Assembly: GCF_963921235.1 (NCBI RefSeq)
Contig: NC_086097.1
Location: 148,988,001-149,052,000 of the forward strand
Origin: Mobula hypostoma
Lineage: Eukaryota
Direction of reading: 5' to 3'
Length of the DNA: 64,000 nt
In this document: positions 1-64,000 of the stretch, piece by piece
Numbering within the stretch: position 1 is the stretch's first letter
Layout of the letters: every line of letters starts with the position of its first letter
The notes under the pieces: generated by a model
Databases searched by the model: none
Told to the model about the DNA's origin: nothing
What the model saw: the letters and a program-made list of their open reading frames with translations, nothing else
Position numbers and translations under genes: made by a program

Positions 1-944
1 ATCTTCTAACATTAGTGCCGTAGAATTTCTCTTGATCATCTGATAGGGCTTATAGTCAGAAAGTCAGAACTCTTAAAGGTGAAATCTTCCCAGATGTTGC
101 ACCTATGTCAAATGGGGATATCTTATGTTTTGAACTATGGTTTTAATTTGTGGAATGTTCAAATAATAAGGCCAGGTCAGTACGAGAACTGGGTAATGGA
201 AAAAGGTGTTTTAATTTGATATATATGTTGTAAATACTGAACAGAGAATGAGAAAAATTATTGTAAATGCGTTAACAAGTTTTTGTTAGAGAAAAATTAA
301 AAAGACAGGTAGTCTTCTCAATTAAGTGCACAACTGTCTCTTAAATTCCTCTTGTCTCTCCACCTCTTAGTCTGTGGCTGTATTTCCATAGCAAAAAAGT
401 TTTATTTTTTTGGAAATAATTCCAAATTTAAGTAATCTGGTTTTGCTAAGTTTGAAAGAAGTCACACTAGAAGGTTTCAAAAGAACTGTGCCCTTGAGGT
501 ATGATTAAAAGATAACATCAGGACACAGTACATATCAAATAAGGATACTTTGCAATAAAGCAAGACAGCAGGACAAAACATGTCAGACAGTGCTGTTATG
601 TTAAAGCAAGACAGCAGGAAAAAGTGAGTCACAGGCATTGCAGACCAACCTGTTACATTAAAACATGCGTTGAAGTTTGCAAGTCACAGATGGACTAGTT
701 AAACTAACAAAAGAGAAGGACAGCACACACCTCAGCAAGACTTCCTGGAATTACATGGGTCATCAGCAACATGGTAACTCAGACAAAGTAAAGTGTCCAG
801 CAGTTTTCAAAAAATAAAGTCAACAAAGGTTGTAAGTAAGCACCTTAAGGAAGAGAATGAGCACAGATGAAGTGGTTTGGAAAGGGAATTTAAGAATTTT
901 TGGTCTTGCTATTGTGAGGAAGCGAGAAATGCACATGCCAAAGG

Positions 945-2150
945 CTAAGACCATATGACATAAAAGCAGAATTAGGCCATTCGGCCCACCGAGTCTGCTG
1001 CTATTCCACCACGACTGATTTATTTTCCCTCTCAACCCCATTCTACTGCTTTCTCCCCATAACCTTTGACACCCTGACTAATCAATAACCAATTAGCCTT
1101 TGCTTTAAATATACTCAGTGACTTAGCCTCCGCACTCACCTGTGGCAATGAATTCCACAGATTCACCACCTTCTGTTTAAAGAAATTCCTTCTCATCTCT
1201 GTTCTAAATGGGTGTCTCTTTACTCTGAGGTTGTGCCTTCTGGTCCTAGATTCCACCACTATAGGAAACATCCGCTTCACATTGACTCTATGCCATTTGG
1301 AAAATAGTTTTACTTCTTCCACCAAAGTGTATGGTGATACACTTCCCCACACCATATTCCATCTGCCACTTCTTTGCTCATTCTCTCAATATGTCCAAGT
1401 CCTTCTACTTCCTCAACACTACCTGCCCCTCCACCTATCTTCATATCATCTTCAAACTTGTCCACAAAGCCATCAATTCTTTCATCCAAATCATTGACAT
1501 CTAATGTAAAAAAAAACACACCCCTTTTGAACAACACTAGTCACTGGCAGCAAATCCAAAAAGGATCCCTTTATTCCCACTCTTTCTCTTCTGCCAATCA
1601 GCTAATGCTCTATCCATACTAGTATCTTTCCTGTAATACCCTCGGCTCTTATCTTGTTTAGCAGTCTCACGTGTGACTCTTTATCAAAGGCCTTCTGAAA
1701 ATCCAATGATTTTCCTTTGTTTATCCTGCTTCTTGTTTCCTCAAAGAATTCCCAACAGATTGGTCAGGCAAGATTTTCCCCAAGGCTGACTTTGGCCTTT
1801 TTTTGTCAATCTTTTCAAGTAGCCCGAATCCGCTTCCTTAACAATCGACTCCAACATCTTCCCAGTCACTGAGTTTGGCTAACTGGCCTGTAATTTCCTT
1901 TCTTCTGCCTCCCTCCCTTCTTGAAGAGTGGAGTAACAATTTTTCAGCCCTCTGGAACCATGCCAGAAGCTAATGATTCTTGAAAGATTATTACTAATGC
2001 CTCCACAATTTCTTCAGCCACCTCTTTCAGAACCCTGGGGTGTACACCATCTGGTCCAAGTGACTTATCTATCTTCAGACCTTTCAGTTTCCCAAGCACC
2101 ATCTCCCTAGTAATAGCAACTGTGCTCACTTCTGTCCTCTCACTCTCTAG
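945..2150 (-). mobile_element. CR1-type LINE, fragmented 3' part of ORF2 plus 3' UTR
   Basis: Minus-strand peptides 'NFFKQKVVNLWNSLP', 'KFEDDMKIGG', 'KSLGPDGVHPRVLKEVAEEI' are CR1 ORF2 motifs; many indels; ends approximate. Confidence 0.85.
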
Positions 2151-2151
2151 A

Positions 2152-2640
2152 AGTCAAAGAAATTGATGTTCATGCCATCAGGTGGAGGCTACCCAGATGG
2201 GATATGCAGTGCTGCTATGCCAACCTGAGTTTGCTTTCATCATGGCCCTGGACAGACATGGGAAAGGGAAGTCATATTTAAATGAGTAACCACTGGGAAA
2301 TCCTTCTTTCTGGAGCAGACAGAGTGAAGCTGCTTAACAGGTGTTCTGCCAGTCCGCGTCCGGTTTCACTGATGTAATGGAGGCTGAAGTGGGAGCACTG
2401 GTACAGTTGATGACCCCAACAGACTTTCAGGTGAAGTGTTACCTCAGCTGGAAGAACTGTTTGGGGCCCTGAGTGGCAGTGAAGAAGGAGGTGGAGGGGA
2501 GAGAGTAGTATTTGTCGCTCTTTCAAGGTTAAGTGACAGGAGTGAAATCCGTGGGGAGAGGCAAGTGGTCAAGCGAGTCACATAGAGAGCATCTCTGTGG
2601 AAAGCGAGGCGTGTTGGGGGGAAGGATATGCTTGGCATGA
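2152..2640 (-). mobile_element. Degenerate Penelope-like element fragment (RT/EN linker and GIY-YIG region)
   Basis: Reverse complement resembles 9460-9985 (e.g. gatgttcatgccatcagg...ctacccaga) with frameshifts. Confidence 0.8.
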
Positions 2641-5084
2641 TCCCATTGAAGATGGTTGCAGAATCTTAAATCTGGCAGAATCACATACTTTGCATGATTC
2701 TTCAGTGTTTCCTTGTGAATTCTACTCCCATTGGTTCCTGACCATAGGTGCTTACTTTTCTTCAAATTCCTTAAAACTATCTATGGAGTTCATATCTTTA
2801 CCACTAACAACTCTTCTTCCCATATTGCCCTCCTGTTCATGTCCTCCTTCTGTTACTTCATTCAGGTTTAGATGTGCCAATCTCCAGAGTGGCCTCCCCA
2901 ACTTCAAAACACCTGTGTCCTTGACTTACCATCTTAATGTTTTCTTTAACTCATGCCAAGTAGAAGGAAATAAACTGGGATTTTAAAATCTATTAAATAG
3001 ATGCATTATAAATACAAATAGTCTTTGTTACATTTTAAATACAAAACTCTGGGAATTTATAAAATGCCTTATGACCTTGGTGACTTACTTTCAACTCAAA
3101 TAACATTGACATAATAATGTATATGACTCTTTATGCGCCTAATGTATTCCAAGATGAGGAAATATTTTGGCCTTTAGTCCAATATCAATTAAGAGCTTCG
3201 ATTTAAAACTTGTATAGTAAACTAAATTCTTATTACTGGAGGTTTTTTATGCTCCATGTATGTTAAAGATTTCTGCCAATTCTATTGCTAAAGAATAAGG
3301 ACTGTAATATTTAGTCTTACATTTGTAAAAGTAACTGATTAATGTAATTCAGAAATTACATTTGCTGACTTAAAAGTATTAGCATAAACAAAACCTTCTC
3401 ACTTTTTGTGATTAATAACTGAGCAAACAAAGATACCAACAAAACCTCAGCATCGCCATTGCATTTAGAAACTTTGGGTTTGCTTTGGAGCAAGTTTTTA
3501 AAAACTATTTATTCTGATTAGTCAAAAAATGTCTCAAACCAGACCTGAATCCACCATAATTTGCAATATCAGAAGTACTTTAACTTGGAAATAGGAGTCT
3601 ACATAAATAACAGACAATGTTCTAATCCTAGCATCAAAAATCCATTTTGCATTCTTATTTCATTCACAATAATAGTATCTCTTTTTATTATCCTCATCTT
3701 TCCTTCCCTTGTTTTTTCTTATTTCCCTATTCCATCATCCCTCTCTTCATCTCTTGTCAAGCCTCTTTTTAGGTGGTTTACTATCAAATTAGATCAACCT
3801 CAAAAATATTTGGAATTATAATCAGACAGTAACCATATTACTCTTCAATAGAGTTAAAACAACAACATAATGTTATGTTGGTCCTTTGCTTTAACAGAAT
3901 CGGAGATTTGGGTGCAGTTATATTTATTTCCAATAACGTCTTCCTTGGGCTCCTAGGTCTTTCTATAGAAACAGTACACTCAGTTTATGACAAGGGAGAA
4001 AGGTTGTGACTTAATTTTACAAGCAAAGATGCTCAAAATTCAAAAAGAAGTCTTATTTTTTAAATTAAAATCTCTATTCACAAACTACCAGCCTCGTTTC
4101 CACAAACAACTATTAGGTATTTAGACCATCTACTTAAAATAAAAATTGGCACTCCCACCTACTCTAATGAACAAGTCCCCTTCCCTGCACTCTAATTAGC
4201 AACCCACTTCACTTAGTAATCTTACATCCTCTATTTAGTAGTCTCACATACTCCAATTAGTAATCCCACTTTCGCCTTTATATCAATTATTAACACTAGT
4301 AGCAACTATTAAAAGTTGTGAACATATCACAGCTCCCCTTTACCTTAATGCATCCTCTGGAAGCTGGTGCAGCCCAAACATTGCCTGACAGCCCAGATCT
4401 TCATGCACAATTCTTTAGAATGGGACTTCAACAAGTTTCAAACTTGTAGATGAACAACCGAATTGCAGTAGCTGCTGATGATCGGTCGGTGAAGAAGCAT
4501 TTATGGCACTAACCATCATGAGATTAACAATTTGTATTTATGTAGAGTAGTTTAAGAACATTTAAGAATTTAAGAATTAAATGTTAAAGAACATCTAATG
4601 CAAAATCTCATAAGAGATGTGAAAAGATGTGCCTAGTGAAAGAAGCAGAAAGTAATGGGCATCTTAAAGGATAAGAGGCAAGAGTGAAGTGGATTTAAAA
4701 TAAAAGTAGAAATTCTGGGACCTGGGGTGTAGAAAGCTGGAGTTGCAGATTAAGTATAGTGCAGGTAGGAAAATAAAGTGCAAGGACTGTGAGAAGGCAG
4801 AATGAGAGATCGGAAGTTCAGAAGACTATTATCTGCAGGATAGAAGCTGTCCTCAAGCCTCATGCTCTCAAACTTTTGTGTCTTTTGTCCAATGGAAGAG
4901 GGGTGGGTGGGGCAGGGGAGAGAAGAGAGAATGACCAGGGTGGAAAGGGTCTTTGGTTATGTACACTGCTTTCCCAGGCAGCAGTGAAGAGCAATTCTAT
5001 GAGATCATGAGCCTTTCTACTCCTGCTTTTCTGAAGAATTTTGTGTTTCACCTTGATCTTTGATGTTAGATCTCTAACCATTTA

Positions 5085-5970
5085 CCTATGTGAGGATGCT
5101 GTTTATTGACTGTAGCTCAGCATTTAACACCATCATACCTACAGTCCTGATTGAAAAGCTGTAGAACCTGGGCATCTATACCTCCCTCCGCAGCTGGATC
5201 CTTGACTTCCTAACTGCAAGACCACAATCTGTGCGGATTAGAAATAATATTTCCACCTTGCTGACAATCAACACTAGTACTCCACAGGAACTTGTGCTTA
5301 GCCCACTGCTCTACTGTCTTTACACCTATGACTGTGTGGCTAGGCATAGCTCAAAAGCCATCTATAAATTTGCTGATGATACAAGCATTGTTGGCAGAAT
5401 TTCAGATGGTAACGAGAGAGAGTATGGGAGTGAGATATTCCAGTTCTGTGAGTGGTTGGGAGCAAGATATTTCAGTTAGGTGAGTGGTGTCACAGCAACA
5501 ACCTGGCACTCAATGCCAGCAAGGCCGAAGAGCTGATTATGGACTTGAGGAAGGATGAGACAAAGGAACACAAACCAATCCTCATAGAGGGATCAAATGT
5601 GGAGAGAGCAAGCAATTTCAGCTTCCTGGGTGTCAGTATCTCTGATGACCTAACTTGGACGCAACATATTGATGCAGCTATAAAGTTGGCAAAACAGTGG
5701 CTATATTTCCTGAGGAGTTTGAGGAGATTTGATTTTTTAACTAAAAACACTTGAGAACTTCTACAAATGTACTGTGGAGAGCATTGTGACTGGTTGCATC
5801 ACCGTCTGGTGTGGGAGGTGGGGGGGGGCGCATTTTCTACGGCACAAGATCACAAGATTTTTTTGCAGTACTTATTTTAACTTAAGTATTTGATATATAT
5901 TTAATATAACTGTTACGTTTCTCTTTATCTATTTATCATGTGTTTCATTCTATTGCTACAGTACGGTTAT
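5085..5970 (+). mobile_element. Rex1/Babar-type LINE fragment (RT to 3' end)
   Basis: '[14 protein letters not shown]', '[10 protein letters not shown]', 'LNASKAEELIMD', 'FLGVSISDDLTW'. Confidence 0.85.
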
Positions 5971-6164
5971 TAAAGAAACTTGTAGTAGACCAGGGAATAG
6001 TCCTGAAGGATTAATAGCAACCTAAATTTGTCACTCAGGCACTTGAATGTAGATGATAAAAAGCTTGGCCTATCAGGGAAATTTTAAAGACAGTTGAAAT
6101 TGGAGCGATTTAAGGAGCAGATTCCAAAGCCAAGTACTTTGACAGTCAACAGCATGAACAGTTA

Positions 6165-6730
6165 TCAGAATTAGAATCAGAATCAGGTTTAAAATCACCA
6201 GCATATGTCATGAAATTTGTTAACTTTGTGGCAGCAATACAATGTAATACATGATAAATATAGAAAAAATGAATCACAGTGAGTATATAGTATGCACATT
6301 AAATAGTTAAATTAAGATAAGTAGTGGAAAAACAGAAAAAAGTAGTGAGGTAGTGTCATGTGTTCGATGTCCATTTAGAAATCAGATGGCAGAGGGAAGG
6401 AAGATGTTCCTGAATCGTTGAGTGTGTGCCTTCAGGCACCTGCACCTCCTTCCTGATGGTAGCAATGAGAATAGGGCATGTCCTGGTGGTGAGGGTCCTG
6501 ACTGACGGATACTGCTATTCTGAGATATTTCTCCTTGAAGATGCCTTGAATGAGACGGAGGCTAGTACCCATGATGGAGCTGACAAATTTAACAACTCTC
6601 TGCAGCTTATTTCTATCCTATGAAGTAGCCCCCCCCCCCACCCCAGCCATACCAGATGGTGATGTAGCCAGTCAGAATTCGCTCTACAGTACATCAGTAG
6701 AAGTTTTCGAGTGTTTTAGGTGACAAACTA
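6165..6730 (-). mobile_element. Rex1/Babar-type LINE 3' end
   Basis: (AGAATC)n tail at ~6165-6186 is the reverse complement of the (GATTCT)n tails at ~18330 and ~42810; homologous C-terminal coding stretch follows. Confidence 0.8.
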
Positions 6731-6875
6731 AATGGTAGAGTAAGTAAAATCTAGATGATTTGGTGCAAGTTTGAATGAAGGAAATGAGAAAGAAAACAAC
6801 AGAGGGATTTTAAAACAGGCATGTTCAAGTATCTGAAATATAGTTTAAGCCCACAATTCTTTTATAACTTGGAAG

Positions 6876-7034
6876 CAAGTTCCACCTCAGGACCAGTTCA
6901 AGTTCCACCTCAGGACCAGTTCAAATTCCACCTCAGGACCAACTCAAGTTCAACCTCAGGACCAACTCAAGTTCCACCTCAGGACCAATTCAAGTTCCAC
7001 CTCTGAGCCAAAGCAAGTTCTACCTCTGAACCAA
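6876..7034. repeat. 23-bp tandem minisatellite, about 7 units (consensus caagttccacctcaggaccaNNN)
   Basis: Units start at 6876, 6899, 6922, 6945, 6968, 6991 and 7014 with no spacers. Confidence 0.95.
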
Positions 7035-7176
7035 TGATGATTACAGAATGCAAATACTGATCAGGTTATGTAGCCAGAATAAACCATTAAATATTGGTTG
7101 ATTTAAGCGTGTCACTTCTCAATTTAATACTTTGGATGTAATGTTATAGGAATAAATTAGCTTTGTTGATATAGGG

Positions 7177-8060
7177 TCATAGAAAAGTACAGCACAGAAA
7201 CAGACCCTTCAGCCCATCTAGTCTGTGCCAAAACTATTTAAACTGCCTACTCCCATTGACCTGCACCGGGACCATAGTGCTCAATAACCCTACCATCCAT
7301 GTACCTATCAAAACTTCCTTTAAGTGTTGAATAAAGCTCGCATGCACCACACTTTCATGACTCTCTGAGTGAAGAAGTTTCCCCTCATGTTCCCCGTAAA
7401 CTTCTCACCTTTCACCCTAACCTATGACCTTTGGTTGTAGTCCCACCTAACCTCAGTGGAAAAAGCCTGCTTGCATTTACCCTATCTATACCCCTCATAA
7501 TTTTGTATAGCTCTATCAAATCTCCTCTCAATGTTTTATGTTCTAAAGAATATAGTTCTAACCTATTCAATCTTCCCTTATAACACAGGTCCCCGAGACC
7601 CGCAACATCCTTGTAAAGTTTTTCTGTACCATTTCAACCTTGTTTACATCTTTCCTGTAGGTAGGTGACCAAAACTGCACACAGTAATCCAATCACAAAC
7701 ATGAGAAAACCTGCAGATGCTGTAAATCCAAGCAACACACACAAAATGCTGGAGGAACTCAGCAGGCCAGCCAGCATCTATGGAAAAGAGTAAATAGTCG
7801 ATGTTTCGGGCAGAGACCCTTCATCACAATGATTCAGATTAGGTTTCACCAACATCTTATAAAACTTCAACATAACATCCCATCTCCTCTACTCAATACA
7901 TTGATTTACAGATTGAAGGGCAATTTGCCTAAGCTTTCTTTACAACCCTGTCTACCTGTGATGCCACTTTCAATGAATTATGTACCTGTGTTCCCACCAC
8001 ACTCCTCAGTGCCCTACCGTTCACTATATAACACCTACCCTGGTTGGTCCCACCGTTTGT
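7177..8060 (-). mobile_element. CR1/L2-type LINE 3' fragment, interrupted by a PLE terminal module
   Basis: Typical 3' UTR 'catagaaaagtacagcacagaaacag' and 'gaccaaaactgcacacagta' (YCVQFW on minus). Confidence 0.75.
7694..7826 (-). mobile_element. Non-autonomous PLE terminal module (SINE-like) with truncated hammerhead
   Basis: Reverse complement is homologous to 10289-10383; ends inside the CUGAUGA core. Confidence 0.85.
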
Positions 8061-8488
8061 TGTTTAACTACATTTATTTATTTGTTTCATTCTTATCTTA
8101 AGTGTCAGGTTATCTAATCCTAAATTAATAAAATAAAATCAGTAACAGATTTTCTCTGAATATGATCATACAACTACTTTAAAGGCAGCAGACCTATTTT
8201 TTCTAGCTATTGTTAGTCTTTGGCTATAATATTAACATGGTGCTGAGCACATACAGGTGGGAGGGCAGTAGTTAAATTAGCAACACAGATTTAATTTGAA
8301 TAGTATTTGAAATTTGTTGAGTGTTTTTAAGGCAGCTTTAGTGCACAAGGAAAAGAGGGTGGGGGAACATGATATACTGCAAATACACTGCAGATTTTCC
8401 ATTCTGTGAATGATTGCTCCTCTGGAAACTTTCTTTTCTGTCCAGTTGCCCACCTTACTTAACAATATTTCTTAACAATATAACAATA

Positions 8489-9988
8489 GAACTCGTTTCT
8501 GCATACCTCGACACTGTTTTATCACCCCTTGTTCAATCCCTTCCGACCTATGTTCGTGACACTTCTCACGCTCTTAAACTTTTCGATGATTTTAAGTTCC
8601 CTGGCCCCCACCGCTTTATTTTCACCATGGATGTCCAGTCCTTATATACTTCCATCCCCCATCAGGAAGGTCTCAAAGCTCTACGCTTCTTTTTGGATTC
8701 CAGACCTAATCAGTTCCCCTCTACCACCACTCTGCTCCATCTAGCGGAATTAGTCCTTACTCTTAATAATTTCTCCTTTGGCTCCTCCCACTTCCTCCAA
8801 ACTAAAGGTGTAGCTATGGGCACCCGTATGGGTCCTAGCTATGCCTGCCTTTTTGTTGGGTTTGTGGAACAATCTATGTTCCGTGCCTATTCTGGTATCT
8901 GTCCCCCACTTTTCCTTCGCTACATCGAAGACTGCATTGGCGCTGCTTCCTGCACGCATGCAGAGCTCGTTGACTTTATTAACTTTGCCTCCAACTTTCA
9001 CCCTGCCCTCAAGTTTACCTGGTCCATTTCCGACACCTCCCTCCCCTTTCTAGATCGTTCTGTCTCTGTCTCTGGAGACAGCTTATCCACTGATATCTAC
9101 TATAAGCCTACTGACTCTCACAGCTATCTGGACTATTCCTCTTCTCACCCTGTCTCTTGCAAAAACGCCATCCCCTTCTCGCAATTCCTCCGTCTCCGCC
9201 GCATCTGCGCTCAGGATGAGGCTTTTCATTCTAGGATGAGGGAGATGTCTTCATTTTTTAAAGAAAGGGGCTTCCCTTCCTCCACTATCAACTCTGCTCT
9301 TAAACGCATCTCCCCCATTTCACGTACATCTGCTCTCGCTCCATCCTCCCACCACCCCACTAGGAATAGGGTTCCCCTGGTCCTCACCTACCACCCCACC
9401 AGCCTCCGGGTCCAACATATTATTCTCCGTAACTTCCACCACCTCCAACGGGATCCCACCACTAAGCACATCTTTCCCTCCCCCCCTCTCTCTGCATTCC
9501 GCAGAAATCGCTCCCTACACAACTCCCTTGTCCATTCGTCCCCCCCATCCCTCCCCACTGATCTCCCTCCTGGCACTTATCCGTGTAAGCGGAACAAGTG
9601 CTACACATGCCCTTACACTTCCTCCCTTACCACCATTCAGGGCCCCAAACAGTCCTTCCAGGTGAGGCATCACTTCACCTGTGAGTCGACTGGGGTGATA
9701 TACTGCGTCCGGTGCTCCCGATGTGGCCTTTTATATATTGGTGAGACCCGACGCAGACTGGGAGACCGCTTTGCTGAACATCTACGCTCTGTCCGCCAGA
9801 GAAAGCAGGATCTCCCAGTGGCCACACATTTTAATTCCACATCCCATTCCCATTCTGACATGTCTATCCACGGCCTCCTCTACTGTAAAGATGAAGCCAC
9901 ACTCAGGTTGGAGGAACAACACCTTATATTCCGTCTGGGTAGCCTCCAACCTGATGGCATGAACATCGACTTCTCTAACTTCCGCTAA
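8489..9988 (+). pseudogene. PLE RT/GIY-YIG reading frame: uninterrupted but N-terminally truncated, with YIED in place of YIDD
   Basis: ORF track 8414..9988; the first ~25 codons come from flanking DNA and the junction; tac atc gaa gac at 8921-8932. Confidence 0.85.
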
Positions 9989-10282
9989 GGCCCCACCTCC
10001 CCCTTGTACCCCATCTGTTACTCATTTTTATGCACACATTCTTTCTCTCACTCTCCTTTTTCTCCCTCTGTCCCTCTGAATATACCTCTTGCCCATCCTC
10101 TGGGTCACCCCCCCCCCCGTCTTTCTTCCCGGACCTCCTGTCCCATGATCCTCTCGTATCCCCTTTTGCCTATCACCTGTCCAGCTCTCGGCTCTATCCC
10201 TCCCCCTCCTGTCTTCTCCTATCATTTTGCATCTCCCCCTCCCCCTCCAGCTTTCAAATCCCTTACTCACTCTTCCTTCAGT

Positions 10283-10320
10283 TAGTCCTGACGAAGGGTC
10301 TCGGCCTGAAACGTCGACTG
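10283..10320 (+). ncRNA. Minimal type I hammerhead ribozyme
   Basis: AGUC|CUGACGA|AGGGUCUCGGCCU|GAAAC|GUC|GACU: intact core, stem I AGUC/GACU, short stem II, palindromic ACGU stem III; predicted cleavage after C10315. Confidence 0.85.
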
Positions 10321-12149
10321 CGCCTCTTCCTATAGATGCTGCCTGGCCTGCTGCGTTCACCAGCAACTTTGATGTATGTTGCTTTAACAATATTTCTCTC
10401 CTTTTCCCTACCCTCTCCCCACCCCCCTCCCTTCAATGCAATTTACCATGCTGCATTGAAGTAATTATTGGAGTAGAGTAAAAATATTTTGCACTGGCTG
10501 ATTCAATATCAACTTTCAAATGGTAATTGGAAACATGTTTAAAGAGGAATTTTCCAGCTTGGCGAAAAAGTCAGCGGAATGGTACTAATTAGAATCAGGA
10601 TAGCAACTATGGGCCAAGTGGACTCCTGTGCTAATTTTAGACTACATATCTGTAGCCACTACTATATAGCATGCTTTTAATGTTATGTAGAGAGGGTGAA
10701 TCTGTGATTTTGTTGGGTACTGATATGTGTAAGTACATCATTGAATTTTTTTCTAAAATGTATCAATGAATATAGGATTTAACTTCAGAGTTATGGCACA
10801 AAAATATTAAATCTGAGTCGAAGCTTATTCAAGTTAAAAGTATTTAAATAAAGGTATAACATAATTTAATATTAAATTTAATCAAGTTTGAAACTTTATT
10901 GCAGCCTTATTCTGGCCAAAAGAAATTTCAGTTACCAAGAAGAGTGAAAAATCATTTTTATTGGTACATATAAGGAGCCATGATGATTAAATGTTTATGT
11001 ATATTTTTTCAATATGAAATGTTTACAAACTTCAATCGGATCATAAATATTTGTAAAGGAAGTTTACTTCCTAAATGTTGACTTGGCGGTGTTTTAGGAA
11101 TTAAAGTTGGTGGAAAGGAAATGCATGCCACGAAGAAACTGTTTCATAAATATAGATAAAACAAATAAGTAATGGTTTTATGAATCAAATAGTACATAAC
11201 TCAACAAATACGAGTCAATGGTACATTTTTACTCCATGTTGACCGAGTGAGGAAAGATTATCGTTAGCTGATGATTTATTTCATCATTAATTTAAATTCA
11301 GGTAACAGTGTGATAGAATGAGAACTTGTATTTGGTTTACAAGTCTGTGGCAATCAAAACTAATTCGGTGGAGCAGTGACTACGAAACTGTTGGACTATG
11401 GTGAAGAAACAAACTAGTTCAGTAATGAAGAAAATCATCTGTCTCTACCCAGTCTGGTTTATATTGGAGGCTTCATAAACCTAATATAGATCATCGTTTT
11501 AATAAACTCTATCCCCTCCCACCTCTACCTCATTTATGTTTAGCCCCTGACATTCTGGGCAGCTTTATAGTGAGGCCACTTGAAGTAGTCTGTCAGGATG
11601 TGCACTTGATGGAAAGAATGTATTGTAAACAATAAAGGTAAAAATCTAGGCTGTTAGTACAACCACAGGAGGAAAGTAGATTATGATCTCTCACCTTGAA
11701 GGATCAATGCTATTAAATTATTTAATACTACGTATGGACTTGAGTATAAGTGACATCAATATGAGAAAATTTGGCACCATATGATAACAAAGAGCCCCAT
11801 GTTCTCAGGGTGAAGCTGAACATAAATATACAGCAGATAATATGGGATCCCTTCCCATCTATTTTTCCAAAATATTTTTCTATACTGAGCTATACAACTA
11901 ATCATCTGCCTTCAGCAATCAGACTTCATTACAGAGTACAGTTACTGATATACTTTGACATGCTATTCACGGTTTGCTGTCACGCTGTCTCTGTGTCCTC
12001 GGCCTTCGGGTTGGCTGATGCAGCCGGCTGGTGTTCATCATTTCAGTTCTCTGCAATGACGTGGTTACGGAACCTTCACATCTCCACGCATTCTTACTGA
12101 ATTGACATTTGTATTTTCTTCCTATACACTTGTAATTTCTGTTACTTCT

Positions 12150-12330
12150 TGTTCATCTGCTGCCTTCCTTAGCAGAGGAACAAGAAGCAAAAGATGTCTG
12201 CCCAGTCGTTCTCTTTCTGCTCCTTACTATCCCCTTTCTGGTGAGCCTTTACTTTAATCACTGCTACCCCCTCAGGTAGCTGGACAACTAACAGCTCCTG
12301 ACTGTGCTTGACCCCTCCCTTGGGACCCCC
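12150..12330 (-). pseudogene. Retroviral RNase H C-terminal remnant
   Basis: 'LPEGVAVIKVKAHQKGDSKEQKENDWAD ... RKAA' matches the retroviral RNase H ending (V.AH...GN..AD..A+.AA). Confidence 0.8.
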
Positions 12331-12419
12331 TGACATGATTCCCACCCATCGCCCTGTCTCTCCTCCCTGCTTGGGGCTGCTGTCTCCCTGTGGGCCATGA
12401 TAGCTGCTATGCTGGTCAC

Positions 12420-12716
12420 ACATGTTTGCTGTCCCGTTATTTCTCCTGTTCTTGAGTCTGTGATAGCACCTGCCTCACTCAGTGCATCTATCCCCAGAAT
12501 ACTACGTTCATTGTTTGGGCACACCCAAAAATCTACAGGACGCTGCGCTCCCTCAATCTCAATTAGCTGGGACTGACTTCTCTCCACTCTCATTGTTTTA
12601 CCTCCTGGACTGGTTATGTAAATCATCTCTCCAGTTATGGGCAAGGGTAGATCATTTATCAACATGTCCACCAATATTTCACATTGCCAGCCCCCTAATA
12701 AGCCTCTAGTGTACAT
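12420..12716 (-). pseudogene. pro: Retroviral aspartic protease remnant
   Basis: 'CEILVD' (DTG triad disrupted), flap-like 'ITSPGGK', C-terminal 'SILGIDAL'. Confidence 0.7.
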
Positions 12717-12854
12717 TCGTGGACTACCACTACAACAAAGGCTACCATCAGTTACTTGTCTGACCTCACCAGCTCTGTAATCTGGTCGGCAGCCAAATCA
12801 GAAAGCGAAATGCACTGCTGCAGATTCTGCCTGCTTTGATGAGTGATTTTCACA

Positions 12855-13567
12855 CTTTGCTCTCTTTTCAAGACACTGCCTCCAACCCTGGCCTGAGAAG
12901 CTGCAGCTGTAACAAATAACTCCCTTCACCCTGTCACATCTATTCCCGAATTTCCTTGCCTAGTGCTCCAGCTGCTGGCACACAAAGCAAATTCTCTGTG
13001 ATGTCACAACAGCTAAAGGTAAATTCACTACAGCCACTTTACAAATTCTCTTCCCCCTCCTCTGGTCTATCTCACTGCCTCATGATACTATCGCGGGGTA
13101 GGTTGATCATAAGGTGCCCTTAAATCTAGAACTTCCTGGTGGGCTGAGCTCAGACCTTCCTTCAGCATTTTCAGGAAGATTTGGTCATCCCTCCCTGGAT
13201 TATCCAACCCTGAATACTCCTCATATATTCGATATTTACATTCTGCATAATCCATGGCAGACTCATCAGCTCTCTGAACCACTGACATTATCGTTCCCCA
13301 GTTACTCTCACCTCCTCCCAGTTGCATTCTCACCTTCCCTGTTAAAGAAGCGATATCTCTCTTCATTGCTGGCATTCCCTCTGGTAGTTGCCCATGTACC
13401 ATCCCGTGCCCCCGGGCTATACGGTCCCACACATTCCTCGGGCACTTTGCTTTTACCAACACGTATATATCTTTAATGTACTTCTGGTGAATTCCAAGCA
13501 TTTCCTCGAGCTTGTGCCAGAATTCTGCATTTCTGCAAGCGACCTTAAGTGAGGGCAGCTCTGACAA
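12855..13567 (-). pseudogene. gag: Retroviral gag remnant (capsid + nucleocapsid)
   Basis: 'NWGTIMSVVQRADESAMDYAECKY' MHR-like; decayed knuckles 'CFVCQQLEH*ARKF' (~12950-12995) and 'CYSCSFSGQGWRQC' (~12872-12916). Confidence 0.75.
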
Positions 13568-14214
13568 AATGCTCTGCTTCTCCCTGGGGTGAAGGGTTTA
13601 TGGATGGTTGTGATCAAGGTCAAGGGCTGGCACAGGTTGTCAGGGTTCTTGACCTGATGTTGCCTAACCTCAATCGATGCCATCCTGACAGATATACCTC
13701 TCCCTCAGATATGTCCACATTATGCAAAATGTAAATGATGGATAAAAATTAAACAGTACATACTAAAAACCACAGAGTATGCAGTGCAATCTACCACTTG
13801 AGTGTGTCTGAACTCATAATGCCTTTTGTATTCCTTTGCATTTAAAACTGTTACACCAAGGTTACAGACTTATTGTTAAAACATACAAACACACTCACAA
13901 ATGCATCTGCTACTGTGCAGTTCCTCAAATGAACATACGCGCACTTCACTTGCATCTCTAATGGTGAGTAACCACCCTTTGCAACTGGTGGCACCAAATT
14001 AACACACAAATGTTTAATCTCTTGCATAAACACAATTGCACGCACACACACCACACTACTTTTATATCTACTAGTTCAGCTCTCTGCTGTGTTTGTGATA
14101 CCTCGTAATCCCGTAGTCACCGACCCAAACAGGTGTAAGTGCGAGAGTTAATTTTAAAAATACTCACCCACTTAGACTGCTGAGATTGCTGGCCACACAA
14201 TGGGTCACAAAGGT

Positions 14215-14232
14215 ATCCCAGGCAAGCCCCCA
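14215..14232 (-). promoter_or_regulatory. Primer-binding site, tRNA-Pro-like
   Basis: Minus strand TGGGGGCTTGCCTGGGAT versus canonical TGGGGGCTCGTCCGGGAT (15/18), 2 nt after an LTR-like ...CAACA end. Confidence 0.85.
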
Positions 14233-14234
14233 AG

Positions 14235-14754
14235 TGTTGTAATGTGAACAGAGTCACCAGAGAGACACCGAAACTAGCGGATACAGAAGTATTTTATTCA
14301 AAATGACACATTCTTGTTCAATCCAATATCACATGACATTTTATATGCTAAAGATCAAAGGTAACAGCAGGACAATTTTATACTACAATGTATCTACAAT
14401 GCTTCCTTTGAGTTGCATATAATTTTCTCACCTTCTTCACACCCACACTCCAGACACCCAAAATGAATGCTAATCTGCATTGTCTGGTTTGAAACCAACT
14501 GATATCCACAGCTCCATGAAGCTATTGTCCAAGGCTGCATTTTAGATTTAATCTACAATCCACAATCAGGTCTAAAGATTGGTCGCTGAAATTAATAGTT
14601 GCTATAAACCCCAACTCCAGAATATGCCCTAAGAAGTAGAACATTAAAAAGAACTCTTGTTCTGCTTGACCAATGAGCAGTTCTGTAAAGGTACTTGCCT
14701 TTTTCACGAAGTACTGCTCCACCTCTGTTTTAAAAGACTGGCCTACCTGTGACA
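14235..14754 (-). repeat. Candidate 5' LTR
   Basis: Ends in CA next to the PBS; minus-strand AATAAA at 14293-14298 and TATAAAA at 14339-14345; distal boundary uncertain. Confidence 0.6.
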
Positions 14755-15077
14755 GGGGTATCTGGCCAGCTCCGGTTAAGCTAGCAACTACAATAAATAG
14801 TCAACAGTACGTTATTGTTTTTATTTGTGAGGGTATAGGTTAGTGTAGAAGAATTAAGACGTATGGCTACAAATAGGACTGATGAAAGTAACTTTGCAAA
14901 AGAATAAAGGAAACCTCATGGGACTTTCCAATAGCAGGCTTGTAGAGAAGCTAAATGGGTGGGGTGGGATTGTTATACTTCACTTGTCCTCTAATTTTCT
15001 CATGTTGCATGGAGGAAACACCTTCCAGTGTACATGACCTCGCTGTATAGGATTGAGCGAATTCTAGGCTAAGTTCC

Positions 15078-15700
15078 AGATTCAGATTCAAATTTATTTA
15101 TCACATGTACCTTAAAACATAGAGTTAAATGTGTCAACTGAGTTAGAAACCAACATAATTTAGGAATGAGCTGGGGGCAGCTCGCAAATGTTGCCATGTA
15201 GTCTGGCAGTTACGTGGCGTGTCCAGAATGCTCAGCAGAACAATACAGAACACAACAAGCAACAAAACATCGACAGGACGCTCCTTTCCTCCCTCCCTTC
15301 CTCCCATACACATGGACAGTCCTTGAACTTCAGGATTTGGCCATTGGTTTTCAACTTCCAGACTATTGAATGATCTTTCAGCTCTGATCTTCACTGTTGA
15401 CCCCTCTAGTACTAGCTGATTATGGGACTTTGAGTTCTAGGACTGACTGGGCCTCATGCCTCCTGCTCGCACCATCACTGGTTGCCGAGCATGCTGCAGA
15501 GGCCTGGATTGTGGATGTTCTTTGTTACCCGTTCACGTCACTGGACCGACTTCTAACTCCTCCACATTGTTGTCCTTAAGCCCTAATCTGACCTATAACC
15601 CCTCTCTGTTCCCAAAACCATCTGTACAAACTTAAACAAAACAATGAAGTCTGAGCCACGATCATGACTGAGACTACAACTCGGTGCCATCTTGGAAAAG
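15078..15700 (-). mobile_element. Interspersed repeat with Rex1-like 3' tail (unclassified)
   Basis: 'agattcagattcaaatttatttatcacatgtacc' head shared with ~31985 and ~32710. Confidence 0.55.
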
Positions 15701-16039
15701 AAAAATAGTGTAAGTTTCATTTTCAGTTTGGAAATAGTTTCCCCCCCTCACACTTCACTGGCAATGAAGTTTGAAGCTGACAGGGTGGGAATGAGTACTT
15801 GATGCGCCATAGTCAGGTTCCTGATACTATCAGTGAGTCAGCAGGATAGTTTTGGCACATGCAGGACAAATCCATAAAATGTTCACTGTAATCCTCAAGT
15901 TTCATGCACAACTGAGATAGTTATTGATAGACCAGTAATCTTGACTTTGAGGTTCTGAAGTGCTCGTTTATTAAATTGATTCTTTGGATTGAAGGGCATG
16001 AATTGGTGAGTTGGAAGAGCTGATGTCCTCTGGTTCAGG

Positions 16040-17135
16040 TCGCAAGGCATAGGAGCAGAATTAGGCAATTCAGCCCGTCGAGTCTGCTCCACTATTCTAT
16101 CATGGCCGATTTATTATCCCTTTCAACTTCATTCTCCTGCATTCTCCCCATAACCCTTGATGCCCTTCCTATTCAAGAACTGATCAACCTCTGCTTTGAA
16201 TATACCCAATGACTTGGCCTCCACAGCTGTCAGTGGCAATGAATTCCACAGATTTACCGAAGAAATTCCTCCTCAGCTTTGGTCTACATGGGTGTCCCTC
16301 TTCTATGGCTGTGCCCTCTAGGAACAGACTCCCACACTACAGGTCCACATCCACTATATCTAGGCCTTTTGATATTCGGTGGTTTTCAATGAGATCCTCC
16401 CCCACCCATTCTTCTAAACTCCAGAGAGTACGGGGCTAGACAAACACGCCTTTCATTTCCTAGATCATTCCTGTGAACTTTTCTGGATCCTCTCCAATGC
16501 CAGCATATCCTTTCATAGATAATGATCTCAAAACTGCTCACATTACTCCAAGTGCAATCTAATCAATGTCTTATAAAATCTTGGCATTACATTACTTGCT
16601 TTCATATTCTAGTCTTCTTGAAGGTAATGCTAACATTGCATTTGTGTTCCTTACCACCGACTCAACCTGCATGTTAACCTTAGGGAGTGCTGCACAAGAA
16701 TCCCAAGCCCCTTTACACCTCTGATTTCTGAATTTTCTCCTCTTTTAGAAAATACCAAATTGTATGACCATACACTTCCCTATACTATATTCCATCTGCC
16801 CAGTCTCCAAATCCATTTAAGTCCTTCCGCAGGCTCCATGCTTCCTCAAAATTACCTGCTCCTCCACCTACTCCATATTGTTTACAAACTTAGCCACAAG
16901 GCCATCAATTCTCTCATCCAAATCATGTATAAATGAAATGAAGCAGTCCCAATACCAACCCCTGCGGAGCATCATGAGTCACCTGCAGCCAACCAGAAAA
17001 AGCCGTCTTTATTCCCACTCCCTGCCTCCTGCCAGTTAGTAAATCTTCTATCCATGCTAGTATCTTTCCTATGTCACCTTGTTTAGCAGCCTCGTGTGGC
17101 ACCATGTCAAAGCCCTTCTGAAAATCCAAGTAAAG
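16040..17135 (-). mobile_element. CR1-type LINE fragment
   Basis: 'MDFQKGFDMVPH', 'WIEDLLTGRRQGVGI' and CR1 3' UTR. Confidence 0.85.
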
Positions 17136-17649
17136 TTAAGGTTTAGAAGGATGAGAGATGATCTTAATGAAACTATCTAATTTTTCAAGGGCATAACAGG
17201 ATGGATATTGAAGTATTTCACTTGGCTGAAGACTGTTGATTGCTATTCAGCCCAGTTGTTCCAGCTCTGCCATCAGTGAGTTTGTGGTTAATCTTTCACC
17301 TCAGCACTCTCCTGCACTACCATGATTCCTTGACTAGCTGAATGTTTGTTGATCTCTATCTTGATTTGACAGAGTGATTGAGCCTTCAGAGTACCTTCAA
17401 AGATGTTAAAGATTTACTGCACAGTGAGTAAAGAAACTCTAGTGCGGAATGGACAACTTCTTATTCTGAGACCCTTTCTTTTAGACACTCCAATCAGGGG
17501 AAGCATCAATTTTGCATGTTCCCTGTCAAATCCCAAATGAATTTGGTACATATCAATGAAATCACCAATTTAGAACTGGGAAAAAGAGACATTTTTCATT
17601 CATTAATCTGTGAAGCTTGGGAATCCTGTATCCTAAGTGACGTGGGTTC

Positions 17650-18540
17650 AAGGTTGGGATATGTCATCAAATTTGTTGTTTTGTGGCCAGAGCACGGTGC
17701 AATACATAATTTAAAAATTCTAAATTATAACAAGAAGCATGTATAAAAACAGAAAATTAAGTAGTGCAAAAAGAGAGGGAAAAATACTGAGATAATATTC
17801 GTGGGTTTATTGTCCATTCAGACATCTTATGGCAGAGGGGAAGAAGCTCTTCCAGAAACATGTGTCTTCAGGCTCCTGTTTCCAGGACGGAAAGAAGCTG
17901 CAGAGTGTTGTAAATTTAGTCGGCTCCATCTTGGGTACTAGCCTACAAAGTACCCAAGACATTTTCAAGGAGCAGAGTTTCAGAAAGGCAGCGTCGTTTA
18001 CTAAGGACCCCCAGCACCCAGGGCATGCCCTTTTATCACTGTTACCATCAGGTAGGAGGTACAGAAACCTGAAGGCACACACCCAGCGATTCAGGAACAG
18101 ATTCTGCCCCTCTGCCATCCGATTCCTAAATGGACATTGTACCCGTGAACACTACATCACTTTTTAAATATATTATTTCTGTTTTTATATGATTTTTAAT
18201 CTATTCAATATACATATACTGTAATTGATTTACTTATTTATTATTGCATTTTTTCCTCTATATTATGTATTACATTGAACTGCTGCTGCTAAGTTAACAA
18301 ATTTCACAACATATGCTGGTGATAATAAACCTGATTCTGATTCTGGCCTTGATGGTAGCTCTGTGAAAAGGGCATATCCTGGTTGTCGGGGGTCCTTAAT
18401 GAGAGATGCCACCTTTTTGAGGCATCTCCTTTTGACGTTGCCCTGGGTGCTGGGGGGGGGGGCGGTGAGGCTGGTGCCCATGATGAAGCTGGCTGAGCTT
18501 AAAACTTGCTGCAGCCTTTTCCAATCCTGTGCAGTGGCCC
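17650..18540 (-). mobile_element. Rex1/Babar 3' end on minus, split by a plus-strand copy of the same superfamily
   Basis: 'gtcttcaggctcctgt' (~17879) resumes as 'cttgatggtagc' (~18348). Confidence 0.75.
17880..18345 (+). mobile_element. Rex1/Babar LINE 3' end
   Basis: 'KDPQHPGHALLSLLPSGRRYRNLKAHTQRFRNRFCPSAIRFLN'; aataaacctgattctgattctg tail. Confidence 0.9.
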
Positions 18541-18639
18541 CTGAATGGAACATGAGCAGCTACTGGATCAACGAGTATGAGAACATTGCACTGGAGTAAT
18601 GTTGATGTAAAAGTTTAGCAGTGTCCTTACGAAATGGAC

Positions 18640-18980
18640 GATGTCCTTACTGTATCTCCGTAAGCACAGGTGCTTCACAAGGCTGTGGGTAGCCCTTTGC
18701 TGTACTCGCTTTACACTTGTGACTGTGTGGTTAAACATAGCTCCAATGCCATATTCAAGTTTGCTGACAACACCACTGTCGCAGGTTAAATTCAAAGGTG
18801 GTGATGAATCAGCATATAGGAGAGAGATTGAAAATCCGGCTGAGTGGTACCACAACAACATCTTACTTGATATCAGTAAGGCCAAGGAGCTGATTATTGA
18901 CTTCAGGAGGAGGAAAGCAGAGGTCCATGAGCTAGTCCTCATGAGGGTCAGCAACTATAAATTCCTCATGTGTGTTTCAT
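18640..18980 (+). mobile_element. Rex1/Babar RT fragment
   Basis: Similar to 21020-21167 and 22519-22690; 'ISKAKELIIDFRR'. Confidence 0.8.
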
Positions 18981-20219
18981 GATAAACTCTTGGTGGTGCT
19001 CTGATGTGGCGGTTTGCTGGAATTGTGTTCCTCCGACTTGGTACACCTAATGGTCAAATGCTGCCTGGCTTAATTTACCCAGGGAGTTTTCATTCATGAT
19101 TCTGACTGCAGCTTATATGCCACCAGTGGCCGATCATAATCAAACACTCACGATACTGCACGATGCCATCTCCAAACAAGAAACAGTCCATCCCAGAGCA
19201 TTTCAAATCATAGAGACTTCAACCTGGCATGTTTGAAGAAAATCGTGCCCAGTTACACTCAGCATATAATCTGTAGCACCATTGGTCCCAACACACTGTT
19301 ATACTAAGATAGGGAATGCCTACAGCTCCATGCCCAGACCACATTTTGGGAAATCTGATCACTTGGCTGTACTTCTACCTGCATACAGACAGAGGCTAAA
19401 GAACAAAGCCCCAGAAAGGTGGTTGCAGGAGGCAGAGGAGCAGCTATTGGATTGCTTCAAGTCAGTGGACTGGGGCATGTTCAAGGACTTAACTAGGGAT
19501 CTGAATGAATACACCATGGTTGTGAAAGACTTCATTAAAACAGCTGCAGATGAGTGTGTTCCCACAAAATGATTCTTAGTCTTCCCCTGGATGAACCATG
19601 AGATCTGAGATCTGCTGAGAGACAGGACAGAGGCATTCAAGGCCGATGACCAAGAGTGTTACAAGAGGTCCAGGTACGCTCTCTGGAAAGCCGTCTCACA
19701 GGCGAAGTGGCAATTCTGGACCATACTTGAATTAACATAAGGTGTTCAACAGTTGTGGCAGGGCTTGAATAGTGTCACCCCTTATAAAGTTAAATCAAGT
19801 GACATAGGAGACAGCAGGACTTCACATCCAGATGAGCTCAATGCCTTCTGTGCTCGCTTTGACCGTCAAAACATTGAGGAACCATCACAAACTCCCACAT
19901 AGCCGGATGATCTCTGAAGCCGATGTGCAAGCGGCTTTCAGGAGGGTGAATGCATTACTAATATCCGGCCCAGCTGGGGTACCTGGCCAAGTGTGAAAGA
20001 CCTGTGCTGATCAACTGGCTGGTGTGTTCACTGAGATCTTTAACCTTGCACTTAACCTTGTCCACCTGCTTCAAGCAGGCTTCAAGTATACTGGTGTCCA
20101 AGAAGAGTGTGGTGGCCTGCCTCAGTGACTATCACCCAGTAGCACTTACGTCTGCAATAATGAAATGTTTTGAGGGGTTGGTGATAAAACATATCAACTC
20201 CTGCCTGAGAAGCGCCTAA

Positions 20220-20732
20220 AGGCTGATTGATACTTCTGCGTCAAATCGACGCTGTAACCTACACAAGTGACCTACGCGCATTGTGAGCATTTATGCTTGT
20301 GCATTGGTGTGTCTGCGTCGCTCTGCAATTCGGGCACATCACACGTGCACACACCTGCCTGTGCAAGGCTTCATGGTCATGGTAGTCTTTCTCGGGGTAA
20401 GCAAGTTTAAAGCGAGCGTCTTTTTTCATAAAGGCGAAATGTGTCCTCCCTAATTTTGGAGGTCTGTAAAGCTTTATGGAAAGCATTGCAGGCAGAGTTC
20501 CTTTCCTGCCCTTCAGTTGCCCAATGGGAAGCTATTGCAACGTAGGAGGAAATACGATGCTACCAAGCAGCCCAATCATAGTTGTTGCGGTCTGCGTTGC
20601 CGCGACGCATAGTTACATTTTGGGAGAGGTGCGCATCAGGCTACGGCATAGGGATCCGCGTAGGCTCTGCGTAGGGTTCGCGGTGACGCCGTACCTATGG
20701 CGTTGATTTGATGCAGAAGTATAAATCAGCCT
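20220..20732. mobile_element. PIF/Harbinger-type MITE
   Basis: ~33-bp TIRs (aggctgattgatacttctgcgtcaaatcgacgc / gcgttgatttgatgcagaagtataaatcagcct); TAA TSD at 20217-20219 and 20733-20735. Confidence 0.9.
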
Positions 20733-21169
20733 TAAGATCCACTCCATTTTCCCTACTGACACAACAGGTCTTCAGCAGATGGCATCACATTGGCTCTTCA
20801 GTCAAGCCTGGAACATCTAGACAGCAAAGGTACATACATCAGGATGTTCTTTATTGATAACAGCTCAGTATTCAATACCATCATCCCTCAAAACTAACCA
20901 ATAAGCTCCAAGACCTTGGCCTCAGTACGACCTTGCGCAATTGGATCCTGGATTTCCTACTTGCAGACCCCAGTCAGTTCAGATTGGCAACACCAACTCC
21001 ACAATCTCCAGCAGCACAGGTGCACCACAAGGCTGCGTGCTTAGCCCCCTGCTGTACTCACTTTACACTTAGGACTGTGTGGCTAAGCACAGCTCTAATG
21101 CCGCATTCAAGTTTGTTCATGACACCTCTGTCGTAGGTCAAATCAAAGGTGGTGATGAATCAACATATA

Positions 21170-22518
21170 CAGTGCCTATAAAAAGTATTCACCTCCTTGA
21201 AAGTTTTCATGTTTTATTGTTTAACAACATTGAATCACAGTGGGTTTATCTTGGCTTTTTTTGACACTGAACAACAGAAAAGACTCTTTTGTGTCAGAGT
21301 GAAAACAAATTTCTACAAATTGGTTTAAATTTATCGCAGTTTTTAAACACAAAATAATTGATTGCATAATTACTCACCCTGTTCAAGTCAGTATTTACAA
21401 GATGCACCTTTGGCAGCAATTACAGCCTTGAGTCTCTGTGGATAGGTCTCTGTCAGCTTTGCACATCTGCACACTGCAATTTTCCCCCATTCTTCTTTAC
21501 AAAACTCCTCAAGCTTTGTCAGATTGCATGGGGATCCAGAGTGAACAGCCCCCTTCAAGCCCAGCCACAACTTCTCAATTGGATTGAGGTCTGGACTCTG
21601 ACTTGGCCATTCCAGGACATTAACTTTGTTGTTTTTAAGCCATTCCTGTGTAGCTTTGGCTTTATACTTGGGGTTATTGTCCTACTGGAAAAAAAATCTT
21701 CTCCCAAGTCACAGTTCTCTTGCAGACTGCATCAGGTTTTCCTCCTGGATTTCCATGAACTTTGCTGCATTCATTTTACCCGTTACCTTCACAAGACTCT
21801 GACTAAAGCTGTGAAGGTAGCGTTAGTGAAGCACTCAGGCAGCAGTTGATGTATGCACAGCCTCCCCATCTCAGCCACTGAAACTTGTAACTCCTCCAGA
21901 GTTGTCATTGGTCTCTTGGTGGTCTCCCTCACTAGTCCCCTTCTTGCATGGTTGCTCAGTTTTTGAGGATGGCCTGCTCGAGGCAGATTGACAGCTGTGC
22001 CATATTCTCTCCATATCTTGATGGTTGACTTAACAGTATTCCAAGGGATATTCAGCGACTTGGAAATTTTCTTGTATCCATCTCCTGACTTGTGCTTTTT
22101 AATAATATTTTCGTGGAGTTGCTTGGAATGTTCTTTTGCCCTTATGGTGTTGTTTTAGGGTACTGACTCACCAACAGTTGGATCTTCCAGATACAGGTGT
22201 CTTTTTACTACAGTCAGTTGAAACACCAGGACTGCACACAGATCTCCATTTAACTAATTATGTGACTTCTAAAACCAATTGGCTGCACCAGTGATGATTT
22301 GGTGTGTCATATTAAAGGAGGTGAATACTTATGTGATCACTTATTTTATATTTTATATTTGTAATTTAGATCACTTTGTAGCAATCTGTTTTCACATTGA
22401 CATGAAAGAGTCTTTTTCTGCTGATCAGTGTCAGAAAAAGCCAAATTATATCCATTGTAATTCAATGTTGTAAAATACGAAAACTTCCAAGAGGGGTGAA
22501 TACTTCTTATAGGTACTG
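21170..22518 (-). mobile_element. Tc1-like transposon (IR/DR type), internally deleted
   Basis: TIRs cagtgcctataaaaagtattcacc / ggtgaatacttcttataggtactg; TA on both sides; 'LEEFCKEEWGKIAVCRCAKL...VIAAKGA'. Confidence 0.95.
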
Positions 22519-24480
22519 TAGGAGGGAGATTGGAAATCTGGCTGAGTGGTATCATAACAATTAACCTCTCACTCAATGTCAGCAAGGCTTCAAGAGAAGG
22601 AAACCAGAAGTTAGTGAGCCAGTCCTAATTGGAAAATTAGAGGTGGAGAGGGTCAGCAGTTTTACATTCCTTGATGTTATTATTTCGGAGGACCTGTCCT
22701 GGGCCAAGCACATAAGTGCAATTACAAAGAAAGCCCCTCTACTTCCTTAAGAGTTTGTGGACATTCGGCAAGACACCTGAAACTTTGACAAACATCTAGA
22801 GATGTGTGGTGGAGAGTATATTGACTGGCTACATCATAGACTGCTTTGGAAACTCTGATGCCCTTGAATGGAAACTCCTACCAAAATTAGTTGATACAGC
22901 CCAGTCCATCACAGGTAAAGCCCACCCAACCATTGAGCACATTTACATGAGACCTTGTAGCAGGAAATCAGCATCCATAATCAGATACATCCACCACTCA
23001 GGGCATGCTCTCATCTCACTGCTGATTTCAGAAAGAAGGTACAGGAGCCACAGAACTCACACCAGTAGGTTCAGGAACAGTTACTACCCCTTAACCATCA
23101 GGCTCTTGAACCATAGGGGATAACTTCACTCAACTCCACATGCCCATCATTGAAATGTTCCCACAACCAATGGACTCACTTTCAAGAAGTCTTAATCTCA
23201 TGTTCTCAATACTAATTGTTATTATTTATTATTTCTTTCTTTTTATATTTGTACAATTTGTTGTTTTCTGCACTCTAATTGAATGCCCAGGTTGGTGTGG
23301 TCTTTCATTGATTCTATTATGGTTACTGTTCTGTGATGGATTATTGAGTATGCCTGCAAGAAAATGAATCTCAGGGTTGTATATGGTGAGATATATGTAC
23401 TTTGACAATACATTTTCTTTGAATTTTAAAATGTTAGAACAGACTTTAAGAACCACAGGCCCTATAGGCTTCACGTGTGCCCTTAAGTTCCAAAATATAA
23501 CAAGGTGCATTTCAATATTGTCTCATTTGATGTTAATTGCTTTGTGATATTTTAAAAGGAATGCAAATATTTCTATTTTATGGGTTAAATACGAAGCAAG
23601 CAACTACTGATCAAGTTTTTTAATTAGATACCCTGCCTTCTGGGAGCAGAATGGTTGACTGACCCAGATTTTGCCATTGTTCAAACTGAGAGGGGGCATG
23701 TTGGTGATGGGGTGATGCCAGCTTTGAGATGCTTAATATTTTAATGACCCACTTGTTCTGTTAAACTAAAATTACTGTGTTTCCCTGTTTGGAATGCACA
23801 ATTTTACCATCAAGAACTACGTCAGGAATTCTTCCTAATACATTGTGCAAATGTAGATTGGGAGTACTTCGCTTTATAGCACTATTTATTTACATATAGA
23901 ACCATAGGATTTACTTACCATGATAATGTCTGCAGGACTGTCAAATTTGTACCATGTTCAAGGTACCGTGGCTTTTTGTATAGCATTTTACACCACTGAG
24001 TGTAGGTAATTGAAATGATAACAATCAACCCACCTATTCAACTCTTGGTCTCTATTTTTCTTCTCATCTCTTTCCTTTCTCTCAGTCTTTTAATATGTCT
24101 CAGTCTTTTGTTTCCCTCTCCATTTGTCATCATTCAGGGAAATTTGGCCTGCTGCAGACTAAGCCACAGACCCAGATACAGACCCAAATTGTGTCATGAG
24201 TAACATTCCAGCTTTAAGTTCCAGTCTCCACCCGTTCATCTCACACTTGCTTAGAGCCATAATCAGCTTTAACTTATTTTTAATCACATGCGCACTAATA
24301 CGGATATCAAGTGCTGTTGGTTGGTGAAAGACAGTTGTTGGTCTGGCCAAGACTTGTTAGGCTTCCTGCTCAATGAGACGTCCATAAGTGAATGCTACCC
24401 TTAGACACATCACAGACTGATGGACATGCTGTAGCTCAGTGTAACCAATGTACCAGCTTTGTGTGGAAGAATTTCAGTTT

Positions 24481-25733
24481 CATAGAAACATAGAAACATA
24501 GAAAATAGGTGCAGGAGTAGGCCATTCGGCCCTTCGAGCCTGCACCGCCATTTATTATGATCATGGCTGATCATCCAACTCAGAACCCCACCCCAGCCTT
24601 CCCTCCATATCCCCTGACCCCTGTAGCCACAAGGGCCATATCTAACTCCCTCTTAAACATAGCCAATGAACTGGCCTCAACAGTTTGCTGTGGCAGAGAA
24701 TTCCACAGATTCACCACTCTCTGTGTGAAGAAGTTTTTCCTAATCTCGGTCCTAAAAGGCTTCCCCTCTATCCTCAAACTGTGACCCCTCGTTCTGGACC
24801 TCCCCAACATCGGGAACAATCTTCCCGCATCTAGCCTGTCCAATCCCTCTAGGATCTTATACGTTTCAATCAGATCCCCCCTCAATCTTCTAAATTCCAA
24901 CGAGTACAAGCCCAGTTCATCCAGTCTTTCTTCATATGAAAGACCTGCCATCCCAGGAATCAATCTGGTGAACCTTCCTTGTACTCCCTCTATGGCAAAG
25001 ATGTCTTTCCTCAGATTAGGGGACCAAAACTGCACACAATACTCCAGGTGTGGTCTCACCAAGGCCTTGTACAACTGCAGTAGTACCTCCCTGCTCCTGT
25101 ACTCGAATCCTCTCGCTATAAATGCCAGCATACCGTTCGCCTTTTTCACCGCCTGCTGTACCTGCATGCCCACTTTCAATGACTGGTGTATAATGACACC
25201 CAGGTCTCGTTGCACCTCCCCTTTTCCTAATCGGCCACCATTCAGATAATAATCTGTTTTTCCTATTTTTGCCACCAAAGTGGATAACTTCACATTTATC
25301 CATATTAAATTGCATCTGCCATGAGTTTGCCCACTCACCCAACCTATCCAAGTCACCCCGCATCCTCTTAGCATCCCCCTCACTGCTAACACTGCCACCC
25401 AGCTTCGTGTCATCCGCTAACTTGGAGATGCTGCATTTAATTCCCTCATCCAAGTCATTAATATATATTGTAAACAACTGGGGTCCCAGCACTGAGCTTT
25501 GCGGTACCCCACTAGTTACCGCCTGCCATTCTGAAAAAGTCCCGTTTATTCCCACTCTTTGCTTCCTGTCTGCTAACCAATTCTCCACCCACACCAATAC
25601 CTTACCCCCAATACCGTGTGCTTTAAGTTTGCACACTAATCTCCTGTGTGGGACCTTGTCAAAAGCCTTTTGAAAATCCAAATATACCACATCCACTGGT
25701 TCTCCCCTATCCACTCTACTAGTTACATCCTCA
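24481..25733 (-). mobile_element. Young 5'-truncated CR1 LINE
   Basis: 'YLDFQKAFDKVPHRRL', 'GVPQSSVLGPQLF', 'SKLADDTKLGG', 'RPHLEYCVQFW'; one frameshift near 25260; (CATAGAAA)n tail. Confidence 0.95.
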
Positions 25734-26027
25734 GGTACCTTCAGGTACCTTCAGGTCCTTCTGCATATTGACACTAAGGGGCTGGTATGGTAGCCCCTCA
25801 AACACTTGAAATTTTGTTTCATCCCAGAGGGCCAGATGAGTGGCAGTGGTACAATGTACAGAAAATGTGCAAAACACTACCAATGTATAGAACTAGTAGC
25901 ACTGAATGTATTGACTGAGCAATGCCACAGATGTAAAAAGGGTCATGGAATGCTTTTTGTAATTCTATACAACCGATTTCAGTTCATAGGTCCAGTGATT
26001 AATCGGGGCAGGAGACTGTTGTCGAAT

Positions 26028-27900
26028 TAGACCATAAGACCACAAGACATAGGGGTAGAATTAGGCCATTCAGCCCATTGAGTCCATTTTGCCATTTCAT
26101 CATGGCTGATCCCAGATTCCATTCAACCCATACACCTGCCCTCTCACCACATCCCTTGATGCTCCAACCAATCAGGAAATGATCAACTTCTGCTTTAAAT
26201 ATACCCATGGACTTGACCTCCACTGCAGTCTGTGGCAGAGCATTCCACAGATTCACCACTCTTTGGCTTAAAGAAAATCCTCCTTACCTCTGTTCTAATA
26301 GGTCACCCCTCAATTTTGCGGCTGTGGCCCCCTGATTCTGGATACCCCACCAGAGGAAACACCTTATCTAGTGCTTTCAACATTCAGTAGGTTTCAATGA
26401 GATCCCCACCCATTCTTCTAAATTCCAGTGAGTACAGGGCCAAAGCTGCCAGACCCATCTCATATGTTAACCTCTTCATTCCCGGAATCATCCTCGTGAA
26501 CCTCCTCTGGAATCTCTGCAATGACAGTACATCCTTTTTGAGATAAGGGGTCCAAAACTGTTGACAATACTCCAAGTGTGGCCTGACTAGTTTCAGCAGT
26601 ATCTCCTTGCCTATATCTTCTACTCCCCTTGAAATAACTGCCAACATGCATTTGCCTTCTTTACCACAGACTCAACTTGTGAATTAACCTTCTGGGAGTC
26701 TTGCTGAAGGACACCTAAGTTCCTCTGCAACGCTAATGTTTGAATTTTCTTCCCATTTAGATAATAGTCTGCACTATTGTTCCTTTTACAATAGTGCAAT
26801 AGCGGACTCATATTTGCAATTTTCTAGTCCTCCGGGACCATGCCAGAATCAAGTGATTCTTGAAAGATCATGATCAATACATCCATTACGTCTTCAGCAA
26901 CCTCTGTCAGGAATCTGGGATGTAGTCCATCTGGTCCAGGTGACTTATCCACCTTAAGACCTTTCAGTGTACCTAGCACTTTTCCCATTGTACAGTAATA
27001 GCAATGGCACTCACTCCTGCTCCCTAACATTCATAGACCTCTGGCACACAGCTAGTGTCTTCCACAGTAAAAGCTGAAGCAAAGTATTACTAAGTTTATC
27101 AGCCATTTTCCAGTGGTCCAACATTAACTCTCACCTCCATTTTATTCTTTATATAACTGAAAAAATTTCTAGCACCCTGCTATTATCGGCTAGTTTGCTC
27201 TCATATTTCATCTTCTCCCTTCTTAATAGGTTTTTTGGTTGCCTTTTGTTGGATATTAAAAACTTCCCAATCATCCAATTTCCCACTCATTTTTGCTGCC
27301 TTATATGCTTGGCTGTTATGCAGTTCTTAACCTCCCTTATCAGCCACAGATGCCTACCCATATCAGCTGAGAACAACTTCTTCTGTGGGACATATCTAAC
27401 CTGTGCCTTGTGGTCTATTCCCAGAAACTTCAGTCACCTCTACTCTGCTGTCCTCATCGCCTGTTTCCTCCTCCAATCCACCTGGGCAAGCTCCTCTCTC
27501 TTGCCTTTGGAATTCCCTTTATTCCATTGTGATACTGATGCATGTGACTTCTACTTCACCCTCTCAAACACCTTCAGTCCTGCATTCTTCGCCCTTATGA
27601 ATTTTGTCTCTGTGGAACAACTTAACGTTTTGCTTTGTCTGCAGTTGTACCCAATCATCTTCCTGTCCTTCCTTACGTTCATATTACAAATTACAAATTA
27701 TATCATCTACTTGTAAACCTGCTGGCTCATCTTCAGCACTTTCATACAGGTTCCCATCCCCCTGCCATTTTAGTTTGAACTACTCTAGCAAACCTGTCCC
27801 CAAGATTCCAGTGCAACCCATCCCTCTTATACAGGTCACACCCACCCCAGAAGAGGCTCCAGTTGTCCAGAAATCTGAATCCCTGAATAGTTCCTTACTA
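26028..27900 (-). mobile_element. Older CR1 LINE with internal deletions
   Basis: 'KSPGPDGLHPRFL', 'VRPHLEYCQQFW', 'VNLWNALP'. Confidence 0.85.
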
Positions 27901-27903
27901 ACA

Positions 27904-28936
27904 TAGGCAACACTTGTGTGGCTGTTAGACACTGCACCGTGCTTAGAGCAGTTTTTAAATAGCATCAGTTGCGTGTGCTTGTGTTCAAAAAGCAGTGATT
28001 TTTGTCACTAAAAGTTGGCTAGAAATAAGCAGTAGGACAATTCAAAACTGATTTGCTCATCGCAATTTCAAGCATTCAGGTTTGGAAATGCCAGAAAAGT
28101 CCAGGAGTGAAAATGAAACAGCTTCAGAAATTTAACAGTCCATTATCTGCCCCAGGAGACTACACTAATTTTGTTCATTTAATCAAAAGAACATGGTAGT
28201 GTGCTGATTGTCCGATGATGACAGTGAAGCTTGTGCGGGAGAGTTTTTAAAGTGGAAGAGCCATTGCACTGGGACAGATCCACTCTCTACCTCGGAAGTA
28301 CAGGTCCAGTGGTACGAATAGTCATCACAAACTTGGTTGCAGTGGAAAACCATGACTTGTTTTGTGCCTTTTCATGCCCTCCACTCTCCATGAAGTGTTG
28401 CAGAGCTGTCTTCTTGGCTGTTGCATCTCACTGTTGATCTCATCCGCCCAGCCACCGAAGCTGACTTCGCGTGCTAGGACAGGCGTGTCTGTCTCACTGG
28501 TGTGTGAGGTCTGCTGGCTACCTTCACCAGGGTTAGCTCACCTGTTGAAACTGTCACAGCTACTTGGAGCCACAGGTGAGAACTGAGTGGCTGGAGGGGG
28601 CCAAGGGTGAGTGAGCTACCCCAGAATGGACACGACAAGTTCCCTACACAAGAGTTGCTACCCCTCCCTCGTCACCCCATTCACAGCAGTGTACATTGGA
28701 TGAATTCCTCCATCAATAACTGTTAGGAGCCAATACACAGTTTGATAGTGCTGTAGTAGTACTGGCAATGTTCTAATTTCATTTAAATACATAATTTGTT
28801 ACACAGTTAAATGGTAGTTTGTCTTTTTTACACCTTTTTAAACTATTTCTATGGAACTTCGGCTAATTGGGGCATTTGCTTAGTGGGGCCAAAATTTACT
28901 GGTCCCGACGTGTGCCAATTTAGCTGGAATCCAGTG
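27904..28936. mobile_element. Probable pogo/Tigger-like MITE carrying a nested LINE-derived fragment (~28170-28680)
   Basis: Right end 'ccaatttagctggaatccagtg' looks like a Tigger-type TIR; left TIR not seen; nested piece is compositionally distinct. Confidence 0.45.
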
Positions 28937-31250
28937 TGCTTTTTATCAGTAATGTTTATACTTGAAATTAAAATAAAGGGCAGCAAGCTCATGGGACCAC
29001 TACTTGCTGTTTCCCCTCCGAATCAATTACCACCATGACATAGAATATATTGTCAATCCTTGGGTGTAATTACGAGAATTCACTGCTAAATAGCAGTGAG
29101 ATTGCCTTCAGAGGGGTTGCAGCCGTTTGAAGTGAATCACCATAACCCTGTTAAGGACAATTAGAGACGAGCTATTGCAGTGATGTTCACATCCCAATAA
29201 GTGATTTTATTTTTTAAACGGAGATAAGTAGAAGTTTCCATTTGCAGTAGTAGAACATGCTTGGGAGGATGAAGAGCCAGCTCCTATTCCTACATTCCAT
29301 AGAGTGAATTAGGCAATGATGTTGCCTTTTCCCAGCTATTTATTGCTCTGCAGTGCCATATTGGATTATAGCTTTGCTATTGTTATATTTTAGTTAAAAC
29401 TTCATGAGAGTCACAAGCATTGAAATATCCCACCTCAAGAAATCTTTCTTTTGCTGTTAGGTCAAAGATCGTTCATATAAATGGGCACCTTTGTCAGTGC
29501 TGTGTGCTGTACCTGGCTCCTGTAACCTTTATTCTTGTTGTGTAGACTTTTGGCTTTTAAACCCAGTCATTTTACTCAATAGCCACTTTTGAACAACAGT
29601 CAAGGTCAGCACTGTGAGTTATGAAGGAGGATGGATTTTTCTCTCCACAGCTTTAGGTGCTTTGAATGTTGAGGATAATTTATAATTATTTGAACTGAGT
29701 CACAGGTATAGTTCAGCAACCTGCTCCCGCCACCACTTTGCAGGTATAAATAAACGAAGGCATATCAAATTTCGTATGCTCAAATTTGGTGCTTGTTCAA
29801 ATATTGTCAGTTGGTCAGCTGCACCTTCCAATCTTGCACCTCAAAATTGTACAATAGAACTTAGAGGGTCACACATAGAGCTGGCAGCAGTTCATGAAGG
29901 TCAACTGAAACATAAAGTGTAAAAGTGTATTTTGTATCAAGGGGTGGATTTGTTCATCACCAGTCTGATTGATCTGATTTTGATGTAATGGCTGGGGAGG
30001 GGAGAGAGAAGAAATTCTTGTGTGGTAGCTGACCTGCTACGTGAATCCCCTTTGTGCATTAATCCCACTTCCATTCTCTTCCCACTTGTCACCCCAGACT
30101 CTTCGAGATAGTGGGGCAGAACTTTTTTCCTCTTATGTACACTAGACACAGTATGATGGTACAGGCACTTTGTGTATGAACTCTACTAATGAAGTTTATT
30201 AGTCTTTATTTATAATAGGTTTGATTTATTATTTTCACATATATTGAGATATAGTGAAATGCTTTTGTCCATGTGCCATCCAGACAACTGTTCCACATAT
30301 ATCTACATAGAGGTAGTAAAAGGGAGAAACAAAATGTGTACTAATGGTGTTACTGATACAGAGAAAGTGCAGGATCTGGACAGTACAAGGGCCTTGACAA
30401 GGTAGATATGGGGATCCAGAGTTTATCTTTTAATGTATGTTCAGGGGTCTGTTAACAGCAGGATAGAAGCTGTCCTTGAGCCTGGTGGTACAGTACGATC
30501 AGACTCACATCTGCACAGTGGTAATGGTCATTTTGCAGTTTGCATCCTGTTGCTATGAAATAATGTAACTACTGAACACTGGATAAAGGTAAGCACTTAT
30601 TTTAGTTTAGTCCTTTTTAATTGTTTGTTAGTGTGTCAGTGTGCTGCTTATTTTTTTAAATAAAAAATCCTTTAAATCTATTTGATTAGTTTTTAATAGC
30701 TTCCTTAAAATATTAAAAGCATTTCAAATGTTCCTGAGGGCCATTGGGCTTCAAAGGCTGTTGGGGCATTCCAGAGCAGTGTCTCAGAGGCTTAGACATC
30801 TTTTATTTCCTCTCTGTCTATCCAGATGTCTATTTGGTAGCAGGTCCTGGGTGGTGGGGGGGGGGGTGGGAAGGTAGGGGTTCAATTCATCCAGGCCTCC
30901 ACGTATGGAAGACAAATTTGTAGAAAGGGGGAAGCAGCAGGTGACAAGTGAGGTACGGCACAGTTCAGTCCATACCCTACCTTACGACTTGCATCAGGTT
31001 CTGTGGAACCTAAACAAAAAAAAAATTAGTATTTATGTCTGGAGCCCTACAGGAGTGTACTGTTGCACAGAATTGCACCTCATATGTGTGTAATACCAGG
31101 GCACTAAATTGAAAGGTGAAGCTGTATCTGTGGAAAGGGAAAATGATTTAATGTTTCAACTCAGAGATCCGTTGTCGGGACTGGAAAAGAGAGAAGGCAC
31201 AGGTTAATTTTCAGCTGCAGAGAAGGTAAGTTGAGAAATAGCTGGGATAA

Positions 31251-31313
31251 ACTACTACTACTACTACGTCGACTCAGGCCTAGGGGGCCAGCGTCGGGCA
31301 CGGTGACGGACTC
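31251..31313 (-). mobile_element. Very short LINE 3' end with (TAG)n tail
   Basis: (ACT)5-6 followed by a 45-bp CpG-rich segment. Confidence 0.5.
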
Positions 31314-32208
31314 TTGAAGGAAATATTTATTATCAGATACTCCAAGGACAGTAGAAGTATAGTGCCAACCAATCACAAAGACTTTGTCCTAGCAGCCTAT
31401 TCTTAACCTTCTTGGTCTATAACTGCGACTAGATGCATAGTGTGTTCAGAATCCCTCCTTAGTGAGGCAGTTCTCCATGAATGGGTTCAGTAATGAGTCC
31501 AACAATGGAACAGACCTTGCGACCATTCAGCCAGATTCATTCCTTATTTTCTTTAAGTATAATCTTAAGGTGTGACTCCTGAAGTCAACAAGCATGTATT
31601 TCTGACTGGAAAGAGATTAGGTCCCCCTTTCTCTTTTGAACAGTATCAAAGTATGTGTGGATGGGATGTCGCAATGCTTTTAAGCACAGGAACTGGATGA
31701 CAGAATAATGTGTTGAAAAGAATGCACTAACCGGTGGAGCACTGGAAGCTCGGTGACATGGTGAGAGATGCAGTTTACAATCAGTACACTGCTGGCACGA
31801 AGTCCATATAATTTGTAGGTGCCACGCCTTTACAGTCCTCGGAATGGAGACTCCACGATAAATTTGAGATTTTCCAAAGAGCATGCAAGCTAAAATAGTT
31901 AACTGCACACAGATGTGAGTCAAACCCGGATCCAGCTCTGTGTACGTGGTTCAGTTTCAAACCGTGTACATTAACGATTGGCATTAATTGTCACATGTAC
32001 CTTGAAACATGCAGTGAAATGCATTATTTGCATCAATGACCAACAGTCTGAGGATGTGCTGGGGCAGCCTACAAGTGATTCACTTCCTGAATCAAAAACC
32101 ATTCAAGTAATTTGTGGGCACATTCACAGTGCAGTTGGGAGCTGACTCAATTAAAGACTGTAGAGGAGGAAATTCCCTCTGGTGCAAATCCTACCCCAAT
32201 CCTAATCC

Positions 32209-32556
32209 ACAAGACCACAAGACAAAGGAGCAGAAGTCGGCCATTCGGCCCATCGAGTCTGCTCCGCCATTTTATCATGAGCTGATCCATTCTCCCATTT
32301 AGTCCCACTCCCCCGCCTTCTCACCATAACCTTTGTGATGCCCTGGCTACTCAGATACCTATCAATCTTTGCCTTAAATACACCCAATGACTTGGCCTCC
32401 ACTGCTGCCCGTGGCAACAACTTCCGTAGAGTCACCACCCTCTGACTAAAAAAATTTCTTCGCATTTCTGTTCTGAATGGGCGCCCTTCAATCCTTAAGT
32501 CATGCCCTCTCGTACTAGACTCCCCCATCGTGGGAAACAACTTTGCCACATCCACT
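32209..32556 (-). mobile_element. Young short CR1 3' end
   Basis: 'TRGHDLRIEGRPFRTEMRRNFFSQRVV'; TSD ctaatcc at 32202-32208 and 32557-32563. Confidence 0.9.
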
Positions 32557-32864
32557 CTAATCCCTGGAACATCATATTACTTGTCCATAACGATGTACAC
32601 AGAGATACAACAGGAACAGCAATGGGCCACTCAGTCCTGAAGCATGCTCCACTAACTGTATTATGACTGATGTGATAATAACATAAAGAGTGGATAGAGG
32701 GAGGTATAGATTAGCTTTATTTGTCACATGTACTTTGAAACATACAGTGAAATGCATCATTTTGTCAAAACAAATCAGTGAAGGTGTGGCTCCGCAGCTC
32801 ACAAGGGTCACCACGTTTATGGTGCCAACATAGCATACCTACAACTTACTAACCCTAAGGTACA

Positions 32865-33010
32865 GTACTATCTTTGGAATGTGGGAGGAAACCCACGCAG
32901 TGACAGGGAGAACATACAAGCTCCTTTCAGACAGCAGTGGGAATCGAACCTAAATCTTACAGCTGGCGCGGTAATAGTGTTACGCGATCTGCTGTGCTGA
33001 CGTGCCACCC
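32865..33010 (-). mobile_element. tRNA-derived SINE (V-SINE/HE1-like)
   Basis: B-box-like ggttcgattccc on minus; central 'aaggagcttgtatgttctccctgt...gtgggtttcc' shared with the copy at 48128-48400. Confidence 0.7.
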
Positions 33011-33924
33011 CACAGTGCAGTCCTGTCACCTACATCTACCTTTCACCACCTCTACCACTACCACCCCACCCCACTCATTGCTTATCAAGTATCTGCCTAA
33101 AGGTCCAAAGGTTCATTTTTATTGTCAAAGTATGCATGTACGATACAACTCTGAAACTTGTCTACTCCAGGTAACCATTAAATACAGAAAGACCATGAGT
33201 GTTGATGAAAGAAGAGAAACAGAACCCTAACCATACCGCAGCAAAAAAACAGCCTTGATAACTATCATTGATCCCCTACACATAACAATCCCGATTCCAT
33301 CACTCAAAGAACAGAAGAGCGACAGTAGCACCAAACCTCCAACCTCCCCTCTTAAAAAAATTAACAGATCACCTACCCACCAATCGTCTACAACAAAGGA
33401 AATTCCAAAAAACTGAGGACGATTGGTCTTTAAGTGCAGACACAGAGTAGTCCTATCACCTACAGCAACCTTTCAGCACCACTAACATCCCACCCATTGG
33501 TTATCAAGAATCTATCTAACTCTACCAAAAAAATATTCAGAGGCTCTGCTTCCACTGTCCTATGAGGAAGTCAATACAAAGGTATACAGTACTCTTAGGG
33601 AAAACATTTCATTTTAAATCTCTCTTAAATGATAACTCCTTATTTTTAAATAAGACCCCTAGTTCTAGGTTGCCAAAGAGTAACATTTTTTCCACATCCA
33701 TCCTTTCAGTGTTCCTCAGGATATAATATGTTTAGTTAAAGTCCACTCTTACTCTCCCAAGATCCAGTGGACACCATCCTCGTCTGTCTAAACTTTCTTT
33801 GATTTGCCTTTTCCAGGTATTGGACAAGTAAGACCCCTCAGAAATACTTCCAATACATTCATATTTTTACTTAAATGAATCCAGTCCTGTATGTAGTACT
33901 TGAGATATGGTATAAGAATATACT

Positions 33925-34703
33925 GTAATACCATAAGATATAGGAACCTATTGAGTCTGCTCCGCCATTCAATCATGGGCTGATCCAATTCATCCAGTCA
34001 TCCCTACTCCCCTAACTTTTCCCCATACCCTTTGATACCCTGGCTAATCAAGAACCTATCTATCTCTGCCTTAAATGCACCCAATGACTTGGCTTCCACA
34101 GCCACTCATGGCAACAAATTCCTCAGATTTACCACCCTCTGACTAAAGTAATTTCTCTGCATCTCAGTTCTAAATGGACGTCCTTCAAACCTGAAGTCGT
34201 GCCCTCTTGTCCTGGACTCCCCTATCATGGGAAGTAACTTTGCTACATCTAATCTGTTCAGGCCTTTTAACATTCGGAATGTTTCTATGAGATCCCCCCT
34301 CATTCTCCTGAACTCCAGGGAATACAGCCCAAGAGCTGCCAGACGTTCCTCATACAGTAACCCTTTCATTCCTGGAATCATTCTTGCCAATCTTCTCTGA
34401 ACCCTCTCCAATGTCAGCATATCCTTTCTAAAATAAGGAGCCCAAAACTGCACACAGTATTCCAAGTGTGTTCTCACAAATGCATTATAGAGCCTCAACA
34501 TCACATCCCTGCTCTAATATTCTGTACCTCTAGAAATGAAAGCCAATATTGCATTTGCCTTCTTCATCACTGACTCAACCTGCAGGTTAACCTTTAGGGT
34601 ATCCTGCACAAGGCCACCCAAGTCCCTTTGCATCTCTGCATTTTGAGTTCTCTCCCCATCTAAATAATAGTCTGCCCATTTATTTCTTTCACCAAACTGC
34701 ATG
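33925..34703 (-). mobile_element. CR1 LINE 3' part
   Basis: 'RTHLEYCVQFWAPY...LERVQRR...NYFSQRVVNL'. Confidence 0.9.
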
Positions 34704-34994
34704 AAAGTATCTCCAGTGTTCTGTACAATGCATTATCTTTTGCGTTGCCAGGCACATTCTAATGTTAGACAAAGTCTTTGTGTCACTCTGTTTACTCAAG
34801 CAAGATAAATAACACATGCTTTATGTATATATCTCCAGCAAGCCATGTTCGTTCACCATTAATATGACTCGATGTAATTATTTAATTTTCTGACAGGTGG
34901 ATTTAATTTTCAATTAATAGTTGGCCAAGAGAGGAGTATTAATCAAATAAATCAACTGTGTTTGTTGAGTTCCTCCAAAGATAGATATTTATGA

Positions 34995-35140
34995 AACACA
35001 CACAAAATGCTGGTGGAACTCAGCAGGCCAGGCAGCATTTATGGAAAAGAGTAAACAGTTGATGTTTTGGGCTGGAACCCTTCATCAGGACTGGAAAAAA
35101 AGATGAGTCAAAGTAGAAAGTTGGGGGAGGGGAGGAAGAG
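34995..35140 (-). mobile_element. PLE terminal module with mutated hammerhead (GAAA to AAAA)
   Basis: Minus strand cagtc-ctgatga-agggttccagccc-aaaac-atc-aactg. Confidence 0.85.
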
Positions 35141-35669
35141 GACCTTTATGAAGCACCTTTTTTGAATGAATGGCACTAAGAAGGAAATCTTCTCATGAAT
35201 TTGGCAATAGGTTTTATGTGATTGAAGAAAAGAGGAAGCCTGGGCAGATTATGTTTCTTTGTACTTTTTTTTCTGAGGTCATATTACACTGACATTCCAT
35301 CTATGGTGCTGAAGTCCTGATTATTCTTTAGATATTTTCATCAGTGAGAGAGAGAGGGAGAGAGATAACTAACTACCTATCTATCTGTCTAACTTTGGGA
35401 ACTGAGGGCTGAGGCTCATCCCAAAATTGGTTTAATTGAGGAACAGTTCACACCAACTGTCTCACTGTCCTCAAATAAATTGGAGTCATGAGAACAGGGA
35501 CAAGGGTAGAACACATTTCCAGTCATGTGTAAATCAGGGAGCAACAGTCCTCTTTCTGCAACTCTCCAAGAATGCAGTTATGAAGAAAAAAAATGTTGCA
35601 CTTACTTGGGATCTGCATGTACCACTGGTTCTGCTGTGTAATCCTTCACTTGGAAGAGTCCAGCAGATA

Positions 35670-35760
35670 TTTTCAATGTTGTATCATTTCTTAATGCATG
35701 CGTTACTAAATGACAATAAAAGAGGATTGCGTGTCTTCATAATCTAATCTAATCTAATCT
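35670..35760 (+). mobile_element. Short LINE 3' end with (AATCT)n tail
   Basis: aataaa followed by (aatct)4. Confidence 0.5.
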
Positions 35761-36747
35761 TCCAATAAAGATGCAAGTAGCCAAACACTTGCTTCAGGTA
35801 GGAAGCAGCCTTACCTGGAAAGTTGTCCTTAACTTTTGACATTCAACACTATTGTCCCATAGACCTTGGTGAACAAACTCCTACTCCTCAGTCTAAATAC
35901 ACCACTATGTAACTGGGTGTTGGACTTCATAACCAACAGATCTCTGATAGTCTGGATGAACATCTGCTCCTCCCGCCTCCCCCACTGGGCTTGTGTGCTG
36001 AGCTCACATGTGACTGCACGACCAAACACCCGAGTAATCACATTGTCAAGTTCGGCGATGACACAACAGTGCTGGGGTTCATTACCAACGACGATGAGAC
36101 AGCCAAGACAGAGGAAATGGGTGTGCTCGAGGTGTGCTGCCAGGCAAATAACCCCTTCTTCAATGAAAGCAAGACAAAGGAGATGATTATCGACTTCTGG
36201 AGAACTCGTACCACTCACATCCCTTTTTACATCATTGGCACAGCAGCGGTAATTGCAAGCAGTTTCAAACTCCTGGGAGTTCTACAACCACTCATAGTCC
36301 CAGAACACATTCCACTCAATCAGGAAAGCTCACCTCTATTTTCTGAGGAGGCCAAAGAGAGCTAGAGTACGCACATCTATACTTACATCCTTCTACAGAT
36401 GCGCAGTAGGGAGCAAGCTGCATCACTGCTTGGTATGAAAACTGCACTATGGCAGACAGGAAAGCTCCACAACAGGTAGTCAAAACTGCTCAATGCCCAC
36501 CCATCATCAAAGACATGCAATATATACGGAAAGGTGCTGGTAAAGGGTGAATAATATCATGAAGGATCCCACCCACCCTGTTCTTGGCCTGTTTGTCCCA
36601 CTCCCATCAGGGAGGAGGCTATGTAGTATCCATGCCAGGACCACCAGAGTCAAAAATAGTTAGTTTCCCCAAGCAGTAAGGCTGATCAACACCTCCAACA
36701 ACTAACCCACCTTTCTACTCCCTCAACCACCACTACTTTAACACATA

Positions 36748-38350
36748 GAGTGCCTAGAAAAAGTATTCACCTCCCCCCCCAGAAGTTTCCATGTTTTTTT
36801 TGTTTTACAACATTTAATTACAGTGGATTTAATTGGGCTTTATTGACACTGATCAAGAGAAAAAGACATTTCCTGATAAAGTGAAAACAGATTGCTACAA
36901 AGTGATCTAACTTAATTATAAGTATAAAATACAAAATAATTGATTGCATAAATATTCACCTCCTTTAATATGCCACACCAAATCATCACTGGTGCAGCCA
37001 ATTGGTTTTGGAAGTGATTAGTTAGATGGAGATCACCTGTGTGCAGCCAAGGTGTTTCAGTTGATTGTAATAACAATACACTGGTATCTGGAAGGTCCAA
37101 CTATTATTGAGTTAGTATCCTTGTAAAAACTATACCATGAAGACAAAAGAACACTCCAAGCAACTCTGTGAATAGGTTATTGAAAAGCACGAGTCAGGAG
37201 ATGGATACAAGGAAATTTCCAAGTCACTGAATATCCCTTTGAGTACAGTTAAGTCGATCATCAAGAAATGGAAAGAATATGGCACAACTGTAAACCTGCC
37301 TCGAGCAGGCTGTCCTCAAAAACTGAGTGACTGCAAGAAGGGGACTAGTGAGGGAGGCCACCAAGAAATCTATGATGGCTCTAGAGGATTTACAAGCTTC
37401 AGTGTTTGAGAAGGAGAGACTGCATAGAACAACCATTGTCCAGGTGCTTCACCAATCACAGCTTTATGGGAAAGTGACAAAAAGGAAACCATTGAAGAAA
37501 AACATCTTGGCTAGAGTTTGCCAGAAGGCATGTGGGAGACTCCAAAGTCAACTGGAAGAAGGTTCTATGGTCTGATGAAACCAAAATTGAGCTTTTTGGC
37601 TATCAGACTAAACGCTATGTTTGGTGTAATCCAAACACTGCACATCATCAAAAATGTACCATCCCTAATGTGAAGCATGGTGGTGACTGCATCATGCTGT
37701 GGGAAAGCTTCACTGCAGCAGGCTCTGGAAGGCTTGTGAAGGTAGAGGGTAAAATAAATGCAGCAAAATACAGGGAGATCCTTGAGGAAAACCTGATGCA
37801 GTCTGCAAGAGAATGACAACTTGGGAGAAGATTTGTTTTCCAGCAGACAATAAAGCCAAAGCTACACAGGAATGGCTTAAAAACAACAAAGTTAATGTCC
37901 TGGAGTGGCCATGTCAGAGTCCAGACCTCAATCCAATTGAGAATTTGTGGCTGAACTTGAAAAGCGCTGAATGCTCACAATCCCCATGCAATCTGACAGA
38001 GCTTGAGCAGTTTTGTAAAGAAGAATGGGGAAAAATTGCAGTGTCTAGATGTGCAAAACTGATAGAGACCTATCCACACTGACTCAAGGCTGTAATTGCT
38101 GCCAAAGGTGCATCTATTAAATACTGACTTGAAGAGGGTGAGTAATTATGCAATGAATTATTTTGTGTTTAATAATTGTAATAAAGTTGGACCTATTTGT
38201 AGAAATGTGTTTTCACTTTGACACGGTGTCTTTTCTGTTGATCAGGGTCAAAAAGGTCAAATTTAATCCACTCTGATTTAATGTTGTAAAACAATAAAAC
38301 ATGAAAACTTCTGCGGGGGGGGGGAGGGTGAGTACTTTTTATCGGCACTT
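36748..38350 (+). mobile_element. Near full-length Tc1-like transposon (IR/DR type), same family as 21170-22518
   Basis: ~210-bp inverted termini with inner direct repeats; TA flanks at 36746-36747 and 38351-38352. Confidence 0.95.
37137..38127 (+). pseudogene. Tc1 DDE transposase, frameshifted
   Basis: 'MKTKEHSKQL', 'VLWSDETKIELFG', 'KHGGDCIMLW', 'WPCQSPDLNPIENLW'. Confidence 0.9.
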
Positions 38351-38567
38351 TATGTACAGATGCTCCTGTCCCTAGCATCATTTTATGGACATACATACAA
38401 TCAATATATGTATATAAGCTATCTTACTTAAATATTTTTATTGTGTTGTTTTGTTATTACTGTGTTTGTTTTTTTTGAGCTACATCGATTCTGAAATAAT
38501 ACTTATGTACTGGAAATGACATTAAATAATTAATCTTGAACAATACAAGCATGCATGTCTTTCAACT

Positions 38568-39260
38568 CAACCCACACAAAATGCTGGAGGAACTCAGCAG
38601 GTCAAGCAGTATCAATAGAAAAGGGTAAATGGTCAATGTTTCAGGCTGAGACCTTCCTTCAGTACTGAGAAGGTAGGGGGAAGATGCCTGAATTAAAAGG
38701 TGGGGAGGGGAAAGAGGCTATCTGGAAGGTGATGAGTGAAGCCTGGTGGGTGGGAAAGGTCAAGGGCAGGAGAAGAAAGAATCTGATAGGGGAGGAGAGT
38801 GGATAGTAGTAGAAAGGGAAGGAGTAGGGGACCCAGAGGGAAATGCTAGATGAGAAGAAGTGAAAGGTCTGAGTGGGGAAAATTTGTTCACCGGAAGGAG
38901 AAATCGATATTCATACCCAGATGGAGAATAAGGTGTTGCTCCTCCACCCTGAGCATGGCCCTGTCTTGGCTCAAGAGGAGGCCATGGACTGACATGCCAG
39001 AATGGGAATTAAATGTTTGACCAACGGGAAGTGCTGCTTGTGGTGGATGGTACAGCAGTACTTGACAAAGCCTTCCCCCAGTTCCCAGTTTCCGACGGGT
39101 CTCAGCAACAAAGAGTAGGCCGCATCGGGAGCACCGGACACAATAGACGACCGGAGCAGATTCACAGGTGAAGTGTTGCTTCACTTGGAAGGACTGTTTG
39201 AGGCCCTGAACTGAGGTGAGGGAGGAGGTTTATGGGCAGGTGTAGCACTTAACCTGCCTC
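38568..39260 (-). mobile_element. PLE 3' fragment (GIY-YIG + terminal module)
   Basis: 'HFTCESAPVVYCVRCSRCGLLFVAET', 'RVEEQHLI', 'MNIDFS'. Confidence 0.9.
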
Positions 39261-39369
39261 ACTGAATCCCTTCCCTGTACTTACTCCTTCCCAAGAATTC
39301 CCTAAGTTTGCTGTCATTTATCTCCAGTAGCCATCATATGCTGATGAACTTCTCAGTACCACAGTGACA

Positions 39370-39725
39370 CAGTCAGCATAAGCAAAAGCTCCACTCATCC
39401 AGGACCTTCGCCCTCCTCACCTCTCCCATTGAGCAGACGATGCATACCACCAGGTTCAAGGACAGATTCTACCCTGCACTTGTAAGATTACTAAATGATT
39501 CCCTAGAATGATAAATCGGAGTTTTGCTTCACAATCTACCTCAATTTCCTTGCACCTATTGTTTACCTACACTGCACCTTCTCTGTGGTTATTACACTTT
39601 ATTGTGCATTGTGTTATTGATTTACCTTGTACCATCTCAATGCACTGTGTACTGATTTGATCTGTATGAGCAGAAGGCGAGATTAGTTTTTCACTGTATC
39701 TCAGTACACATGACAGTAATAAACC
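39370..39725 (+). mobile_element. Old Rex1-like LINE 3' end
   Basis: 'accaccaggttcaaggacagattctaccc' and 3' UTR ending aataaacc. Confidence 0.6.
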
Positions 39726-41569
39726 ACTTCTAGTTTCGTGCAAGAGTTTCAACACAAAATGTCAACAGTTCTGTACCTTCCCCCACCTCCACAGATGCCG
39801 TTCGACCCACTGAGTTCCTTCAGCAGAGTGCTTGTCCCATTGTTGTGGGACTTACCTTTGTGTGCTCTGGTGTTGTGTCATGACTTTCTGCTTGACGTGT
39901 TCGACTGAGATTGAATCTTTAATCTGTCTTCTAGATCACGCTGCAAGATTTCACAGGAGGCACACATCATGTAATGCTCAAACCAACGTTTATTCATGAA
40001 CGAATGTGATTACCTGTTTATCAGGATATATGGGACTTGGTTCTGTCTAAATTAGTTGCTGTATTTCCTGATTTACAACAGTTATTACACTTCACATTGC
40101 AATATCCTGAGTTTGTGAAATAAATTATAACTCATTGATTTTTTTTTCAAAAACAATTGTGAAATAATAATGTGTTTTCAAATGCAGGTTTGAAGAGAAA
40201 TTTCACTTTTGGAGCAGTAGGTTGTAGTTATAGTGATTGTTGCACTGAATGAATATTCTATTATGACGGAGACATAAAAATGCATGTTGGAGGAGGGTGA
40301 GTGGCACATCAGAGAATATTATTGCCTTAAGTGGCTGTTGTGGCTTGTGTATTGATCAGGGAGCCAGGAATGTATGCGTTCTTTGGGAAAGTATGCTACT
40401 GCAGGAAGGAACAAGTATCTTGTCATTAATCTGCATGAATGGCAGTCAAATTGTCAATGATTTGAAGAATATGCAGCTTGCTTATTGGGTGACATAAGTG
40501 GAAATGAAACTCCAGGGTTCTCTGGAGACAACTGAGTTGAACGAGGTGCAGTGTATGTTTCAGGGAGCCATTGTCCAAGTTTAAATGAGTTAGACACAGC
40601 AGACATTGATTGTTCTGGAGAATGATCCCATTACTAATGCATTCAGTGAGTTTCTTGGCTATTTGTCATTTTCTCTCTGTAACCACATTGAAAGGTGGGG
40701 TAGGGGTTGGATCGCTAAAGAGCAAACAAGAATTCTCTTTAGTCAAACATATTACAGCTCTTTAAGTAAAGGTTTAAAATGTCAAATGTAAGAGAGCTGA
40801 CATAACCTTTGCTGAATGAAAGACAAAACACCATGCATAGTTTAATAGTTTAGATACTTATCTTTGGGCGAATAGAATCAAATGTAACCTAATGTGACAG
40901 CTTGAGCAACATCATACGCATGATAGAAAGAATATCCTCCATCTGTGCTGTGAGCCTTTATCACAAGGTCTTGCCTTTCTACCGTGACTGTGAAGGCCCT
41001 ATCTGGGAAAAATCTGTGTAATCTTAATCAAAGTTTGACTGGGCATGAAACCACAACACCAATTTAACAACAAACTTTAGAACAGGCCATGAAAATCTCT
41101 GTAGTAGGTGCTGTTTAAAAATTAAATCCTGTAGAAGAGAGATGAATTTTATCAGAGTAGCATTCCTGAGACATGAAAGAAGATGTGTAATTTTCATCTA
41201 AACTCTGGGACAGCTTACTGATGGTGGTCAGAACCTTTTCAGGCTCATGGAGGGAGGAAAAAAAGAGGATTTTAAAATCCTAATAGGAACATTAAGGTGT
41301 AAAACTCCTTTGAAAATCTATCCTCTTGTGTTTCCCTGATTTTGACAATTGGTAGGGACCATCTTTCTAGATTTAAGTGAATGGTTAACTCTATCACTGT
41401 CTCTGACTGTAGCAGTGGAGCCTTCCTCTGAATAGTTATCTAAATGAGTGCCCCCTGAACCTGTCTGCCCATGAATTGTATTTGAATGGAGTTACATTCT
41501 ACTGTTGTCCTTCTGACTGTAAAAAGAAAGCATCTTTACTTTAGTCTTTCTAATTTATTGATTGCCGTT

Positions 41570-42827
41570 TGCCTATTGCCACAGTTGGTCAGCAGCAGAT
41601 GCAATCTCAATGGCTCTCCACATAGCTTTAGACCACCTAGGCAACACAAACACCTACGTCAGGCTGCTGTTCATCGACTATAACTCAGCATTTAATACCA
41701 TCATTCCCACAATCCTATTTGAGAAGTTACAGAACCTGGGCTTCTATACCTCCCTCTGCAATTGGATCCTCGACTTCCTAACTGGAAGACCACAGTCTGT
41801 ACGGATTGGTGATAACATCTCCTCCTCACTGATGATCAACACTGGTGCACCTTAAGGGTGTGTGCTTAGCCCACTTCTCTACTCTCTATATACCCATGAC
41901 TGTGTGGCTAGGCATAGCTCAAGTACAAAACTACAAATTTGCTGAGGATACAACCATTGTTGGTAGAATCTCAGGTGGTGACGAGAGGGCATACAGGAGT
42001 GAGATATGCCAACTAGTGGAACGGTGCCGCAGCAAAAACCTGGCACTCAATATCATTAAGACGAAAGAGCTGATCGTGGACTTCAGGAAGGGTAAGATGA
42101 TGGAGCATATACCAATCCTCACAGAGGGATCAGAAGTGGAGAGAGTGAGCAGCTTCAAGTTCCTGGGTGTCAAGATCTCTGAGGATCTAACTTGGTCCAA
42201 CATATTGATGTAGTCATAAATCAGGCAAGACAGCAACTATACTTTTATTAGGAGTTTGAAAAGATATGGCATGTGAACAAATACACTCAAAAACTTCTAT
42301 AGTTCTACAGTGGAGAGCATTCTGACAGGCTGCATCACTGTCTGGTATGGAGGGACTACTGCACAGGACCGAAAGAAGCTGCAGAAGGTTGTAAAATCTC
42401 ATCAGCTCCATTTTGGGTACTAGCCTACAAAGTACCCAGGACATCTTTAGGGAGCGGTGTCTCAGATAGGCAGCTTCCATTATTAAGGACCTCCAGCACC
42501 CAGGGCATGGCCTTTTCTCACTGTTACCATCAGGTAGGAGATACAGAAGCCTGAAGGCACACACTCAGGATTCAGCAAGAGCTTCTTCCCCTCTGCCATC
42601 CGATTCCTAAATGGACATTGAAGCCTTGGAGACTATCGCATTTTTTTTAATATGCAGTATTTGTTTTTGCACATTTAAAAAATCTATTCAATGTATGTAA
42701 TTGATTTACTTGTTTATTTATTTATTTTTTCTGTCTGCTAGATTATGTATTACATTGAACTGCTGCTACTAAGTTAACAAATTTCACATCACATGCCAGT
42801 GATAATAAACCTGATTCTGATTCTGAT
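41570..42827 (+). mobile_element. Rex1/Babar LINE (RT to tail)
   Basis: '[18 protein letters not shown]', 'KFAEDTTIVG', 'FLGVKISEDLTW'; (GATTCT)n tail. Confidence 0.92.
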
Positions 42828-42939
42828 TAATTAGCTGTTTAAATGGCTCATAGACTACGGTGGGAAATCAGGGCATATGAAATAAGTGGAGCAAAGGGAT
42901 AATTGGGAATGCTGTGAGAGCTGGTGTAACAGCTTCTTG

Positions 42940-44327
42940 CAGTGCCCCCAACTGTTGTTCACATAAATCAGTATTACATCTCGGGATTTTGATCAATTTA
43001 ACTGAGAACTCTTTATTTGTGAAACACAAGCTCCTTTTTCACAATAGACCCCATAAACAGGGAAAATTGTAAAGCATAAAAAACTAAAAATTCAAAAACT
43101 GAAATGTTAGCACTTCAAAAGTATTCACCCCCCCCCCACCCCTTACTCAGTTCTTAGTTGAACCACCTCTGGCAACCATTACATCCAGCAAACACGAAGA
43201 AATCTGCAGATACTGCGTTCCACCGGCATTTTGTGTGAGTTGATTACATCCAGTAGTCCTAAGTCTCTACTAGTTTTGCACAATGTGATGGAGCAAGATT
43301 TGCCCATTCCTCCTTGCAACATTGCTCTAGCGGTGCCAGGTTACTTGGGGAGTGGCAGTGGACAGGAATCTTGAAGACTTGCCAGAGATGTTCGATAGGG
43401 GTAAGGTCAGGACTCTGACTGGGCCACTCAATGACATCAATTTTCTTCATCTGAAGCCACTCCATGGTTGCTCTGGCAGTGTTCCACTTTAATTTCATTT
43501 GATCACGCCACCACCTTCTTCATCTTAACAGCATCTTTGAAGAGTCATTTTGCAAAGTCCTTATTGACAAGGATATGTTTTTTGTTTTAGCTCTTCCTTG
43601 CCACTCTTTCATAAATACCCTTTTTGTTCATGGCCTTAGAGATTGTGGAGCCATGAACTTCATCTACAATTGCAGCCACTGACTTCAGCAGCTCACTTAG
43701 AGTGACTTTTGGCATCACAGTAGCCTCTCTTACACGTGCTATTCTTTTCTGATGACTAAGTTGAGAGGGGCAGCCTGACCTAGGCAGTATGGCTGTGGTT
43801 TCATATTATTTCCACTTTTTCACAATGAGCTGCACTGAGCTCCAAGGTATGTTCAAATAGTTTTGTACCCTTCCTGAAATTTGTGCTTCTCTATTATCAT
43901 TTCCTTGACTTGTCTTGAATGCTCTTTTGTCTTAATTTTGGTTTGGTCTGTTGAACATCTGCCATACTGTTGTACCTTACAGAGGGGGGGTACATTTATT
44001 CTTATGAATTTGTTGAAAAAAAGTGATCCTTCAATTTTATGTATCAACTAATTGAGTGAGTTAGTAAGGTAATACTGTATGTTACACATGAGGAAAGTTA
44101 GCGTCGTAATTACAAAGGGGGTGAATACTTTTTCATCTTCGCAATTTTGGTTTAAATTTTAGTAAATTGTTGACAGGTTTTGGAAGTTTTCTTTTGATTT
44201 GACATGATGCGCAATGTTTTGTAGATTAACTTGAAATATCCTACTTCAATATATTTAAAATTTAGAAAATGAAACAGTAAAGTATGAAAATAGTTGTGGG
44301 GTTTGAATGCTATTTCACGGAATTGTA
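42940..44327 (-). mobile_element. Older Tc1-like transposon, internally deleted
   Basis: 'WPSQSPDLTPIEHLW', 'KTKEHSRQVKEMIIEKHK'; inner repeats aaaagtattcaccc / ggggtgaatacttttt. Confidence 0.85.
43189..43242. mobile_element. 54-bp PLE-derived micro-insertion (two terminal pieces in opposite orientation)
   Basis: Perfect 11-bp TSD attacatccag at 43178-43188 and 43243-43253. Confidence 0.85.
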
Positions 44328-44709
44328 TATCATAAGAGAATGTGAAATAAGGTAGCTGGAAAGGTATAGTAACTACCGTTCTTGACTCTTGTTGTTCCCT
44401 CTTTCCTCTAACTGCAATTTCACACTCACCATCGAGGGTCACTCTGCTGAACGTACACAGCACCAGCTACACAGAAACTGCACACAATCCTCCTCTTGAG
44501 GTTTCACATAATTGGAGCAAGCACACAATTTATTCATACTTCCACTCCCTTCCCACAAACGCCAAATGATTTGTAAATCTCCTTTAATCCTTGTTGCTCC
44601 TGCATATCAACAATCTGCATTCAAGAAAAAACACAGCGTTATCTCTGCACACTTGTATTTATTGATTATTGTTATTTTTGAAGAAATAATAGTTCAGATT
44701 TTTAACCAA

Positions 44710-45262
44710 CATGATTTGGGAAAATGGGCATTGAAGTGGCCGATGGAATATAGTGCAAGGAAGTGCATGGTCATGTACTTTGGTAGAAGAAATAAAGGGA
44801 TGAACTATTTTCAAAATGGGGTGCAAAGGGACTTGGGAGTCCTTCTGCAGGATTCCCTAAAGGTTGAGTGAATGGTAAGGAAGATAAATGCAGTATTAGC
44901 ATTCCTTTAAAGAGGACTAGAATACAAAAGCAATGATGTAATGCTGAGGCTTTATAAGGTGTTGGTCAGACTACATTTAGACTATTGTGAGCAGTTTTGG
45001 GCCCTTTATCTGAGGAAAAAATGTGCTGACATTAGGGTCTAGGGGAGGCTCACGAGAATGATCCCAGGAATGAAAAGGTTAACGTATGAGGAGTGGTTTA
45101 TCTGGGCCTGTACTCGCTGGAGTTTAGAAGAATGAGGGTTGACTCTCCGTCTGTAATCTATTGAATATTGAAAGGCATAGGTAGATGGAAATGGAGAGGA
45201 TGTTTCCGATAGTGTGGGAATCCAAGACCAGAGGGCGCAGCCTCAGAATAGAGGGACATCCT
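44710..45262 (+). mobile_element. CR1 LINE fragment, 3' end missing
   Basis: 'WALKWPMEYSARKCMVMYFGRRN', 'QRDLGVL'. Confidence 0.85.
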
Positions 45263-45455
45263 GCTCCTCACAGTTCAATCGCTGTAATTAAGGTATAGCA
45301 ATCGGGGGAATTGTTTGAGTTAGCACACCTAAAGATAATTATGCTACACTCTCCTCTTTATCCCAGAGCAATGCATTAAGCTCTTGGTGTGAAGTGCCTT
45401 GGATAAATATACCATATGCTGATAATGCACATTGTACATTCATGTAAGATATTGA
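45197..45455 (+). repeat. Left arm of a local inverted duplication
   Basis: Reverse complement of 47846-48107. Confidence 0.95.
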
Positions 45456-45459
45456 GAAG

Positions 45460-47570
45460 CCTTCTTAAATCTCTGCAGTCCCTGAGGTGTAGGTACACTC
45501 ACAGTGTTATGAGGGAGAGAATTCTATGATTTTGACCCAACAACATAGAAGGAATGGCGATATTTTTCCAAGTCAGGAAGGTGAGTGACTTGGAGAAGGA
45601 ATTCTAAGTGGTGGTGTTCCTAGGTGTCTGCTGTTTTCTTCCTTCTAGATGGTAGCGGTCGTGGGTCTGGAAGGTGCTGCCTTAGGAATTCTGGTCTGTT
45701 GTTGCAGTGCATCTTGTAGATCAGGGGTCCCCAACCTTTTTTGCACTGCGGCCCGGTTTAATATTGACAATATTCTTGCGGACTGGCCGACGGTGGTTGT
45801 TGCGGGGAGCGGGGGGGGTAGGGGTAGGGTTGCCAACGGACAAGAGTAGCAGTCAAATACGTTGTGTTTACCCCGAGGAAAAACGACCATGACCATGAAA
45901 CCTTGCGCGGTGCTGATTTTTTTTTCTACAAATCGTTTTTGGCGATTCTGTTCGGGGGTGGGGGGGTGTTAATCACAACCGGAATATAGGTGATAAGTGG
46001 CTAATGCACTCAATTTCATTTGTAAAGGGGTTTATCTAATGAATTTAATATTAAACACACAGTGAATATTTTACTTGCACGAATATAGTGATAAGTTAAT
46101 TATCAGGGAGGACAGGGGAGCTTGAAGTAAGTATTGAACGAACTTCCAGTAGAAGTGGTAGAGGCCAGTTCGATATTATCATTTAAAGAAAAATTGGATA
46201 GGTATATGGACAGGAAAGGAATGGAGGGTTATGGGCTGAGTGCAGTTCCGTGGGACTAGGTGAGAGTAGCGTTCAGCACGAACTAGAAGGGCCGAGATGG
46301 CCTGTTTCTGTGCTGTAATTGTTATATGGTTATATAAGTCACTCATAAGTCAATAGCATCATAACATTTTAAGTAACGTTTGGATATTAAACACACAGCA
46401 CATATTTTCCCCATATGAACATGTAAAATCATTGCAATACACCAATATCGCTAAATCAGTGGGAGCCCTGGGCTTGTTTCCCTGCAACAAGACGGTCCTA
46501 TCGAGGGGTGATAGGAGACAGCGATACTCGAAGGGGGTTCCTTATGTCCAGTCTATTCCGCAATTTAGTTTTCGTTGCATTCATTGCAGAGATATGTCGG
46601 AAATGGAAGCAATGTTTTCAGTGCTTTCATGGCTATCTCAGGATATTTAGCCTTGACTTTGATTCAGAATGCCGGCAGAGATGTTATGTCAAACATACTT
46701 TTCAGCCCGCCGTCATTTGCAAGCTTGAGGAGTTGATCTCCTTCCCGCGCTGACATGGATGACGCATGCGTAATGACCTCACGCGTGTACAAGCTCAACA
46801 GAGCGTGACAGGGAATGAGGAAAGGTGCAGTTGACTCATACTGTTTCCTCGCAGCCTGGTAGCACATGCTTTGTGGCCCTGTGGTTGGGGACCGCTGTTG
46901 TAGATAGTACACACTGCTGCAACTGTTCGCTAATGCTGGAGGGATTGGATGTACCAATCAAGTGGTCTGCCTTGCACTGGATAGTGTTAAGCTTCTTCAG
47001 TGTTGATGGAGCTGCACTCATCCAAATGAGTGGCGAGTATTCCATTACACTCCTGACCTGTGCCTTGTAGATGGTGGACAGGCTTTAGGGAGTCAGGAGG
47101 TGAGCTAAATGCCACAGGATTCCTAGCCTCTGACCTGCTCTGGTAGCCACGGTGTTTATCAGTTTCCTATCAATGATAACCCCCTGGATGTTGATAGTAG
47201 GGCATTCAATGATGGTGATGCCACTGAATGTCAAGGGATGATGGTTAGAGCCTCTCTCGTTGGAGATGGTCATTGCCTGGTACTTGAGTGGCTCGAATGT
47301 TACTTGTCACTTGTCAGCCCAAGCCTGGATATTGTCCAGGTCCAGCTGCATTTGGGTATGAAGTGCTTCAGTATCTGAGGAGTCATAAAGGGTGCAGAAC
47401 ATTGTGCAGTCATCTGTGAACATCCCGATTTCTGATCTTATGATGGAAGGAATGTCATTGATGAAGCAGATGAAGATGGTTGGTCCTCAGACATTTCCTT
47501 GAGGAACATCTGTAATGATGTCCTGAAGATGAGATGATTGACTTCCAACCACTACAACCATCTTCCTTTG
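45460..47570 (-). mobile_element. CR1/L2-superfamily LINE fragment, interrupted by a hAT MITE
   Basis: 'VPQGNV', 'MEYSPLIWMSAAPSTLKKLNTIQ', 'AGQRLGIL'. Confidence 0.75.
45722..46897 (-). mobile_element. hAT (Charlie/Buster-like) non-autonomous element
   Basis: TIRs caggggtccccaacc / ggttggggaccgctg; perfect 8-bp TSD ttgtagat at 45714-45721 and 46898-46905; transposase C-terminal remnant 'DQLLKLANDGGLKSMFDITSLPAF' and 'KTKLRNRLDI'. Confidence 0.93.
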
Positions 47571-47845
47571 TAATATACCACCAGGATGAACAGGGTAATA
47601 GTTGCATGCACACCCAGAAAGCCATTTGTGAAAAGATCTTCCATTGTACCAAGCCATAAAGTGAGGCAAAACAATAGCTTTAATAGCAAACCTGAGTTTT
47701 AGAAGAGTTTTGGAAACAAACTGGGATCAGTTGCAAGAGTAAAACCAAATTCTATGAATTAGTGGACGTTTTTCAGGTTAGCAAGAGATTATTTGTGGAT
47801 TTCCACAAAGATTAATGCAGATACCTCACCTATTTATATTTGACA

Positions 47846-48107
47846 TCAATATCTTAGATGAATGTACCATGTTCATTATCAGCATATGGTGCATTTATCC
47901 AAGGCACTTTATACCAAGAGCTTAATGCGTTGTTCTGGGGTAAAGAGGAGAATGTAGCATAATTATCTTTAGGTGTGCTAACTGAATCAATTTCCCCCCT
48001 GATTGTTATACCTGAGTTGCAGAGATTGAACTGTGAGGAGCAGGATGTCCCTCTATTCTGAGGCTGCGCCCTCTGGTCTTGGGCTCCCACACTATCGGAA
48101 ACATCCT
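47846..48107 (-). repeat. Right arm of a local inverted duplication
   Basis: Reverse complement of 45197-45455. Confidence 0.95.
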
Positions 48108-48127
48108 ATATGTCTTAAGAATGTCAT

Positions 48128-48400
48128 TATGGTGGTTAGCACAGTGCTTTACGGTACCAGAAACCTGGGTTCAGTTCCCACCAATGTCTGTAAGGAGTTT
48201 GTACGTCCTCCCCGTAACCATGTGGGTTTCTTCCGGGTGCTTCAATTCCTTTCCATAGTCCAAGGACGTGCTAGTCGGTAAGCTAATTAGTCATTGTAAA
48301 TTGTCTCGTGATTAGACTAGAGTTAAATCAGGGGTTGCTGAATGGCGCAGGCCAAAGGGCCGGAGAGGCCTGTTCACACTGTATCTCAATAAGTAAATAA
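48128..48400 (+). mobile_element. tRNA-derived SINE (V-SINE/HE1-like)
   Basis: tRNA-like head 'ggtggttagcac...gggttcagttccc', central domain, A-rich tail aataagtaaataaa. Confidence 0.75.
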
Positions 48401-48482
48401 AAGAAGTACACAGTTCACCATCTCTGCCTAAACTTCAAGTGTGATATTAGATCTCATCTTCCAAGTCTCAATGTTGTATAAC

Positions 48483-48860
48483 ATAAACATGACAAAGTCT
48501 GCAGATGCTGGAAATCCAGAGCAACACACACACAATGCTGGAGGAACTCAGCAGGTCAGGCTGTATCTATGGAAAAGAGTAAACGGTTGACGTTTCGGGC
48601 CGAGACTCTTCATTAGGACAGAGAAGGAAGGGGGGGAGATGTCAGAATAAAAAGGTGGGTGAGGGATGGGGAAGAAGGCTAGCTAGAAGGTGATGGGTGA
48701 ATTCAAGGGCTGGAGATGAAGGAATCTGATAGGAGAGGAGAGTGGACCATAGGAGGAAGGGAAGAATGAGGGGAATGATAGGCAGGTGTGAAGAGGTAAA
48801 AGGCCGGAGTGGAGAACAGAAGAGGAGGGGAGGGAGAGGAAAATATTTTACTGGAAGGAG
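48483..48860 (-). mobile_element. PLE 3' UTR and terminal module, hammerhead with CUAAUGA core mutation
   Basis: Minus strand tgtc-ctaatga-agagtctcggccc-gaaac-gtc-aacc. Confidence 0.85.
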
Positions 48861-50231
48861 AAATATTGTATAGTAGTTAAACTCCAGAAGTGAAAAACGT
48901 GGAAGGGAAGGAGAACTTAGCAAACACTGAGCCTGTTTTCTGATTGTCTTATTGAAACTTCCCCCATATGAGCACATCCAAGAAGATCGGGCACTGCATA
49001 GTACTTGGCTGACATTGACCTTCTGAAAGCTCAAAACTTTGAGCTTTTGGGTTGTATTGGTTCAGATAAGGAAGAGGAATAATGTGTGAGGCTTTATTCC
49101 CTTCATTCACCAAAGTTCCAGATAATGTTCAGAGGGGCAATGACTAAATTATCCATGAAATTGGCATTAGTAGGATTGCACAAACGAGAGGTACATGTAA
49201 TCACCTGATTCCTCAATTGAGAAATGACAGAGGCAATAACAAAATAATGTAAAGATTTGTCATCGAACAATCCCATAGGATAAGGCTTGACATGCTTTGT
49301 TCAAAACCAAATATGACACTAATTAAATATCACCCTTTGCATACCCTATGGGTAATATCTTTAGAAGACAAGCAGAATGAGGTAAATTCCTATCTCCTGG
49401 GCAAACCAGTTTGGTGAACTTCTTGAATGCAGATTGTGACACAGAAACAAAAATGATAGTTTTTTTGAAAGAAATTATCCAATTTGCATTTGAATGAATC
49501 AACGTTCTCTGCTTGCACAATAGGGAGTCTGTTCCATAGATTGACCACCGTGTGAGCTGAATATTAACTCGAAAAGCAGTCAATTTGGAGTAACACATGA
49601 GACGAAAATGTGGGGGAGGACCGAAATCAGAAATAAAGCATGAACCCACCTTAAACCCTTGTAGCTTGTTTTAATGAAGATACATTGAGAGGTAGGTAAC
49701 CAATTCACTCAAGGGAAGCATTTAACTAAGGCAAACCCATCGATTTTCTAATTTTAGATACATGCAGTCAGGCAGAATCCTTGATCTAAGTATTTTTGTA
49801 CTACTATGTGTAGACCAAGAAAAGCAGAACTATTTCCTTCATGTAAGCTGCTCCAACTGCAACCTTCCCACCTACCGTCTGGCTCCGATTGTTGGTCACT
49901 ATTAGTTTTGTAGAGCTATAGGCTGAGTATTTGTTGTGACTATTCTTTGGGATTATTGCCCCATTTATATTTTACATTCCCTCCCTTGAGAAGTACACAA
50001 CTCTGCTCAAGCAGTACCAGAGTCATCAGAATCCTGAGGCTGATTTAAAAATTTCACTTGTGCATTTGGAGTCTCGAGAAAGATGACCAAGAACATGGTT
50101 GTCACTAATTCCAAACTGACCAGCTTGAATTTACATTATTGCCTCACATCAGCTTGGAAACCATTAGTGTCAATTCTTATATTTCTACATGCTGATTAAG
50201 TTGATAGTCACATGCTTGGCAAACACCTTTA

Positions 50232-50770
50232 GAATCAGAATCGGGTTTATTGTCACTGACGTCAGAAACTTGTTGCTTTATGGTAGCAATACAGTGCAGG
50301 CATAACAAACTATTATAAGCTACAAAATTTTGAAAAGAATAAATAAATAATGCAAGAGTGGAATAGCGAGATACTGTTGATGAGTTCTTGTACCGTTCTT
50401 GTACCGAAAAGCTTTTTCACCCAGAGAGTGGTGGATATGTGAAATGCTCTGCCCCAGAAGGCAGTGGAGGCCAAGTCTCTGGATGCTTTCAAGAAAGAGA
50501 TGGATAGAGCTCTTAAAGATAGCGGAATCAAAGGTTTTGGGGATAAGGCAGGAACTGGATACTGATTGTGGATGATCAGCCATGATCACGGTGAATGGCG
50601 GTGCTGGCTCGAAGGGCCAAATGGCCTACACCTGTACCTATTGTCTATTGTTCAGAGATTTGATAGCATAGGGGAAGAAACTTAAAACTTTGAATATGAG
50701 TGTTTGGGCTCCTGTACCTTCTCCTTGATAGTAGTAATGAGGAGTAATATCCCGGATGGTGAGACTCTTT
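50232..50770 (-). mobile_element. Rex1/Babar 3' end hosting a CR1 insertion
   Basis: agaatcagaatc tail; resumes at 'gttcagagatttgatag' after 50650. Confidence 0.7.
50406..50650 (+). mobile_element. Young short CR1 3' end
   Basis: 'tttttcacccagagagtggtgg...gatcagccatgatc...ctattgtctattg'. Confidence 0.9.
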
Positions 50771-50884
50771 CATGATGGAGTAATTGGACAAAGTTAATAT
50801 GGTTTCGTGAATGTTTTATTGGATTTCGTTGAAGAGGTAATATATACTGCAGATAAAGCGGAATCAATGGTGTTTAGATTTCCT

Positions 50885-51195
50885 GTTCAGACCATTCCTG
50901 GGTTAGGAACACCTGACTTGTGGACAGCCCTATATATGAACAAGTTCCCATAATATTATTAAATTCAAAAGTCCAAAATGTATTCATTTTTATGAATCGC
51001 AGAACTAGTTTCCTCTCACCACTTTTGGTGATTGTTCTTTCTTATCTCTCTTGTGTACCATTGATTCCAATCACTATAATACTAAAGGGGTAAGATTACT
51101 ATTTCAAATGATTTTTACATAACTTCCAACTTGTGGACAAAATTGATTTTTGGCCATCTGGGAAAACAGAACCCATTTGTTACCCGGGAACACCC
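50885..51195. mobile_element. Possible old Tigger-like MITE
   Basis: Internal repeat acttgtggaca near both ends; degenerate inverted termini. Confidence 0.35.
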
Positions 51196-51429
51196 TGTAA
51201 ACATTTGATGAGATGTATTGTACATTGAAAGGTATTGCAAAAAGTAAAAGCACCAATAGAAAGTTGGCCAAATAAAAAAAGAATAGGCATAAATATGTCT
51301 TTTTCTGCTGAGCAAAATGTATACCACAGGCAGTGATGACGGCCGCCATTTTCTATATTTGATGCAAGTACCTTGGAAGCAGGTATCAAGAGAATGATTA
51401 CTTTTTGATGATAGAAAGATAGATAGGAA

Positions 51430-52170
51430 AGTTGTTAAGAACCTGTAAAGAGGTTACTAGGTAAAATAAGTGGATAAAGATCTGGCAAACGGAATATAAA
51501 CTGGGAAAACATTAAATTATTCATTTTGACATGGAATCTAACAAACATGTTATCTAAATCCTGAGCTACGATGCAGAAGTATTTGGTTGCCCTAATATTC
51601 AGACGGAATATTAGGGCAACCAGATAAATAGGAAATCTGACAGAACATTATTGTTTATTGCCAAGGGGGATTAGTACTAACATATCAGGGGCATGGAGGG
51701 GATCACATCTATTGTACTGCACTGTTGTTCCTATATTAGAAATAATGTTAACGCACCAGAAACATTTCAGAGGATTTACTTGGAAAGAATTAATATATAT
51801 TTTGAGAAATAGTTAGACAGGCTAAGTTTGTATCTGCTGGAGTTAGAAAAATGAGATCAGGTGGAAGTAGACAACATGGATGGAGGTATCACTGTTTTAA
51901 AAATAAAGGATCATTTATTAAATCAGAAATATGGTGCAGTTGTTTTCTCTGAGGATCGTAAGTTTTGGACCTTTGACAAGGGCAGTAAAAGTGGAGTCTT
52001 GGAATATTTTTAAGGCAGAAATTGATAGCTACTAGATAGTAAGAGATGTAACGTTTACCATATGTAGATGGAAATGTGTAGTTAAGGTTATAATTAGACT
52101 AACTATGATCTTATTAAATGGGGTTGGTCTGGGTCATTGAATTGCACACTCCTCCTTGTCCTGTGTTTGT
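51430..52170 (+). mobile_element. Highly decayed CR1 fragment
   Basis: Residual similarity to the CR1 3' ORF2 and UTR copies in this window. Confidence 0.55.
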
Positions 52171-53259
52171 ATGTACAGATTAAGTCAACTATGCACCTCA
52201 TACTGGAACTCATGACTGACTCACCTTCCACCACTCCTAACTCTGAACCACATCCCTCCCTCTCGCAATAAGCATGCTGTTTTTAAGGCCATCTCAAGCC
52301 ACTATATTCCTCAGAACATAAGAAAATAAGAGTGGAAATAGGCTATTCAGGCCCTCAAGCCTGCCCTACTATTCAATATGACAATGGCTGATCGACCCAG
52401 GCCTGCGGATCAGCTCTTCTCCAATCATTAAATAATTTAACTATTTTATCCAAGATTTAAAAGTTACTTTGTGCCTCAGTACCACCCTAATCTTGTATCT
52501 ATGTCCCCTCATTTGAGGCACTCATATTTGGAGAAACATCTGAACATCTGCCCAGCCATGCACTTTAAGGTTCTTGTATACTCCAATAAAATCATTCCTC
52601 TAAATTTCAAAGAATGTGGATTTAATTTCAAAACACAAAATTCTGTCGATGTTGGAAATAAAGTGCTACACTAGCCCCTTCACCTCCTGCCTCACCACCA
52701 TTTAGGAGCCCAGTTAGGGAGCATTCTGGAGTTATGTGAATATATTAGATATTAATTAAACAAGAATCAGTCTTCCGTTCTTAATGCAAATTGTAAGTTG
52801 CAAGAAGTAAACTGAAGTTAAACGGACACTTTTGTAAAATAGTGACCTTGAGATGTTTGCATATGCATCAGCCAAAGATTAAGACAATGGGGTTGTGTTA
52901 ATTGGCCTGTACCAGTCCAGGCAACGATTGGTTTTATCTGGCTCTCTGCATCAGAAGTTTTTAGAATGTTTATGTTAATGTGTTTTCCCCAGCAATGGCT
53001 TTCAACCCTTCAGAGGTGCCTTATCATTTACAGTGTGCTTCCACTGTAAATGTGTCCCTCAAAGGAACCATTTGTCAACCCTAAGTACTGAAGTAAACAA
53101 TGTCACTAACTATTGAATCACCTACTGTAACCTTTGATCTTAAGGGTATAAACATGGGATGTACTTTTAGGTCTGTGGGACTCTACCAAGAGGATCTTTT
53201 TTATTCTGATGAATAACGACCTTCATATTCACAACTCTGGTGACTTTGTTATGTGTCAC

Positions 53260-54010
53260 AACAGCCCCAAACAGTCCTTCCGGGTGAGGCAATATTTTAC
53301 CAAGTTGCTCAGCATCATCCACTGTATGTAGTGTTTCCAGTACAGTCTCCTGTATATCAAAGAGACCTAAAATAGATTGGCAGACGGCTTTGCCAAGCTC
53401 CTTCATTGGGTCTGCCACAACATGGATTTGGTGGTGGGCACCTACTTTAATCCTTCTTCCGATTCGCATATGTCAGTCCATGGTACCTCTACTGCCACAA
53501 TGAGACCAGTCTCAGGTTAAAGGAGTGACAACTCGTATTCCTTCTGGGTAGCCTCCAAACTGACATCATGAACATTGATTTCTTTGTCTTCCAGTAATTT
53601 CTATCCCCTCCCTTCTCTCTTTTTCTGTTCCCACTCTGACTCCCCTCTTACATCTTCTCTTCTCACCTGGCTACCATCGCTTTGTAGTGCACCTCCTCCT
53701 TCCCTTTTCCCCATGATTCACTCTCCTCTCCAATCAGATTCCTCCATCATCCACCTTTTGCCTTTTCCACTTATCACCTCCAGCTTCTCACTTCATCCTC
53801 CCCTCCACCACCTACCTACCCACTTCCCCCTCACCTGGCTTCAGCTATCACCCGTTGGCATGCTCTCCTTCCCCTTGCCCTACTTTCTTATTCTGGCTTT
53901 TTTTCCCCTTCCTTTTAAATCCTGGTGAAGTTTCGTGGCCCAAAACATTGACTGTGTATTGCTTTACATAGAAGCTAAACAGCTGAGTTCCTCCATAATT
54001 TTCTGGGTTT
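53260..54010 (+). mobile_element. Decayed PLE 3' fragment
   Basis: 'ccccaaacagtccttccgggtgaggc', 'ctgggtagcctccaa...atgaacattgatttc' match 9643-9975. Confidence 0.85.
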
Positions 54011-54485
54011 ATTTTCTCACCAATACCCTGTATAATTTTTTTAAAAAACCTTCTCTCTTTTTAGCTGCAATAAAAGCCAATATATCATTTCTCTTCCTAA
54101 CCATTTGCTGTACAAACCGCTAACTTTTGTAACTCGTGCTCGCGAACACCCAGATTCCTCTATACTTCACTCATCTGCAGTCTTTCTCCATTCGAGTAAA
54201 AGTCTGCCTTTACATTCTTCTTATCCCAAGTGCCTGACCTCACACAGTTTCCACATTTGCCAAGTTTTCACCCACTCACTGAACCTATCTATATCCTTTT
54301 ACACAGTCCAAATATCCTCACTGCAATGTGCCTCCCACTTATTTTTGTGTTATTGCCAAATTATATTCTGCCCCCTTCCAGGTCATTTATATTAATTGTG
54401 AATAATTTAGGGTCAAATGCTGATTTTTGGGGCATATCCTTCTAGCCTCAGAAAAAAACATTTCGGTTGACTCTCTGACACGTGG

Positions 54486-54712
54486 TTCTGCAGATGCTGG
54501 AAATTTTGAGCAGCACACGCAAAATGCTGGAAGAACTCAGCAGGTCGGCCAGTATCCACAAAGAGAAATAAAAAGTCAGCATTTTGGGATGAGACCCTTC
54601 ATGAGGCCAGGTTCTGATGTAGTGTCTTGGTGTGAAATGCCAACTGTTTATTTCCCTCCATGGATGCTGTCTGATTTGCTGAGCTCCTCCAGCATTTTGT
54701 TTGTGTTGCTCC
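54486..54712. mobile_element. Old fold-back PLE mini-element
   Basis: Minus-orientation terminal module followed by a plus-orientation module. Confidence 0.8.
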
Positions 54713-56653
54713 ATTGATGCTGTCTCCTGTGCAATGTTCAACAATGTTTTCAGGCCACCAACTTCATGTTTTGTATTACTCCCCCTCCCCACTGGTTTGA
54801 TCAGCACTCCAGGACAAAGGCAAACTGGCATTGGCCAACAAGTGTTGCATTGTCACATAGTCCTGATTGCATTTGACTTTCTGCAACCTCTATCTCTTCA
54901 TTAACTGTTGTGTTTGCAGACACCAGTCACTGCTCTGTTCTGCAACCCAGTGTGTGACTGTGGATGTTGTCCTTGTGGGTGAACTCTTGCTGGGAAATTC
55001 AGTGGTAAGCTCCATGCTGCTGATCGCCAGAAACACTATTGCTCTGCTTGGATGATGAAACACCTGAAAACTAAGGTTTGATTTGCCCCCTCTTGTAATC
55101 AGAACATTTAGAGCCTAACTCGCACCCTCAGCCAAGTTCCCTGCACTCGGGCCATCCATAACAATCAAGAATACCCCAGTACGTTACCCAGCAATCCAAG
55201 CACCCTACCCTGTACACTCTCACATTCTGTTTCCCCAATCCTTCTAAACAGGCTGCCTGTTGCTGGACCCCATTCAAAGGCCAACAGAATTTACTTTTGG
55301 TAGGACATTTGGGAACCTAATTGTCCAGAATTTTCAATATCACAACATCCTTCCCATGAGGCTATTGCTTCCAGACAGAAATTTATGAAACAGCTCTGGA
55401 ACATACTTGCCATTGGCTGATGGTTCTGTTTTTTTAAAAAACAACAACTGCCCGCTGTCCTCGTTCTGCGTTCCGCTCGTCTGTACATGGGCATTGAAAT
55501 GCACAAGTCTGAGACAAGCTACTGTACTGTGTGTGTGTTGCCACCAGCCTTGCCAAAAAGTCTAGCAGCAGGGCGCAAATGAATTGAAGAGAATGTCCAA
55601 ATCGACTTCACATCCTGTCCCTCAGCTTTATAGGAAAGTGACTGTGTAACTAGAAACCCCATTATTTGTGTGGGTTTGCTGGTCCTGAATAAAGCGGGAA
55701 GTTCAGACAAATTATTTATTGTACTGACTGTGTTTAACTTAGTTCCATTGCCTTATGTGGTTTTATTAAACTTCTTATTTTTTAAATATATTGCTGTATT
55801 ATATATTTATTTTTGAGCAGATTTTGAATGTCTGATTTAAATGTCTGATGGAAATGTTAAAAAAAAATTCAAAAACTTTAACCACCTGTCAGTGTACAGC
55901 AGGAGAGTTGTTACAGGATCTGAGACCTCATACCTCTTTGCTGCTTACAGTGACTCGGCTTTGTTCAACATCAAGTTCAAAGCAAATTTATTATCCAAAT
56001 TTATTATACACCCCTGGGATTTGTTTTCATGCAGGCATACACAGTAAACAATTTTGCAGATTAACTCTTGAGCAGGGAGAGTCTTTGGGGCTGGGTTTTT
56101 GCAGCTGGACAGGTTTCTTGCAGATAGGCATCATATGTGGTGAGTACAAGCTGCAGGTAGAACTCGGAGTGTTTGGCCCATTGCCTCTGCATTTGAATTA
56201 AGCCCTCATTAAGTGCAGGTCTTGCTCTCTCGTTTATTTGTACTTTACAAGATGATTTACCTTGAAATGGTCTCTGCTTGTCTATATATATTTTTACTGA
56301 ACGTGAAAATAAGCTGGAAAATGCATTTCTATATACATATTGAGCCAAATCACAAAACTTTTAAGTCCAGTTACTGCTATTGGACAGAGAAGGAGTGTGT
56401 GTCAGTGTACTAGTAGCTGAATTCAATTGGGCTTTCCCCCTTTTAGTTATAATTGTATGGCCCAGCTAAAGCCAATCTGGTTATGACTGAGGTGGTGTCA
56501 GTGCCCTTATTTTTCATTAGTGGATAGCAAAGTCATAAAATGTTTTAGTGTGGAAGAAGTCCATTCAGCCCATTTAGTCTTTACTGGGTCTCTGTAATGA
56601 CTAATCTGGCTTTTCCCACTCACCATGGCCCTGTAAGTTGGCTTTGAATTACC

Positions 56654-56833
56654 CACAAGAGAAAATCTGCAGATGCTGGAAATCCAAGCAACACAAAATG
56701 CTGGAGGAACTCAGCAGGCCAGGCAGCATCTATGGGGGGAAAAAAAGTAAAGTTGACGTTTCGGGCTGAGGTGTCAACTGTACTTTTTTCCATAGATGCT
56801 GCCTGGTCTGCTGAATTCCTCCAGTATTTTTTG
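56654..56833. mobile_element. Fold-back PLE mini-element
   Basis: Inverted arms; perfect 11-bp TSD tttgaattacc at 56643-56653 and 56834-56844. Confidence 0.9.
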
Positions 56834-57879
56834 TTTGAATTACCTATTCCTTTTGAGTGGCATAAATGAATCTGCATGATGTTGCAAATGTCTCAGACTC
56901 TAACCCAGAAGGTGGCAAATACCTAAAAGTTGAGTTTCTTGGTCATCTTAACAGGTCAGGGATTTGTTAACGGTATTCTTCTTTGAACATTGGTTAACAT
57001 AGCGAGTTGAAATAATTGAAACTTTTTCAGGTTTGAAGGATAGATCTAGTGGAGTAGCTCAGGTCAGCTCTTGGCCCTCAGTTATTTACTATTTATTCAA
57101 AATGTAATGTCTTCAGGTTTGCTAAAGGCACACAAGTAGGTGGAAGCGAAAGTTTTGTTGAAGATACTGTGCGTCTGCAACAGGAGATTTATTGAGTGAG
57201 TGGCAAATGGATTTTAATGTGAGGAAGGGTAAGGTCATTCATTTTACTGAGAAGAATCTAAAGGCAGATAGTCACTTAAATGGAAAGGGAATGCAAATAA
57301 GTGAAGAATAGAGGATCCAGATGTCATACCCAAGCATCTTCAGGAGACTATATCATTAGAAGTATTTAAAATGAATGGTAGATGTTTTTGAATGATGGAA
57401 GGCAAATGATTAGGCAAACAGGACCTGAGGATTTATCTAATAGATGGTGCCCCCAAAACTGCTGTGCACCTCTGCTGAAATAACAGATGTAATTGTCTGT
57501 GAGCATTATGCAGTGGGGCTTTAAACCCTTCATCTTCTGACTCTAGGGTTGCAGGTCAATCGGCTGAGCCAAACTGACACGCTGCTTAGAGTGCCTGCAA
57601 TCTTCTGCATAGTTTGAGGCAAAGGGATCAGACGTTCATGGCTGGCATCACATCCACTTAAAATTGAAGCTGTTTTGAAAATACCTTGAGCAAGATTAGA
57701 CTATTATCCCATTAAATAAAGCGATCAATAACGTTCATACAGATACTCTGATATGTCTAGAAGGCACAAGATTAGATCTGAATAAGGTATATGAACACTA
57801 CAGTTAATCTTGATTATAGTCCTCCAGTGATACATGCAAAACGGCAGTTAATTCCTTTCAATTGACAGATTAAAACAGA

Positions 57880-58016
57880 CCAGTCCTGATAAGGAGACTT
57901 GGCCCAAAATGTCGGCAGTTCATTTTCCTCCGTAGATGCTGCCTGACATGCTGAGTTCCTCTAGCGTTTTGTGTGTGTTTATCCAGATTTCCAGCATCTG
58001 CAGTCTCTCTTGTGTT
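57880..58016 (+). mobile_element. PLE terminal module with degenerate hammerhead
   Basis: cagtcctgataaggagacttggcccaaaatgtc...ccagcatctgcag. Confidence 0.8.
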
Positions 58017-58889
58017 GCGAGTAAAATCTGCTTGGAAGGTCAGTACTGACAGCTATTGAAATATTACTGGAATTAAGTTAGTTCATAAATCTGCTGATCC
58101 CTTTCTCCTAAAGGGGAAAAGGACTGAGATGGGGCGGGGGGAGGGGAGTGATTATTAAGACCACTTTAGGGTGGATATTGATACATACACTATTTCGGAC
58201 GCCCCCGCCCCCCCTTCAAGAGTTGTAAAGGATCTATGCCTAGAAACTCGATTGGTTAGCTTTTAATGCACATATCACCCCAGAATAAGATTTCTCCAGT
58301 TTCTTTTAACCTGTTGAAAGAAACACTCTTCAGAAAAGGAAAGGGGGGCCCTTCCTTGCTCTGTTCATGTTGGGATACCTGATGTTTTCTCTAGTGTCAA
58401 GTAACTGTAGCAGAAAGCCCATTTTCACTTTTACTAGAACAAATTGGAGCTTCTGGAAGCAAGCGGACCTCCACAGAGCAATGAGGGCACATTGTACAAC
58501 TTTTTCTTTTCAGTTATGTGGAGGATCTTCTGTTGACAACTCAAAGCAGGCTGCTCAGATACTTTCCAAAGTCCACAGCATGTGCTATAACTAACAGTGA
58601 ATGCTTTCTTGCACTCATTTCCTGATGTGCTCATTCAATGGAGCCTGTGTTGTAATACTGCTGACTGCAATCTATTAGTGGAGCTGCCGTTATGGAAGTG
58701 AATGGCCAGGAAGGATGGGTCGAGCACCTGCCCATACTCATGTGGAACTTTTTGTGATACCATGTCCTTTCTGGACCTCTGAACAGTATATTTTCAGGTT
58801 AAGGCTTTCTAAGGCTGTAATCAACTAAGTTGTACCACAGTCGTACGAGATATAGGGGAGACTGCATTTGTAATACACTTAATTCCTGT

Positions 58890-59475
58890 GTATCAGTGGA
58901 ACCTGATGTAGATTGGGAGAGTGCTTCGCTGAGCACCTACGTTCTGTCCGCCAGAAAGAAGTGGGATCTCCCGGTGGCCACCCATTTCAATTCTTTTTCC
59001 TGTTCCCATTCCAACTTGTCAGCCCATGGCCTCCTCTACTGCAACAACGTGGCCACACTCAGGTTGGAATTAGTGGGTAGCCTCCAACCTGATGGCATGA
59101 ACATCGATTTCTTGAACTTCCAGTAATTCTAACTCCTCTCCCCCCCCCCAATTCCTCATTTCTATTTCTCTCTCTCACCGTATCTTCTTACCTGCCCATT
59201 ACTTCCCTCTGGTGCTCTTCTCCCTTCCCTTTCTTCCATGGCCTTCTGTCCTCTCTTAACAGATTCCTCCTTCTCCTGCCCTGTGTTTCTTTTACCAATT
59301 GACTTCTGAGCTTCCCCTCTCCTGGTTTCACCTACCACCTTCTTCTCCCCAATCTCTACCCTCTTACTCTGACTTCTCATTTGTTTCTCCAGTCCTGAGG
59401 AAGGGTCTCTGCCTAAAACATGGACTGTTTACTCTTTTCCATAGGTGTTGCCTGTTCTGCTGAGTTCCTCCAGCG

Positions 59476-59518
<43 letters not shown>

Positions 59519-59555
59519 GCTTGGATTTCAGCATCTGCAGACTTTCTCTTGTTTG
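58890..59555 (+). mobile_element. PLE 3' fragment (GIY-YIG end, 3' UTR, terminal module)
   Basis: 'DLPVATHFNS', 'GSLQPDGMNIDF'; hammerhead remnant at 59390-59427. Confidence 0.9.
59479..59517. repeat. (TG)n microsatellite expanded from the PLE terminal module
   Basis: About 19 TG units where other copies have about 3-4. Confidence 0.95.
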
Positions 59556-59589
59556 TAATATTACGATCAGTTATGGTCATCTTGCTCAT

Positions 59590-60062
59590 GGAAAGATACG
59601 ATTTAGCTGGAAAGACTGCAGAAATGAATGACAAGAATGTCGCCAGAACCTGAGAGACTTGTAAAGAGAGGTTGAGCAGATTATGACTTTATTTACTGGA
59701 GTGTAGGAGAACAAGAGGCAATCTTATAAAGATGCATAAAGCCCTGAGAGGAATCGGTATGGTGGATGCACATAGCCTTTTTCCCAGGGCTGGGGAATCA
59801 AGAACTGGAGAGCCCGTTTAAGGTGAGAAGGGTGAGATTTACTAGGAGCCTGAGAGGCAACCTTTTCACCCTGAAGGTGGTGTGTATACCAATGAGCAGG
59901 CGGAGGAAGTGGTTGTGGGAAGTACACTTGGACATGTACGTGGATTTGAAATGTTTAGAGGGGTATGGGACGGACGCAGGCAAATGCAACCGACTTAGAT
60001 TGGCACCTTGGTCGGTATAGGTTGCGTTGAAGGACCTGTTCCTGTGCGATATGGTTCTCTGA
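59590..60062 (+). mobile_element. Old CR1/L2 3' end
   Basis: 'FKVRRVRFTRSLRGNLFTLKVV'. Confidence 0.65.
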
Positions 60063-61827
60063 CTGAAGACGGTGTAAAGTTGTGGGGAAACCTTTGGGTG
60101 TGCCTTTATATTTGGATGCACTTTCTGTTTGTGTCAAAGTTGCTTTGAGTTGGAAGTTCCTCACTGCTTCAGGAACTGCCTAAGCTGTATCAGAGAGGCT
60201 CTCGTGTATCTTGCAAGTTAACCCTCATTGCAGTGACAGAAAGATAATCCACATGCACCCTACTCACACAGAGATGATTTCATCTATTTTGATTTCAATG
60301 AGGAACAGATGGCATCACTGGGATTTGGAAGCATTGCTGGCTTCTGATGATACCAGGCAGCTGTTGATTACTCCCATATGTTCAAAATCCATCAATCCTA
60401 CCTCCCTACCCCCAACCTCTTAATAACTCAGTCATTTTCCTTACAAAAAAGGATTTGTACTCCAAAATCCTCATTTGGATCACGAGGAGCTTTTCATCAT
60501 GGTAAATGTCACTCTTTATTGAAGCATGATCCTTGTGCAGATCGAACTGTAAGTGCTGCTCAGAGGGATTGATCCGGGAGGAGTGGAGCAGCCTTGTGCT
60601 TCCCTGAATCCTCACATCAGTTGTCACTACCACTACTACAGCTGCTGTACATCATGGCAATGAGAGTCATGCAAACAGATTTTGTTGAAAACATTGCTGG
60701 CCTTCTGAACAGCCAACTCCAGTCTCTGCACCAGTGTGGGGCGTCCCACCATATACAGCCAATGGTCTGGCGACTTCATTGTGGTTTACTGCACATGCTG
60801 AAGTTTGAAGGCATGCACTTTAGGAACCTGATTACACCTGTAATCCTCAGGTTCGGCCAGTATACGTGTGTCTGGGGAAGATGGCCTCTGGCCCCACCAA
60901 ATTGAGAAATCTCGTTTGTGTGGATGTTGCGTGATGTGTTGCCTGGTTACACATCCGAAACGCAAAATATCAGACAGTACACCATATGGAATTAAACGAA
61001 TGAACTTTATAAATCTTAATCTGACTACAGGATTAGTAAAGAAAGTAAAAAGGAAAGGGCCCATTTTAATGAAACAGTCTAATGTGCATGTTGGAGCTCA
61101 CGGATTCGTCCATTCGTTCTCCAGCAACCTCCTCTGAACGATATTGACCTTCAAACCCTCGCTCCCAGTCCTAGTCTGGTGGTCTACCAACTCTCTCCAT
61201 TCGCGTCTTCTCTCTTCATCTTTCATCGACAAAAAAGACTGTGAAATCCCAGACCCATAAGAAAGAACAACTTGCCTCTCATTGGATAGTGCACATTCCA
61301 AAGCTCCCGTTATCTCTAGTCATAACCCAAACATAGCTGCTACAGAGAAACTATTACCTTAGCAGTGAGACCTCCTAAAGCTGCCTTTATTGAATTATCC
61401 CACCTGAGTATTCTGAAAGGTTATGTGAACCACTTGCAAGTACCTAGCCGTGTTTCTGCACCTTATTGTGATGTCCAATAAATACAACGGCTTAAGATGT
61501 CATTGTTTCACAATTTATATTTCTGAATGCTTAGATTGTGTTTTGTGAGGCAAAGCATTGAAATATTCAGTTGTAGCTGACTAAAGTGGTCTGGGCATTA
61601 GTATTCTGGAACACATTCTCTTCATTTGTTTTATACCTTTTTTAAAATCAGAAATTAGAAGAATGGTTGAATTCTAATTCCATGGGTGAAATGCAACTCT
61701 TGGAGCTGTAATATTTTCCATCCATTGGTTCAGATATCAAAATTCCATATATTGATCTCTGGAGATTCTTTGACATAATTCCACTGGACTTTTTAATGTA
61801 TTAGTGATGGAGTGCTGTAGTCCATTC

Positions 61828-62163
61828 TGATAAGTTCGTGGCCTAAGGTAGAAGGAGATGAGTTATACAGTTCTCGTTGCATGCACGTGCAGTTCAACTC
61901 TTTGGGTGATTATGCAGAAAGTTTGAAGTTAATAACTCATTGCCTTCTACCTTAGGCCACAAACTTGTCAATCACCCCTGCTGTGGACCACTTTCTGGAG
62001 GTCCAAGATGTCAACTTCTACAAAGAAGGGATCCGTATGCTCCACGACTGCTGGACTAAGTGTGTAAATGTAGGAGGGGACTACGTTGAAAAATAAACGT
62101 GCTAGGTTTTCTAAAATTGACTCCTTCTACCTCAGGCCACGAACTTATCAATTACCCCTCATA
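61828..62163 (+). mobile_element. Mariner-derived MITE with three TIR copies
   Basis: TIR tgataagttcgtggcctaaggtagaaggag; inverted copies at ~61943-61979 and 62121-62161; 61980-62096 translates to AVDHFLEVQDVNFYKEGIRMLHDCWTKCVNVGGDYVEK*, a mariner C-terminus. Confidence 0.85.
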
Positions 62164-62350
62164 GTGTTCACTGGTTCAATGTCCATTTAGGAGTCGGATA
62201 GCAGAGGGGACAAAGCTGTTCCTGAATCACTGGCTGTGTGCCTTCAGGCTTCTGTACCTCCTACCTGATGGTAACATTGAGAAAAGGGCATGCCCTGGGT
62301 GCTGGGGCTTTTCAATAATGGACGCTGCCTTTCTGAGACACCGCTCCTTT
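62163..62350 (-). mobile_element. Rex1/Babar 3' fragment
   Basis: Reverse complement is similar to 17970-18140. Confidence 0.75.
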
Positions 62351-63238
62351 CTGAATTCTACTTTATGTTCGTAAATGAAGAGGGCACAGTTTCCATAAGC
62401 GAAAGCTTAGGTAAATCTGTATTTTTGTGTTTCAATTCTATGAAGGAGAAGAGAAAAGGAAGCCGAAGAGTTGTTAAAATTGGATTAGTTTTAAGTGTGA
62501 GATCTATAGTCATTCGTAGCATCATTTCACTCAGTGTGCCTGAGACATTGCACTAATTCTCACACCAATAGCAGCAGATAAAGATTGCAAGCTGCATCTG
62601 TCATTGCTTCTGCATGCAGTCAAGCTGTGCTGGTATAGTCACTCCTTCCTTCCATTCTCTTTCTTACTTATCCTTATTTTATCATTGTTATTTCCTTCTC
62701 CTTCCCTGCGGAGTAGGGGTTAGTGTATTGCTATGTAGAAAGATTACCTATTCTTTTGATAGATGAAGTGTGATTTTGGCCACAATCTGGGCAAGCAGAT
62801 ATTTAATATGAACTCCCATTTTGTCGAATGAAGCATTGCATCAAAAGTATTCATCTTATTACATTATTCATTTGCTGTGTTTGAATGGTGGCCCAACATC
62901 AGTATAAATCTTTGAATTATCTCATCTATATAATATTTTCATGCTTTCCCACACAACCTAGGCAAAATGAGAACCGTGACATGATTGACTGCAACAGAGG
63001 ATGCACATGGGCTTGCATTCTTGAGGATTTTTGTAAGATTTGTGTACTTGCCCTGTTCCTTCTCTTATTTAAACACACTGTGCTTCTGCACACTCACAAA
63101 AACATGTACTCTTTCAGTCATAATTACACTCCTCATACTGCTGTCCCCATGATAAAGATGAATTGTTGAGCCTTTACATCAACAATACAACTAAAGTACC
63201 CAACTACACTCTGCCTAACTGAGTATAGCTACAACTAA

Positions 63239-63458
63239 TCACAAACTAGAGAAAATCTGCAGATGCTCGAAATCCATGCAACTCACACAAAATGCTGGAG
63301 GAACTCAGCAGGCCAGGCAGCATCTATGGAAAAGAGTAAACAGGATCCCTTACTTCTCATCTTTTTTCTCCAGTCCTGGTGAAGACTGAAATAGTGACTC
63401 TCTTCCATAGATGTTGCCTGGCCTGCTGAGTTCCTCCAGCATTTTGTGTGAGTTGCAT
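63239..63458. mobile_element. Fold-back PLE mini-element with 62-bp arms
   Basis: 63276-63337 and 63397-63458 are reverse complements (2 mismatches); probable TSD atagctacaactaa / atagctatacctaa. Confidence 0.9.
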
Positions 63459-63599
63459 AGCTATACCTAAAGTTTGTCGGGCAGGAATAAGACATGAGTT
63501 TGTGTTATACTTTGTACTGCAGCACTTCGATCACGTATTCCTGAATTTGTGCTTTTGTTCTACAAGGTGAGTGAGAGCAAAGGGATACTATGAAGAGCA

Positions 63600-63865
63600 G
63601 GCATAATGATTTTCATCATTGGCAGGATTAGTGAGTAGAATGCCAGAGGGGTTGTTGCTGGGGATTCAACGTTTACCAATTTGTATAAATCACTTGAATG
63701 TATTCTTGGGTATGGTTGCTAAATTTGCTGATAACACCAAGGTAGATAGGAGCGTTGTCAAGAGGACACAAGGAGGCTACAAAATGATTAGATGCAGTTT
63801 CAGTGAGTGGACAAAGTTGTGAAAAATTACTCATAATGGTGTGATATTTCCATTTTGGCCGAGAA
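63600..63865 (+). mobile_element. Old CR1 RT fragment
   Basis: 'VAKFADNTKV'. Confidence 0.6.
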
Positions 63866-64000
63866 AGTTTGAGTTCAGGTTTATTGTCATTCATCCAAAC
63901 GTATATACAGCCAAACTGAAACAATATTCACACATAAAGAATATTAGCACAATAATATTCACAGAAAATGAAAATATTCTTCAGATGTGCAAGTTGACAT

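Follow-up and report, generated by a model that had tools for sequence, protein, structure and literature searches.

Minimal, dimer-type type I hammerhead ribozymes (min-HHR) in the pseudo-LTRs of Penelope-like elements (PLEs) are a known class (PMC4209133), as a first-pass annotation of the DNA analysed here had noted. The described traits of the class include a bulged base between positions 9 and 10.1 and a G10.1-C11.1 pair that is highly conserved but not absolute: by our own count from the text of Fig. S3, this closing pair is G-C in 43 of 56 published motifs, G·U in 8 and A-U or U-A in 5, with G·U also found in the row for Schistosoma family 1, a family whose dimers cleaved weakly (PMC4209133). 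In the published tests a single minimal motif was inactive and dimers were weakly active (PMC4209133), and for the Poseidon element PAc of Anolis carolinensis no cleavage was reported without the element's own protein, no RNA-seq ends lay at the site and uncut RNA was the main template (PMC11167929). Among the PLE clades, a Cys-x2-5-Cys-xx-Cys linker marks Neptune, although Nematis has it too (PMC8557442), and retrozymes have been reported in one chondrichthyan genome (bioRxiv 10.64898/2026.07.22.740005). Our literature search, with subscription papers and preprint supplements outside its scope, found no paper on hammerheads in shark or ray PLEs and no measured effect of a G·U pair at 10.1-11.1.

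The window analysed here (the whole 64,000-nt stretch of Mobula hypostoma DNA) carries on its + strand the letters AGTC (10284-10287), CTGACGA (10288-10294), AGGGTCTCGGCCT (10295-10307), GAAAC (10308-10312), GTC (10313-10315) and GACT (10316-10319), found at the positions where they had first been annotated. These supply the min-HHR core, with the boxes CUGANGA and GAAA and an NUH triplet, and a stem I of four Watson-Crick pairs plus U10283·G10320. In the hammerhead numbering, which we take to place G12-A13-A14-A15.1 at 10308-10311, C15.2 and G16.2 at 10312 and 10313, U16.1 at 10314 and C17 at 10315, the predicted cut after C10315 and the ACGU palindrome at 10311-10314 are correct, so both the cleavage position and the palindromic stem III proposed at the outset agree with it (Table 1).

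Table 1. Features of the flagged element and of related 3' ends in the window (positions are those of the window)
Feature	Position	Strand	Evidence
5' copy of 14-bp target-site duplication	8459..8472	+	exact 14-mer found only here and at 10384-10397
16 extra nt at 5' junction, partial repeats of target sequence	8473..8488	+	element-like protein sequence begins at 8489
5'-truncated PLE ORF, 499 codons without stop: RT, linker, C-terminal GIY-YIG endonuclease	8489..9988	+	domain and protein searches
C/T-rich 3' untranslated part of element	9989..10268	+	sequence; family depth from 10200 on
Segment predicted to pair with core 10288-10299 (11-bp competing hairpin)	10269..10281	+	folding prediction
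Stem I, 5' strand	10283..10287	+	alignment, folding
Core box C3-A9 and bulged A between A9 and G10.1	10288..10295	+	alignment
Stem II (G·U, G-C, G-C, U·G) with CUCG loop	10296..10307	+	alignment, contig depth, folding
Core box G12-A15.1, palindromic minimal helix III (ACGU), GUC triplet; predicted cut after 10315	10308..10315	+	sequence, alignment
Stem I, 3' strand	10316..10320	+	alignment, folding
Rest of pseudo-LTR, without optional tail of ~35-40 nt	10321..10383	+	3' end point common to other copies
3' copy of 14-bp target-site duplication	10384..10397	+	exact 14-mer
Older-subfamily decayed 3' end	7690-7826	-	
Older-subfamily decayed 3' end	34995-35094	-	
Older-subfamily decayed 3' end	38568-38676	-	
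Older-subfamily decayed 3' end	43213-43245	+	
Older-subfamily decayed 3' end	48482-48630	-	
Older-subfamily decayed 3' end	53916-54008	+	
Older-subfamily decayed 3' end	57880-58013	+	
Older-subfamily decayed 3' end	59389-59559	+	

The bare core pattern alone is not significant in the window (2 matches against 1.87 expected, with at least 2 matches in 52 of 100 shuffles). With the stems added to the core, the flagged site is the sole match in the window, and only 2-5 of 150 shuffled windows give any match, depending on the stem thresholds. In a search with a covariance model trained on 29 motifs from distant relatives and on no window sequence, the flagged site ranked first of 9 window matches (32.4 bits, E ~1e-6, a rough value given the short calibration); the other window matches are decayed. 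An Rfam scan, which the first-pass annotation had named as a check, matched no hammerhead family, either at the gathering score across the whole window or at E values up to 10 in 10200-10400. On sequence grounds, a minimal type I hammerhead motif of the dimer type is genuinely present in these 38 bases, beyond chance.

The motif lies on the sense strand within the 3' pseudo-LTR of a PLE, 300 nt past the stop codon, and the insertion that holds the element (8489-10383) is bounded by a perfect 14-bp duplication. A single ORF with RT and C-terminal GIY-YIG endonuclease identifies an EN+ PLE; in Pfam searches of this ORF both domains were detected slightly under their curated cut-offs (GIY-YIG, E 4e-4; RVT_1, E 9e-4), and a protein search returned 1010 homologues. 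The closest proteins come under the labels Mobula hypostoma (93%) and, at 77-87%, Hypanus sabinus; next are those of sharks and then invertebrate-type proteins at about 50%. The linker between RT and endonuclease contains Cys-x4-Cys-x2-Cys (CKRNKCYTC), its cysteines being invariant or nearly so in 27 proteins, and on this linker (common to Nematis) and on relatives bearing the Acropora Neptune motif, the sequence points to a Neptune-type EN+ PLE. The RT catalytic motif of the flagged copy reads YIED, where DD is present in 167 of 174 pattern-matching proteins (234 proteins examined), and full-length relatives measure 800-1100 aa, about twice the length of the flagged copy's protein; because of the half-length protein and the damaged RT motif, the copy counts as truncated and dead. 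The copy, being 5'-truncated, has no tandem or partial-tandem structure with a 5' pseudo-LTR. Two protein records, P0002 and P0005 (host gene models, kinase-domain and chitinase-domain isoforms), are made largely of the element's ORF, which probably reflects annotation read-through, and no host exon was found among the 26 ORFs scanned of about 50 in the window.

The match of a 2320-nt contig of organism B (left part not shown) begins at 10384, the pattern expected of an empty site; a contig of organism A extends from the element interior into the flank. The clean duplication, the open frame and the empty-site-like contig support the youth of the element, and the original placement of the motif in the 3' terminal repeat of a young PLE is supported. 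Loose contig ends at 10383 and 10384 mark a 3' end point that the element has in common with other copies, and an optional tail follows at 5 places in the window, compared with 15 matches to the preceding 61-nt segment. This shared end at 10383, together with the optional tail of 35-40 nt, agrees with the anole element, for which two internal start sites have been described (PMC11167929). Family depth is about a million times single-copy depth, which is not a copy number.

Several further observations concern the region on either side of the motif. In 10324-10383 a pyrimidine run, AG and an ATG at 10336 follow the motif, resembling a splice acceptor before a start codon, and between the old and the young subfamily one nucleotide is lost and one gained over some 20 nt of this segment, so that length and frame are preserved; in tandem copies the ORF may have its 5' end in the region of ATG 10336. 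Long AT-rich loose ends immediately before the motif (10284-10286) are seen in many contigs, and short insertions may often begin near its 5' edge, a reading confounded by the older subfamily diverging at the same positions.

The older-subfamily 3' ends (Table 1) are short and about 73-82% like the flagged copy, with the 15 matches to the one 61-nt segment falling within 64 kb. No second same-strand hammerhead lies near the flagged site, the next + strand model matches being decayed and occurring from 53916 on, and the window holds no tandem repeats with at least two consecutive hammerheads of the kind that define a non-LTR retrozyme. The inverted fragment at 7690-7826 was rejected as the element's inverted 5' repeat, given its 79% identity and its position outside the duplication. 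Head-to-head inverted pairs of pseudo-LTR ends occur at 54488-54710, 56647-56837 and 63237-63456, with junctions in or beside the hammerhead region, and older endonuclease-end relics of the same family (35-67% protein identity) at 2150-2669 (-), 38897-39259 (-), 53266-53594 (+) and 58886-59123 (+). The window also contains a tandem array of about 7-9 units of 23 nt (6853-7059) and, by Pfam, a Sleeping Beauty-type transposase HTH remnant at 21792-22154 (-) and a LINE-type RT fragment at 25019-25750 (-).

Relatives were sought in a metagenome scan, from which the best 80 of 538 confirmed loci were taken, 53 of these having sequence past the stop codon. The core-only pattern was present within 550 nt past the stop at 18 of the 53 loci, in 15 cases 83-148 nt past it; the remaining 35 had no match to the core pattern, and damaged remnants were seen in 5 of the 14 loci listed. 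One type of relative motif is identical to the Acropora Neptune motif of Fig. S3 (PMC4209133). DNA pattern scans of viral contigs and prokaryote genomes, and protein scans of viral contigs, gave no match. In five relatives (L014, L020, L021, L029 and L030) the motif also occurs upstream of the ORF or overlaps its start, as would suit a role at the 5' end of the following unit. In L014:10, L020:338 and L021:323 the upstream hammerhead lies inside the open frame, as reported for the anole element, while in L029 and L030 the frame begins about 140-190 nt after the hammerhead. Inverted hammerhead-bearing repeats lie upstream of the ORF at L002:1054-1093, L011:2256-2295, L028:3309-3349, L030:2083-2121 and L056:631-670 (all -), and such inverted upstream repeats, frequent in distant relatives, are the head-to-head arrangement described for these elements.

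An alignment of 33 motifs (29 of 48 locus matches and 3 of 9 window matches of a pattern search, and 1 further window copy) was picked by eye for clean core and position. Covariation of stems I and II, whose absence the first-pass annotation had named among its refuting conditions, is present across these motifs: with the bulged register described below, 82% of cells are paired compared with 57% in shuffles (none of 500 reaching the observed value) and 22-42% in slid controls, and both sides change in 8 of 9 pairs, the inner three pairs of stem I being well kept and the outer two not. These figures lean high because the 33 motifs were hand-picked and many are related. Positions 15.2-16.2 (C10312/G10313) are palindromic, without a real helix III, and are complementary in 29 of the 33; covariation at this pair is not significant (55 of 500 shuffles). 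Relatives sharing about 50% protein identity show hardly any change in the catalytic-core letters, which is in part a consequence of how the search pattern was built.

The family register of stem II leaves A10295 bulged and pairs G10296·U10307, G10297-C10306, G10298-C10305 and U10299·G10304 around the CUCG loop, with 96% of cells paired in the 33 aligned motifs and a probability of 0.87-0.97 in isolated-motif folding. The register implied by the initial annotation (A10295-U10307) fares poorly, since it pairs in only 2 of the 33 motifs and reaches a probability of 0.02 in the isolated motif. The bulged A10295 column is invariant in all 33 motifs under a search pattern that allowed one change. 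The 10.1-11.1 closing pair is G-C in 31 aligned motifs and G·U in 2, the flagged copy being one of the 2, and all 29 non-window motifs have C in the 11.1 column. The description of the motif as intact holds for the core, with G·U in place of the usual G-C at this pair.

Such a U at 11.1 could mark a decayed relic in which CpG deamination had turned C11.1 to U and crippled stem II, as the C in 31 of 33 aligned motifs and the CpG type of the change would allow. Contigs of three sequencing runs (X1, X5 and X9) mapped onto 10200-10480 show, in contrast, that C makes up only 20% (X1), 31% (X5) and 20% (X9) of contig depth at 10307, a share that reference bias will lower; ordinary CpG changes, the level to be expected of private decay, amount to 7-11% per site in run X1, and the mirror change G10308>A to 2-6%. 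Reference bias alone is no explanation for the low C share, because positions at which the window has the minority letter (e.g. 10230) still show the other letter at 68-97% in the same depth table. U10307 is clearly common and inherited in the young subfamily rather than a product of private decay, which the depth letters at 10307 in all three runs speak against. As G·U moreover closes helix II in 8 of the 56 published representatives (PMC4209133, Fig. S3), we give the relic reading almost no credence.

Folding predictions, which ignore tertiary core contacts, Mg2+ and proteins in the nearest-neighbour model used, separate the isolated motif from the motif in its context. In the isolated 38-mer, stems I and II form at probabilities of 0.87-0.98, whereas the predicted probability of the hammerhead fold is at most 0.02 once the RNA begins at 10268 or earlier. 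The fold is predicted to be lost in context owing to pairing of 10269-10281 with 10288-10299 (at probabilities of 0.78-0.94 for contexts 100-394 nt long), the competing hairpin having a predicted energy of -10.5 kcal/mol compared with -7.7 kcal/mol for the hammerhead fold. Two 38-mers co-folded are predicted to form a non-hammerhead duplex (-30.3 kcal/mol) rather than a double-hammerhead-like pairing (-11.8 kcal/mol, scored without helix III), and within a long transcript 10289-10319 could also find a partner in the antisense older copy at 7796-7826.

This upstream segment might be a built-in off-switch of a regulated ribozyme, such that a read-through 3' repeat would stay uncut as template while an RNA starting at about 10280 would free the hammerhead. 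The 11-bp hairpin is predicted to form while the 3' half of the motif is still untranscribed and to persist at 0.87-0.96, stems I and II are predicted to return to 0.43-0.73 when the RNA begins at 10280-10283, and shuffling the upstream 30 nt gives an equally good result in only 2 of 1000 cases. The common variants fall at unpaired or terminal positions (10268, 10276, and 10269 A>G, which keeps a wobble), and no variant of 4% or more lies on the 10 inner paired positions. Against this, the hairpin was noticed after the fact, another stretch of this C/U-rich UTR, 1 of 76 examined, scores 0.875 compared with the observed 0.878, the change 10269 A>T (5-7%) breaks a pair, and no compensatory double change was seen. 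Only 10 of 32 motifs lie above their own shuffled mean (0.175 overall against 0.207), which rules out the competing hairpin as a general trait of Neptune hammerheads and weighs against a switch in the present family as well. We regard such a switch as distinctly unlikely. If it were true, it would explain for this family why PLEs keep a ribozyme yet copy uncut RNA, and how a vertebrate tolerates intact motifs in huge numbers while its transcripts stay whole; if the hairpin is real, whether the ribozyme is on would follow a simple rule.

The inserted copy continues 68 nt beyond the cut site, so the template must have been uncut or religated there. Among the 18 rows of loose contig ends listed (643 further rows lying outside the listing), none falls at 10315/10316. 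In run X1, CpG transitions at the cleavage dinucleotide (6.9% and 8.2%) resemble those in the stem II loop (9.1% and 11.1%), as expected for passenger copies. As a separate observation, run X9 (RNA only by guess) shows fewer CpG changes at 10292-10316 (2-4% at six sites), compared with 7-11% in the DNA runs, as though its sequences derived from younger copies.

The initial proposal that any transcript crossing the site could self-cleave is not supported, given the lack of a tandem partner, the predicted fold of at most 0.02 in context, the uncut or religated template, and the inactivity of published single motifs (PMC4209133) and the protein dependence of the anole motif (PMC11167929). A stronger version of this proposal holds that the flagged copy is an active ribozyme that cuts after C10315 in every + strand transcript, either in cis or with helix III contributed by a second transcript of the family. 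All core positions are intact, the isolated 38-mer is predicted to fold well, trans partners may exist in a family this abundant (on depth, which does not count copies), and the same G·U pair occurs in the weakly dimer-cleaving Schistosoma family 1 (PMC4209133), but the predicted loss of the fold in context, the missing tandem partner, the non-hammerhead duplex favoured by two 38-mers and the possible pairing with the antisense older copy make this very improbable. A different possibility is that the motif is kept as a structural or protein-binding part of the pseudo-LTR, with cleavage incidental even in master elements. This would accord with the catalytic mutants of the anole element, which had no effect on insertion in vitro (PMC11167929), with Naiad elements, which proliferate without canonical hammerheads (PMC8557442), and with the spread of the young subfamily with G·U at 10.1-11.1; it fits less well with the near invariance of the core letters, and not of the stems alone, in relatives at about 50% identity (in part a product of the search pattern) and with the anole motif, which cleaves with protein and is rescued by the C3G/G8C double change (PMC11167929). 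It appears unlikely.

The reading we prefer, and consider probable, is that of a genuine PLE hammerhead kept in master elements, with the flagged copy a mostly non-cutting passenger. The motif belongs to the pseudo-LTR of a Neptune-type PLE amplified to very high copy number in a ray lineage and, by analogy with papers on other elements, would be maintained in transposing master elements, in which tandem copies may complete helix III for each other by pairing their ACGU palindromes, a step in which the element's protein probably assists, and so cut a long precursor RNA; the dependence on dimers and on protein, like the role of master elements, is carried over from those other elements. For the flagged copy, reverse transcription would have begun 68 nt downstream of the site on an uncut template and stopped after about 1.9 kb, and the product would then have inserted at an AT-rich target. 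Standing alone downstream of a C/U-rich stretch with predicted pairing to its core, the motif would most likely leave host read-through transcripts essentially uncut.

The class, the clade and the pattern of a lone 3' motif are already published, the class in 2014 (PMC4209133), and a single further motif matters little, hammerheads in PLE repeats, Neptune included, having been described there. The family is nevertheless a convenient test case for the in vivo role of minimal hammerheads, being young, very abundant and present in two stem II versions. Compared with the min-HHR of metazoan PLEs as described in PMC4209133, the flagged motif is alike in being of type I, in both core boxes, in the bulge between 9 and 10.1, in the short helix I, in the absence of a helix III beyond the palindrome and in its location in a pseudo-LTR, with Neptune elements included in that class; a lone 3' motif is also the usual case there in 5'-truncated copies. 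It differs in its short helix II (4 bp), closed by a G·U pair that is present in 8 of the 56 motifs of Fig. S3, a set without cartilaginous fish, and its 3' UTR before the motif (300 nt) is longer than in most of the relatives found here (83-148 nt).

The Poseidon element PAc of Anolis carolinensis resembles the present element in its AT-rich target, in a start of reverse transcription downstream of the hammerhead on uncut RNA and in an optional tail of 30-40 bp (PMC11167929), but the flagged element has the Cys linker, which Poseidon, a different clade, is without (PMC8557442). Protein-assisted cleavage and internal initiation were demonstrated for PAc (PMC11167929) and would apply to the flagged element by analogy. 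With the animal non-LTR retrozymes the locus has in common type I hammerheads linked to Penelope-like repeats (PMC7229834; bioRxiv 10.64898/2026.07.22.740005); unlike these tandem non-coding repeats with at least two motifs, it carries a single motif at the end of a coding element.
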